DNA from: Candidatus Micrarchaeota archaeon
GTDB taxonomy: Archaea > Micrarchaeota > Micrarchaeia > Anstonellales > Bilamarchaeaceae
Direction: 5' to 3'
Length of the DNA: 48,755 nucleotides
Assembly (NCBI GenBank): GCA_043827025.1
Contig: JBDRPL010000007.1
Location: 1 to 48,755 of the forward strand
In this document: positions 1 to 48,755 of the stretch, one piece after another
Layout of the letters: the number at the start of each line of letters is the position of its first letter
Numbering within the stretch: position 1 is the stretch's first letter
Position numbers and translations under genes: made by a program
Notes under the pieces: model-generated
Database searches by the model: none
What the model saw: only the letters and a program-made list of their open reading frames with translations
What the model was told of the DNA's origin: nothing

Positions 1-903
1 AAATCAGGAACTACTGTTACTGCATCTGATAAAGATGGAACAAAGAAATATGCAGATAAATGTGAGGGAAACCTCGTAAGAAGCTATAATTGTGATGGTT
101 CTAATGTAGTTGAAAATCCAGTTGAATGTGAAGCAAACCAATTCTGCCAAAACAGAGTATGCGTTGCAGCAACCTGCGACAACGGAGGAGTAGTTTGTGC
201 AGCAGGCTCGTTCTGTTCAAACGGTCAGTGCGTTGCAGCAAGCTGTGAGGAGTTCGAGGATGGATACAAGGTTATTGAAGTTTCTGCAAGCGGAAGGAAA
301 GAGTATGTAGATACTTGCAATAGTCAGTCAGTAATTGTTGACTATTCCTGCAGCGGTTCAAGGGCAATTCCAACCTATGTGCCAGGCGGCAACGGAAAAT
401 ACTGCGTTAAAGGCAGGTGGGTTGATGACCCAAGCACATGCACTAATTTGGACAATGGAATAAATGTGAAAAACCAGAGCTGGGGAAGCAGAGATTATGC
501 GAATACCTGCGATGGAAACAGGATTGTTGGTTCGTATGTAAACAATCCAGCTTACACGCTTGTATGCGGACCAAATGGTGGATATGAACGTGTTGAAATT
601 GCCCAAAGAGACTGTGGGGCTTTAGGTCAAGTCTGCTCAAATGGAGCATGCGTTTCTCTAACCAGACAATGCAATGTCTTGGACGCAACATCGATCGAAT
701 TAACAAATGTCACAGCATCAGGAGAAGTAATTAACTCTCAGGTTTTGCGAGATTCATGCTGGAGTAGAAACGGTCCTGCATTCCATCTTGTTTGTGATCC
801 GGAACGTGAAGTAAAATGGAACGTACGAGAAACCCAGTGTGATGCAGGACAAATATGTAACGGCGGGGCATGCGTTTCTATTGCACAAAACGAAAGCCAA
901 TAA
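1..903 (+). CDS. Cys-rich repeat protein, probably extracellular (5'-truncated by window)
   Basis: Frame 1 is open from base 1 (KSGTTVTASDKDG...) into the listed 379..903 ORF; recurring modules like D.C.G..+..Y.C and C..G..C.NG.CV. Confidence 0.75.
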   Translation, partial: KSGTTVTASDKDGTKKYADKCEGNLVRSYNCDGSNVVENPVECEANQFCQNRVCVAATCDNGGVVCAAGSFCSNGQCVAASCEEFEDGYKVIEVSASGRKEYVDTCNSQSVIVDYSCSGSRAIPTYVPGGNGKYCVKGRWVDDPSTCTNLDNGINVKNQSWGSRDYANTCDGNRIVGSYVNNPAYTLVCGPNGGYERVEIAQRDCGALGQVCSNGACVSLTRQCNVLDATSIELTNVTASGEVINSQVLRDSCWSRNGPAFHLVCDPEREVKWNVRETQCDAGQICNGGACVSIAQNESQ

Positions 904-950
904 CTTCTTTCTTCTTTTTTATTTCTTTTTTCTAATTTTTCTATTTTCCC
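904..950 (+). terminator. T-rich archaeal-type terminator tract
   Basis: Several T5-T6 runs immediately after the stop at 903. Confidence 0.45.
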
Positions 951-954
951 AACC

Positions 955-964
955 TTTTTATATA
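955..964 (+). promoter_or_regulatory. TATA box for exosome operon
   Basis: TTTTTATATA about 100 nt upstream of SBDS ATG. Confidence 0.4.
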
Positions 965-1060
965 TTACTCTTGAATATAATAACGGAAGAGATGGAAACC
1001 GAGGGTGTTGACCCTGAAGCTGTTTCTATATAATCATAGAATAGTTGAGGCGTTTAATGA

Positions 1061-1753
1061 ATGACTACGCTTGATAAAGCGATAATCGCATCATACGAGA
1101 AGAATGGCAAGAGGTTCGAAATATACGTCGATCCTGACAATACCTATGCCTACGTCGAGAAAAGGAAACCAGACCTAAGGAACATCCTTGTAGCTGAAGA
1201 AGTATACTCAGATGCTCGAAAGGCAGAAAAAGCCAAGGCAAGCGATGTGGAAAAAATATTCGGAAATTCCGATATCATGAAAATATTAGAATTCATTCTC
1301 AAGAACGGGGAGGTTCAACTCACAACTGAACAAAGGAAAAAGAAGGTTGAAGAGAAAAGAAAGCAGATAATAGAAACCATTCTAAGGGAAGCCATTGACC
1401 CAAGAACCAATGCACCACATACACTTCACAGAATAGAAACAGCAATGGAACAGATAAAAATTGCTATCGATCCTTGGAAGGATGCACAGGAACAGCTTCC
1501 AAATATAATAAAAGAAATGAGGCCTATACTTCCATTGAAGTTCGAAAAGATAAAGATAGCCATAAAGGTTCCGGCAGAGTTCGCGCATAAGTGTTATGGA
1601 ACCATCAAGAACTATGGTATAACGCAGGAGCAATGGGCAAATGACGGAAGCTTCATGGCAGTGATCGAGATATTCGGCGGTCTGCAGGGCGAATTATATG
1701 ACAAGCTCAATAAGCTGACGAACGGCTCGGTGCAGACGAAAATAGTTCCATAA
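1061..1753 (+). CDS. Ribosome maturation factor SBDS/Sdo1
   Basis: GKRFEI, DARKAEKA, VQLTTEQR, DPRTNAPH motifs; position before rrp4. Confidence 0.96.
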   Translation: MTTLDKAIIASYEKNGKRFEIYVDPDNTYAYVEKRKPDLRNILVAEEVYSDARKAEKAKASDVEKIFGNSDIMKILEFILKNGEVQLTTEQRKKKVEEKRKQIIETILREAIDPRTNAPHTLHRIETAMEQIKIAIDPWKDAQEQLPNIIKEMRPILPLKFEKIKIAIKVPAEFAHKCYGTIKNYGITQEQWANDGSFMAVIEIFGGLQGELYDKLNKLTNGSVQTKIVP

Positions 1754-1827
1754 ACGAATGAAAAATTTTAACAGAAATTTAAATGAAAAAACAGAAATAA
1801 TTGAAAAATTATATTGAAGGTGAAAAA

Positions 1828-2424
1828 ATGAAAAGGATTGTAATGCCTGGAGACAGGTTATCGGAAAAGGAAGTAGACGTTCCAAACACCTATATTGAAA
1901 ACGGCTCAACGTATGCCGAGGTAGTTGGAGTAATGGATGAAGAAGAAAGATACACTCCTCTTGAAGTGAAATATATCGCAGGAATTGAGGATGTAGTTGT
2001 CGGAGTGGTCGTAGGCTCAAGAAGCGTAGGGTATTCAGTTGACCTGAAAGTAGGCTATCCTGGATTCATACCCTCAAGAGACCTCAGGGCAAGACTTGAG
2101 ATAGGAGATATGATAGTCGGAAAAGTCAAAAATATAAGCGACTCGGGAGACATAGATCTTTGCAACATAAGAAAGCTCCCGAATGGAAAATTAGTCACAT
2201 TCCCGACTGCAAAAATACCTAGGTTAATAGGAAGGAAAAGCAGCATGCTGACTCTTATCAGAGACGCAGTAGGCGGCGAGATAGTGGTAGGAAACAACGG
2301 GTATGTCTGGATAAGCGAACAAAGCGACATCCCTAGGTTTATGAAAGCAGTTGAATTGATAATAGAAAAGGCTCACACATCAGGACTTACAGACCAGATA
2401 GCAGAGCTTCTCAAGAGGAGATGA
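1828..2424 (+). CDS. rrp4: Exosome RNA-binding cap protein Rrp4
   Basis: IVMPGD N-terminus, S1 domain, KH motif PRLIGRK, VGNNGYVWI; ATG at 1828 follows GAAGGTGA. Confidence 0.93.
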   Translation: MKRIVMPGDRLSEKEVDVPNTYIENGSTYAEVVGVMDEEERYTPLEVKYIAGIEDVVVGVVVGSRSVGYSVDLKVGYPGFIPSRDLRARLEIGDMIVGKVKNISDSGDIDLCNIRKLPNGKLVTFPTAKIPRLIGRKSSMLTLIRDAVGGEIVVGNNGYVWISEQSDIPRFMKAVELIIEKAHTSGLTDQIAELLKRR

Positions 2425-3167
2425 TTATGGCAAGTTCAACACCAACAAAACAATTGATAATAAATGGAAAAAGGCTTGACGGAAGGACAGCTGAGGATAT
2501 AAGGCCCTTGAAAATACAGGCAGGCGTACTAAAAAATGCAGATGGTTCAGCTCTGGTGGAATGGGGCCTTAACAAGGTAATCGTGGGAGTCTATGGACCA
2601 AGAGAATGTATTCCAAGACACCAGGCAAATCCCTTCAAGGCAATCATAAAAGTAAAATATGCCATGACCCCCTTTGCATCCAAAGAAGAACATGGAAGGG
2701 CAGGGCCTTCCAGAAGGAGCACAGAAATCTCAAAGGTAATCAGAGAGGTTTTCGAGCAGATAATTGATGTCTCCAGATTCCCGAAGACTCAGATTGAAGT
2801 ATATATCGAAATTCTTCAGGCACACGGTGGCACAAGAGTCACTGCCATAAACGCAGCAGCAGTTGCGCTTGCAAATGCAGGCATCCCGATGAGAGACATG
2901 GCCTGCGCGATTGCAGGAGGAAAGGCAGAAGGACAGATAATACTCGATTTGGCAAAAGACGAGGACAACTTTGGACAATCAGACACTGCGATTTCACTGT
3001 CTCACAGGGACAAGGAAATTCTTCTATTGCAGATGGACGGGCTTCTTACCAAAGAAGAAATAATACAGATAGTTGAAATGGCAGAAAGGGCAAGCGACAA
3101 GATACATGAAGAGCAGACAAAAGGGCTTGTAAATTTCTACGAAGACAAAGGAAAGACCGAATGGTAG
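2421..3167 (+). CDS. rrp41: Exosome core exoribonuclease Rrp41
   Basis: RLDGR, NADGSA, VYGPRE, RRSTEIS, GGTR, DLAKDED RNase PH motifs. Confidence 0.96.
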   Translation: MIMASSTPTKQLIINGKRLDGRTAEDIRPLKIQAGVLKNADGSALVEWGLNKVIVGVYGPRECIPRHQANPFKAIIKVKYAMTPFASKEEHGRAGPSRRSTEISKVIREVFEQIIDVSRFPKTQIEVYIEILQAHGGTRVTAINAAAVALANAGIPMRDMACAIAGGKAEGQIILDLAKDEDNFGQSDTAISLSHRDKEILLLQMDGLLTKEEIIQIVEMAERASDKIHEEQTKGLVNFYEDKGKTEW

Positions 3168-3965
3168 GTGTTCAAGATGGCAGATGAATTAGTTGAAACA
3201 ATAGTATCAAAGAATAGGAAAAAGATAATCCTTGCTAACTTAGAGAAAGGAATGAGGCTTGATGGACGTACTCCTGAACAATTCAGGAACATCGAGATAA
3301 AGAGAGGGGTAATGCCTCATGCAGACGGTTCTGCACTTGTGGAGCTTGGCAAGACAAAGGTGCTTGCAGCAAACAAGATAACCATCGACAAGCCTTTCTC
3401 TGATAGGCCTGAAGAAGGTATCATGATGTACGGCGCTGAGTTTGTGCCAATGGCCCATCCAAATTTCGAAAGCGGCCCTCCTAACGAGGACTCTATTGAA
3501 TTGGCAAGGGTTGTTGACAGAGGAATAAGAAGCGCAGAATGCATTGATACCAAGTCATTCTTCATTGAAAAGGACAAGGTTCTTGCTTTGTTTGGAGATT
3601 TGTGGGTTCTTGACCACTGCGGCAATTTGATTGATTGTGCATCCATTGCAGCCATAAGCGCATTGATAGACACAAAGATACCTAAGATCGAGAACGGAGT
3701 CCTGAATAGGGATAAAATTGACAGGGAATTGAACCCAAAGGCACTTCCTGTTTCAACTACGTTCGTAAAGATTGCGAACTACTGGCTTGTTGATCCTGAC
3801 ATCGAAGAGGAATCGTGTGCAGATACCTGCATATGCATCTCGACAACAGAGGAACACGTCTGCTCGATACAGAAGAGAGAGGGTTCGCTTAGCAAACAGG
3901 AACTTTCAGACTTGATAGAACTTGCTTTTAAAACAGGCAATGACATCAGACGGTTCTTATATTAG
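3168..3965 (+). CDS. rrp42: Exosome core protein Rrp42
   Basis: RLDGR, ADGSALV, FESGPP, IELARVVDRGIRS, GNLID. Confidence 0.96.
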   Translation: MFKMADELVETIVSKNRKKIILANLEKGMRLDGRTPEQFRNIEIKRGVMPHADGSALVELGKTKVLAANKITIDKPFSDRPEEGIMMYGAEFVPMAHPNFESGPPNEDSIELARVVDRGIRSAECIDTKSFFIEKDKVLALFGDLWVLDHCGNLIDCASIAAISALIDTKIPKIENGVLNRDKIDRELNPKALPVSTTFVKIANYWLVDPDIEEESCADTCICISTTEEHVCSIQKREGSLSKQELSDLIELAFKTGNDIRRFLY

Positions 3966-4048
3966 TTTTTTATTTTTTAACTTTTTCTAATTTTTCTCCA
4001 TCTGTGTTAAACAGTGGGATTTTAAATATATCTACTCAATAAAACATC

Positions 4049-5155
4049 ATGACTCACAGTTCAACTATGATTAGCAGGCCAAAATCGCCAAACCAATTGA
4101 CAAGAGGCTCAGCATTAAGGCCAATGGCAATGGAAAACAGGCCATTCGAAAAATGGCTTCTTGAAGCAAATCAACAGGGCCTTGTTCTTGCATCATTCAG
4201 AAGAACAGAAGAATCTGCACTGCTAGCCGAGGTAATACTAACTGGCAAGAGAAAACAAAAAAAGGCAGAAATTCTCAGGCTAAACGAACAATTTAGAAAT
4301 GCAGTAGAAACAAGTGTCCTTGAAATAGAGCAATTGTCAGCTAACGGTGTGCCAAATGAGAAACTTCCAGCGGTTTTAAAATTTGAAGCATGGTTCGCAG
4401 ACGCAGTTCAACATGGAACAGTGCCTGAACATTTAACAGGGCCTGGGGAAAAAGGGCGCATACGAGGCGAAATTCCACTGGGCCTGGATACAGAAAACAG
4501 TATTGAACTTGATTTATGGACCGGGACGATGGTTGCTTTTGTTGAGCCTGGCAAAACATTTGGAGAAGTAGCAGAAGTCAGTTCAGACCCATTCGGCAAG
4601 ATGATTAGATGCACTAACCAAAGCAACGGAACAACCTGGGAGTTTTTTTTACCCCCTAGATATAAAAATGCAAAGGATGCAATTCTCGTTCTCGAACATC
4701 CGAATTACGAACTTGCTATGCAAGGGAATAGAAGAATAATCCTGCCAAGAGATAGAAACATTGCACATATATCTCTGGTCAATGGATTCCTCGACTCTAG
4801 CGGACAATCCACTGATTCGATAAATGGTTTACCTATTGATTTGGCAACTGGGTATTCATATATGGCCAGAGGCTCAAATAACAAAAGAGTTGGTCCTTTG
4901 AGATTGAAATTAGAGGCAGGCATGACACTTGCCCCTAGAGTCGTAGATGCCTCTGAAGCTGCAGGAATGCTTGTTGAAACCAGTGGCAATCCACAGGGAG
5001 AACACGACCAACTCGTAGAACTTGGAAGATACCAACAAAGCCTGGAAACAACATGTAAACTCGGACCCGGAGCACAAACACACTTTGATATTGATGACGT
5101 GCCTAATGAATCAGGCAGGCAATTCAGCGGTCCTGGAATAAACCCGGAGAGATAG
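4049..5155 (+). CDS. Hypothetical protein inserted in exosome superoperon
   Basis: 368-aa ORF with upstream T-tract and TTTTAAATA; no certain family. Confidence 0.75.
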   Translation: MTHSSTMISRPKSPNQLTRGSALRPMAMENRPFEKWLLEANQQGLVLASFRRTEESALLAEVILTGKRKQKKAEILRLNEQFRNAVETSVLEIEQLSANGVPNEKLPAVLKFEAWFADAVQHGTVPEHLTGPGEKGRIRGEIPLGLDTENSIELDLWTGTMVAFVEPGKTFGEVAEVSSDPFGKMIRCTNQSNGTTWEFFLPPRYKNAKDAILVLEHPNYELAMQGNRRIILPRDRNIAHISLVNGFLDSSGQSTDSINGLPIDLATGYSYMARGSNNKRVGPLRLKLEAGMTLAPRVVDASEAAGMLVETSGNPQGEHDQLVELGRYQQSLETTCKLGPGAQTHFDIDDVPNESGRQFSGPGINPER

Positions 5156-5208
5156 AGATTATAAATCTTCCTATTTATTATAATAAGGTTTTTACTTGGT
5201 GAATCAGT

Positions 5209-5445
5209 ATGAGGTCTAGCAAATTTGGAGCGAAAAACAGAAAAAAGATAGATGCAGCACTTAAGACGAAGAATGCTCTTTACGAATGCAGAGACTGTGG
5301 CAAGAAAAAGGTCCGCAGAAAATCATTTTCACAATGGGAATGCAGGTCATGCGGAAAGAGATATGCGGGTGGAGCATATACGCTTAAGACTGACGCAGGC
5401 ACAGTTGCAGAAAGGCTTATTGGTGAATATCATAAAACAGGGTGA
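5209..5445 (+). CDS. rpl37ae: 50S ribosomal protein L37Ae (eL43)
   Basis: FGAK.RK, CxxC...WxCxxC, AGGAY; synteny. Confidence 0.95.
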   Translation: MRSSKFGAKNRKKIDAALKTKNALYECRDCGKKKVRRKSFSQWECRSCGKRYAGGAYTLKTDAGTVAERLIGEYHKTG

Positions 5446-5450
5446 GATGA

Positions 5451-5588
5451 ATGGCTGAATATAAAGACTTGAAAACAGGAACTCTTGTGAATATAGATAC
5501 AGACAAAAAATTCCAATTCCCTTCAACTGGAGCGAAGATATTGCTAAAGACCAGACCACCAATTGCAAAGGAACTCAAAACTGATTAG
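5451..5588 (+). CDS. rpoP: RNA polymerase subunit P (Rpo12), cysteine-free variant
   Basis: Hand-translated, not in ORF track: MAEYKDLKTGTLVNIDTDKKFQFPSTGAKILLKTRPPIAKELKTD; GGTGA upstream; canonical position after rpl37ae; RpoP-like ILLK.RPP tail. Confidence 0.85.
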   Translation: MAEYKDLKTGTLVNIDTDKKFQFPSTGAKILLKTRPPIAKELKTD

Positions 5589-5592
5589 AAAC

Positions 5593-5853
5593 ATGTTTAC
5601 GACAAGCAGGTATGCCTCGAAAGAGACAAGGAAGTTCGCAAAGGAACTTGCAAAGTCATCTGATTCGGCATATGCCTCGAGAGGAAAAAAACGAATAAAA
5701 TCTCTTGTCGAATTCGCAAGGAAAAGGGGCGAGCACCGCATATGCGTTGTTCTAGAAAGGAATAAAAAACCAATCAAGATTAGTTTTATAGAAGTCAAAC
5801 CGGATGGCAAATGGGTTTGGCTACCAGAGGAGATTGAAGTAAATGAAGCATGA
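5593..5853 (+). CDS. Short Brix/Imp4-like domain protein
   Basis: TTSR..S..TR.FAK.L and RGKK motifs; position between rpoP and pcc1. Confidence 0.8.
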   Translation: MFTTSRYASKETRKFAKELAKSSDSAYASRGKKRIKSLVEFARKRGEHRICVVLERNKKPIKISFIEVKPDGKWVWLPEEIEVNEA

Positions 5854-6091
5854 GCTTAGCTTGTCAGTGGAATTCGATGACAAGAAAATGCTGGAATCTG
5901 CATACCAGACCCTGAAGGATGAAAAGAATCCTGGAAGGGCAGAATGCATAGTTTCAAAAAACGAAAATTCGATAATAATCAGGATAAAATCAAAAGATGC
6001 GACATCTTTGCGCGCATCTGCAAATTCATATTTACGTGATATACAGGTAATGGAAAATTTGAGGTGTATTGATGGCAAGCAAAATGAGTGA
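5843..6091 (+). CDS. pcc1: KEOPS complex subunit Pcc1
   Basis: I.SKD..SLRASANSYLR motif; synteny. Confidence 0.85.
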   Translation: MKHELSLSVEFDDKKMLESAYQTLKDEKNPGRAECIVSKNENSIIIRIKSKDATSLRASANSYLRDIQVMENLRCIDGKQNE

Positions 6092-6413
6092 TCCGGAATT
6101 CGAGAAGAAACTTATTGAATACGAAAGTGCAGAAAAGCAGTTGCAGATGGTACTTTTGCAGAAGCAGCAAATCCAGATGCAATTAAACGAAATAAACCTT
6201 GCTAATGAGGAATTAAAAAAGGCAAAGGGCGATGTTTACAAGTCAATTGGTTCCATTATGGTAAGAAGCACAAGAGAAGATGCAGAGCAGGACCTCAAAG
6301 AAAAGAAGGAGCTGTTCGAACTCAGAATGAACACACTGAACAAACAGGATGAAAAACTCAAGGAAACTCTTACTGCAATGCAGAAGGACTTACAGGCAAG
6401 GATGCAGAAATAA
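6069..6413 (+). CDS. pfdB: Prefoldin beta subunit
   Basis: Coiled coils flanking VYKSIGSIMV hairpin; synteny; start may be a few codons later. Confidence 0.93.
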   Translation: MMASKMSDPEFEKKLIEYESAEKQLQMVLLQKQQIQMQLNEINLANEELKKAKGDVYKSIGSIMVRSTREDAEQDLKEKKELFELRMNTLNKQDEKLKETLTAMQKDLQARMQK

Positions 6414-7345
6414 TGTCTGAGTTTAACCAATTTTTTTCTTTAAACAAGAACAAGAGATTCGCTATCTGCACCCATGCAAAGGCAGATGTTGATTCTTTGG
6501 CTTCGGCCTATGCGCTTTCTCAGGTTTTCCCTAATTCAATTGTTTGCACTTCAGAGGATATGAACCTTGGTGCAAAGCTTCTTTCTGAAAGGATAGGAAT
6601 AAGGTCAAAACCAATTGAGGAAATGAGACCAAGTGATTTTGACGGACTCATTGTTGTTGATACTTCCAGTTATACTCTGCTTCCGGATGCCAAAAGATGG
6701 GACATCAAACTGATGATAGATCATCACAGGGCAGAAGGACGAGATATGAAGGCAGAAACGATGATCTTGGATGAAAACTCGCCATCGAATTGCGAGATAA
6801 TTGCAAATCTTTTGCCAAATGAATCTATAACTAAGGAGATGGCATTTGCCATATGTGTTGGTATAATAGCAGATGGCGCACGCTTCAAGTCTGCAAGGCG
6901 CGAGACTTTTGAGACACTTGCACGGATGATGAAGATTTGTGAAGCGAGATACGATGAACTAATACATTATGCAGAGCCTCCGAACGAGAATGAGACCAAA
7001 TTGGAGATGCTCAAAACACTTGAGAAAATGGAGCATATTATTTGCGGCCCATATATTGTGATTACAAGCATAGGCGAGACAAAAGAAGGAGATACTGCCT
7101 CTTTATTGTCAGAAATAGGAGATGTTGCCTTTATTGCTTCATGGAAGAGGGACAGAAAGGAGACAAGAGTTTCTGCAAGAGGCAATAAAACGCTTAAAGT
7201 CAAATTAAACGAAGTTATGAAAGAGGTCGGCACCTATTTCGAAGGAGATGGCGGAGGCCATTACAAGGCAGCAGGCGCGTCATGCAAGGCAAAGCCAAAG
7301 GAAGTATTGAAGAAGTGCATTGATGTTTTTATAAGCAAACTGTAG
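6413..7345 (+). CDS. DHH/DHHA1 phosphoesterase
   Basis: H..AD.D, VVDT, IDHH, GGGH..AAG motifs. Confidence 0.93.
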   Translation: MSEFNQFFSLNKNKRFAICTHAKADVDSLASAYALSQVFPNSIVCTSEDMNLGAKLLSERIGIRSKPIEEMRPSDFDGLIVVDTSSYTLLPDAKRWDIKLMIDHHRAEGRDMKAETMILDENSPSNCEIIANLLPNESITKEMAFAICVGIIADGARFKSARRETFETLARMMKICEARYDELIHYAEPPNENETKLEMLKTLEKMEHIICGPYIVITSIGETKEGDTASLLSEIGDVAFIASWKRDRKETRVSARGNKTLKVKLNEVMKEVGTYFEGDGGGHYKAAGASCKAKPKEVLKKCIDVFISKL

Positions 7346-7352
7346 TGATCCA

Positions 7353-7724
7353 ATGCAAACCCTTGAAGCGATGATTGCTTTTCTTTTCCTGATCCTGATA
7401 GTCTCTGCCATATATGTAAAGCCTGCTGAAACCGAGACTGCGCTTTACAGATATGCGCTTGCAGATGACATCTGGAAGACGCTTGAGGTGCGGGGTGACC
7501 TCAGGGACTTCTCATTCACCTATCCTTTCAGCGCCATACCTGAGGCCAGATTAATGGCAGACCTTGAAGAAATAGGCCAACAAACTAATATGTGCATCGG
7601 CTTTGTGGAAGAAGATATTGCAAACTGCCGTGATAATCAAGAGAATGCAGTTTTCATTGAAAAGACGCTTATTGCTGATGGAAAACCAAAGAAAATGACG
7701 CTTTTTGTAAGCAGAAAGGAGTAG
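7353..7724 (+). CDS. Hypothetical membrane-anchored protein (pilin-like N-terminal helix)
   Basis: MQTLEAMIAFLFLILIVSAIY hydrophobic N-terminus followed by soluble domain. Confidence 0.65.
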   Translation: MQTLEAMIAFLFLILIVSAIYVKPAETETALYRYALADDIWKTLEVRGDLRDFSFTYPFSAIPEARLMADLEEIGQQTNMCIGFVEEDIANCRDNQENAVFIEKTLIADGKPKKMTLFVSRKE

Positions 7725-7781
7725 AAATGACCAAAACCGCTCTACAACGGTATCAGAGTTAATAGTGCCGAATTCGATAAT

Positions 7782-8558
7782 ATGAATATGGGAGAACCGC
7801 CTACAACTTACGACTTAGTGAATAATTCGTGGAAATCCACCACGAACATAATATTTGGCGAGACTCCCGGCGAGATGAAAGAGTATGATGCCTACTTGCG
7901 CGAACCATTGGTTGGAAAGTCTGTCGAATCCTTCCTTTCAGGAAAAGATGTTTTTGTCACTTCAATGCAATACGACCCAAAATCAAGGTTCTTCGATTAT
8001 GAAGCAGATATGAAAAGCGCAGAATCTATTCTTTCCAAACCAATAGACATCAACAAGATAAAAGATATTGATTCGCTTTTCGAAGCAGTACAAGAAAAAA
8101 TAATCTACAGCGGAAACAAAATCCTTGGCAATTCACACTATGTCGAGAACTCAGATAGCGTCACTGACAGCAATTACGTCTTCAATTCATCCATGGTATT
8201 CAGCGCGAAATACATTGCATATTCATATATGATGAGGAAAACAGAGTATGGATTTGCATCAACCTGCACGGGGGACAGCACAATGACCATACGTTGTTTT
8301 TACAACAATGCCATAAGAAGATGCTTTGAATGCATTACAGTTGCGAGCGCATCGGATTGCTTTTTCTGCCATAATCTTCTTGATTCTGCAGATTGCATGT
8401 TCACATTCAATAAAAGAGCGACAAGAAACATGATTGGAAACATTCAATTGACAAAAGAACAGTATGTTAAACTGAAAATTAAGCTTGTAGGCGAAATTGT
8501 TGAGGATCTTAAGGTCAAAAAAAGGGCAATGTCCCTATTGAACCTCATGACAAAATGA
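7782..8558 (+). CDS. Cys-rich repeat protein, subtype A (array copy 1)
   Basis: WKSTT.IIFG, SGKDV, PIDINKIKDIDSL, YSGN.ILGNS, MIGN..L. Confidence 0.85.
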   Translation: MNMGEPPTTYDLVNNSWKSTTNIIFGETPGEMKEYDAYLREPLVGKSVESFLSGKDVFVTSMQYDPKSRFFDYEADMKSAESILSKPIDINKIKDIDSLFEAVQEKIIYSGNKILGNSHYVENSDSVTDSNYVFNSSMVFSAKYIAYSYMMRKTEYGFASTCTGDSTMTIRCFYNNAIRRCFECITVASASDCFFCHNLLDSADCMFTFNKRATRNMIGNIQLTKEQYVKLKIKLVGEIVEDLKVKKRAMSLLNLMTK

Positions 8559-8571
8559 ATGGGTTGATTAG

Positions 8572-9348
8572 ATGGTATGGGAAGAACTAGAGGATGAATT
8601 TACAAAAACCTGCAAACTTCTGCTCGGGACAGAACTCACAGGACTTGATGAATACGGCCCATGGCTTGGAAAAAGAGTACCATTGCCATATCCTGTAAAA
8701 TCAACAATAAGCGGAAAGGAGGTCTGGGTGGCACCACCATCCAATTTTGCAGGCATGAAATTCTCAAACGTCATATCCTATGATGAGATGGAATATGCAA
8801 ACAAAAGCCCTTTTGGATATGAGGATATAAAAAATTCTGGCATGAAAGAGGTTTTTCAGAACGTAATGAAGCCAGTATCACATTTCACCGGGAATTTCAG
8901 GTACAAGAACTATGAAAACGTGGATAAATGCAGTGGCGCTGGCGCTGGAAGAAACCTGTATTATGGAGAGGACCTTTTCATAGACATAAAGAATGCGGCA
9001 TACTCGAATTATGCGATGTTCTCGACAAACATATTCGGTTGCCATAACGTCCCATATTCCCAGTTCTGCATCCATTGCTATAATTCTGTTAACCTAACCA
9101 GGGCATTCGAATGCGACGGGTGCTACCATTCCAGTGACATCCTTTTCTGCCATAACTCGGAAGCATTGAGCAATTGCATGTTCTGTTTCAACACAAAGAA
9201 CAAGAGGTATGCAATAGCAAACGTTGAGGTTGGAAGAGAAGAATACTTGAGAGTAAAGAAAATTCTACTGGACTACATTGGAAAAGAACTAAAGGAGAAG
9301 AAATATCTTGAAACAGATATTTACAGCATAGCAAAACAGGTGTTTTGA
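8572..9348 (+). CDS. Cys-rich repeat protein, subtype B (array copy 2)
   Basis: SQFCIHCYNS, FCHN.E.L.NCMFCFN.K.KRYAI.NVEVG. Confidence 0.85.
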   Translation: MVWEELEDEFTKTCKLLLGTELTGLDEYGPWLGKRVPLPYPVKSTISGKEVWVAPPSNFAGMKFSNVISYDEMEYANKSPFGYEDIKNSGMKEVFQNVMKPVSHFTGNFRYKNYENVDKCSGAGAGRNLYYGEDLFIDIKNAAYSNYAMFSTNIFGCHNVPYSQFCIHCYNSVNLTRAFECDGCYHSSDILFCHNSEALSNCMFCFNTKNKRYAIANVEVGREEYLRVKKILLDYIGKELKEKKYLETDIYSIAKQVF

Positions 9349-10131
9349 TTGGAAGATAATGGGTACTCGCAGCTTAATCGCGCTTGGAAGAACACGTGCA
9401 AGATACTTCTAGGCACAGAGGTAGGAGAATTGCTGGAATTCAAAAACTACTTGAAAAGATACACTGATCCTATTGAAAAGAGGAAATCAGCGATTTCAGG
9501 AAAAGAAGTCGTAATATCATCAAACAAGATTCCAAATGATGCAAAGGTAATTGGCCACGATGAGATGAAGGAATATGAAAAGATGATCTCACAACCCTTT
9601 GAGATCAATAAAATAAAAGACATGGATTCGATAATTGAAACCTTGCACGAAAAAGCGTACTACACAGGAAACATAATACTTGGAAACTCAAGCAATACTG
9701 CCAGCTGTCATCGTTGCGTCAATGTCAATTATGCACTAGGGTGCCAAGATGTTTATGATGGGAAGTATATTGCATTTACCACTTCTATAAGAAACCCTGA
9801 GTATTCTTTTGGCTGCTGTTTCGGAGGAGACACACAATTCTGCATCAAAGTCCTTGACCCTTACAAACAGATGAGGTGCCTTGAGACATTCCATTGCAAT
9901 GTTGTTTCGGACTGCTATTATTCCGGAAGCATAGAGGACTGCAGCAACTTGATGTTCTCATTCAACCAGAGGAACAAGCAATATATGATTGGGAACGTGC
10001 CATTGAACAAGGATAGTTATCTTAAGTTGAAGGAAAAACTTCTTGAGGAAATTAGCGAATCCATGAGAAAAAAGAAATCACTTCCTTCAGTTATTGGAAT
10101 CATTAGCGGAAAGAGTGAGTGGAATGAATGA
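9349..10131 (+). CDS. Cys-rich repeat protein, subtype A (array copy 3)
   Basis: AWKNTCKILLG, SAISGKEV, INKIKDMDS, YTGNIILGNS; TTG start after AGGTG. Confidence 0.85.
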   Translation: MEDNGYSQLNRAWKNTCKILLGTEVGELLEFKNYLKRYTDPIEKRKSAISGKEVVISSNKIPNDAKVIGHDEMKEYEKMISQPFEINKIKDMDSIIETLHEKAYYTGNIILGNSSNTASCHRCVNVNYALGCQDVYDGKYIAFTTSIRNPEYSFGCCFGGDTQFCIKVLDPYKQMRCLETFHCNVVSDCYYSGSIEDCSNLMFSFNQRNKQYMIGNVPLNKDSYLKLKEKLLEEISESMRKKKSLPSVIGIISGKSEWNE

Positions 10132-10894
10132 AATGGACGACTTCGAAAAGATATTCCAGACGATCACATCCATAATATTCGGAAAGAGAATCACTGGCTA
10201 CAAGGATTACGAGAAATGGCTTACTCGAAACGTAAGCAACAACGACTATGGCGAATCAGTGATAAGCAAGGAGAAGATTTATTTGCCACCCTTCGACTTT
10301 TACATGGACATAAAACATAATATAGTTACTATAGAGGAAGCTTACGGAATACTTGGAAAAAAGCAGTTGAGTGAAGAAAAATTGAACAACTTATCTTTTC
10401 ATAATGCCAAGAAAGATCTGCAGAAACTGGCAACAACTACGCCCAATACTATCTATGGAGACAGCAGCAACATGAAGGAATGCACGTTCTATTACAATTC
10501 GCATTCATGTTATATGGGGTGCGCGCTCAACAAATCAAAATGCTGCATGTATTCTTTCTGGCCAAGATACTCAGAATATGCCCTAGGAGGATATTACCTC
10601 TTCTCATCCCAGTTCTGCATAAAGTGCTATAATTCCGAGAATCTTGTTCGATGCTTCGAGATGAGCGACTGCAACAACTGCAGTGATTCAATGTTTTGCC
10701 ATAATTGCGAGAATTTGACAAATTGTATGTTTTGCTTCAACGTGAAAGCAAAGAGATATGCCATATGCAACGTGGAAGTCGGCAAAGAGAAGTACCTAGA
10801 GATAAAACAAAAAATTATGGATGAAATGATAAAGAAATTAGAGCAAAACAAAAGTATCGACATCAACATATTCAACATAGGTGTTTCAAGATGA
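10124..10894 (+). CDS. Cys-rich repeat protein, subtype B (array copy 4)
   Basis: SQFCIKCYNS, FCHNCENLTNCMFCFNVKAKRYAICNVEVG; ATG 10124 overlaps previous stop. Confidence 0.85.
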   Translation: MNEMDDFEKIFQTITSIIFGKRITGYKDYEKWLTRNVSNNDYGESVISKEKIYLPPFDFYMDIKHNIVTIEEAYGILGKKQLSEEKLNNLSFHNAKKDLQKLATTTPNTIYGDSSNMKECTFYYNSHSCYMGCALNKSKCCMYSFWPRYSEYALGGYYLFSSQFCIKCYNSENLVRCFEMSDCNNCSDSMFCHNCENLTNCMFCFNVKAKRYAICNVEVGKEKYLEIKQKIMDEMIKKLEQNKSIDINIFNIGVSR

Positions 10895-12474
10895 ACTCAC
10901 CTGCATACGATGCCATAAATAGGGCTTGGAAATCAACAACCAAGGTTATTTTTGGCGAAGAGATAGGCGAACTTGACGAATATAAAGAATGGCTCTCTGG
11001 TTTGATAGACAAGAACATAGTTCGAAAGTCGACAGTTTCAGGAAAAGACGTAACATTCTCGATAAAGGAATATGCTCCTGATTCGAAATGGATAAGTTTT
11101 GATGAGATCGATAATAACAAAAAATTCGAGCCACTCAATATCAATGAAATAAAGGACATTGATTCGCTTGCCCAGGCCGTTTCAGACCGTGCATATTATT
11201 GCGGGAATACTGTTCTTGGAAATTCAAGAAATGTGGAAAGAAGCGCAAATATTACTGATTGTCATTTTGTAACCAACGCGGCCCAGTTTATGAATTCAAA
11301 ATATATTGCCTACTGTACGGTTGGCAGAGACAGCAGCTATTGTTTTGGAGTGCATGGCCCAGGTGATTCAGAGTTTTGCATCCGCTGTACCCAGACATTT
11401 GCAGTTAAGCGCTCTTTCGAAGTGTGGTCTGCCCAAAATTGTTCTGACTGCTATTATATATCAAATCTTAATGGCTGTTCAAACTGTATTTTTTCTTTTC
11501 ACCTGAAAAACAAAAGATACTGCATCGGAAATCTTGAACTTGATAAGGACAAGTATTTCTCAATAAAGAGATCTCTTTTGGAGCAGATGGTTGGCGAACT
11601 GAAGAAGAACAAGTCTCTTCCATCTTTGCTTGACATCACTAAAAAAGGCAAACTCCAGAAGCCGAATCTTAGGCAAAAAGCAGATGAAAAGAAATTTGAG
11701 GATAAAAATGCCATCGAAACCGCATTTACCGACACCTCTGCAGTAGTGCTTGGAAGAAGGTTGAGAAATATTGACGATTACAATAACTGGCTTTATGCCC
11801 ATGCACATAAGATCGAAGAACGAAAATCCGCAATCAGCGGCAAAAGGCTGCTCATGCTACCCTATGTCATAGCACTCGAAGCTCTTCCAAAAGATGTTGT
11901 GACCATGGACGAAGCCTGGCAAATCGGGGAGTCAGTACGTTTTAGTAGAGAAGAAGCGGAGAATATAAGCCTGGCAAATATTCATCAGTCAATTGGCAAG
12001 CTCGCATACTTCACAGTCGACATAAGAGAAGGAAAGGTTGAGAACGTTATTGAATCCACCGTCATTGTTAATGGATCCAACTGCTACAAGGCATCTGCAA
12101 TCGTAAGTTCGAAGTATTGCGGCTGTGGCATGTGGCCTAAGGATTCAACAAATTGCTTCGGCCTTGATACGTTGTTTGATTCTGAGTTCTGCATCAACTG
12201 CTACCATTCCATGAAACTAACCAGATGTTTCGAGATGGACAACTGCCGTGACTGCAGCGATTCAATGTTCTGCCACAATTGCGAATCACTCAACAATTGC
12301 ATGTTCTGCTTCAACACAAAGGCGAAAAGATACGCGATCGGGAATGTTGAAGTTGGAAAGGAAAAATATCTTGAGATAAAGAAAAAAGTAATGGACGAGA
12401 TGGCAAATAGACTGGAAAAAGATAAAAAAATCAAGATCAGCATCTATGACTTGCTTGCTACTTCTTCTCACTAG
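10891..12474 (+). CDS. Cys-rich repeat protein, fused subtype A + subtype B (array copy 5)
   Basis: N-half has A motifs (AWKSTT, INEIKDIDSL, YCGN.VLGNS); C-half has B motifs (FCINCYHS, FCHNCESLNNCMFCFN.K.KRYAIGNVEVG). Confidence 0.87.
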   Translation: MNSPAYDAINRAWKSTTKVIFGEEIGELDEYKEWLSGLIDKNIVRKSTVSGKDVTFSIKEYAPDSKWISFDEIDNNKKFEPLNINEIKDIDSLAQAVSDRAYYCGNTVLGNSRNVERSANITDCHFVTNAAQFMNSKYIAYCTVGRDSSYCFGVHGPGDSEFCIRCTQTFAVKRSFEVWSAQNCSDCYYISNLNGCSNCIFSFHLKNKRYCIGNLELDKDKYFSIKRSLLEQMVGELKKNKSLPSLLDITKKGKLQKPNLRQKADEKKFEDKNAIETAFTDTSAVVLGRRLRNIDDYNNWLYAHAHKIEERKSAISGKRLLMLPYVIALEALPKDVVTMDEAWQIGESVRFSREEAENISLANIHQSIGKLAYFTVDIREGKVENVIESTVIVNGSNCYKASAIVSSKYCGCGMWPKDSTNCFGLDTLFDSEFCINCYHSMKLTRCFEMDNCRDCSDSMFCHNCESLNNCMFCFNTKAKRYAIGNVEVGKEKYLEIKKKVMDEMANRLEKDKKIKISIYDLLATSSH

Positions 12475-14464
12475 GAACCGTCTTCTCCTCTTTCTTCCCC
12501 ATATCCCGTCTTGCCTTCTGTAGCTGAAGTATCGCGTCAGGAGTTTCATCAAGATAAGCTTCCTCGCTCAACGGGTGAGGCAAATTAGGTTTCTCAACCT
12601 TTGGACGAGGTGGCTGGATCGCATCATCCTCATCATTATTTTCTGCAGGCACCTCATGTTCATTCTGGGCCATATTCTGCATTGTACTATAATACAAGCC
12701 TGATTGAGGCATATCCTTCTTCTCAGCAACAGGAGAACTATAACTCTGCATTCTTGGAAGAGGTGCAGCCCCTTCTTCCCTAAGGCCCCACTTGGCAGCA
12801 TCAACTACCCTTAATTTCATAGGGAGAAGATATTTCGTACCGTCGAACAGACGAACTATGCACTCCCTCTGGTGCAAACGAACGAACATCTCTTTCTTCG
12901 ATTCTTCGAGTTCAGTAGTTGCACGATTCTTCTTAAAGTATTCTTCAACTTTAATCTCCATTATCGAGCTCAGCAATGCAGCATCCTGCTTGTTTATCTT
13001 GAATGCCATTATGTTTCTTGTGTTTGAGACAATCGAATCCATGACTTCTTTGCTGAGCTGGCCAAGGTACTGGCATGAAAGATAGGCAAAAAGATTAAAC
13101 TTCCTTGTTTCTGAAAGTATATCCTTGGTGACCCTGGTTTCAACCCTTGGAAATTCATCTACTACAAGGATAGTTGGTTTGTCCTGGAGCTTGCCAGTAA
13201 TTGCAAGTATGTACATCTGGTTTATCACTGCGCCTGCAAGGAAGCTTATCATCCGCCTTCCAAAGAATTTGGGGTCAAAAGAAACAATGTTTACCCTATT
13301 ATTCTTGAGTATGTCAAGGAGATTCTCCCTTTTCTTTTCCTTGCCCAGGTAAAGCTGATACTCGCCAATGAAATTCAGAATGGGAAGTATGGCATTGTTA
13401 AAGTGGTGGATATAAATGTCATTGAATTCCTCATCGAAAAACCGCTTTACTTCCTCATTGTCAGACTGGCTGACGAACTCTGCTTTTACTGACGAATCAG
13501 TAAGCAAGAGGCTGATGTTATTGAGTTCAAGTTTATTGAGCGAAGAAAGCAGATGAACTGCATAGAACAGAACCCGCTCCGAATATTTGTTCTCCTGGCC
13601 AATTGATGATGTTATGAGCTGCGATACCAGCTGAGTAAGCATTGGAGTTTTATCTCCTCCGACATCCAAAGGCTCCACATAATTTGAAATAAAATTAACT
13701 ATTTTTGCATATGGCATGACCTTTGTAAACTCACCATGAGGATCGACCATAACTATCCTAATATTGTTCCCATACTTCGCTTCAAGGGCCCGAATAAGCA
13801 CAAAAAGAGCCTTGCTCTTTCCTGAACCAGATGTTCCGGCAATCAAAGTGTGCTGTAGAGGATCAAAATTATCAACACCAAGGCTTGTACCCGTTTCTTC
13901 GAAAACAGGGAATTTCGAAGCCATATGCATTATTTTTGGCAAAGGCTCCAGAAGCTCAATGTATATCGAAGGGTTCTTTTCAAGATTAATCTCAAAGAAT
14001 TTATGAGGGCTTTTGATTATTACTTTTCCTTTTTGGCCATTGGCATTTACAGCCATGCCTGTAGCAATGAATCTTCCAAACAACTTGGTTATGCTAACCC
14101 TAAGCTCCTCTATATTCTCCTTAAGCATAAAATCCAGGACATCATGCCTTGAGCTATTTATCAGGTAAAACCTTGGAAATGGGAAGTATGAGCCGCTTGA
14201 AGAACTCAATAAACTAGGCTCACGCAGCCTAAAAGGAAATACCAAAGGTGAGATGTTCCTAAGGCAATCCTTTTCCTTTACGAAGAACTTTACAGTATTG
14301 TTGTTCCTCTTGACTACAATCTGAAAAGCATGTGGTGAGAAAACATTCGAGAAGGTTATGAATCCGAAAAGGGGGAATCTGGCTTGGACTATCGTATTAA
14401 AGAATTTCTTGACGTCCTCCTGTCCAACCTTCTCTGAGTACAGGTGAATTTCTCTAACTTCCAT
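12458..14464 (-). CDS. HerA/VirB4/TraG-like P-loop ATPase
   Basis: Walker A GTSGSGKS, VDPHGE, Walker B VVDEF, SETRKFNL, QYLGQL; low-complexity C-terminal tail. Confidence 0.85.
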   Translation of the reverse strand: MEVREIHLYSEKVGQEDVKKFFNTIVQARFPLFGFITFSNVFSPHAFQIVVKRNNNTVKFFVKEKDCLRNISPLVFPFRLREPSLLSSSSGSYFPFPRFYLINSSRHDVLDFMLKENIEELRVSITKLFGRFIATGMAVNANGQKGKVIIKSPHKFFEINLEKNPSIYIELLEPLPKIMHMASKFPVFEETGTSLGVDNFDPLQHTLIAGTSGSGKSKALFVLIRALEAKYGNNIRIVMVDPHGEFTKVMPYAKIVNFISNYVEPLDVGGDKTPMLTQLVSQLITSSIGQENKYSERVLFYAVHLLSSLNKLELNNISLLLTDSSVKAEFVSQSDNEEVKRFFDEEFNDIYIHHFNNAILPILNFIGEYQLYLGKEKKRENLLDILKNNRVNIVSFDPKFFGRRMISFLAGAVINQMYILAITGKLQDKPTILVVDEFPRVETRVTKDILSETRKFNLFAYLSCQYLGQLSKEVMDSIVSNTRNIMAFKINKQDAALLSSIMEIKVEEYFKKNRATTELEESKKEMFVRLHQRECIVRLFDGTKYLLPMKLRVVDAAKWGLREEGAAPLPRMQSYSSPVAEKKDMPQSGLYYSTMQNMAQNEHEVPAENNDEDDAIQPPRPKVEKPNLPHPLSEEAYLDETPDAILQLQKARRDMGKKEEKTVPSEKK

Positions 14465-14603
14465 AAATATCCACCGATATATACTATGTAGATGTAATAT
14501 TTATTAATAATACCGCTTCAGAACGGGTTCCATAAAAATAAGCCATAACTAACCATAAATGAACATTTATAAAACCTTTTGGGCATATTTTGACCTGATA
14601 AGG

Positions 14604-16205
14604 ATGAAAAAATTACACATAACCCGAACACCACTTGTACAAAGCAGAGAGCTTTGCGGAAGGTGCAATGGGGCGAATGTCTTTGTCAAAAGAGAAGATG
14701 CTCAGCCATCAGGCACTACCAAATGGAGAAGGTGCGCTGCCCTGCTTGAAAGTCGCGGGGACAAGGAAACTGTTTTTGTTCACATAAGTTCAGGAAACTC
14801 AGGCTACAGTATGGGAATGGTGGTCCAGCAAAGCGAAGACCCTACCAAGAAGGTCGTTAACATTGTCGATAAAAGAACACCTGAAGAAATAAAGAAAAGG
14901 TTAATGTCATGCTCGATTGTTGTGGAAATGGATTTGAGCAAGGAATTGATTACTGAAGATCGAATGAAAGAGGTTGCAATAGAAGCTACTGGATACACAG
15001 GATCCAACGAAAATATAGTTATAGTCGAAAGATACCAGCTTGAAGGGGGATATAGGGGAATCACTGATGAGATTGCAAAACAGCTCCATACCGAAACCCA
15101 AGGCAAAACAAATAGGCCAGACGTCATATTCTGCCCAGTAGGAAGCGGAGAAACCATGGTGGAATTGGCAGCAAGAGTCCACGAGGTATGGAAAGACAAT
15201 CCTCCAAAAATTGTTGGAGTAACAGTTCCTGGAAATTACATAGCTGCAAGATATTTCAGCGGCCAGGAAGGCGCGAAAAGCACCGGAAGGAGCATAGCAG
15301 ATAAGTTGACTTGTGCGTATTCTGCATTCGCAGAGCTTGCAGTAAGGACACTGAACAGCGGTGCAAAATTAATGGTTATGAATGATGAGGACGAACTTAG
15401 AAGAAGCTACAAATGGCTTAACTCGATAGGCATTCCTGTAGAACCTTCGGCAGCAGTTGCATTCCTTGGGGCAATGAACTACTCGCGTTTAATGTGCGCT
15501 GAAGAGAAAGATGGGCTGACAGCTGAAAAGACAATTGTCATAATCAACACTGGGAAGGGAGTATTCGATCAAAAAGCAGTTGACAGAATATGGTTAAAGA
15601 GACTAAGGGCTGGTGCGATATATCTCGGAGTGGCTGCATTGGGCGCAGTATTGGCAACAATCGCATACTTTGGATGGATAGCACCTCGCCAGCAATTGCA
15701 CGACATGTTCCGTGGAAAACTGGAAGCAGAGGCACTGATGTATGGCAATGACAAGACAAGAAAGGGCTCTGTTTATATGGGTTTTCTGGACAAGGAGGAA
15801 ATAGCTGCAATGTGCGCAACAGTACCTGGCAAAAAATGCGATCCGGATTCACGTCCCAATAAGCATGACCTTAGGGATTTCACAGACAAGGAACTAGCGT
15901 TTTATATTGAATACAAAAGATACCTGTCTTTTTCAGGATTTAGTGACACAGAACTTGCTTATTTTGTTGAAAGGAGAAGATGGGAAATGGAAGGAGATGG
16001 CCTAGGAGCAAGAATAGCAGGAGATTTGCATTATGCATACGAACACGGGCGTTTCGAACTAAGGGACAATAAAGCAATCTGGTGGTATCAAAACAATGAG
16101 GGAAGATGGTTCAGATATGACGGCAAAGGAAACATGGTCTGGGAAGATGAAGAACAACCAAAAGACCAATGGGACAGAATGATCCAAAACATCATAAAGA
16201 AATAA
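14604..16205 (+). CDS. Fold-type II PLP enzyme (threonine synthase/dehydratase-like) fused to TM helix and unknown C-terminal domain
   Basis: TPL, VKRE..QPSGTTK.R, SSGN.G, PVGSG, EPSAAVA, INTG; hydrophobic AIYLGVAALGAVLATIAYFGWI; start chosen at MKKLHI. Confidence 0.8.
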   Translation: MKKLHITRTPLVQSRELCGRCNGANVFVKREDAQPSGTTKWRRCAALLESRGDKETVFVHISSGNSGYSMGMVVQQSEDPTKKVVNIVDKRTPEEIKKRLMSCSIVVEMDLSKELITEDRMKEVAIEATGYTGSNENIVIVERYQLEGGYRGITDEIAKQLHTETQGKTNRPDVIFCPVGSGETMVELAARVHEVWKDNPPKIVGVTVPGNYIAARYFSGQEGAKSTGRSIADKLTCAYSAFAELAVRTLNSGAKLMVMNDEDELRRSYKWLNSIGIPVEPSAAVAFLGAMNYSRLMCAEEKDGLTAEKTIVIINTGKGVFDQKAVDRIWLKRLRAGAIYLGVAALGAVLATIAYFGWIAPRQQLHDMFRGKLEAEALMYGNDKTRKGSVYMGFLDKEEIAAMCATVPGKKCDPDSRPNKHDLRDFTDKELAFYIEYKRYLSFSGFSDTELAYFVERRRWEMEGDGLGARIAGDLHYAYEHGRFELRDNKAIWWYQNNEGRWFRYDGKGNMVWEDEEQPKDQWDRMIQNIIKK

Positions 16206-16247
16206 GGATAAAAACCTTGCCTGTAAAAGCAAAGGGAAGGTTCTTTT

Positions 16248-16634
16248 ATGAAAAAAACAATAATGATCACTCCGATAATTTTAGTGTTCTGTTTCTTTTT
16301 GTTCGGCTGTCTTGGCCCTGCGCCAAAGGAATGCGGCACAGACAATGCCTGTTTCTCAGAAGCTGTAAAGACTTGCAGCCCTGCAAATGGAAAATCTATT
16401 GAATCTTCAGGTACAATAGAAGCAACAGTAAAAGGATATGAAGCAGACAAGTGTGTCATCTATTTCAAGATAACCGAATCACCAGAACTCCCTGCCCTGA
16501 AAGACAAGGATATGACTTGTAAGTTTCCTAAGGAATACTTGACCAGCGAAAACCCATGGGGCATCAGTAGCAAAGGTGAAGAATGGTGCACAGGCTCATT
16601 CATAGATTACTTGAAAACATTGACGATGCAATAG
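16248..16634 (+). CDS. Putative lipoprotein (paralog 1)
   Basis: Signal peptide ending LFGC; CGTD.ACF.EA.KTCSPA; KDMTCK; CTGS. Confidence 0.8.
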   Translation: MKKTIMITPIILVFCFFLFGCLGPAPKECGTDNACFSEAVKTCSPANGKSIESSGTIEATVKGYEADKCVIYFKITESPELPALKDKDMTCKFPKEYLTSENPWGISSKGEEWCTGSFIDYLKTLTMQ

Positions 16635-16648
16635 AAAAACAGAAATAG

Positions 16649-17089
16649 TCATTTCTTTTTCTTTAAAGCAGATTCCAAATATTTTCTAATCTCATCCGTC
16701 TTTGCATAATAGAGCGCATTCGAGCCATGGTCATCAAGCATACCTACGCGAGCACCATGTTCGACAAGATACTTGATGATCTTAAAATGTCCCTTGTCAG
16801 CAGCACACATCAAAGGAGTTCCGCTTGTGCACCTGTCAATTGCGTTTACATCTGCACCATTCTCGACAAGATATTTTACCATTTCAAAATTGCCAAGATA
16901 AACTGCTCGCAACAGGGCAGACTCCCGATAATGGCCAGTGGGCCAGTTGACTTCTGCACCTGCAGAAAGTGCAGCCTTAAGTGCTTTTAAGTTATTTTTC
17001 CGAACAGCCTCAAACATCAAAGTATTCAATTTTAGCCTGGCTTCGAAGCTGAGATTAACCTCCTTCCCTTGTTTCTTGTTCTTTGGCAT
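16649..17089 (-). CDS. Ankyrin repeat protein
   Basis: SALLRA..GN...VKYLVENGADVN, TPLMCAA..GH..IIKYLVEHGA. Confidence 0.92.
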   Translation of the reverse strand: MPKNKKQGKEVNLSFEARLKLNTLMFEAVRKNNLKALKAALSAGAEVNWPTGHYRESALLRAVYLGNFEMVKYLVENGADVNAIDRCTSGTPLMCAADKGHFKIIKYLVEHGARVGMLDDHGSNALYYAKTDEIRKYLESALKKKK

Positions 17090-17101
17090 AACAAAATCAC
17101 A

Positions 17102-17710
17102 TCATTTTTTCCTGATTTTCTTTTTTGATTTCATTACCGAAAGCAGATAATACTTTACTTCCTGGCTCTCGGTATGGTCCAATGCAGTTTTTCCAAGATC
17201 GTCCTTTACCTTTAGATTGGCACCCTTCTCAACCAGATATTTGACAACATCCAATATTCCGCCAAGACATGCCTGCATCAGCGGCGTCTCGCCACGAAGA
17301 TTCTTCACATTGACCTTTGCCCCGTTCTCAACAAGGCATTTGACCAACTTGAGGTTGCCATCATAGGAAGGACCCATGAGAATAGGTGTCCCATATTCTG
17401 CATCCTCATTCGGATTCGCCCCGGCCTCAACAAGCAGTTCCACCATGCTTATATTTCCAGAACGCACAGCTTCGCGCAAAGGAGTACGGTCTTTCCTGTT
17501 CCTAAGTTTAAGGTCTGCACCTTGTTTTACAAGATACTTGAGGATTTCAGGCCTGTTGCATAGTATTGCATAACTAAGCGCAGTTTCCATGTCAAAATTA
17601 AACGAATTCAGGCCAGCACCATCTCCAAGCGCAGATTCTACGCCTTGAAGATCACCTTTGCGTATGGAATCAAAAAGAAGCTTGTTTATGTTTGTTCCAG
17701 AATCTGCCAT
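17102..17710 (-). CDS. Ankyrin repeat protein
   Basis: About five ANK units (TALSYA, TPLREA, TPLMQA, GKTALD). Confidence 0.93.
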   Translation of the reverse strand: MADSGTNINKLLFDSIRKGDLQGVESALGDGAGLNSFNFDMETALSYAILCNRPEILKYLVKQGADLKLRNRKDRTPLREAVRSGNISMVELLVEAGANPNEDAEYGTPILMGPSYDGNLKLVKCLVENGAKVNVKNLRGETPLMQACLGGILDVVKYLVEKGANLKVKDDLGKTALDHTESQEVKYYLLSVMKSKKKIRKK

Positions 17711-17785
17711 TATACTCTTGCCTAACGAACAATTAAAAATATTACCTGAAAAGACTTTTCAGAAAAAAAGAATAATGGTGAACAT

Positions 17786-18160
17786 ATGAAAAGAATGTTA
17801 GTTGTATTATTGGTAGCTTTTTATATATTCGGATGCACTAGCGGACCTCAGATGAAAGACTGTGGAACAGATTCGGCATGCTTCGAAGAAGCTGCAAAGA
17901 CCTGCAGTCCGGCAAAGGTAAAAAGCGTTGAAGAGGGAATGGAAGTTGAGGGAACGTTAAAAGGAATTGAAGGGAATAATTGCATCATAAGTCTAAAGAT
18001 CGTAAAATCCTCCACAGTTACCATCTTAGAAGGTAAGGAGATGACCTGCAAAGTTCCAAAAGATGCAATGGCTGAAAAATCTACAGACTTTGAAGGTATT
18101 GACCCTGATGCATGCACAGGATCCCTGGTAGACCTCCTAAAAAGCATGGGCGCACAATAG
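17786..18160 (+). CDS. Putative lipoprotein (paralog 2)
   Basis: Signal peptide ending IFGC; same Cys pattern as 16248..16634. Confidence 0.8.
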   Translation: MKRMLVVLLVAFYIFGCTSGPQMKDCGTDSACFEEAAKTCSPAKVKSVEEGMEVEGTLKGIEGNNCIISLKIVKSSTVTILEGKEMTCKVPKDAMAEKSTDFEGIDPDACTGSLVDLLKSMGAQ

Positions 18161-18175
18161 AAAAAGCATCTATAC

Positions 18176-18820
18176 TTAATTTTCTTTTTCTCTCTTTTCC
18201 AATTTTCTCTTGATAGACTTCAGTGAAACGAATGAATCCCTTTCCATCTCATCCAACCTGAAAGAGATTGCATAGCTTTGGCTGTCGAGCTTTGGCAATA
18301 GGACAAATTCAAGAGCATTGACTCTTCTCTTAGTCTTTTCTATCTCCAGAATCAGCCTTTTGATCGCTGTTTCTGTTTCAGCCAACTTGATAATGACCTG
18401 AAGTATATCATCAAACCTTTCAACAGCATCATCTATCTTTGCACTATTTCCTGAAATCGAATATGCAGGCAAATCAAGGAAGTGCTTGAAATCGACTTTT
18501 GACTCTATGTATGGAATCTTAACGCCCATAATGTTCGAAACTTCGATATTAATGCCAATCTCCTTCTTCAAACTAGCTGATACATTCTGAAGCTGTGAAA
18601 TTCCATGGTAGACTTCGGCAAATGCAACTGCCTTATATGCAGGAGCGATCTTTTCATTTAGCTGGCTTCTGAGATCCTGCGCCTTCTTCAATATCTTGAA
18701 AAACTCCAGGATCAAAGCATCCCTCTTCTGCTTCAGGAGCTTATGGCCTTTCTTAGCCAAAGCTATCTTCTGCTTTACAATGATAAGCTCCATTCTTGTT
18801 GGAATTACTTCGTCTCCCAT
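18176..18820 (-). CDS. atpD: A/V-type ATP synthase subunit D
   Basis: PTRMEL, GHKLLKQKRD, KTKRRVNALE. Confidence 0.96.
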   Translation of the reverse strand: MGDEVIPTRMELIIVKQKIALAKKGHKLLKQKRDALILEFFKILKKAQDLRSQLNEKIAPAYKAVAFAEVYHGISQLQNVSASLKKEIGINIEVSNIMGVKIPYIESKVDFKHFLDLPAYSISGNSAKIDDAVERFDDILQVIIKLAETETAIKRLILEIEKTKRRVNALEFVLLPKLDSQSYAISFRLDEMERDSFVSLKSIKRKLEKREKEN

Positions 18821-18847
18821 TTTTCCATTCCTCAGTTTGTGAATTTA

Positions 18848-20224
18848 CTACTTTTTGAGATATTTCGCAATATATTCCTTCTTGATCCTCTTCAATTCAG
18901 TTTCAGGAAGCATACTAAAAAGATCCCATGCAATTGATAATGTTTTGTCAATATCACGGTCTTCATAGGGCCCCTGGTTGACGAACTTCTGCTCGAATTC
19001 ATCTGCGAACTTCAAATACTTTCTGTCAACTTCGCTAAGCGCTTCTTCACCTACGACTGCACTAAGGTTTCTTAAGTCTCTGCCGTTTGCATATGCTGCA
19101 TAACATTGGTCAGATGCACCTTTGTGATCCTCTCTTGTTTTCTCAGGGCCAATACCCGAATTCATAAGCCTTGACAGAGATGGAAGCACATCAACAGGAG
19201 GATAAATGTTCTTCCTGTGCAAATCACGGTTAAGAATAATTTGTCCTTCTGTAATGTAACCTGTGAGGTCAGGGATCGGATGTGTCTTATCATCGCCAGG
19301 CATTGTCAAAATAGGAAATTGTGTAACAGTACCTTTTGCACCTTTGACACGTCCTGCCCTTTCATAGATAGTAGAAAGATCCGTGTACATGTAACCTGGG
19401 TAACCTCTTCTTCCAGGGACTTCGTTCCTTGCTGATGAAACCTCACGAAGAGCTTCACAGTAGTTAGTCATATCAGTAATCAATACAAGTACGTGCATAT
19501 CCTGCTCATATGCTAAATACTCAGCAGTAGTCAATGCAAGCCTTGGAGTAATCAAACGCTCAACAGAAGGGTCATCTGCCAAATTCATGAATAATACTGC
19601 ATTCTCAAGTGCACCTGTCTTTTCAAAATCTCGAACAAAGAATGATGCTTCTTCGTGAGTGATACCAACAGCTGCAAATACAACTGCAAACTTCTCATCT
19701 GAATTCCTGACCTTCGCCTGCCTTGCGATCTGCACCGCAAGCTGGTTGTGAGGAAGACCTGCACCTGAAAAGATAGGCAGTTTCTGCCCTCGTACAAGAG
19801 TATTCATGCAGTCTATTGTTGAAACACCTGTCTGGATGAATTGTGATGGCGACTCACGCGAATATGGGTTGATGGGAAGGCCGTTGATATCTACCCTCTC
19901 CTTTGGAATGATTTTTGGGCCCTTGTCCCTTGGCTCTCCCATCCCATTGAATGTCCTTCCAAGCATCTCTGTGCTTAAACCAAGTCTCATGGTTTCTCCA
20001 AGGAACTTGACTGTTGTCTGAGTGGTGCTGATTCCAGCTGTTGAACCGAAAATCTGGACAACTGCAGCATTCTTGCTGACATCTAAAACCTGACCTTTTC
20101 TTCGTTCACCATTTTCAAGTGTAACTTCAACTATTTCGTTGTAACTTACGCCTTGCACTTCATCTACGAAGACCAAAGGACCTGCAATCTGCGATATTGT
20201 CTTGTATTCTTTCATAAAAATCAC
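18848..20224 (-). CDS. atpB: A/V-type ATP synthase subunit B
   Basis: [37 protein letters not shown]. Confidence 0.98.
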
Positions 20225-21984
20225 TTCCTCGCAATCGTGTCGAAATCCGCATCTATATCCATCACAAGCTTGTCGAAATCCTCAAGCTTTTCCTGCGGAA
20301 TCTCTTTCATCCTTCCGATTTTTGTAATCGAACCCAATTCACCTATCCTCTTAAGCTGAACTCCCAGATCAAGGGAAGACATCGCCCTTGCGTAGAACTT
20401 CAAAATAGTCCTAAGCATCAGATATTGTTTCTTCATGCTTGATTTTGCATCAACATCAGAATAGGCATTCTGCTGCAAATAATCCTCTCTCAGCATCTTT
20501 GTGATAAGAAGGACGGCCTGTTCTTTTTCAGGCAATGCATCAGGACCTACAAGCTGCACGATTTCCTGCAATTCCGCTTCCTTTTGCAAAAGTTTCATAG
20601 AGGTTGTTCTTAGGGTTGCAAAATCCGAAGAAATGTTTTCCGTGTACCATTCGCCAAGCGTATCAGTGTAAAGCGAATAGCTCTTCAGCCAGTTGATTGC
20701 CGGGAAGTGCCTCTTGTATGCCAATGCCGCATCCAGCGCAAGGAAAACTTTTGTGACACGCAATGTATTTTGAGAAACAGGCTCGGAAATGTCTCCACCC
20801 GGTGGCGAAACTGCTCCGATGATCGTAACGCTTCCATATCTTTCATCAGTTCCAAGACACCTTACACGGCCCGCTCTTTCATAAAACTCTGCAAGCCTTC
20901 TTGCAAGATAAGCAGGGTAACCTTCTTCTCCAGGCATCTCTTCTAATCTGCCACCGATTTCCCTCATAGCTTCTGCCCACCTTGAGGTCGAATCAGCCAT
21001 CAAAGCAACATCATAACCCTGGTCCCTGAAATATTCTGCAATGGTAATTCCTGTGTAAACACTCGCTTCCCTTGCAGCGACAGGCATGTTAGAAGTATTT
21101 GCAATAAGCACAGTTCTTTCCATCAATGGTTTTCCAGAGTTAGGGTCAATAAGGTGAGGGAACTCCTTGAGAACTTCTGTCATCTCGTTTCCTCTTTCTC
21201 CACATCCGATGTAAACCACTATTTGCGTATCTGAATATTTAGCCAGTGATTGCTGGGTAACTGTTTTTCCTGAACCAAAAGGACCTGGAATACATGCAGT
21301 TCCGCCCTTTGCAATTGGAAAGAAAGTATCAACGACTCTTTGTCCAGTAACTAATGGTATGACCGGAGGGAATTTTTCAATACATGGCCTTGACTTTCTC
21401 ACGAACCATCTCTGCGTCAATCCAAATTTCTTTGTCTTTCCCTCGAATGAAATCTCTCCCACTACATCCCTGATTGTGTATGAGCCGCTCTTGATTGATT
21501 CGACTTTTCCTTCATAAGGCGAGATTATTTTGTGGACTATTAGGTCAGTCTCCTGGACAGTTCCAAGAATGTCTCCAACTTTTACCTTATCTCCCTTCTT
21601 AATAATGGCTTTGAAATCCCATTTCGCTTTCTCATCAAGCGGAGGCGCTTCTATACCTCTTTTGATAAACACGCCTTTGGACATTCGTTCAATGTAGGCG
21701 AGAGGCCTTTGGATACCGTCGTAAATACCTTTTAAGATTCCGGGGCCAAGTTCAACTGACAATGGCTCTCCTGTTGATACAACAGGCTCGCCAGGCACAA
21801 GGCCAGACGTGTCTTCATATACCTGAATGACAGAAATGTCCCTAACAATCTTAATGATCTCCCCGAGAATCTTCTCGTTTCCGACTCTTACAACGTCGTA
21901 AAGCCTTGCATCAGGGACAGTCGCTTCTACGACCGGACCTGAAATCCTAGTTATTGCACCTTTCTTAACAGCCATTTTCAACAC
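20221..21984 (-). CDS. atpA: A/V-type ATP synthase subunit A
   Basis: [39 protein letters not shown]. Confidence 0.98.
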
Positions 21985-22009
21985 CTTAAATAAATATAAT
22001 ACTCGCTAA

Positions 22010-22339
22010 CTAATTCTTGTTTCCCAGATCGAATCCCAACGCCCTCTTTATCAAGTTCCTTACCTCATCCTGGCTTGCAGAACTGCTTCCTGATGCATCA
22101 GGCATTGGAACAATTACAGGATATGCACTGTCATCCAGTTTCTTCTTCAAGCGCCAATCTATTGCCAAAAGCATCCTTTCAGTAGTGATTATAATTCCAA
22201 ATTCCTGATTATTTAAAATATCTTCGAGCTTTGACTGGAAATCCTCGTCCGTGGCAATTATACCATGCTCAATGCCTGCAAGCTGGAGGCCAAGCACAAG
22301 AGGCGCATCGCCCAAAACGATTATCTTTGCCTTTACCAT
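22010..22339 (-). CDS. atpF: A/V-type ATP synthase subunit F
   Basis: VLGD...VLGLQLAGI, LIKRALGFD; operon order. Confidence 0.9.
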   Translation of the reverse strand: MVKAKIIVLGDAPLVLGLQLAGIEHGIIATDEDFQSKLEDILNNQEFGIIITTERMLLAIDWRLKKKLDDSAYPVIVPMPDASGSSSASQDEVRNLIKRALGFDLGNKN

Positions 22340-22357
22340 TTTTTCACCAATCAAACC

Positions 22358-23464
22358 CTAAACAACAACGAGCATATCCTTTGTTTCATTCTCACTGAAT
22401 CCAAATTCCTTTGCCATCGCGATCTTGCCAAGATTCTTTATCTCCTCTTCCTTAAGAAGAAGGAAGCCAAGTATGACGCCCACTGACAAAACACTGTTCG
22501 AAAAAACCTTAAGTTTTTCGTAAGCAATTGCCTTTTCAAGAGCCACCTCAAGATCTACTAAGGACATATTGTCCTTTGATGGGAGTACAAAACCCCTGAA
22601 CTTCTTTGAAAGCAATACTGCAGTGGTGGAGAGGTTCTTTGAATTGATTATTTCATTGACCAACTGAGACCTTAACGAACCTCCGACTATAAGATGCTCA
22701 CGTATTGCATTTGCATCATATTTCTTCCTCGTCTTCAATCTCTCGATTATGAGAATGTTCTTCGCATCTATTTCGTTTCTCAGTAATCCCCTGATTTTTG
22801 AAATATCCATTGTGGAAAGCGCAAGGTATTTCTCAGCTATCATATATCCATACACGTCAAGAAGCACCTGTATCTGGGTGAACTGGTCTCCCTTCTTGAG
22901 AGTGTCCTTGAAAGCCTCAAACATTCTTTTGTTGAAGTATTGCGAACTAACTGAAAGAATCTCTTTTCCGAAAGAAGATGACTTAATTGCATCGAAGAAA
23001 GTATCGACTGTCGAATTTGAGATTTTCTCGAAATGCTTTACGCTCATCAGACCCAATGGGAAAATCTTGTCTTTCATATCCTCAAACCGTTTTCCCTTCT
23101 GAACGCCATTAAGTATGATTTTAAGGTTAAGAAGGTCCCACCTTTTAAGAAGACCCTCAACAATCTTTTTGTCTCCTCTTGGAGTGAATGAGATTACTTT
23201 CTTGACGACCCTTGAAAAGTGCTTCCTTGCAGCCAGCTCAATAAGTTCCGAGCCATGATATTTCAACGAAAGCGCCGTCAAATCCTCCTTGTAATTCGTC
23301 CTTTCCAAAAGCTCTGCCATTGCAGGAATGCTCTTGACTTTTATGAGCTCATCCAAAAAACCAGGCTTGAGGAATAGGCCCTTCATGCATTTGACCCTTG
23401 CATTCGAATAGCCATATTTCATGGCCCTGTTTTCTGGCAATGGAATACTCATAACACCACTCAT
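22358..23464 (-). CDS. atpC: A/V-type ATP synthase subunit C
   Basis: YGYSNARV, WDLLNLK, KEEEIKNL; operon order. Confidence 0.88.
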   Translation of the reverse strand: MSGVMSIPLPENRAMKYGYSNARVKCMKGLFLKPGFLDELIKVKSIPAMAELLERTNYKEDLTALSLKYHGSELIELAARKHFSRVVKKVISFTPRGDKKIVEGLLKRWDLLNLKIILNGVQKGKRFEDMKDKIFPLGLMSVKHFEKISNSTVDTFFDAIKSSSFGKEILSVSSQYFNKRMFEAFKDTLKKGDQFTQIQVLLDVYGYMIAEKYLALSTMDISKIRGLLRNEIDAKNILIIERLKTRKKYDANAIREHLIVGGSLRSQLVNEIINSKNLSTTAVLLSKKFRGFVLPSKDNMSLVDLEVALEKAIAYEKLKVFSNSVLSVGVILGFLLLKEEEIKNLGKIAMAKEFGFSENETKDMLVVV

Positions 23465-24030
23465 TTCTTCTCGAAGAGCATCTGATACACCTGCTTCCTT
23501 AATTCATCCTTCTGGAATGCGAACAGTGAATCGAAACTCATATCCAACCTGAATTTGCCGTCAGTAGATTCAGCAACCAAACCGCCAAGCAAGGTTTCTG
23601 ATTCCACGACCTTACCCTTAAGACCCTTTGGCAATAGGGACTTCTCCCCTTTGCAAACATAAAAAGTCGGATTCTGTCCAAGCTCTTCACCTGCCTTGCT
23701 GACGCAACTCTCTATAAAGGCTTTATATTTCCTAGAGCCTTTGCTCTTTTTAAGCAGGTCGAAAAACATTTCAAGGGAGTTTGAGATTGCATCCTCATTT
23801 GCTTCTGCACTGATGCGCTTGGATTCAAGTCTCGCCCAGCTGATGCGCTCATCCCTATGAGCTTCCATCTGAGACCTAAGACTCTCTTCTGAGCTTCTCA
23901 GCATAAGGAGACTTTTTGCATTCTCCTCGTGTATCATCTGTTTTGCCTGATTAGCAGCAGAATTAACTATATCCTCTGCCTGCTTGTTGGCATCCGAAAT
24001 GATTACACTAGTTAATTTCTCAATTCCCAT
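23461..24030 (-). CDS. atpE: A/V-type ATP synthase subunit E
   Basis: MGIEKL start, long helix, LGGLVAES.DG motif. Confidence 0.88.
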   Translation of the reverse strand: MGIEKLTSVIISDANKQAEDIVNSAANQAKQMIHEENAKSLLMLRSSEESLRSQMEAHRDERISWARLESKRISAEANEDAISNSLEMFFDLLKKSKGSRKYKAFIESCVSKAGEELGQNPTFYVCKGEKSLLPKGLKGKVVESETLLGGLVAESTDGKFRLDMSFDSLFAFQKDELRKQVYQMLFEKK

Positions 24031-24044
24031 CGAAATCGCCTATC

Positions 24045-24308
24045 CTATTCTGCTCCACCGCCTATTTTGCTGAGCAACAGGAATGCGATTGCGAATCCAA
24101 AGAGTGCCAAAAGTTCTGGAATAACCATGTAGATAAGCACGTTCTTCTCGAACTCAGGCCTTTCTGCTGCTACACCCAATGCTGTTGATCCAAGTGCTGA
24201 CTGAGACCATGCTGCTGCCAATGCACTCAAACCAATTGCAATACCCGCACCGACGGCGATTAAACCATCAGGTGACGCCACTGTTTCAACAATTGCTGTT
24301 TCTGCCAT
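24045..24308 (-). CDS. atpK: A/V-type ATP synthase proteolipid subunit K/c (single hairpin)
   Basis: Two TM helices, AERPE loop, IPE carboxylate. Confidence 0.92.
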   Translation of the reverse strand: MAETAIVETVASPDGLIAVGAGIAIGLSALAAAWSQSALGSTALGVAAERPEFEKNVLIYMVIPELLALFGFAIAFLLLSKIGGGAE

Positions 24309-24329
24309 ATATATACACCTCAAATTTTT

Positions 24330-26267
24330 TCATTTAATATTCTCCTGGAAAGCAAATGGTTCAAACAATTTGCCCCCTCCTTTTAGCATTTTCATCCTGA
24401 ATTCTACCAGATTGAGCCTGCCTCCTTGTATAAGAGACTCAAACATTGCAATGAATGCATTCACAATATGAAGCACCAGGAATAATGGGATGCCTATTAG
24501 CATCATCAATATACCCTGAACTGCAAAAAAGGAAAATAAAGAATTGATCATCTCGGCAAGAATTACGCCTACGACCCCAATAACTGCAATTCTAAAATAT
24601 GAAAGTACATTGCCTGAAAAACCAGGCACTTCTAAAACGCCAACAACACCTTCTGTCAAACCTATGACTATAGATGAAATTGCCAAAAGCACAAGACCAG
24701 GCATACCATAATCAGGAGGAATTACATTCAAAAGCAGTGCACAAACTGCCAATGTACCTCCAATTTCAACACCCACCCATGCCATCTTTGCATAGGAATG
24801 CGACTTATTGTGGTTCCATTCATTTATAGCTGCAAGTATGAATGCGATTCCGAGCTGGATAAGGCCTATGATAGCTGTAACTCCCAGTAATAAACCAAGT
24901 TCACTGAGCCGGTGAATCCAAGGCGTGTATAATGGGGCAATTATACCAAGATTGAGCCCCATCCCTTGAATTATTTGAATGATTTCAAAGTGGCTGACAC
25001 CCATCCATTCATCGAACATTACTCCAAATATTGCGACGAACACTGCTCCATATAGCCAGATTCTGCAGACATTTGACAGTATGTAACTCTTGGAGAATTT
25101 TCCAAGCATGAATTTAGCGATTAAAACTGAAATTAGGCCATACACGACATCTCCAACAATCATACCATAGAGTATCGGAACCATAAGGAAATACATGAAT
25201 GTTGGGTCAAGATCGCTATAGCCTGGAAGAGAATAATTTATTGTGAGAAATTCGTATGGCTTGGAGCGTTTTGGATTGTCAAGTACGATAGGGGGCTCAT
25301 CATGGTGGCCAGGTTTCTTTGACTCCATGTAAACTCCTAAAGGATAGTTCTTCAGAACTTTCGCTAATTTATCTGAATCGTTTTCCTTCATCCAGCCTTC
25401 TATTATACATACACTTGCTGTTGAACCAAACTTTGATGCAATCTCAGATCTGTCAGCTTCTATAGTCAACAGTTTCTCTAGCTGTACAAAAAGACTTGAA
25501 TATTCCGAAGAGAGGTTTTCCGTCTTTTTGACAAGGCCAATGAGTTCGGATTCCCTCGCCTCTAACTCATGGAGAAACCTCTGCATCGAATCCTTAACAT
25601 ATGTAGTATTAGCAGGAACTTCAAGAGGTGTGAATTCATTCAGCAACCCGGAGATGTCTCCAAAAGAGTTTGAATAAACAATCAATGCAAAATTCGGATT
25701 ATAACTGATATTATATGGCTTTCCAAGCTTGTCCAAGCGATCCTTAATATAATTCAATGCCTTCGGAGTCACTTCTCCGACAACATAATCAAGATAATTA
25801 GTCCTGAGTTTCGAATAATTAACATTAAACCTCTCAAGGATTTTGAGAGTCCCCATATCCCGCTTCAATGTCAGGATAGTATTCCTCAAATCCGCGCACC
25901 TAGCGCTATATTCAATATAATTAGTGAAATCTGTTTTCATCTTTCTAAAGTCAGTTCCATTGAATGCATGAGATTTGGAAACAAAGCTATGGAGTGAATC
26001 CATCTGCTGATCAAACTGTGGAACTGAACTAACCTGTTTGGATTCATCGGATTTCTTAGAGGTAAGCATATTCTTTATTGCCCTTACAAAAACCAGCTGT
26101 TCTGAAATAAGAGTATAGTTATCAAGAGGCCGACCAGACTCAATTCCATCGTATTCAGTCATAGTGATTTCCATTATCCCTAAAGTATGAAGTTGCTTGA
26201 TTAAATCAGGAATGACATTTTTCACTCCCACTAGAGTAACTTTCTGCATTCTTGATGGGTGCATCAT
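24330..26267 (-). CDS. atpI: A/V-type ATP synthase subunit I/a
   Basis: P.RMQKV start, IEGW, DPT, GD..YG, LSY.R, RLNLVEF. Confidence 0.95.
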   Translation of the reverse strand: MMHPSRMQKVTLVGVKNVIPDLIKQLHTLGIMEITMTEYDGIESGRPLDNYTLISEQLVFVRAIKNMLTSKKSDESKQVSSVPQFDQQMDSLHSFVSKSHAFNGTDFRKMKTDFTNYIEYSARCADLRNTILTLKRDMGTLKILERFNVNYSKLRTNYLDYVVGEVTPKALNYIKDRLDKLGKPYNISYNPNFALIVYSNSFGDISGLLNEFTPLEVPANTTYVKDSMQRFLHELEARESELIGLVKKTENLSSEYSSLFVQLEKLLTIEADRSEIASKFGSTASVCIIEGWMKENDSDKLAKVLKNYPLGVYMESKKPGHHDEPPIVLDNPKRSKPYEFLTINYSLPGYSDLDPTFMYFLMVPILYGMIVGDVVYGLISVLIAKFMLGKFSKSYILSNVCRIWLYGAVFVAIFGVMFDEWMGVSHFEIIQIIQGMGLNLGIIAPLYTPWIHRLSELGLLLGVTAIIGLIQLGIAFILAAINEWNHNKSHSYAKMAWVGVEIGGTLAVCALLLNVIPPDYGMPGLVLLAISSIVIGLTEGVVGVLEVPGFSGNVLSYFRIAVIGVVGVILAEMINSLFSFFAVQGILMMLIGIPLFLVLHIVNAFIAMFESLIQGGRLNLVEFRMKMLKGGGKLFEPFAFQENIK

Positions 26268-26271
26268 ATGA

Positions 26272-26601
26272 TCAAACAACCGATTCCAAAAAATAATCCA
26301 CCAGGCCTTCTGCTTCCTTCTTGTCAATACACATATTCCTAGATTTTGCTACCTTTTCCTTTGATTTTTTTATTATGCCCTCTACTTCTTTTTCAATCTC
26401 CTCCCCTCGGGCACGAACAAAAGTATCCTTGATGTTAATGATTTGTTCCTCATTCTTGGATTTTACAGAAACAACTTCCTTCTTTGCAGCCTGAAGGATG
26501 TTTTCAGCGCTTTTTTTAGCAGCATTTATGATGTTGCCTGCCTCTTTTTCCGCCAGACGGACATCCTCGACTTTTTTCATAAAATCTGACTGTTCACTCA
26601 T
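26272..26601 (-). CDS. atpH: A/V-type ATP synthase subunit H/G
   Basis: Charged helical protein (AEKEA..II..AKK.AE.IL) heading the operon. Confidence 0.8.
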   Translation of the reverse strand: MSEQSDFMKKVEDVRLAEKEAGNIINAAKKSAENILQAAKKEVVSVKSKNEEQIINIKDTFVRARGEEIEKEVEGIIKKSKEKVAKSRNMCIDKKEAEGLVDYFLESVV

Positions 26602-26779
26602 AACGAAAACACCAACTAAAAAGAATAGAAGTCCTTTTGAACAAGAATATTTAAAAACATCCCTCTTTGATTTCAATAACAAAACAAAAAAGATTGGTTT
26701 TAAAAGATTACATATCTAAAATAGTTAAATTTCTGAACACTAGATTATGAAATCAGAATGATATATAGAGGTTATGATT

Positions 26780-27304
26780 ATGGGTGCATATAAATATATC
26801 CAGGAAACTTTCCAAAAAGAATACAAGGAGCGAGGAGCAGATTACAAAAAGAAGATAACTGCATGGAGAAATGGCCCTGCAACCGTCAGGCTTGACAGGC
26901 CAACGAATATTGCAAGGGCAAGAAGGCTTGGGTACAAGGCAAAACAAGGATATGTTGCGGTAGTAGTCCGAGTGCCAAAAGGCCGAAGGACAAGACGAAG
27001 GCCAATGGGTGGAAGAAAAACAGGCGCAAGCTACATATTTGTCCAACCACAGCAATCCCACCAGGTAATTGCGGAGAAACGGGCAAACATAAAATACAAA
27101 AACCTTGAGGTCCTAAATTCATATTGGGTAGGCGATGACGGAAACTACAGCTTCTACGAAGTATTACTCGCAGATCCGCAGCTCAAAACAGTCAATGCAA
27201 AATCCATCCAGGCAAAAGGAAGGGCATTCCGCGGATTGACAGCAGCAGGCAGGAAGTCCAGAGGCGCATCGGACAAATCAGGTAGTAAATTTGTCAGGGC
27301 CTAA
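26780..27304 (+). CDS. rpl15e: 50S ribosomal protein L15e
   Basis: MGAYKYI, RPT...ARRLGYKAKQG, LEVLNSYWV, GRAFRGLT. Confidence 0.97.
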   Translation: MGAYKYIQETFQKEYKERGADYKKKITAWRNGPATVRLDRPTNIARARRLGYKAKQGYVAVVVRVPKGRRTRRRPMGGRKTGASYIFVQPQQSHQVIAEKRANIKYKNLEVLNSYWVGDDGNYSFYEVLLADPQLKTVNAKSIQAKGRAFRGLTAAGRKSRGASDKSGSKFVRA

Positions 27305-27440
27305 TGAAAACATAATATTTTCTTTTATTTCTAATCTTTTCAATGCTTTTTCTAGTTGTATTTTCATTTTCCATAATCAAGAGCCCAGCCAGTGCGCTTT
27401 TAATCCTAATTATTCTAAACAATACATGGAAGGGGACAAA

Positions 27441-27941
27441 ATGGAAGAAGATAACCAGGATAGGCTGGCTGAAGTGATTAAAAAGGAAAGCACTGAAGTT
27501 TTCATGAGCATTATCTGCTCTTTTCTCGTATCTGTTTACCTTACGGTGACGATTTTCATAATAATTTCGCATTATGTCGTGGTTCCCATAGACCAGATAG
27601 GCAATCTCCTGCCAATTGCAATTGCTGGAGAGATTGTGCTTACTCTCCTGACATATTGGGCAATCAGAACAATAAGCAACTGTGGCATGCACAGCGTCAG
27701 GGTAAACAAAATTATTTGCCTCAAATACATAAAAGAACTCAAGGTCCCTCTTGTAATAGGAGTGCTTATGGGCACATTTTGCATATTTGCACTTGTCTCG
27801 CTTGTATCCTACGTAGTACTGGATATAATGAAAACCTGGGAAACAGCTAAAACAATAATGTTATATATTCTTGTATTCTCAGTAAATGAATGGATCATTC
27901 TTTGGCTGGGGTCATTCTTTGGCAGATTGATCTGGAAGTGA
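27441..27941 (+). CDS. Hypothetical membrane protein (about 4 TM)
   Basis: Four hydrophobic segments; start placed at MEEDNQ. Confidence 0.65.
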   Translation: MEEDNQDRLAEVIKKESTEVFMSIICSFLVSVYLTVTIFIIISHYVVVPIDQIGNLLPIAIAGEIVLTLLTYWAIRTISNCGMHSVRVNKIICLKYIKELKVPLVIGVLMGTFCIFALVSLVSYVVLDIMKTWETAKTIMLYILVFSVNEWIILWLGSFFGRLIWK

Positions 27942-27945
27942 ACCT

Positions 27946-28491
27946 ATGAGCGACAAGACAATGCATTTTGATGAGGATATGCCATTCCCTTGGCCACATA
28001 TGAAAGGGCAGAAAAATGCTCCTAGGGAAGACAAGAAAGAAATCAAAGAAGAAAAAGAAGTGCCTGCTGAAAAAAAGCCTGAAGAAAAACAACCGGAAAA
28101 ACAGGAGCCGAAAAAAGAACAGACACTGGAAGAGAAAAATGAACGGCCAGTCTCGATATTTTATCCAATTTCACTTCTCATAGCCATAATCGTCACAGCA
28201 TTGTTTGCATATGTACCTCCTGTATACGATTTGGTCCTTGTAGGAGGATTGATTTCAGGTTTCATAGCATCTACGCTTATCAGAAAAACCAATCCGAATC
28301 TAGTTGATTTCAAAAACTGCTTTGCAATATTCGCAACTGTTGCAATACTCGGAACTGCAGCCTATGCCGCTCTCCAATGGCATGCATTGACAGCATTCAA
28401 TGTGGAATTCCTAAAAGAGATAAGTATTACCATAACAAATGTTCCAACATTCATAATCGGAGCTTTTATTGGGACGAAAATAGTGAAATAA
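27946..28491 (+). CDS. Hypothetical membrane protein with K/E-rich N-terminus
   Basis: Charged low-complexity region then several hydrophobic helices. Confidence 0.7.
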   Translation: MSDKTMHFDEDMPFPWPHMKGQKNAPREDKKEIKEEKEVPAEKKPEEKQPEKQEPKKEQTLEEKNERPVSIFYPISLLIAIIVTALFAYVPPVYDLVLVGGLISGFIASTLIRKTNPNLVDFKNCFAIFATVAILGTAAYAALQWHALTAFNVEFLKEISITITNVPTFIIGAFIGTKIVK

Positions 28492-28495
28492 CTCC

Positions 28496-29353
28496 TTAAA
28501 GCTCCTTTCCAGTCAGCATTTTATATGCCTGCAAATACCTTTCAGTTGTCTTTCTTATAACATCTTCAGGCAATGCTGGTGGAGGAGGAGATTTGTTCCA
28601 TTTGATATCTTCAAGATAATTTCTCACGAATTGCTTGTCCAAGCTTTCTAGAATTCCTTTATCATACTTTTCCTTGAGCCAGTACCTTGATGAATCCGGA
28701 GTGAGGGCTTCGTCAATAAGGATAATTTCGTCTCCCAACTGGCCAAACTCGAACTTGGTATCTGCAAGCACCAATCCGCATTTTAACGCGTGTTGTTTTG
28801 CGAAGTTGTAAAGCGCAATACTCTTCTCCTTGACTGTTTTGAAGACATTTTCCCCTACAAGTGCAATGGCCTGCTGTTCGTTTATGTTTTCATCATGGCC
28901 AGTCTCTGCCTTTGTTGAAGGTGTGAAGATTGGTTCTGGCAATTCCGAGCCGTCCTTCAAACCTGACGGAAGCTTTATTCCGCAGACTGTGCCGTCTTTT
29001 TGATAGCTTTTCCAGCCCGAGCCTGTCAAATAGCCTCGAACAACGCACTCCAACCTAATTGGAGTTGTTTTTTGCACAATCATTGCCCTTTTTCCCGAAG
29101 TTTTCAGATTACTTGGAATGTCGCTTGAAAGAAAATGGTTCTTGATGATGTATCTTGTCTTATCGAACCAGAATAAGGAAAGTGAATTGAGAACGTCTCC
29201 TTTTCTTGGAATAGGTTCCTTGAAAACAACGTCAAATGCACTTAATCGATCTGTTGCGATCATCAAAAGCTTTCCATCAAAATCGTAAACATCCCTTACC
29301 TTCCCCCTGCTTAATAATGGCAGGTCAAGCTTAGTTTCATAAAGAGCATCCAT
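28496..29353 (-). CDS. purC: SAICAR synthetase
   Basis: GKVRDVY, TDRLSAFD, ECVVRGYL.GS, FTPSTKA, ADTKFEFG, DEALTPDSSRYW. Confidence 0.97.
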   Translation of the reverse strand: MDALYETKLDLPLLSRGKVRDVYDFDGKLLMIATDRLSAFDVVFKEPIPRKGDVLNSLSLFWFDKTRYIIKNHFLSSDIPSNLKTSGKRAMIVQKTTPIRLECVVRGYLTGSGWKSYQKDGTVCGIKLPSGLKDGSELPEPIFTPSTKAETGHDENINEQQAIALVGENVFKTVKEKSIALYNFAKQHALKCGLVLADTKFEFGQLGDEIILIDEALTPDSSRYWLKEKYDKGILESLDKQFVRNYLEDIKWNKSPPPPALPEDVIRKTTERYLQAYKMLTGKEL

Positions 29354-29414
29354 GGAAAGAGATTGATAAGAAGAGATTTTAAACTTTAGCCAGCAAGAGA
29401 AAGTAGTGTAGAAA

Positions 29415-29861
29415 ATGAAAAAACAAAATAGAAACAAAGAAATCATAATAAAGTACAAAGACTTCAGATGCCAGAACATGAAAGAATTCACTTTCAGCTA
29501 TCCTACTATCAAAGGGTGGGGCGAAGCAAAGGTTGAACAAAATGTGCCAAACCTATGCACAATCAGCTATGAAAATTCAGATGAATACTTTCCTAAAATC
29601 ATAGTCGAGAAATCAAGCATAGGGATTAACGATGCCAGCTGGAGGTACTTCAGGCCCCTTATTCCATTAAGAGGGCTTCCGCCACAAAAGAACCCCAAGG
29701 GTGTGAAATTCGGGTATTTTGAAACCCCATTCAGAGGAAATTGGTGCCAGTTCTTCGGAAAGAAGTTTTCTGTCAAAGTCAAGATACAGGAAATGGAAGA
29801 CGATCCTGAATTTGAGATGGTCTTTTTCAGGAAAGTCATGGAAACATTTAAATTTATCTGA
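29415..29861 (+). CDS. Hypothetical protein
   Basis: 148-aa ORF divergent from purC; no family recognised. Confidence 0.55.
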   Translation: MKKQNRNKEIIIKYKDFRCQNMKEFTFSYPTIKGWGEAKVEQNVPNLCTISYENSDEYFPKIIVEKSSIGINDASWRYFRPLIPLRGLPPQKNPKGVKFGYFETPFRGNWCQFFGKKFSVKVKIQEMEDDPEFEMVFFRKVMETFKFI

Positions 29862-29927
29862 ACATTAGCAATAAAAACAATACTTATCTAATTATTACCA
29901 CATAATAATAGATAATTGGTGGAATGA

Positions 29928-31367
29928 ATGGGAAGGGATAATGGGCTGAAGCTGGCCTCGCTTGCGAAAATTCTTAGAACGACAGAAGAATCGCTAAGGG
30001 CAAGGATTGACCATCAAATGATTTTGCTTGACGATTCTGAAAGTGCAAGAATAAGGAACACGTATCCGCATGGAGCGCCTGAATTAAGAGGCGGAGTACA
30101 ACTTATTTTAACAGAAGAAAAAGCCGTTGAACGCACACCCGCGCCAAAGAAAGAGTTTGAAGACGAGGCGCCTGGACATGAGTACGATTTATTGGAAACT
30201 ACAACAAGAAATGCGATTGCAGATGAATTGTCAAAAGGACCTAATCAAACAGAAGTGCGGAAACTTGTAGGCAAACTCTCTGAAACCTGGGGCTGTGAGG
30301 AGGCAAAGGAAATTCTAATTGCAGAGCTAAGGGCAAGCAAAGCAAATAGGCGAAACATCACTGGAGTTTGCATAGCTGCACTGCGAGATGACTTTGCACA
30401 GTCACATGCAAAAGAGATATTATTTGAAAATGCAAAAACAGATGAAGAAACAAGAGACCATCTGATAAATTCATGTTTGGCTGCACTGAAAAACCCTTCT
30501 AGACGAGTTGCTGCGAAAGAAGTACTGGTTGAACTTGCAGGAAGGAATCCTGCAGATAGAAAGAAGATTGTTGGGAGAGGAGTAAGGTCGTTGAAACCTG
30601 ATGTTATACCTGTGCATGAAATGGAAGATAGAACAGACGTTCAAACGGATCGATTCGAAATACTCAAAGAGATGCTTGTTGAGGTAGCAGATTTTGATGC
30701 AAAGCTTGTTGCTGGAAACTGCACGATTACACTTGGAGATAAATTGATAAACGAACGTTCGGCAGAAGTTCTGCTCGAGGTTGCGAAAAAACACCCTGGG
30801 GAAGTTGCAAAGCCATGCTGCAAGGCACTTTGCAATCCAAATTGCAGAGCATATGCAGAAAGCGTTTTGATGGGAGTTTCGAAGATAGATGTTGAAGCAT
30901 CTGTCAAACCACTTGTTGGTGCATTGGAAGATGATTCTCGATTCGAGGTTGCCAAAAGAATACTGCTTAGGATATCAGTAACAGATGTAAAAATAGTCAT
31001 TGGCAAATGTATGCCTGCGCTTGCAAATGCTGAAAGAAAGGAAAGTGTTAAAACAGTTTTGCTTGAAATCGCAGGACAAAACAAAAATAACAAATACCTT
31101 GTCGCAGAAGGCTGTGTCATGAACCTTAAAGATACCAGGGACGATATATGCCAAGAAATGCTTATAGGATTGGCAAGGGAAGATGTTAGGTTGCAAACAA
31201 GATTGATGACCTGGGATGATAAACCTGGATTCCCTGAAAGAAGATCAAAAATCTTGGAGATAATTGCATTGATACAATCCGCGCAACTGAAAGTTGAGTC
31301 TTTGCCACGCGCCAGAGCAGGAAAAACAGCAACTCAGGCAGGACCAACAAAACTAAGAACTGCATGA
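29928..31367 (+). CDS. Alpha-helical repeat (HEAT/ARM-like) protein
   Basis: Recurring C..AL.......A.E+L.E+A units of roughly 30-35 aa. Confidence 0.7.
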   Translation: MGRDNGLKLASLAKILRTTEESLRARIDHQMILLDDSESARIRNTYPHGAPELRGGVQLILTEEKAVERTPAPKKEFEDEAPGHEYDLLETTTRNAIADELSKGPNQTEVRKLVGKLSETWGCEEAKEILIAELRASKANRRNITGVCIAALRDDFAQSHAKEILFENAKTDEETRDHLINSCLAALKNPSRRVAAKEVLVELAGRNPADRKKIVGRGVRSLKPDVIPVHEMEDRTDVQTDRFEILKEMLVEVADFDAKLVAGNCTITLGDKLINERSAEVLLEVAKKHPGEVAKPCCKALCNPNCRAYAESVLMGVSKIDVEASVKPLVGALEDDSRFEVAKRILLRISVTDVKIVIGKCMPALANAERKESVKTVLLEIAGQNKNNKYLVAEGCVMNLKDTRDDICQEMLIGLAREDVRLQTRLMTWDDKPGFPERRSKILEIIALIQSAQLKVESLPRARAGKTATQAGPTKLRTA

Positions 31368-32294
31368 TTAGGATTTCCCAAGTTCATCCATTACCTTGAA
31401 TGCCTCCTTCAGTTGTTCGTAGTTCACGCATGGCTTTCCCAATTCTTCCGTATCATCGGATAATCTTGGGCATGAAGTATTTACGTAACAGTTAAAGAGC
31501 ATGAAATTCTTCAATGGCAATGGCTCGATTTCGTTTGATACTAGAATCATTGCCTTCTTGCCTCGTTGCTCTAATTCTTTCTTTATTGTTTGCGCTATTT
31601 CGAGATGAAATTGCCCAACTTTTGTTGAAACCAATATGCCAAATGTTTTTGCTTCGATTGCTGCAAGTATTGCACCTTTTCTTTTCTTTCTCAGTTTCTC
31701 TATCTGGTCGTTTATCTGCGTTAATTTTCCAGTCTGAGGCTGGATTACAAAAACAGGCTTGTCTTTTGTTTCGATTGCAAGAGCATGGAACACCCCATCC
31801 CCTACAAAAAGTATTGCATCCGCCTTGTCTGCCACTTTTGTGACTGCAAGCGCATCGCATCCCAATACCTGGCCTTTTTCTGAAGCATTCACTCCTTTTT
31901 CAATTAGCACAGCATGACCATTCTTTTCAAGAATTTGCTTCATTTTGTCAAGCTGGTGGATATGTTGGATGGTTGTTGCTAGCGAAAGGGTTTTGTATTT
32001 AGACAGTTCGCTGATTGATCTAGCAAAGAGTTCGAGATTCACGTCAATATAATACAAGATATATTCGATTTCGATTTCATTCGAAAGCTTTTTCGTTGCC
32101 GAAATAAATCTTGCATGGCCAAAATGAATTATCTTATCAGCTTTAACAGCCTTTGCCTCTTCAATCGAAAGATCACATGCCCCATAGCACGGAGCTGAGG
32201 CTATGAAGACCTCATGGCCTTGCTTTTCGTATTTTTCCTGGTACTGAAGGGCTTCTCGTTTTAAACCCTCAGGGAATTGCAGTAGGATTCGCAT
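31368..32294 (-). CDS. dph2: Diphthamide biosynthesis Fe-S enzyme Dph2
   Basis: LQFPEGLK, PCYGACD, HFGH, GQVLGCD, CPRL. Confidence 0.96.
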   Translation of the reverse strand: MRILLQFPEGLKREALQYQEKYEKQGHEVFIASAPCYGACDLSIEEAKAVKADKIIHFGHARFISATKKLSNEIEIEYILYYIDVNLELFARSISELSKYKTLSLATTIQHIHQLDKMKQILEKNGHAVLIEKGVNASEKGQVLGCDALAVTKVADKADAILFVGDGVFHALAIETKDKPVFVIQPQTGKLTQINDQIEKLRKKRKGAILAAIEAKTFGILVSTKVGQFHLEIAQTIKKELEQRGKKAMILVSNEIEPLPLKNFMLFNCYVNTSCPRLSDDTEELGKPCVNYEQLKEAFKVMDELGKS

Positions 32295-32403
32295 AATATG
32301 CCTAGTTTTGTATTAGAAGGATACATTTATATTCATAACTAATCACAATAAATCCACGAATTCTCACAAACAAGCGAGAGGCTCAGAGGATCACAACAAA
32401 ACC

Positions 32404-32431
32404 ACTCCAATGCCAAGCAAACTATTTGCTG
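32404..32431. repeat. 28-bp imperfect direct repeat, copy 1
   Basis: actccaatgccaagcaaactatttgctg; 25/28 identical to 33312..33339. Confidence 0.7.
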
Positions 32432-33165
32432 TAATCCACAAAAACATCATAAGAAGTGATCCTATGGGATTTGCTTGGATGTGCAACAACAAATGAAACA
32501 AATTTCCTATCGCCTGCTTTCAGGCCCTCTCCATCTTTTAATGCTACATCAGTTCCAATAGAAACAACATTCCCTTCAGCATCATAAAAGATAGCATTCA
32601 CCCAATAGGAAGGGGACTGTTCGCTTCCTTCATTGACAATATAGCCATCTAATTTGTAATAGCCACCCGCATCTTGAGCTTGATCTTCGTAGAATTTTAA
32701 GTAGGTATATGGTTCAGATTCATCTATAGAAAAGGTACTTGTAGCTGCTTCATATTTGTCTTGATAACTCTTGACTGAAAACCCTCCCATGTCAAAAGCA
32801 CCATACTCTCCTGGAGCAAGCCTGCTTGGTTTAACTATAATGTCCTCAAAAACCTCTTTTTCCCCAGATGATTTGTATCTTGTTATTGAAGCACGAACAT
32901 GTTTTAATGGAACGTCTCCGGTGTTTTTTACAACCCCACCAACATGATAATATTGATTAATACCTGTATCAACTACAAATATTGAACTTTTTATTAAAGT
33001 TGTTTCAGGAGAAGGTTCCACAGGTCCAACAGGTGCAACAACAGGATCATCTGCAGGGACTTCCGAAGAGATCGCTGGAATATCAGGTGGTGAAGTGGGA
33101 CTAACACAGCCTAAAACCAAAGCCATTGAAAAAGCCAAAAGAAAAAATAAATATTCAGATCTCAT
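32422..33165 (-). CDS. Putative lipoprotein with two FxLYD-like Ig-fold domains
   Basis: Signal ending VLGC, Pro-rich linker, G.V.N.G...L.PGE...F and FYDAEGNVV motifs. Confidence 0.75.
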   Translation of the reverse strand: MRSEYLFFLLAFSMALVLGCVSPTSPPDIPAISSEVPADDPVVAPVGPVEPSPETTLIKSSIFVVDTGINQYYHVGGVVKNTGDVPLKHVRASITRYKSSGEKEVFEDIIVKPSRLAPGEYGAFDMGGFSVKSYQDKYEAATSTFSIDESEPYTYLKFYEDQAQDAGGYYKLDGYIVNEGSEQSPSYWVNAIFYDAEGNVVSIGTDVALKDGEGLKAGDRKFVSFVVAHPSKSHRITSYDVFVDYSK

Positions 33166-33226
33166 AAAAGGAATAAGAAAAATAAATTTATAAAGGAAAG
33201 TATAAGGTTTTGACAAGATACAATGT

Positions 33227-33781
33227 CTACTTAGACCCTCCAGCCAAATACCCTCCAAGGCCAATAACCCAGAGTATAGCGGGATATGCAATCATCCTTT
33301 CCATTCCACCTACTCCAATGCCAAGCAGATTATTTGTTGCGAATAGCAGGATTGCAGCGAAAATGAATAGTCCTATGATAAGCGATAGGTAATTGAAAGG
33401 CTTCCTGACAATTGTGTAGGCGTAAAGTGCTGAAACACCTGAAAAGACGAATGCGAATAATGCAGATATCCCATGCAACTGCGCCATGTTTTCTGGGAAC
33501 ATTCCAACGCCAATTGCACCCAAACCACTGGCAATTAGAACCATTGAAAATTTGGAAAATGACCTGGAGAAAAGATAGGCAGCATAAACAACGCAACTGC
33601 CAAAAATAATTATTGAAGCATTGAAAATCAATGCACTTGGACCAACGCCAAGATCGCTTATGTAATCATTTGCAATGCTGTAGCCAGGATAAAGAGATTC
33701 TGCGATTACCATGGCAAGAATGAACTGCATCCCACCAACCATCAGAAGCATTCCTTCCCTTAGATAATTACGCGATTCCAT
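33227..33781 (-). CDS. DUF998-family membrane protein
   Basis: YPGYS....ISDLG, GVGMFPE, LGIGVGGMERM. Confidence 0.85.
   Translation of the reverse strand: MESRNYLREGMLLMVGGMQFILAMVIAESLYPGYSIANDYISDLGVGPSALIFNASIIIFGSCVVYAAYLFSRSFSKFSMVLIASGLGAIGVGMFPENMAQLHGISALFAFVFSGVSALYAYTIVRKPFNYLSLIIGLFIFAAILLFATNNLLGIGVGGMERMIAYPAILWVIGLGGYLAGGSK
33312..33339. repeat. 28-bp imperfect direct repeat, copy 2
   Basis: actccaatgccaagcagattatttgttg, inside the DUF998 gene. Confidence 0.7.
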
Positions 33782-33834
33782 AATCGAATAATAGATGTCA
33801 AGATTTAAATCAATTAACTCCATTAACAACATGC

Positions 33835-35142
33835 ATGATCAAAGGAATCTGGCATTCTAAAACTGCTTTCATACTTGCATCCATAGGTGCAGCCGTTGGC
33901 ATAGGCAACATTTGGCGATTCCCTTATATAGCAAGCGAAAACGGAGGCATCTGGTTCCTCATACCCTATTTTGTCTGCATTATAGTAGTAGGAATACCTC
34001 TTTTCCTGATGGAAACGGGACAGGGCTTCTTGTCAAAAAAAGAGTTCATGAAGGCAGTGGAAACAAGTAAAAATCTGCCTTTTGTAAAAAAATTCATGAG
34101 GAATATGATTGGAGCATTTCCAATCATAGTAATTCTTGTTATCACTGCATATTACATGGCCATAACAAGCTGGATACTCTGGTTTGCAATTCAGTTCCTA
34201 ATGGGAAATGCAGTAACATTCGGGGAGATGGCGCAAGAATACTCTCCTATATTCGCATTTATTGCAGTATTCGCAGCAGGATATTATATAGCGCTCAAAA
34301 ACATAAACAAAGGAATTGAGCCAGCTACAAAAGTGCTTGTGCCGCTATTCTTCGTGCTCCTTGTGGCACTGCTTATATATTCATTATCTCTGCCAAACTC
34401 AATAGACCACCTGCAAACCGCATTCAATGGAGGGCCTGACAAGATATTTGAACCCAAAACATGGTACTACGCCCTCTCGCAGACATTATTCTCATTATCA
34501 GTAGGATACGGAATAATATTTACTTATGGAACCCACATCAAAACAGGAAAGATGATCTATTCATCTACATTCGAGGTTGCGGCTGCTGACCTCATTGCAT
34601 CATTGATTGCATTCTCCACAATAGCAATACTAAGCGGTGTTCTTGGGACTCATGCATCTGGAATAGGGTTATCCTTTGACATCCTGCCACCATTCTTTGA
34701 AAACCAAGGAACCATAGGATTAGTATTAGGCGTAATATTCTTCATATTATTGTTCTCAGCTGCATTCAGCTCTCTGATAGCTATGCTGAATCACATAAAT
34801 ACTTCGATTTCTTTCATGCAGACATCTAAAAAGGCAATTGTAGCTGCAGCAATATTTGCAATAGGGCTTGCCTCAATACTTTCATATTCCCCACTAAAAC
34901 TAGATATATTTGGAAAACCTGTGCTTGACCAACTAGATTTCCTATTTGGAACATTCCTTGCACCATTTTGCGCAATTGCCATAGTAATATGCTGCGCATA
35001 TTTCCTGCCCCATGAAGATATAGCCAAATCAATTGGAATTCCAAAGAAATATCACAAGATTTTCATCATGCTAATACAAAAAATAATCCCGACCTTGCTT
35101 ATACTACTGATACTATTTTCGCAGATTTCAGGGCTTTATTGA
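33835..35142 (+). CDS. Sodium-dependent transporter, NSS (SNF) family
   Basis: AVGIGNIWRFPY, GG..FLIPY, QTLFSLSVG. Confidence 0.94.
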   Translation: MIKGIWHSKTAFILASIGAAVGIGNIWRFPYIASENGGIWFLIPYFVCIIVVGIPLFLMETGQGFLSKKEFMKAVETSKNLPFVKKFMRNMIGAFPIIVILVITAYYMAITSWILWFAIQFLMGNAVTFGEMAQEYSPIFAFIAVFAAGYYIALKNINKGIEPATKVLVPLFFVLLVALLIYSLSLPNSIDHLQTAFNGGPDKIFEPKTWYYALSQTLFSLSVGYGIIFTYGTHIKTGKMIYSSTFEVAAADLIASLIAFSTIAILSGVLGTHASGIGLSFDILPPFFENQGTIGLVLGVIFFILLFSAAFSSLIAMLNHINTSISFMQTSKKAIVAAAIFAIGLASILSYSPLKLDIFGKPVLDQLDFLFGTFLAPFCAIAIVICCAYFLPHEDIAKSIGIPKKYHKIFIMLIQKIIPTLLILLILFSQISGLY

Positions 35143-35157
35143 AAAAGATTCGGCAAA

Positions 35158-36132
35158 TCACGGAACAGAACCGGTAAAAACCCCTGCCTGAAAATAGAAA
35201 ATTGTCACAATATATATCAGATAAACGACTAAAAAAAGAGCGCCCGTATTCTTGCTTAGCGCCGAAGTTGTGGAAGCAAAGTAGAATAGGAATATGTTCG
35301 CAACAATTGCAAATAGAAGTGCGATTATTAAAACGTGCAAAACCACGGATACTGGATTTATAATTACGGCCACTCCCAAAACAAGAGTCAGGTTCATCAT
35401 GTTGCTGCCTATGGCATCACCAATAGCCAGGCCATAATGACCCTTGCGCACTGCCTGTAAATCCACTGACAGTTCTGGAAGAGAGGTTCCTATTGCAATG
35501 ATAGTGGCACCAATAAAACTCTTGGCTAACCCAAAGGTTTCCGCAATAGTTACTGAATATTCAACAACAAAACCAGAACTTATGAGCACAAGAATTATAA
35601 AAAAGCAGAAATAAATAAATGAAGAAAGTGCTTCTTTTTTAGTGACGGTCGAACGGCCATCCAAATCGAATTTTCTTTTTGAAAAAACAGAGTAGACATA
35701 GAAGATAAATAAGAGCAAAAGTACAAACCCCTCAAAAAAACCTATAGAACCCCCTAAAACAAGGCTATTGAATATTATGTAAAGTGAAATCAAAGTAGTT
35801 AAAACAAGCACCAGGGCAATGTCTTTCAGATTGGCCTTTTTCAGTTTAATCCCATAAAGAAAAGCTGCGATGCCTAGTATCAAGAGTATGTTTGATATGT
35901 TCGAACCGAAAACATTACCTACTGCTATTGCACCTTCACCCAAAGTAGAAGATATGACTGAAACAGAAAGTTCTGGAAGGGATGTTGAAAACGAAATCAA
36001 AAGGAACCCAAGGGCCATCTGGTTGATTCCAAAAAATGTAGACAATTTGATTGCGTTATCTACCACATAGCTTGAAGATTTCGCAAGTACTGCCAGAAAA
36101 AACAAAAGCACCAAAAAATCAAAAAAAACCAT
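35158..36132 (-). CDS. Na+/Ca2+ (CaCA family) antiporter
   Basis: Two alpha repeats STSLPE..GNVFGSN and GTSLPE..GDAIGSN; start placed at MVFFDF. Confidence 0.93.
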   Translation of the reverse strand: MVFFDFLVLLFFLAVLAKSSSYVVDNAIKLSTFFGINQMALGFLLISFSTSLPELSVSVISSTLGEGAIAVGNVFGSNISNILLILGIAAFLYGIKLKKANLKDIALVLVLTTLISLYIIFNSLVLGGSIGFFEGFVLLLLFIFYVYSVFSKRKFDLDGRSTVTKKEALSSFIYFCFFIILVLISSGFVVEYSVTIAETFGLAKSFIGATIIAIGTSLPELSVDLQAVRKGHYGLAIGDAIGSNMMNLTLVLGVAVIINPVSVVLHVLIIALLFAIVANIFLFYFASTTSALSKNTGALFLVVYLIYIVTIFYFQAGVFTGSVP

Positions 36133-36196
36133 ATTCAAACCAATAACAAAATAATGAACATGTATCTTTTTTAATATTCGTGACAAAAACAGAAGT

Positions 36197-37486
36197 ATGG
36201 CTATTACTGTGGAGAGTTCGTTCCTTATACTAGGAGGCATACTTTTCATAGGGTATCTAGGAGAGATCGTGGCAAAAAAGTTCTCGATACCCAGCGCACT
36301 TCTACTGTTAATTATAGGATATCTCCTTAGGGTAAGCGGACAGGTAGAACCCAGCGGGCTTCTGGGAATCCAGGAATTGTTCAGCGCCCTTGCACTTATA
36401 GTTCTTCTGTTCGACGGAGGATTGTCCCTTGACATCTACGAAGTGGTGTTCAAGAGCCAACGAGTCATGGTGATGGCAATGGTTACAATGGCTCTTGGGA
36501 TATTGTGTTCAGCAGCATTATCCATAATCCTAGGCATTGATCTTTTGTTAGGTGCCATAATTGGCGCAATAGCCGGAGGCATAGGATCAACAACTACAAT
36601 ATCAATGGTCAGAAACCTTTCAATACCGAGCTCCATAAAGAATTTCCTCACTCTGGAATCATCCATAACTGATGTTCTTTCTATTATACTCACAATAGTC
36701 CTCACTCAGGCAATTATCTCAGGGGCGATAGATGTCCAAATCATAGGGCAGGGAATACTCTCGAAATTTTCAGTAGGAGTTTTCCTAGGGCTCATAGTGG
36801 GGATATTATCTCTCATAACACTAGCAAAACTTGAAAAAGGATACAAGTATATGATGACTTTTGCAATAGTCCTGGTGTTGTTTGGAGTAACTGAGATGAT
36901 GTCTGGAAGCGGGGCAATAGCAGTCCTGGTTTTGGGAATAGTATTCGGAAACGAACACAGCATATCTAAGATATTCAGGCTGAAAAACGCAGGAAAGACA
37001 ATAAGATTGAAAGAATTCCAAACTGAAGTGTCTTTCTTCGTAAGGACATTTTTCTTCGTATTCCTAGGTATAATAGTTACAATAGGAAGCCTTGAGAATT
37101 TCATGATAGGATTAGGATTGACTGTGATGTTCTATTTCATAAGAAGTCTCTCTGTACGAATATCTACTTTCAACTCGCCACTCGCTGAATTCAGAAAAAT
37201 CCTGACTGCAATTGGCCCAAGAGGCCTGGCAACTGCGGTCTTGGCGACCTATCCTATTTTGATGATACAATCGGCCATAGCCGAAGACCCTGGAAATCAG
37301 AACCTCATGAAACTGCTATCGCAGGTAGCCGGCATCTCTGAGATTTCGTTCTACATAATCCTGCTCAGCATAATCGGCACGACAATTGCAGTACCAATAG
37401 TTGCAAATGGAAATGGGAAAGAAAAGGAAGACACGGAAGATAAAAAGGAAGAACAAAAAAAAGAGAAAGATAAAAAAGAAGACTGA
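36197..37486 (+). CDS. Cation:proton antiporter, CPA1/NhaP type
   Basis: LLFDGG, LESSITD, FFVRTFFFV, GPRGLA. Confidence 0.92.
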   Translation: MAITVESSFLILGGILFIGYLGEIVAKKFSIPSALLLLIIGYLLRVSGQVEPSGLLGIQELFSALALIVLLFDGGLSLDIYEVVFKSQRVMVMAMVTMALGILCSAALSIILGIDLLLGAIIGAIAGGIGSTTTISMVRNLSIPSSIKNFLTLESSITDVLSIILTIVLTQAIISGAIDVQIIGQGILSKFSVGVFLGLIVGILSLITLAKLEKGYKYMMTFAIVLVLFGVTEMMSGSGAIAVLVLGIVFGNEHSISKIFRLKNAGKTIRLKEFQTEVSFFVRTFFFVFLGIIVTIGSLENFMIGLGLTVMFYFIRSLSVRISTFNSPLAEFRKILTAIGPRGLATAVLATYPILMIQSAIAEDPGNQNLMKLLSQVAGISEISFYIILLSIIGTTIAVPIVANGNGKEKEDTEDKKEEQKKEKDKKED

Positions 37487-37538
37487 TTCTTAAGATCATT
37501 GTGAACCAATTATCCACATCTCCTGATTATTCTATTAT

Positions 37539-39902
37539 TTAATAATCAAGATCCTTAGCATCCTTCTTCGAAGTGAGTTCAGCAAGCCGCTTCAGCATGA
37601 TTTTCTGTTCTGCGCTTGCAACTATCCTTCTTGTCCTTTCAACAGCATCAGGATTAACTGACATGGAGGTTATCCCGAATTCAACGAGCTTCTCTGCAAA
37701 CTCAGGATAAACAGAAGGCGCCTGTCCACATAAAGAAGTTGTGACACCATATTTGTTACAAATAGTGATGACCCTCTTAAGAGACCTAAGAACTGCTTCG
37801 TTCCTTTCATCGAATCCTTTTGCAAGAGTTGCATTATCCCTGTCAATGCCCAAAGTCAGCTGAGTAAGGTCATTCGTTCCGATAGAAATGCCATCAATGC
37901 CAACTTCACAGAATTGATCAATCAAAACGACAGTGCTCGGAACTTCAACCATGATCCATAATTTAAAGTCCCTTGTCCTATAGAGGCCAACACTCTGAAG
38001 CATTTCATTAATTGCTTTCATCTCCCCAATCCTTCTTACAAATGGAATCATAAGCCAAAGGTTCCTTAGATTAAATTCATCCCGGACTTTCTTCATAGCT
38101 TCAAGTTCCATCTTGAAAATCTCAGGCTCTTGGATATACCTTGCAGCTCCACGATAACCCATCATAGGATTTTCTTCGTGAGGTTCATACTTGTCTCCGC
38201 CGGGCAGGTTCCGATATTCATTTGTTTTAAAGTCCGTTGCCCGATATACAACAGGCCTTGGATAAAATGCAGCTGCGAACCTTCGCATATCATCTGCCAA
38301 TTTACTGATGAACTCATCTTTCTTGCCATCCTCATACATTTTCTTTGGATGGGCGCCCATATCGGCTACGATAAATTCCGCTCTCAAAAGCCCTACGCCG
38401 TCTGCTGGAAGTTTTGCAACTTTCTCAGCAAGTTCTACATTCGCCAGGTTGACATAGATTTTTGTGCCTGTCACTGGAACAGATTGAAGCATTACTCCAG
38501 CATCGCTCGCGCTCTTTTTTTCTTCCCCTAATGAAATGAACCCTTCATAAACTATTCCATGGGTGCCGTCAACAGTTATGTCCTGCCCTATTTTGAGGAT
38601 TGAGGTTGCATGTCCAGCCCCTACAATGCAAGGAACACCTAGCTCACGCGAAACTATTGCCGCATGGCTCGTCATCCCACCAGTATCAGTGACTATAGCC
38701 GCTGCCTTTTTCATTGCAGGAACAAAATCGGGAGTTGTCATCTCAGTTACAAGGATATCTCCTTTGACCATGTTCTTGATTTCTGCAGAAGATGCGATAA
38801 AATTCACACGCCCTCTTCCAACCCCGGGAGATGATGCCAGTCCTTTGAGAAGCACTTTTGCATCCTTCACGCCCTTTTCTTCTCCATTACTTTCATTTTT
38901 TTCAGTTTCTTTAGACTCCATCTCCTTCACCCCTTTCAAAGTCGTAATAGGCCTTGATTGTACGATATAGATATTGTTTTTTTCTATAGCATATTCAATA
39001 TCTTGCGGCTTGCCATAGTGCTCTTCTATCCTAATGGAAATTTTCACAAGATCCTTGATTTCTGCATCAGAAAGTTTCTGAATTTCCTGAGCCTCTTCCT
39101 TTATATTCACGCGCCGATTCTCATTTCCAACGCGTATGAGCATCCAAGTCTGCTTAGAAATTTTTGCATCTACAACCTTCAACTGACTCTTAACGATCCT
39201 ATAAGTATCAGGAGTGATTTGGCCGCTGACAACAGTTTCGCCAAGCCCGTATCCTGTTTCTATAGACATAATGTCAGGATCCTGATAAACAGGGTCCACA
39301 GTGAAGATGACTCCGCTCCTTTCACTCTGCACCATCATCTGGACAACTGCTGCCAAACCAACCTTCATGTGCTCGAAGTTGTTCTGCACCCTGTAGAAGA
39401 TGGCTCGAGGTTCAAATAAAGAAGCCCAACACTTCTTGACCGCATCTATTACGTTGACAGTCCCTTTGACATTAAGGTATGTGGATTGCTGGCCTGCAAA
39501 AGAGGCTTCGGGAAGGTCTTCAGCAGTTGCACTTGACCTTACAGCAACGTAAACTTCACGACCAGCGCGTTCGCATAGTTTTTCGTAAGACTTCACAATC
39601 TCGTCATGAAGCTCTGTTGGAATGATTCCGTTTACAATTATTTCCTTTATCTTCTCGGACGCAAGATTCAACGCATCATTATCATCAACATCAAGGCCTT
39701 CGAGAACACTAGCCATTGGACCAATCAAATCATTTTTTTCAAGATATTTGAAGTAAGCCCCACTTGTCACCACATATCCAGGAGGAACTGGAAACCCTGC
39801 TGCAGACATTTCCCCAAGGTTTGCACCTTTTCCCCCAGCTTCCTTTATGCTATTCTTGCTCAGCTCTTCAAACCACATTACATTCTTCATGATACCCACC
39901 AA
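37539..39902 (-). CDS. ppsA: Phosphoenolpyruvate synthase
   Basis: GGKGANLGE, VRSSATAEDL..ASFAGQ, GGMTSHAAIVSRE, ENPMMGYRG, SIGTNDLTQ. Confidence 0.98.
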   Translation of the reverse strand: MVGIMKNVMWFEELSKNSIKEAGGKGANLGEMSAAGFPVPPGYVVTSGAYFKYLEKNDLIGPMASVLEGLDVDDNDALNLASEKIKEIIVNGIIPTELHDEIVKSYEKLCERAGREVYVAVRSSATAEDLPEASFAGQQSTYLNVKGTVNVIDAVKKCWASLFEPRAIFYRVQNNFEHMKVGLAAVVQMMVQSERSGVIFTVDPVYQDPDIMSIETGYGLGETVVSGQITPDTYRIVKSQLKVVDAKISKQTWMLIRVGNENRRVNIKEEAQEIQKLSDAEIKDLVKISIRIEEHYGKPQDIEYAIEKNNIYIVQSRPITTLKGVKEMESKETEKNESNGEEKGVKDAKVLLKGLASSPGVGRGRVNFIASSAEIKNMVKGDILVTEMTTPDFVPAMKKAAAIVTDTGGMTSHAAIVSRELGVPCIVGAGHATSILKIGQDITVDGTHGIVYEGFISLGEEKKSASDAGVMLQSVPVTGTKIYVNLANVELAEKVAKLPADGVGLLRAEFIVADMGAHPKKMYEDGKKDEFISKLADDMRRFAAAFYPRPVVYRATDFKTNEYRNLPGGDKYEPHEENPMMGYRGAARYIQEPEIFKMELEAMKKVRDEFNLRNLWLMIPFVRRIGEMKAINEMLQSVGLYRTRDFKLWIMVEVPSTVVLIDQFCEVGIDGISIGTNDLTQLTLGIDRDNATLAKGFDERNEAVLRSLKRVITICNKYGVTTSLCGQAPSVYPEFAEKLVEFGITSMSVNPDAVERTRRIVASAEQKIMLKRLAELTSKKDAKDLDY

Positions 39903-39989
39903 AAAAAGTTGTCTTTATTACTGCGACACGATTTATAAAACTTCCTGGAAAAACTCTGATTTTTAAGCACTTATTTACACAATATTTTC

Positions 39990-40877
39990 ATGAGCCAAAT
40001 ACACAAAGATGCAGAACAGGTAATTACACAAGCCAAAGGGCAGTTTCTGATAGAAAAACTAGAAGGTGGAATTATACGGCTGACAATTTATGGAAGGAAT
40101 ACTTATGGCGGAACAGGACAAGTGGCAATTTCATTGGAGCTTAGCGCAGATAATATAAAACAATTCGAAAAGGCTCTGGCCGGAGATGAAAGGCTCAGAT
40201 TAAAGATGCCCGGCGGTGGCAAAGGAGCATTTGGGGCACTTAGCCCAGGAGGCCTTGCAGATGCACTTATGCGGGAAAAAGAATTTGCCGGAGACCTTTA
40301 TCTGGGAAATCTAATGTCAAAAAGATTTAGAAGGGAATGTGGATTTCGTAGCCCCATAAATGAACAAGCAGGCATGGCCAAAATGATGGAATCTGGAATT
40401 ATGAAAAACGCAGTAACTGGGCTTACAGCATTATTTGAAAGCCGAAAGATAAGACAGAAACCAGAAAAAGAACCTGAACTTGAAAGAATGGCCATAGGAA
40501 ATGGATTTAAGATAACTTTAACACCAACTGAAGCAAGAATTTCATTCGATTGCGACCAGAACATGCAATCCCATCTTTTGTGCAAGAGTATTACAATAAG
40601 GATTACTGATTTCCAGATGCCTAATCTTTTTGACAACCCTAAAGAACTTAAGAGAGAAATGGAAGGATTAGTGTTGCAGAAGATAATTACTCTACTGGAA
40701 AGCAACTGGAGAGATACGGGACATGACGTCCAAGCCGAAAGGGCAGGTATATTACGCATAAGCAAAAAAATATTGTGGAAGCTTGAAAACCCAGAGGAAG
40801 GCATCGAAAAGATAAGTGATGCGAGCGAAACCCTAAAAGGAATCCTCGGAAAAAAAGAGGATCTTGCACAGAAATAA
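39990..40877 (+). CDS. Hypothetical protein
   Basis: 295-aa ORF with upstream TATA-like sequence; no family recognised. Confidence 0.7.
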   Translation: MSQIHKDAEQVITQAKGQFLIEKLEGGIIRLTIYGRNTYGGTGQVAISLELSADNIKQFEKALAGDERLRLKMPGGGKGAFGALSPGGLADALMREKEFAGDLYLGNLMSKRFRRECGFRSPINEQAGMAKMMESGIMKNAVTGLTALFESRKIRQKPEKEPELERMAIGNGFKITLTPTEARISFDCDQNMQSHLLCKSITIRITDFQMPNLFDNPKELKREMEGLVLQKIITLLESNWRDTGHDVQAERAGILRISKKILWKLENPEEGIEKISDASETLKGILGKKEDLAQK

Positions 40878-40927
40878 TCCAAAAAAGCAAAATGAGATAT
40901 ATTTAAAAGATTTTATTCCGAAAAAAA

Positions 40928-41305
40928 GTGATGGTAAAAACAAAAACAAATGAACCTGAACTAGTTCTAGGTAAGCATCTGGTCGCAGAATGTGAGACAT
41001 CGAATAAAAAGTTGCTCAACGACGAAAAATTCATAATGAAGACGCTTGTCGAGGCTGCAAAACATGGAGGATTTACCGTACTAAAGGCAGAATGCTACAA
41101 ATTTTCCCCGCAAGGCGTAACTGCAATTGTTTTACTGTCCGAATCGCACATATCCATACATACATGGCCTGAACATAATTATGCAGGATTAGACATATTC
41201 ACATGCGGACCAAAAGATCCTAAAAAATCACTGAAATACATCCAGGAAAAATTCAAATTCACCAAAACAACACTCATAGAATTTAACAGGGGAAAGGATT
41301 ATTGA
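40928..41305 (+). CDS. speD: S-adenosylmethionine decarboxylase proenzyme (pyruvoyl)
   Basis: GKHL, F.PQGVT, LSESHISIHTWPE, DIFTCG. Confidence 0.93.
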   Translation: MMVKTKTNEPELVLGKHLVAECETSNKKLLNDEKFIMKTLVEAAKHGGFTVLKAECYKFSPQGVTAIVLLSESHISIHTWPEHNYAGLDIFTCGPKDPKKSLKYIQEKFKFTKTTLIEFNRGKDY

Positions 41306-41369
41306 TTTTAGGAGAAAAAAATACAAAAGGCTTTTAAATGTAGTTTCAGAGTTTAAGTTCGTGGTTTAA

Positions 41370-42434
41370 ATGCTAGAGGGACTGCATCCAATATTTACGA
41401 ATCAATATTATGGAAATACCATAGAGCAATACCTTATTTGTTTTCTTATACTGCTTGCAACTGCAATAATTGCAAAAGTGATATACTTCTTCTTGAGAAC
41501 TGTGGTCTACAGGTTCACAGTTAAATCAAAAACAAAACTGGATGATATGATTCTTGAAAAACTTGAGAAGCCATTCATCTTTTTTGTAGTCATATTCGGC
41601 ATTAGTTATGCCATAGGCCCACTTACGTTTGACCCGGGAACCATGCAATTTCTAAATGATACTGTAGGTGTACTTTACACCCTGGCGTTTGCCTGGGCAG
41701 TTATAGGTGTTTTTGACGGAATTTATGACACATACTTAAAACCATTCACCGAAAGGACAGCATCGAAACTTGATGACCAAATCCTGCCCATTTTGAAAAA
41801 AGGCACAAAACTCATAATAATCGCTTTGGCGCTTATCACGATAATAAATAATTTTGGCTATGATGTAACGGCAATACTAGGAGGTCTTGGAATCGGCGCG
41901 CTTGCAGTAGGCCTTGCTGCACAGGATTCTCTAGGAAACCTCTTTGGAGGAGTTACCATTTTTGCAGACAGGCCTTTTGAGATAGATGATGTTGTGAAGA
42001 TTGGTGAGGTCGAAGGTACTGTACAGGAAGTCGGGTTGAGGTCAACAAGGATACAAGCACTGGATGGAACAATCGTGACCATTCCCAATTCAACAATATC
42101 AGGATCCACCATAGAAAATTTTTCAAAGGCAGACAAGCGAGGGATTGTGCACAACATCCCCTTTGATTTTGATTATGATGCAAACCAGATCCAAAAAATG
42201 CGGAAATATCTCTTGGAGAATATAAAGAAAATAGATGGTGTTGAACCTAAGAGCATAAGCGCTTATCTGCTCAGCAGAGAAGATGATACTCTTGTTCTAA
42301 GAATAAAATATAGTGTAGACCATGAAAAATACTACGATATCCAAAACGCGATGAACATAAAAATAGTCGAAGGGTACAATAAATTGAAATTAGAGATGCC
42401 CAGCGACAACATGAGCGTAAGGATTGAAAAATGA
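41370..42434 (+). CDS. mscS: Small-conductance mechanosensitive channel
   Basis: GLGIGALAVGLAAQD, RPFEIDD, GLRSTRI, TIPNS. Confidence 0.95.
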   Translation: MLEGLHPIFTNQYYGNTIEQYLICFLILLATAIIAKVIYFFLRTVVYRFTVKSKTKLDDMILEKLEKPFIFFVVIFGISYAIGPLTFDPGTMQFLNDTVGVLYTLAFAWAVIGVFDGIYDTYLKPFTERTASKLDDQILPILKKGTKLIIIALALITIINNFGYDVTAILGGLGIGALAVGLAAQDSLGNLFGGVTIFADRPFEIDDVVKIGEVEGTVQEVGLRSTRIQALDGTIVTIPNSTISGSTIENFSKADKRGIVHNIPFDFDYDANQIQKMRKYLLENIKKIDGVEPKSISAYLLSREDDTLVLRIKYSVDHEKYYDIQNAMNIKIVEGYNKLKLEMPSDNMSVRIEK

Positions 42435-42458
42435 TGTGCCTCCTTTGCCAGATGAAAT

Positions 42459-43004
42459 TTAAGTTGAATGGGGCCACCAGTTCAGAGAAGTAACATAGAA
42501 GTGACCCCCTTCTTCGTGAATAGACGATCTCCATGTATGAGAACCAGTGATGATGGTGATTTCTTTTTTTTCAGCATCAAAACTTCCTGAAACAATTTCT
42601 TCGCTTATCATTTGTCTAGGGAAGGAAGATGAAAAGGTTGTCAACATTGGCTTGACACCATCTGGAAAAGACTCGAATTCAATCAAAAGATAATCCGCAC
42701 TGTTTGCAAAATAGATTTTGCCCTCTTTCTTGTCTATGAAAATAGTCGGTTTGCTTTCACCGCATGAAACCAAAAATGGAGTGTCTGTTCCAGTAGGAAA
42801 TGGGACCGAGCATTTGCCTGCGGATGATTTGAAAGAAAGAACAAGAGTCGCACCACCTCCATCGCGCGCCATTCCCAAACTGCAGGAAATCCCGCCTTGT
42901 CGAGGTTCAATTTCAGGTTGTTTGGCCCTCAGAGGATTAGAATAAAAAAGAGTGATGATGGCAAGGGCAGAAGCGCACAATGCAGTCCTTGCAAGCCGTG
43001 TCAT
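42459..43004 (-). CDS. Hypothetical exported protein
   Basis: N-terminal signal-like helix, beta-rich remainder. Confidence 0.6.
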   Translation of the reverse strand: MTRLARTALCASALAIITLFYSNPLRAKQPEIEPRQGGISCSLGMARDGGGATLVLSFKSSAGKCSVPFPTGTDTPFLVSCGESKPTIFIDKKEGKIYFANSADYLLIEFESFPDGVKPMLTTFSSSFPRQMISEEIVSGSFDAEKKEITIITGSHTWRSSIHEEGGHFYVTSLNWWPHST

Positions 43005-43019
43005 CTAATCACCAAGAAA

Positions 43020-43379
43020 TTAGGCTTTTCTAGGAACTAATTTCCTTCTTTCTTGATCCTCAAGATAATTCACAAACTGGCTCTGCACACGTTCTGGAAT
43101 TACCATGGAACCGTTTTGCATATCAGCAACAAATGAAGGGGTCCTATTATCTATCTTAAGCTCATTCTGGCATAGGAGGATTATTTTTTCAGTATTTGCT
43201 CCACGTATTTTACTCAAGTCATAATCCCATACCCCTGTTTTTTTGAAAGAAACTACAGCACCTTTCAGAACATCTTCGATGGTCATGACTTGTGCAAAAT
43301 TAAAACCATTTGCCTCCAACCACTTCTTAGATGTTTCATCTAATTTCCAATCTACTTTTTCAACCTGTTTTGATGGCAT
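43020..43379 (-). CDS. Hypothetical protein
   Basis: 119-aa ORF with GTGA upstream. Confidence 0.6.
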   Translation of the reverse strand: MPSKQVEKVDWKLDETSKKWLEANGFNFAQVMTIEDVLKGAVVSFKKTGVWDYDLSKIRGANTEKIILLCQNELKIDNRTPSFVADMQNGSMVIPERVQSQFVNYLEDQERRKLVPRKA

Positions 43380-43541
43380 ACTATCACACTAAAATTTTAT
43401 ATGGCCCATTTTAAAAAATATGCTACTCGTGGCTTTTATAGCTCACACTAGATAAACTTAAATAAAAAAACTCGAATCTAAATTCTATATTTAGAAATTG
43501 CGTGATCTGATGATCACAGCTAGCCAACCTATCGTTGGCTA

Positions 43542-43568
43542 TGAGTGGAAGTAACGGCAAACTTGAAG
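43542..43568 (-). repeat. 3' arm of 23S processing stem
   Basis: gaagtaacggcaaa (43548-43561) is the exact reverse complement of 46594-46607, extendable on both sides. Confidence 0.85.
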
Positions 43569-43569
43569 G

Positions 43570-46517
43570 TAGTGAGTTATGTTTTAGCCCATTAGTAACT
43601 GCAGGCTGAAAAGCTCGCTTGCGCTAACTTCTTACACCACAGTTCTATCAAACGGATCTGCTATCCGCGGGATTTGTCTCCTAGTCTTAAGAGATGCTTC
43701 GACCTTAGATGCTTTCAGGTCTTATCAACATGGCGCGTGGCTGCCCAGCAGTGCCATATATGACAACTGGTAGACTAGAGGCGCCGGATCTCCGTTCCTC
43801 TCGTACTCAAAGATCCTTTCTCTCAGGAGACTACGCTTCCAGGAGATACTACCATACTGTCTCGCGACGTATTGAACCCAGCTCATGTGGGACTTTAATG
43901 GATGAACAACCCAACCCTTGGTCGCTCCTACACGACCAGGATGTCCCAAGCCGACAGCGATGTACCAAACCGCGGGGTCGATTTATACGTTTATACGAAC
44001 AGTCTCGAATATTAAAAAACGAAAGACTGGTCGCAAGTGTACTCTCACCCGCGACGAGCCTGTTACCTCCAGGGTAGCTTGTTTGACAGCTTGATCCCTC
44101 ATCAAAGGGGATTCAAGGTTCGTTAAGCCCGAGTTTCCTCTCTGCGTCCCACGCTTTTAGAGACACAGTCAGCCAGACATTTGTCTTTGACCCTCTACTT
44201 CCGATTTCTGACCGGAATGAGTCTGACATTGGGCGCCCTTGTTTCCTTTTCGAGGGCGTACCGCCCCAGCCAAACTATCCATCTGACGCTGTCCTTTTGC
44301 AAGTAAGCAATAACGAACTAACTAATTGGTGTTACACTTTTGCCTATTCGTAACCCGAAAGTCACGACATAACAGCTCCCAATTACGCTATGTAATCAGC
44401 TCATTATTACAACATCAGACTATAGTAAAGCTCCATGGAGTCTTCGTTTCCCTCTGGAAGTTGCCGGCATCTTCACCGGCCAGTGAGTTCACCAGGTCCT
44501 AAGTAGGGACAGTGGGAAAGTCGTTACGCCATTCATGCAAGCCGCCAATTAAGCGGCGAGGTATTACGCTACCTTAAGAGGGTCAGAGTTACCCCCGCTC
44601 TTTACCAGTCCTTCTTCCGGTTGAACCCGGGATTCAGATACTGGCAGTGAGCAGGCGTCAGCCATCATACTCGTCGTTTCCGATTTGCGATGACCTGTGT
44701 TTTTGATAAACAGTCGCTATCCCCTTGTTACTGTGACCTGAAATTTACGCAATTCCAGGCATCCCTTATTCCAAAGTTACGGGACTATCTTGCCGAGTTC
44801 CCTTACTTAGGTTGTCCTGCCACACCTTAGCCTTTACAGCTAGAGCACCTGTACTGGTTCTTGGTACGAATATAGTGAATCGTTCAGATTTCCTTTTCAT
44901 GGGCCCCTAGAATCAATAGAATTACCCTAAGGTTTCAGCCACTTCTCCTCATAATAAGACTCCATGGCTCTACTCCTTTCAGACAGCTCTCGCTGCTCCA
45001 CATATCTAAAGGCGTCAAAAATCTGCTAAAGCCTATCACTATAGGATCGGAATATTAACCGATTTCCCATTCAATCCTTTGGAATTACCTCGGATTTTAG
45101 GATCGCCTAACCCTCAGCTGACGAACATGGCTGAGGAAACCTTGCTCATTCGGTGTCTAGAATTCTCATCTAGATATTGCTGCTACTAACGTCAGGATAT
45201 TCTTATCAGATCGCTCGATCGGACGTTACCGCCCGACTTCTGTACGATCCGATTGCCTCCCTACTCAATGCGCTTTTGGCGCTGGTAAGGTATCGGAAGT
45301 TGATTTAGCCCCGTGAATCTTAAGAATCTGCACTCTTGACGGGTCCGCTATTACGCGTTGTTTAGAGGATGGCTGCTTCTAAGCCTACCTTCCCGTTGTC
45401 TTTGAGAGGAGATTCGTTTACGATTAACACTTAATCAACATTTAGGGCCCTTAACCTTACGTACGGTCGTTCCCGTAAGAGCTTACAGACTTACTCCGTA
45501 AAACTCCACTGCCTCCTTCTACGAAGATACAAGATTCTGAGTTTGAGAAGTTGGTGATCCCTTTCGGAACCGCTCCACCTAGTCAGTGCTATACCCTTGT
45601 ATCATTCTCCAGAGACGCTGTGCTGAGACACATTTCGAGAGGAACCCGCTATTACCACGTTCGATAGGACTATCACCCCTACACCCAAGTCACCTAAGCA
45701 GATATACTAGCATTAGTTGCGGGCCTCCACTGATCGTCAGATCAGCTTCACCCTGCTCAGGCGTAGTTCACTATGGCTTCAGGTCTTCTGGGAGTGACTT
45801 AACCCCAGTTAAGAGGCTGCTCCTCATTGCTTGCGAGCAATTCGCTTTCGCTTCGAATTTCATCTCGCCACGCCCAAAAACTCCCTGACACTTGCTTCGA
45901 GAAGAAAGATAGGACATCGGTAAACCCTGTCGGACTCACCCTCTCGAGTGAGAACTTCCAGGGTCTTCAAACCCTTTCACGCCCTACCATTCTGTTACCA
46001 TATAGCTTCAGGATCTTTTCACACTCATCCCTGAGTACTTTTCAACTTTCGCTCGCGCTACTATTTCGCTATCGGTCTAAGGATCATATTTAGATTTAGG
46101 TGTTGATACACCCACCTTCACATCTCCTATTCAGGAGATGCTACTCTTCTCGGATCATACCTTTTATCCTTCATCTACGAGGCTATCACTCGCTATGGCA
46201 TGGTTTTCCAACCAACTTCGATTCAGACAAAGGTTATCCCCACCACATCTACCTTACATTACTGCAAGGAATTCGGTTTGATCTGTCCGGCGTTCAGTCG
46301 CCCTTACTAACCGGATCACTTTTGTTTTCTTTTCCTCCTCCTACTAAGATGCTTCATTTCGGAGGGTTAGTGCACACCTTTATTCAAGGTGTGCTCAGTC
46401 GTATCTCGGGATCACAGACTGCGTGCGTCTACCCCGAGCATATCGCCGCTTACCGCGCGACCTTGTGTTCCTTAGCCAAGTCATCCACTATATGGCGTAA
46501 ATCAGCATAACTCACTA
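43570..46517 (-). rRNA. rrl: 23S ribosomal RNA (archaeal), stand-alone
   Basis: Sarcin-ricin loop AGUACGAGAGGAAC, P-loop GGCUGGGGCG, PTC loop; terminal helix 43570-43581 pairs with 46506-46517. Confidence 0.98.
43983..44036 (-). other. 54-nt insertion (putative archaeal intron) in 23S helix 89
   Basis: Removing it restores GAGUACAC|AUCGAC, equivalent to E. coli 2470-2483; internal hairpin; ends fit a bulge-helix-loop motif. Confidence 0.8.
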
Positions 46518-46587
46518 GATATTTGAGAATTTATAAACTTCGGTTTCTTTACTTTGGTTTACTTATTTGGTTCTCATTGTTTTTAAC

Positions 46588-46614
46588 TCCAGATTTGCCG
46601 TTACTTCACACTCA
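46588..46614 (-). repeat. 5' arm of 23S processing stem
   Basis: Complementary to 43542-43568. Confidence 0.85.
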
Positions 46615-46747
46615 AGTCAATGTTATAGACTAAACTTTTGTAAGTTTAGAAACATGACGCTTCCCCCAAACAGGAGGAGATCAATTACCCTATGCATCAA
46701 TTTATTTCATGCGTTATGATACGCAATCATTAACTAGGGTGGACTCT

Positions 46748-46772
46748 ATATATAAAACTCAGTATTTATAAA
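46748..46772 (-). promoter_or_regulatory. TATA-like boxes upstream of 23S gene
   Basis: Minus strand GCAAAGC-TTTATAAA and TTTTATATA about 230-255 nt before the mature 5' end. Confidence 0.5.
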
Positions 46773-46852
46773 GCTTTGCCTCGCGTTCGTATTTACGTCG
46801 GAAAAAAGATAGGGTTAATAATTATGCGAAAACTATAAAATACGGTGATAAA

Positions 46853-47494
46853 ATGGCTAAATCAAAAAATGAGGCTAAACAGAAATGTTGCGGCTCAAAC
46901 ATGTTCAAGAACGCACTTATGAACCCTGAGGCAGTTGTTGAAGCTTCTAAAGGATGCAAAGATGACAAATGTCCTCTGATACTTTATGGATTGGCAATGG
47001 TACTGGTATTCATTACTACAGCCATAACTACAGGAAACATGCTCACTTCTATAATCGTGGCAGTTGTGATGACAATAATTGGAATGATCTATGCATTATT
47101 TGCAAAGGTTCCTTTTAAGATATTGTCTGGAAACAAGGACAAGGCACTCGGAAACTCGCTCATGGCAGTGGGATTGTGCTTCACACAGTTCATGGTTGGA
47201 TTGACAATATTTGCAGTATTGTTGAAACTGGCGATGTTGTTAAACAACTCGCTCGTTGTAGGAGTGGCAATGATAATCGGAATTCTGGTGCTTATATACT
47301 ACTTGTTAGTGGCGCTTTCAGTTTCCGCAAAGGCATTCAAGGAACTGTTCGACACAGATTACATAGTGGTGATGCTTGCAAACGGAATCGTGACAACCGC
47401 AATGGTCCTTGTAATTTATGCGGCCTACATGGTCGTCCTAATGTCCTATGTTATATTTGGGCTGATGGGCAGTATAGGAAAAGGACTTTACTAA
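46853..47494 (+). CDS. Membrane protein, Yip1-like
   Basis: AL.NP motif followed by about five TM helices; GGTGA upstream. Confidence 0.7.
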   Translation: MAKSKNEAKQKCCGSNMFKNALMNPEAVVEASKGCKDDKCPLILYGLAMVLVFITTAITTGNMLTSIIVAVVMTIIGMIYALFAKVPFKILSGNKDKALGNSLMAVGLCFTQFMVGLTIFAVLLKLAMLLNNSLVVGVAMIIGILVLIYYLLVALSVSAKAFKELFDTDYIVVMLANGIVTTAMVLVIYAAYMVVLMSYVIFGLMGSIGKGLY

Positions 47495-47524
47495 TTTTTT
47501 CTTATTTTTTTTATTTATTTTTTT

Positions 47525-47914
47525 CTAAGAAGAAATTGCACTCTTGCTTAATTGATCGGCATGCTTGTTCTCCTCTCTTGGAATGTGCACATACTTCATC
47601 GAGATTCCGTTCGTCAATGCATCGATCTTCGCCTTCAGTTGCTTCAGCTTCGGATCCTTTACTTTATACTCGCCGTTCAACTGCCTTATAATTAATTGGC
47701 TGTCCGCCCTTAATTCGATTTTATCTGGCTTGTATTCCTTTATTGCAACCTCAAGCGCCTTGATCACTGCACTATACTCAGCAATATTATTCGTCCCGTT
47801 GCCAATTGCCTCAGAACCCTTAATCTCCACTTTGCCACTGACATGAATGACATACCCGATTCCCATCGGACCAGGATTCCCGGAACAGGCGCCATCCGTG
47901 TAGATAATAAACAT
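47525..47914 (-). CDS. rnhA: Ribonuclease HI
   Basis: YTDGACSGNPG, TNNIAEY, DSQL, HIPREEN..AD.L; all four acidic catalytic residues present; start at MFIIY. Confidence 0.96.
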   Translation of the reverse strand: MFIIYTDGACSGNPGPMGIGYVIHVSGKVEIKGSEAIGNGTNNIAEYSAVIKALEVAIKEYKPDKIELRADSQLIIRQLNGEYKVKDPKLKQLKAKIDALTNGISMKYVHIPREENKHADQLSKSAISS

Positions 47915-47936
47915 GATAAGAAATACAAGTAAGAGT

Positions 47937-48730
47937 TTAATAATTTTCTTGATTGTCGCTAGGGTGAAAAAGCTCGTTGAATTCAGCAACAACCCGTTTC
48001 CTGAATTTGTAGGTATTGGCAAATTCCGCATATGCAAGCCAACCTTCCAGACTTTGAACGACTTCCTTTCTGCTCATTTCTCCCTTATCATATTTCCGCT
48101 TGAATCTCTCAAGGCGTTTCCATATCCTTTTTGCATTGCTTTTCTTCAAAAGCCTGTGTTTATAGAAAATCCGAAAACCAAGAAAGGTTACCCCTCTTCG
48201 TAATGAAATTATCCTTGATTTTTCCGAGAAGAATAGTATGATCAATGTTTTCAAAATAATGCATTATGTCAGCTTTCAATACATAGCCAAATTTGACACA
48301 CTCTCTCTCTCTCTATGGTTTTTTTATGGTTAAAAGTGGTTTGTGCTAAAAAGTGTTCAAATCTCTTTATTGCCCCATGAGTTCCCTTGCCTTTCCTGTT
48401 GGCAAACGAATCAAAAATGAAACTATCGCCCAGAATAGGCGAAATGACATTACACAAAGCATGATGGGTGACTCGGTCTCTGAAATCAGAAGCGCCTATT
48501 TTTCTTGTCTTTGGGTCTTTGACTATGAACGTCGTGATCGGTCTTGGCTGATAAGTAAATGTTTGAAGTTCAAATTGTAAAACAAAGAGGTTTTGCTTCA
48601 AGTCTGCTTCAAATTCCATTACATAATCCTTCAATGTCTTTCCTTTTCTTGCATTCGTGAAAGCAAGCTCAAGATTTTCGTATGAACACAATTTGGAATA
48701 CAAATGCCGGTAAGATTTCATATTGTTCAT
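47937..48730 (-). pseudogene. DGR-type reverse transcriptase, frameshifted and internally deleted
   Basis: N-part DPKTR.I....FRDRV.HHAL, SFANRKGKGTH; shifted frame GYVLKADIMHYFENIDH; C-part EKSRII..GVTFLGFRIF..GWLAY; no PxGNLTSQ or YxDD motif. Confidence 0.85.
48301..48314 (-). repeat. (AG)7 microsatellite inside RT gene
   Basis: ctctctctctctct on plus strand, at the frameshift point. Confidence 0.9.
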
Positions 48731-48755
48731 AGAATAAAAAGAAAATTAAACTAGA

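Follow-up and report, generated by a model that had tools for sequence, protein, structure and literature searches.

A family of paired proteins, predicted to be beta-solenoids, and a soluble ATPase appear to belong to one system in a Micrarchaeota genome. The window analyzed here, a stretch of 48,755 nucleotides of Candidatus Micrarchaeota archaeon (contig JBDRPL010000007.1), carries five coupled genes that encode the units A1, B1, A2, B2 and A3-B3, i.e., three A+B pairs, together with a gene that, judged by its sequence, is a member of the FtsK/HerA ATPase superfamily. Our preferred reading, to which we give somewhat less than an even chance, is that one soluble HerA/VirD4-like ring ATPase draws on the three pairs as exchangeable adaptors that confer specificity, each pair being predicted to fold into a beta-solenoid with two lobes. 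This reading is drawn from the co-occurrence and adjacency of AB and ATPase genes and their shared operator, the fixed A-then-B order, the covariation of A with B, the single ATPase beside many AB copies, and a variable face conserved among orthologs, as well as from the absence of a transmembrane segment, a channel gene and a cargo domain. The initial annotation of this DNA had recognized the paired AB genes, and that part stands, but the system is larger than its AB-only view, which overlooked the ATPase and the operator.

ORF analysis reproduced the five tightly coupled genes and the intergenic gaps of 13, 0, -8 and -4 nt reported earlier (Table 1), and the four motifs quoted for subtypes A and B were all found in the units. 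All six units are homologous to one another (BLAST E ≤ 5e-16), with identities of 34-40% among A units, 33-42% among B units and 21-30% between the two subtypes; no additional AB copy was found in the 1.33-Mb genome. Contigs from three other runs contain the stretch in pieces only, with few differences, and are uninformative on strain variation. The reported absence of signal peptides agrees with a hydropathy scan (not a signal-peptide predictor) that detected no hydrophobic segment: the highest 19-residue Kyte-Doolittle mean in the five proteins is 1.34, and none of 115 A and 107 B units from the wider set reaches 1.6.

Table 1. Features of the AB-ATPase locus, with positions counted from the first letter of the window
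Feature	Position	Strand	Remarks
Palindromic operator CCG(C/T)T-N4-A(A/G)CGG (putative)	7737..7750		32 nt before A1 start, just upstream of TATA-like run
A1, subtype A beta-solenoid unit (predicted)	7782..8558	+	258 aa
B1, subtype B unit	8572..9348	+	258 aa
A2, subtype A unit	9349..10131	+	260 aa, TTG start
B2, subtype B unit	10124..10894	+	256 aa, ATG start; model pLDDT 90, pTM 0.87
Fused A3-B3	10891..12474	+	527 aa; model pLDDT 85, pTM 0.85
FtsK/HerA-superfamily (DUF87, TrwB/VirD4-like) ATPase, AB partner	12458..14464	-	668 aa, convergent with AB genes
Second operator copy	14513..14526		49 nt before ATPase start, 33 nt before divergent PLP-enzyme gene
Lineage-limited accessory gene	14559..16205	+	PALP (PLP-dependent, Pfam PF00291) domain, hydrophobic segment, C-terminal domain; shares operator

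In a tree of 231 units (all trees were built with FastTree), A and B form separate groups, as anticipated in the initial annotation, and A precedes B wherever both units are intact. Among 152 distinct AB ORFs, 85 are fused, 31 encode A followed by B, 28 encode B after A, 6 lie at a locus edge and 2 are fragments, a tally that favors the earlier proposal of the A+B pair as the functional unit. Independent occurrence had been named as a possible refutation; A-like units do stand alone in other lineages, as single-gene ancestors. Modeling and covariation support a direct contact between A and B, in line with the heterodimer proposal. The fusion folds with a pTM of 0.85, and a single Cys of A is gained or lost jointly with a single Cys of B (phi 0.83; about 20:0 in independent pairs). 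This Cys pair (positions 62 and 523) matches within cognate A-B pairs, and only 50 of 201 pairs have it. The remaining inter-module couplings are weak (G156-A403 with an MI z of 8.2, the others ≤ 6.5, shuffled maximum 6.3) and were not counted as contacts. Cognate A and B also co-descend (r 0.63 over 104 pairs, permutation maximum 0.14), a correlation that linkage alone could produce. The suggestion that the units mix partners or co-polymerize is not supported; it is opposed by this co-descent (with the same proviso), by the fusion of most copies, by the cognate matching of the Cys pair and, for co-polymerization, by the helical caps modeled at both solenoid ends.

Each unit is predicted to form a narrow beta-solenoid of 12 residues per turn wrapped by helices, with one face buried by the unit's own helices and the other exposed. 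The fold proposed earlier is supported both by the models and by residue coupling, with a mean z of 1.8-1.9 at i+12 vs 0.2-0.3 at i+18; the hexapeptide left-handed beta-helix of LpxA and gamma-carbonic anhydrase, with 18 residues per turn, was rejected on this peak. As for the 3/6-residue periodicity described for Cys and Ser, an enrichment of Cys, Ser, Ala and Gly is seen at each third position of the solenoid, while the turn period found is 12 residues. Between distant paralogs, the variable positions of the solenoid show 9-12% identity. Among close relatives, these positions are 57-79% (A) and 44-68% (B) identical, compared with 37-45% (A) and 31-51% (B) for equally variable non-solenoid positions, and solenoid identity is the higher in 74 of 82 A pairs and 69 of 86 B pairs, pairs that are not independent of one another. 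The variable solenoid positions are also richer in Y/F/W/H (21% vs 6% in A). From these comparisons of sequences, the free solenoid face is one that differs between paralogs and is conserved among orthologs.

The cysteines bear on a further reading, in our view the least probable of all, in which the AB proteins are metal, Fe-S or sulfur storage or redox proteins, or co-polymerizing filament subunits. Each unit here contains 7-15 Cys, B carries near-invariant H, N, E, C and K residues, and in one lineage the operator also precedes the gene of a PLP enzyme, all of which would be in keeping with such a role. Across the family, however, a unit may have as few as 1 or as many as 18 Cys, Cys and Ser replace one another at every-third ladder positions and A has no invariant Cys; because of this variation and exchange, the metal or Fe-S role that the initial annotation had put forward for checking is unsupported. 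The core cysteines are not disulfide-like in their pairing either (best phi 0.49, several i+6 pairs negative), so that neither a metal cluster nor a disulfide ladder is supported. The end caps argue against filaments, and both the link to the ATPase and the ortholog-specific face would be left unexplained.

The ATPase gene overlaps the stop codon of A3-B3 on the opposite strand. In its product, the Walker A/B and ExRK motifs are intact, a transmembrane segment is lacking and the tail is of low complexity. The protein exceeds the Pfam cut-offs for DUF87 (38 bits vs 23), FtsK (29.5 vs 24) and TrwB (27 vs 20.5); both Walker motifs and ExRK, the arginine finger, are conserved in 38 homologues. A transmembrane segment is absent from all 40 Micrarchaeota ATPases, none of which reaches a hydropathy of 1.8, a value attained by 2 of 2 generic CPR homologues and 4 of 66 single-module ATPases. 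In a FastTree phylogeny, membrane-anchored, coupling-protein-like CPR ATPases, represented by only two rows, form the sister group of the clade, and this anchored outgroup counts against the adaptor reading. The operator has only two exact matches in the whole genome, one for the AB genes and one for the ATPase; in other genomes, matches with at most one mismatch occur in 11 of 85 upstream regions (shuffle mean 0.3, maximum 3). The PLP-enzyme gene adjoins the ATPase in 7 other genomes. It was ruled out as a core part on its presence in only 5 of 41 relatives, all five of which carry the system.

Both AB and ATPase are present in 44 of 251 Micrarchaeota-phylum genomes, AB only in 3, ATPase only in 4 and neither in 200, a distribution that is patchy even within genera. 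The four genomes with an ATPase and no detectable AB partner, two of them 96-100% complete, count against the adaptor reading. In genome G030, a lone weak AB match (4e-5) was not confirmed by the B profile. Of 37 genomes examined, 30 place the ATPase ≤ 2.5 kb from an AB gene, and four different orientations of the two occur. The ATPase is mostly single-copy, with 1-28 AB matches per genome. Of 79 loci with single-solenoid versions, from CPR, small-genome gut Bacilli and archaea, 73 have the ATPase; the minimal module of gut Bacilli comprises a regulator, the ATPase and the solenoid only, and some CPR possess an expanded double-solenoid form. A single-solenoid query retrieved nothing from plasmids, phages or IMG/VR. 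The 233 sampled neighbors are mostly housekeeping genes and include no secretion-channel gene. No enzyme recurs next to the system except the PLP enzyme. No cargo domain was found fused to any AB; long AB open frames that resembled such fusions proved to be start-codon over-extensions.

These neighborhoods also inform an unlikely alternative, namely that AB heterodimers are exported substrates, with the ATPase as a coupling protein that supplies a secretion channel encoded elsewhere, while the variable face would bind host-cell or environmental surfaces; the heterodimers would then resemble the paired WXG100 or PE/PPE substrates of type VII secretion. In favor of export are the TrwB/TraD/VirD4-like matches of the ATPase, the adjacent paired genes without signal peptides, the small-genome carriers and other VirB4-like ATPases with membrane partners, unlinked to the locus, in this genome. 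The sister group fits as well, as coupling-protein-like ATPases of Patescibacteria/CPR are, according to an excerpt of PMC12102498, mostly unlinked to virB4. The A-B Cys pair would suit an oxidizing, extracellular site, a point for export and against the adaptor reading. Conversely, the missing membrane anchor, the lack of a co-located channel gene, the three-component module of gut Bacilli, the core cysteines without disulfide-like pairing and the restricted occurrence of the Cys pair argue against export.

Distinctly less probable is an anti-virus or anti-mobile-element system, in which each AB would sense a conserved invader protein and trigger the HerA-like ATPase, so that many sensors serve one effector. 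Patchiness within genera, the large variable AB repertoire and a weak similarity of the ATPase to defense profiles (best E 4e-11 to mad8, 4e-7 to HerA) point in this direction. Yet PADLOC matches at 1e-15 occurred in just 9 of 130 single-gene-module neighbors, four being housekeeping cross-matches and the count having no background control; the surroundings are mostly housekeeping, no nuclease or NADase partner is present, the linked regulators are of AraC/GyrI-like, Lrp-like and HTH_10 types, and the variable face does not evolve fast but is preserved from one ortholog to the next. We consider a DNA-handling machine very unlikely. Here, the ATPase would translocate DNA as HerA does, consistent with its superfamily, and the AB dimers would be DNA-binding guides or DNA mimics, their predicted rod shape recalling pentapeptide-repeat DNA mimics. 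With median pI values of 6.6 (A) and 7.0 (B) and a net charge of about 0, both units are nevertheless near neutral, nuclease or repair genes are not consistently linked, and dozens of distinct specificities would be hard to explain.

Under the preferred adaptor reading, the exposed variable faces would recognize targets that differ from paralog to paralog, most probably proteins or nucleoproteins, and a conserved surface, e.g., the B-specific H-N-x-E and K residues, would dock on the ATPase. ATP hydrolysis could then translocate, remodel or release the captured target in the cytoplasm, and a ligand-sensing regulator would switch the module on. The ancestral form may have been one solenoid gene behind the ATPase, presumably acting as a homodimer. 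In Micrarchaeota, this solenoid would have split into A and B before the pair multiplied, and in some CPR bacteria an internal double form would have multiplied. More tentatively still, we suggest an undescribed modular machine of DPANN archaea, CPR bacteria and reduced gut Bacilli that combines one coupling-protein-derived motor with up to dozens of two-solenoid recognition subunits, the doubling having arisen or expanded separately in Micrarchaeota and CPR. If so, a small symbiont could pick out particular macromolecules, its own or those of a host, for import, export or remodeling, and minimal genomes would possess an F-box-like specificity system.

AB has no family or sequence match in Pfam, NCBIfam, PADLOC or PDB sequences, although genomes of ~1-1.5 Mb devote up to roughly 40 kb to it. 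The family carries a misleading automatic database name, 'Caib/baif family protein', which looks like a propagated mis-annotation: B2 and a single-solenoid relative score 0.95-0.96 against Atlas clusters so named, these clusters have no Pfam family, and AB gives no CoA-transferase match at E ≤ 1. The initial annotation knew of no described function, and our literature search, with supplements and subscription papers outside its scope, likewise found no description of the family; the excerpt of PMC12102498 contains no mention of a solenoid partner, and that of PMC11452946 nothing relevant to AB. The system bears on DPANN/CPR-host interaction and on the role of the many orphan coupling-protein-like ATPases of these cells. 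A minimal form of two genes, from gut Bacilli and Saccharibacteria, renders it expressible and testable, and the ortholog-conserved variable face and A-B cysteine pair offer concrete residues to probe.

Among known structures, Foldseek returned no PDB match at E ≤ 0.001. With VIA-align, no match at Z ≥ 8 emerged from 48,161 chains; this result barely covers the N-terminal subdomain and does not prove a new fold. The closest structural matches, the Tenebrio antifreeze protein (1ezg) and the Lolium ice-binding protein (3ult), reached Z 5.3-6.4 over 78-97 aligned residues, below the tool's chance range and confined to the solenoid. These narrow beta-solenoids share with AB small inward residues and, in the Tenebrio type, the 12-residue turn, but they lack the helical wrap and the ATPase link. 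The Tenebrio-type beta-helix has a regular internal disulfide ladder and a Thr-x-Thr ice face, whereas in AB the core cysteines are not co-conserved in pairs and the exposed face is highly variable.

Among known machines, HerA-partner complexes such as HerA-NurA and the anti-phage Sir2-HerA and DUF4297-HerA likewise join a soluble DUF87/HerA-type ATPase to a dedicated partner, in their case a nuclease or NADase effector. The weak profile and PDB sequence matches to HerA cover the Walker A region only or fall far below curated cut-offs where given. Identity with these complexes was rejected, as no such effector gene is adjacent and AB matches none of the families searched; the partner here is a solenoid A+B pair, present in up to dozens of versions per ATPase. 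Type IV coupling proteins (VirD4/TraD/TrwB and the orphan T4CP homologues of Patescibacteria) belong to the same ATPase superfamily, and the clade is sister to the sampled CPR homologues, but this ATPase has no N-terminal anchor and no linked T4SS or relaxase, and it scores 21 bits against the 521-bit TraD cut-off. In type VII secretion, the FtsK-like EccC handles paired WXG100 or PE/PPE substrates, obligate heterodimers without signal peptides. That system resembles the present one in its FtsK-like ATPase and adjacent, expanded gene pairs; however, its substrates have a helical-bundle fold and EccC is a multi-domain membrane protein, whereas solenoid models, a single-domain soluble ATPase and no membrane components characterize the AB system, and membership was rejected on these grounds.

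The five ORFs of the array, the gaps between them (13, 0, -8 and -4 nt) and the motifs quoted in the initial annotation were all re-found in the sequence. The six units can be aligned end to end, with identities of 34-40% among A units, 33-42% among B units and 21-30% between A and B, and a genome-wide search returned no further copies in the window's genome. Exosome, Pcc1, prefoldin and DHH genes make up a housekeeping run ahead of the array. Homologues of B2 that carry an organism name come from Candidatus Micrarchaeota, so the window is probably micrarchaeal. Other features of the surroundings are collected in the table.

Features of the array, its surroundings and related ATPase genes (window positions unless a genome and contig are named; G000 is the window's own genome)
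Feature	Position	Strand	Remarks
A1	7782-8558	+	
B1	8572-9348	+	
A2	9349-10131	+	
B2	10124-10894	+	
A3-B3	10891-12474	+	fused
Operator copies	7737-7750; 14513-14526		before A1; before the ATPase
Partner ATPase	12458-14464	-	convergent to array; DUF87/FtsK/TrwB-type, motifs intact, no membrane segment
ATPase C-terminal tail	12461-12760	-	low-complexity, also in homologues at loci L067 and L069
PLP-dependent (threonine-synthase-like) gene	14559-16205	+	hydrophobic segment, then variable C-terminal domain
368-aa ORF	4049-5155	+	no Pfam or NCBIfam match; inside exosome-prefoldin operon
Two ankyrin-repeat genes with flanking genes	16248-18160		between the two small genes
Two related small genes	16248-16634; 17786-18160		unknown family
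ATPases without detectable solenoid partner	G035:C1:36578-38254; G037:C1:63389-65068; G030:C30; G065:C32		53-63% identity
Related ATPase genes	G000 C2:13176-16366; C9:58832-61195; C20:35328-37598		membrane segments in or beside

The proposed division into subtypes A and B was borne out by a FastTree phylogeny of 231 units, in which a branch sets each of the A (115 units), B (107) and single-gene (9) groups apart from all others, with support of 99, 90 and 99, respectively, and on which the fused or split state changed at least six times. The fetched loci hold 152 distinct ORFs, comprising 85 fused AB, 31 A followed by B, 28 B after A, 6 at locus edges and 2 fragments. A and B also hold up as one unit, with an obligate order in these loci. 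One A gene, which immediately follows the ATPase at L040:2927-3707 (genome G038), spans two frames, through a frameshift or an assembly error. The closest relatives in other genera share 62-66% identity with A2, 55-58% with A3-B3 and 51% with A1, in each case above the identity to array neighbours; thus, the three pairs are old paralogs. Across 104 pairs, the distances of cognate A and B correlate at r 0.63, where permutations reach at most 0.14; linkage alone could produce such a correlation.

Covariation indicates that A touches B. Position 62 of A and position 523 of B form the second-strongest coupling overall (MI z 11.1 vs 4.9-6.3 across 20 shuffled pairings). This is a cysteine pair: among 201 ungapped pairs, 50 have both residues, 14 have one and 137 have neither, which gives a phi of 0.83, against 0.49 for the second-ranked cysteine pair. 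It changed 34-40 times on the tree and, among 24 independent pairs, about 20 changed in the same direction and about 0 in the opposite one. Both cysteines occur in 5 of the 26 split pairs, so the cysteine pair can link two polypeptides; it is absent from all three pairs of the window. The core cysteines are unpaired and exchange with Ser, and their count per unit varies from 1 to 18, which disfavours a disulfide ladder or metal clusters. Metal or filament roles are the least probable of the readings weighed here.

AlphaFold2 models of the 527-aa fusion (pLDDT 85, pTM 0.85) and of B2 (pLDDT 90, pTM 0.87) contain an alpha/beta N-terminal part, short strands at six-residue spacing and a C-terminal helix, and together with the couplings they support the predicted beta-solenoid fold. 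Couplings across 218 cognate pairs peak at i+12, not i+18, so the solenoid would be two-sided and narrow. The top couplings, including 12-150, 21-164, 21-176, 278-423 and 457-493, would place the terminal helices on one solenoid face, a placement that comes from couplings rather than from model coordinates. Structure searches found no close solved structure (best Z 6.4).

Among 251 phylum genomes, a set that includes related and hence non-independent members, the family occurs in 47 and the ATPase in 48: both in 44, the family only in 3 (assemblies in 60-170 contigs), the ATPase only in 4 and neither in 200. The match also holds within genera, where both searches were positive in 4/14, 3/6, 3/5 and 1/5 genomes. 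Of 37 genomes, 30 have the ATPase no more than 2.5 kb from an AB gene, with the two convergent in 16 genomes, co-oriented in 13 and divergent in 1. The ATPase is mostly single-copy, against 1-28 AB matches per genome. Its tail varies in length between homologues, from none at all up to about 350 aa, and is acidic, then Lys/Ala-rich. The related G000 genes with membrane segments are possibly DNA-transfer systems.

The palindrome CCG(C/T)T-N4-A(A/G)CGG has exactly two copies in the genome, where about two are expected and the pattern derives partly from the sites themselves. Of 85 upstream regions, 11 carry it as well, from seven other genomes, against a mean of 0.3 and a maximum of 3 in shuffles; its distance is mostly fixed. 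In 12 loci the system adjoins an HTH_10 regulator and in 13 a tandem Lrp-like one, with some overlap; the former, which has a homologue on contig C5 of the window's genome, may bind the palindrome. The PLP-dependent gene shares the operator; it is tandem-duplicated in genome G023 and stop-split in G004.

High-entropy solenoid positions are near random between distant paralogs and richer in aromatic residues. Between close relatives, with closeness bins set on the remaining columns, 57-79% (A) and 44-68% (B) are identical, against only 37-45% and 31-51% of equally variable non-solenoid positions. This variable face shows the pattern of specificity-determining positions. We tentatively infer, at somewhat less than an even chance, that AB proteins are swappable recognition subunits for a soluble motor. 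No cargo domain was found on any AB. Export of AB is considered unlikely; no channel gene turned up among 130 of 141 candidate single-module neighbours and all 103 Micrarchaeota neighbours. The same neighbours include few defence genes (PADLOC was run on the 130), and a defence role seems distinctly unlikely. DNA handling is less probable again; AB net charge is near zero.

Three architectures were observed. Besides AB, a divergent single-solenoid form occupies 79 loci, drawn from the best 80 of 118 matches, in CPR, Micrarchaeota and gut Bacilli-type records, the Bacilli presumably being order RF39; the five such genomes checked span 0.9-1.3 Mb. The ATPase accompanies this form at 73/79 loci, as a rule immediately upstream, and 36/79 have an AraC + GyrI-like regulator. 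The form is rare (2/300 Bacilli and 2/301 Patescibacteria-phylum genomes, seed genomes included). In some Micrarchaeota it is tandemly expanded without an A/B split (6 copies at L057 in G234, 7 at L086), and records labelled Muribaculaceae or Gammaproteobacteria (L090, L084 and similar), perhaps wrongly, carry the module in ~1 Mb genomes. Another 14/301 Patescibacteria-phylum genomes encode multi-copy ~570-aa two-solenoid proteins, each with two stretches homologous to the single, A and B profiles (hhalign 98-99%). In 7 of these 14 genomes the fetched regions include an ATPase free of a membrane anchor, and in an eighth the coordinates put one beside the copies. Large arrays at L167-L183 hold 45 distinct double-solenoid proteins (33-53% identity within a locus) with conserved CxxC at both ends and an adjacent anchor-free ATPase. 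In a tree of 86 rows, two of them generic CPR ATPases, the AB-type and single-form ATPases fall into a single clade whose sister group is the sampled CPR ATPases. A published study reports that Patescibacteria have 5,713 VirD4-like homologues, just 148 of them near virB4, and leaves exaptation open (PMC12102498).

Literature searches found no published description of the AB family. By their defining characters, HerA-effector systems, coupling proteins, type VII substrates and known beta-helix families do not accommodate the AB and ATPase system.

Follow-up and report, generated by a model that had tools for sequence, protein, structure and literature searches.

A probable 54-nt ORF-less intron of relaxed BHB type at the tip of 23S rRNA helix 89 in a Micrarchaeota genome, and the history of its insertion site

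The 23S rRNA gene of the Micrarchaeota genome studied here is interrupted at the tip of helix 89 by a 54-nt insert which is in all probability (about 90%) an ordinary, enzyme-spliced, ORF-less archaeal BHB intron in its relaxed form. A preliminary description of the sequence had already proposed a spliced mini-intron, and this proposal is supported by the geometry of the boundaries, by family-wide conservation, by the genes for an epsilon2 EndA and an RtcB ligase in the same genome, and by RNA joints in near relatives. As a class, short BHB introns without an ORF are well established in rRNA (PMC4496867); what is new here is the family-level picture of the site, together with a conserved loop motif.

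Position and boundaries of the insert

The features discussed below are located in Table 1 with respect to the window, i.e. the whole stretch of 48,755 nt that was analysed. The insert measures exactly 54 nt (44036 to 43983, minus strand). Once it is removed, no gap is needed near the site to align the gene with E. coli rrlH, and the flanks fall on positions 2477 and 2478, at the tip of helix 89; the boundary is identical when set by the empty alleles of relatives. No second insert is evident in the host 23S gene. The 16S, 5S and tRNA genes are absent from the window, the 16S gene being located on another contig.

Table 1. Location of the insert and associated features in the window (positions count from the first letter of the window).
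Feature	Position	Strand	Remark
Host 23S (archaeal LSU) rRNA gene	43573..46514	minus	sole match in genome; spliced length 2888
Probable ORF-less BHB-type intron, 54 nt, relaxed hBH / bulge-helix-loop, at E. coli 23S 2477/2478	43983..44036	minus	
5' exon end: exon-stem GA, central-helix strand GUAC (44042-44039), AC ahead of the 5' cut (44037|44036)	44037..44044	minus	
Intron 3' end: central-helix strand GUAU (43988-43985) and two bulge bases ahead of the 3' cut (43983|43982)	43983..43988	minus	
UAAAC, five unpaired bases facing the 5' cut	43989..43993	minus	motif relaxed, not strict
Intron hairpin: 5-bp and 6-7-bp stems, AU-rich loop	43994..44035	minus	compensatory changes in the hairpin family
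3' exon start (E. coli 2478-2483): third bulge base and exon-stem UC	43977..43982	minus	
CGUUU motif, 5' side of the loop, conserved in the hairpin family	44017..44021	minus	function unexplained
Candidate antisense partner of the intron 5' arm and loop (E. coli 2051-2064)	44439..44452	minus	weak lead

Concerning the ends of the transcript, a long, nearly perfect stem is formed by the leader (window 46500-46660) and the trailer (43500-43590) of the pre-23S RNA, both on the minus strand, and one RNA-library contig extends into the leader. One duplex fold of this processing stem showed no clear BHB.

Fold and splicing motif

In the predicted fold of the precursor, the central helix formed by exon GUAC and intron GUAU has pair probabilities of 0.92-0.99, and the insert itself folds as a hairpin of -13.6 kcal/mol (z -3.0), a value reached by none of 200 shuffles. 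The 5' cut (AC^U) faces UAAAC and lies in a 3x5 internal loop, not in a bulge; the 3' cut falls in a 3-nt bulge provided that the GA/UC exon pair forms. As a whole, the strict hBHBh' form, with its two 3-nt bulges and helices on both sides, does not describe the insert of the window, which takes the relaxed hBH/BHL form (one 3-nt bulge and a loop, with a broad-specificity EndA in the host).

Most of the preliminary description of the motif has held. It had placed a 54-nt ORF-less insert exactly between 2477 and 2478, a position on which the E. coli alignment and the empty alleles agree, and had noted that cutting each strand two bases beyond the helix reproduces the boundaries deduced from alignment; the empty alleles, the E. 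coli alignment and the RNA joint described below put them at the same places. The 4-bp pairing of exon GUAC with insert GUAU and the hairpin UGCGA-CAGUCU/AGACUG-UCGUA were both recovered, and the relaxed bulge-helix-loop geometry was borne out with the 5' side refined to the 3x5 internal loop. Only the proposed GA/UC closure of the exon side, adjoining the central helix, fared unevenly: it is present in the fold of the spliced product, whereas its probability in the precursor is only 0.25, because ViennaRNA favours a register shifted by two bases.

A different kind of element was also considered. A group I intron was rejected, given a length of 54 nt vs. a catalytic core of at least 200 nt and the absence of any Rfam intron family up to E 10; the Rfam search of the insert returned only chance miRNA matches far below threshold, and no snoRNA family. 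Likewise, inspection of the alignments revealed no boxes of a C/D or H/ACA guide: the C-like 5' word pairs by Watson-Crick pairing with covariation, CUGA is not conserved, and the longest perfect antisense match of the window's insert (8 nt) is shorter than the 10 nt or more expected of a guide.

Splicing machinery of the host genome

The genome (1.33 Mb, 91.6% complete), whose 23S groups with those of Micrarchaeota, encodes, on contig C6, an EndA of 392 aa whose best match is the epsilon2 EndA of ARMAN-2, 4FZ2 (E 1e-131; next match E 8e-21). The residues named as key to the epsilon2 enzyme (PMC3488258), namely the catalytic Y236, H251 and K282, the recognition residue R275 and K161 of the specificity loop, are all retained at the same positions, as read from the sequence. 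The EndA type, left for later identification in the preliminary description, is accordingly given as epsilon2 with intact catalytic residues. The ARMAN-2 EndA cuts both strict and relaxed hBH/BHL substrates (PMC3239211). An RtcB ligase gene is also present (G000:C11:57900-59213, E 6e-167).

Near the EndA gene lies a 143-aa ORF (L001:2818-3249, minus strand; G000:C6), which resembles an IS200-type Y1 transposase. On contig C11, a 145-aa protein (L002:1456-1893, minus strand) gives a weak match to the EndA domain, under the cut-off (E 3e-4), and is devoid of the catalytic His region; next to a full epsilon2 EndA, it is possibly a leftover structural subunit. As for other introns in the same genome, many tRNAs are intron-split and the 16S gene carries a strict 45-nt BHB insert at E. 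coli 866/867 (G000:C24:22630-22586, minus strand; L003). The AAACUUUU-type hairpin of this 16S insert resembles non-family inserts found at 2477, as well as some tRNA introns of the genome.

The pathway that we propose would begin with the pairing, in the pre-23S RNA, of exon GUAC (2472-2475) with GUAU at the 3' end of the intron. A dimer of the epsilon2 EndA would then cut after C2477, in the 3x5 loop, and before A2478, in the 3-nt bulge; RtcB would ligate the exons and so restore the loop at the apex of helix 89; the intron, once excised, would probably circularise before decaying. Among these steps, cutting by the genome's own EndA, ligation in this particular strain and circularisation of the intron are those that we infer.

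Occupancy and motif conservation in relatives

The site was surveyed in other genomes, as the preliminary description had suggested. The region was matched in 50 out of 61 genomes, and two pattern searches over 176 genomes of the order provided 89 scorable ones, i.e. genomes with both flanks on one contig. The site, a hot spot for insertion, is filled in 41 of these, with inserts of 43 to 320 nt, and empty in the other 48. Wider scans of genome and metagenome collections for inserts of 36-66 nt gave 23 loci in species genomes and 41 in metagenome contigs; three of them (L070, L085 and L090; one species-genome and two metagenome loci) were chance matches outside rRNA and were dropped. The 22 real species-genome loci are all labelled Micrarchaeota, save one 'ainarchaeum' (L074), whose 23S and intron nevertheless fall inside the Micrarchaeota clade and which is likely to have been mislabelled or mis-binned.

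Pooling provided 63 distinct inserts, that of the window included, in 33 clusters at 80% similarity. Kept outside this set were L040 (Ns at the site), L045 (without the site) and L017, L044 and L048 (insert 5 nt upstream). Since the 63 inserts are related, the counts that follow represent non-independent events. The 4-bp pairing with the exon occurs at offset -6..-3 in 62 of the 63 inserts, vs. 44 of 4398 at other offsets (a background of ~1%, calculated from an initial set of 62 inserts, one row of which was mis-cut), and is therefore not due to chance. The letters at this offset are GTAC (42), GTAT (19), GTGC (1) and ATAT (1). The last two bases of the insert, which form the bulge, take eight different dinucleotides and match exon AC in a single case (1/63). 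In an alignment of 37 sequences, the central helix is paired in 100% of cases and varies only by G-U wobble, and the intron stem covaries (C-G 26, U-A 6). A strict BHB is found in 46 of the 63 inserts and a relaxed one in 17, among which that of the window.

These figures bear on the possibility that the mature rRNA retains the insert as an expansion segment, the terminal GUAY being only a decayed 6-nt duplication. GUAC is palindromic, and pairing with the exon and duplication of the exon consequently look alike, being written in the same letters. Yet a neutral duplication would be expected to decay evenly, which is at odds with helix positions that vary by wobble only next to a bulge pair that hardly ever matches AC; the contrast between constrained helix and free bulge bases shows selection for the splicing motif. 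Moreover, inserts of 43-320 nt with unrelated sequences sit at the tip of helix 89, which contacts L39 in a universally conserved manner (PMC6326782). Taken with the RNA contigs presented below, this makes retention very improbable.

As an intron, the insert is of an ordinary kind, and the worth of the case lies in the data set. Filled in 41/89 genomes, the site combines precise losses with cases in which hairpins of unrelated sequence have taken over, includes one pair of inserts in tandem and has yielded no allele with a homing endonuclease. This makes it tractable for asking how archaeal introns without an ORF come into being, are maintained and disappear.

Joined exons in RNA of near relatives

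Part of this 23S is contained in 20 public RNA-type runs, four of which (X1, X2, X3 and X10) were aligned. In all four, which come from near relatives, a contig joins 43982 to 44037 with 54 nt skipped and with the position of the joint unambiguous. The joined contig of X2 shows no difference over 44037-44142 (106 nt), a segment in which 7 differences separate the window from the closest of the 117 other locus rows, and hence originates from a close lineage. The long contigs of X1 and X2 are ~98% identical to the window and are not of the same strain; the joint contig of X3 has 8 differences in 267 and that of X10 has 28. Based on bin depths, the insert is uncovered in X2, X3 and X10, X1 being not resolvable by depth, and no contig carrying the insert is present among the RNA contigs listed.

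The joined RNA has the same sequence as the empty allele that the 48 genomes carry; sister species lose the intron, and contigs can drop the rarer allele. Retention as an expansion segment could account for the joints if they stemmed from empty alleles, but it has to face the lack of any insert-bearing contig among those listed. The joints, read from RNA of near relatives alone, support splicing but fall short of proving it.

A second alternative is that the insert is cut out and the exons stay unjoined, giving a fragmented 23S like that produced by bacterial intervening sequences. Such fragmentation would be invisible in contigs, which cannot show RNA ends. It is nonetheless hardly credible in a genome that encodes RtcB, the ligase by which the ends left by EndA-type cuts are joined (PMC4496867), and joined contigs exist from a lineage closer to the genome than any other locus compared. 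Regarding the excised RNA, no back-joint of a circular intron was seen among the joints listed, contigs being a poor test for an RNA of 54 nt.

A hairpin family with probable losses and replacements

Homology links 45 of the 63 inserts, including that of the window: all are hairpins of 43-58 nt whose stems show compensatory changes. A profile of this family has the insert of the window as its sole match in the genome and finds 62 matches in the relatives' locus set, all at 2477/2478, with one further match on the opposite strand of a member. A sequence-only model run on 151 genomes of the class gave three matches, again all at 2477/2478, although this model is weak and missed known inserts. 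A dispersed cassette was rejected, the family profile matching no other site in the genome or in the locus set.

A tree of the 23S exons was built from 55 rows, duplicates and rows with fewer than 1500 aligned columns being excluded, and with a sampling that favours filled alleles. All 20 hairpin-family rows fall within one clade of 38 rows (SH-aLRT 86), and the tree needs at least 8 changes between filled and empty and 17 changes among four states. The identities of the inserts correlate with those of their hosts (231 non-independent pairs, Spearman 0.48), and the nearest relative, of the same genus, has an unrelated 94-nt hairpin at the site. Given the single clade, the correlation between insert and host identities and this unrelated hairpin, we infer that the family is old and mostly vertically inherited, with several precise losses and several replacements by unrelated hairpins. 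In one pair (L062/L073), the hosts are 89% and the inserts 96% identical, a similarity that may reflect transfer.

The preliminary description had suggested that the insert might be what is left of a homing-endonuclease intron, i.e. the decayed remnant of one encoding a LAGLIDADG protein. ORF-less or remnant introns do share loci with endonuclease introns in the 16S of Thermoproteales (PMC4496867), and the patchy distribution at 2477/2478 fits gain and loss. The suggestion nevertheless found no support: the longest of the 41 filled alleles in the order, to which the search for long alleles was confined (the wider collection scans covering inserts of 36-66 nt), is 320 nt, too short to encode a homing endonuclease; the hairpin family is uniformly 43-58 nt long and spans one clade; and LAGLIDADG_3 (PF14528), the one Pfam family searched, has no match in the 91.6% complete genome. 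A remnant origin is accordingly considered improbable. The site itself may be predisposed to the acquisition of introns because GUAC is palindromic: a hairpin bringing a short duplication of the exon end would constitute a ready-made BHB, which offers a simple reason for repeated colonisation.

The conserved loop motif

Within the family, CGTT is kept on the 5' side of the loop in 35 of the 45 members, the remainder of the loop being AU-rich and variable in length. An additional role was considered for this motif, one that adds to the BHB-intron explanation and does not replace it. The intron would be spliced and would also have an antisense function, in which its 5' arm, together with the loop (consensus in the family ~AGUCUUCGUUUC), pairs with positions 2051-2064 of the 23S. 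This stretch is the 5' strand of helix 73 and of the peptidyl-transferase loop. The conserved loop of an old, domesticated mini-intron family could then keep the 5' strand of the peptidyl-transferase centre in an open state up to the moment of splicing, as a cis-acting rRNA folding chaperone or assembly checkpoint comparable to box A of yeast snR190, but with no need of C/D boxes. If the loop motif were functional in this way, a spliced rRNA intron would take part in ribosome assembly.

Several observations speak for this idea. CGTT persists despite host 23S identities down to ~75-85%, and 2051-2064 ranks first of ~200 sites in 23S and 16S when 17 cluster representatives are pooled. Several members without CGUUU carry a perfect GUCUUCG instead, sometimes displaced from the stem, and two structurally different inserts (L011 and L041) keep a similar word. 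Chaperone pairing of a snoRNA within H73 has, in addition, been shown in yeast (PMC8536666); that site presumably corresponds to the same helix in E. coli numbering. However, 3 of 49 dinucleotide-shuffled targets hold an equal or better site, and the antisense strand scores nearly the same (-13.9 vs. -14.1), its z being better. Only 7 of the 45 members have their longest perfect Watson-Crick match at 2051-2064, vs. 11 at a helix-66 site and 27 elsewhere; for the insert of the window, the longest perfect antisense match is 8 nt and 2051-2064 ranks 12th. The intron's own stem takes up half of the element, the target sequence hardly varies, many close relatives are without the intron, and the idea was formed after the data had been seen. 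The antisense pairing is therefore a weak lead and the chaperone role built on it improbable, and the analogy with snR190 serves the antisense reading only: snR190, antisense to the helix-73 region, likewise folds rather than modifies rRNA, but it acts in trans and belongs to the box C/D RNAs, with an antisense box that is long and perfect, whereas the insert has no C/D boxes and a mostly interrupted complementarity (PMC8536666).

Comparison with known introns

The closest parallels to a BHB intron of this kind are the hairpin-forming (HP) introns in the 16S of Thermoproteales (Jay and Inskeep 2015, PMC4496867), which are also ORF-less, ~50 nt long, located in a conserved rRNA loop and built as a hairpin that keeps the BHB core; they are excised by EndA and joined by RtcB. 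The present insert differs by its location in 23S helix 89, its Micrarchaeota host, the epsilon2 enzyme and the relaxed motif. The HP class is also described as being under ~50 nt (PMC4496867), vs. 54 nt here, and no neighbouring homing endonuclease was found in the genome. As regards enzyme type, key residues and substrate class, the insert is comparable to the relaxed tRNA introns of Ca. Micrarchaeum acidiphilum ARMAN-2 (Fujishima 2011, PMC3239211; Hirata 2012, PMC3488258), with the difference that the substrates are tRNA introns in ARMAN-2 and the host RNA is here 23S rRNA.

In LSU genes of uncultured archaea, those of Micrarchaeota among them, BHB introns have been drawn alongside group I introns (Nawrocki 2018, PMC6125680). 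In the portion of that work consulted, positions are listed for group I introns only (1923, 1931, 2500 and 2593), 2477/2478 may be shown in its Figure 1, and the part of its supplement that was searched contains no match to BHB, 2477 or 2478. More generally, no paper on an intron at 23S 2477/2478 was found in a literature coverage that is incomplete, and older intron papers may list the site. Among these, Kjems and Garrett are said to have described, in 1991, two ORF-less 23S introns of ~54-56 nt with a BHB core in Staphylothermus marinus; this host is crenarchaeal, and the likeness noted here is one of size and type.

Neighbouring inserts

In one relative (L035, G010), the insert at 2477/2478 is 106 nt long and consists of two tandem introns: the first, a hairpin resembling the family, ends in GUAC-AU and the second, also a hairpin, in GUAU-AA, an arrangement that may require ordered splicing. 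The three loci with an insert five bases upstream (L017, L044 and L048; 43, 178 and 246 nt, respectively) have it at ~2472/2473, all ending in CUCAAA, and represent a second site in the same loop, in two other families. More inserts occur near E. coli 2449, 2490 and 2500 (L027, L047, L036, L041, L029, L034 and L037), and several relatives' genomes are split into 3-7 pieces across 600 nt of domain V.
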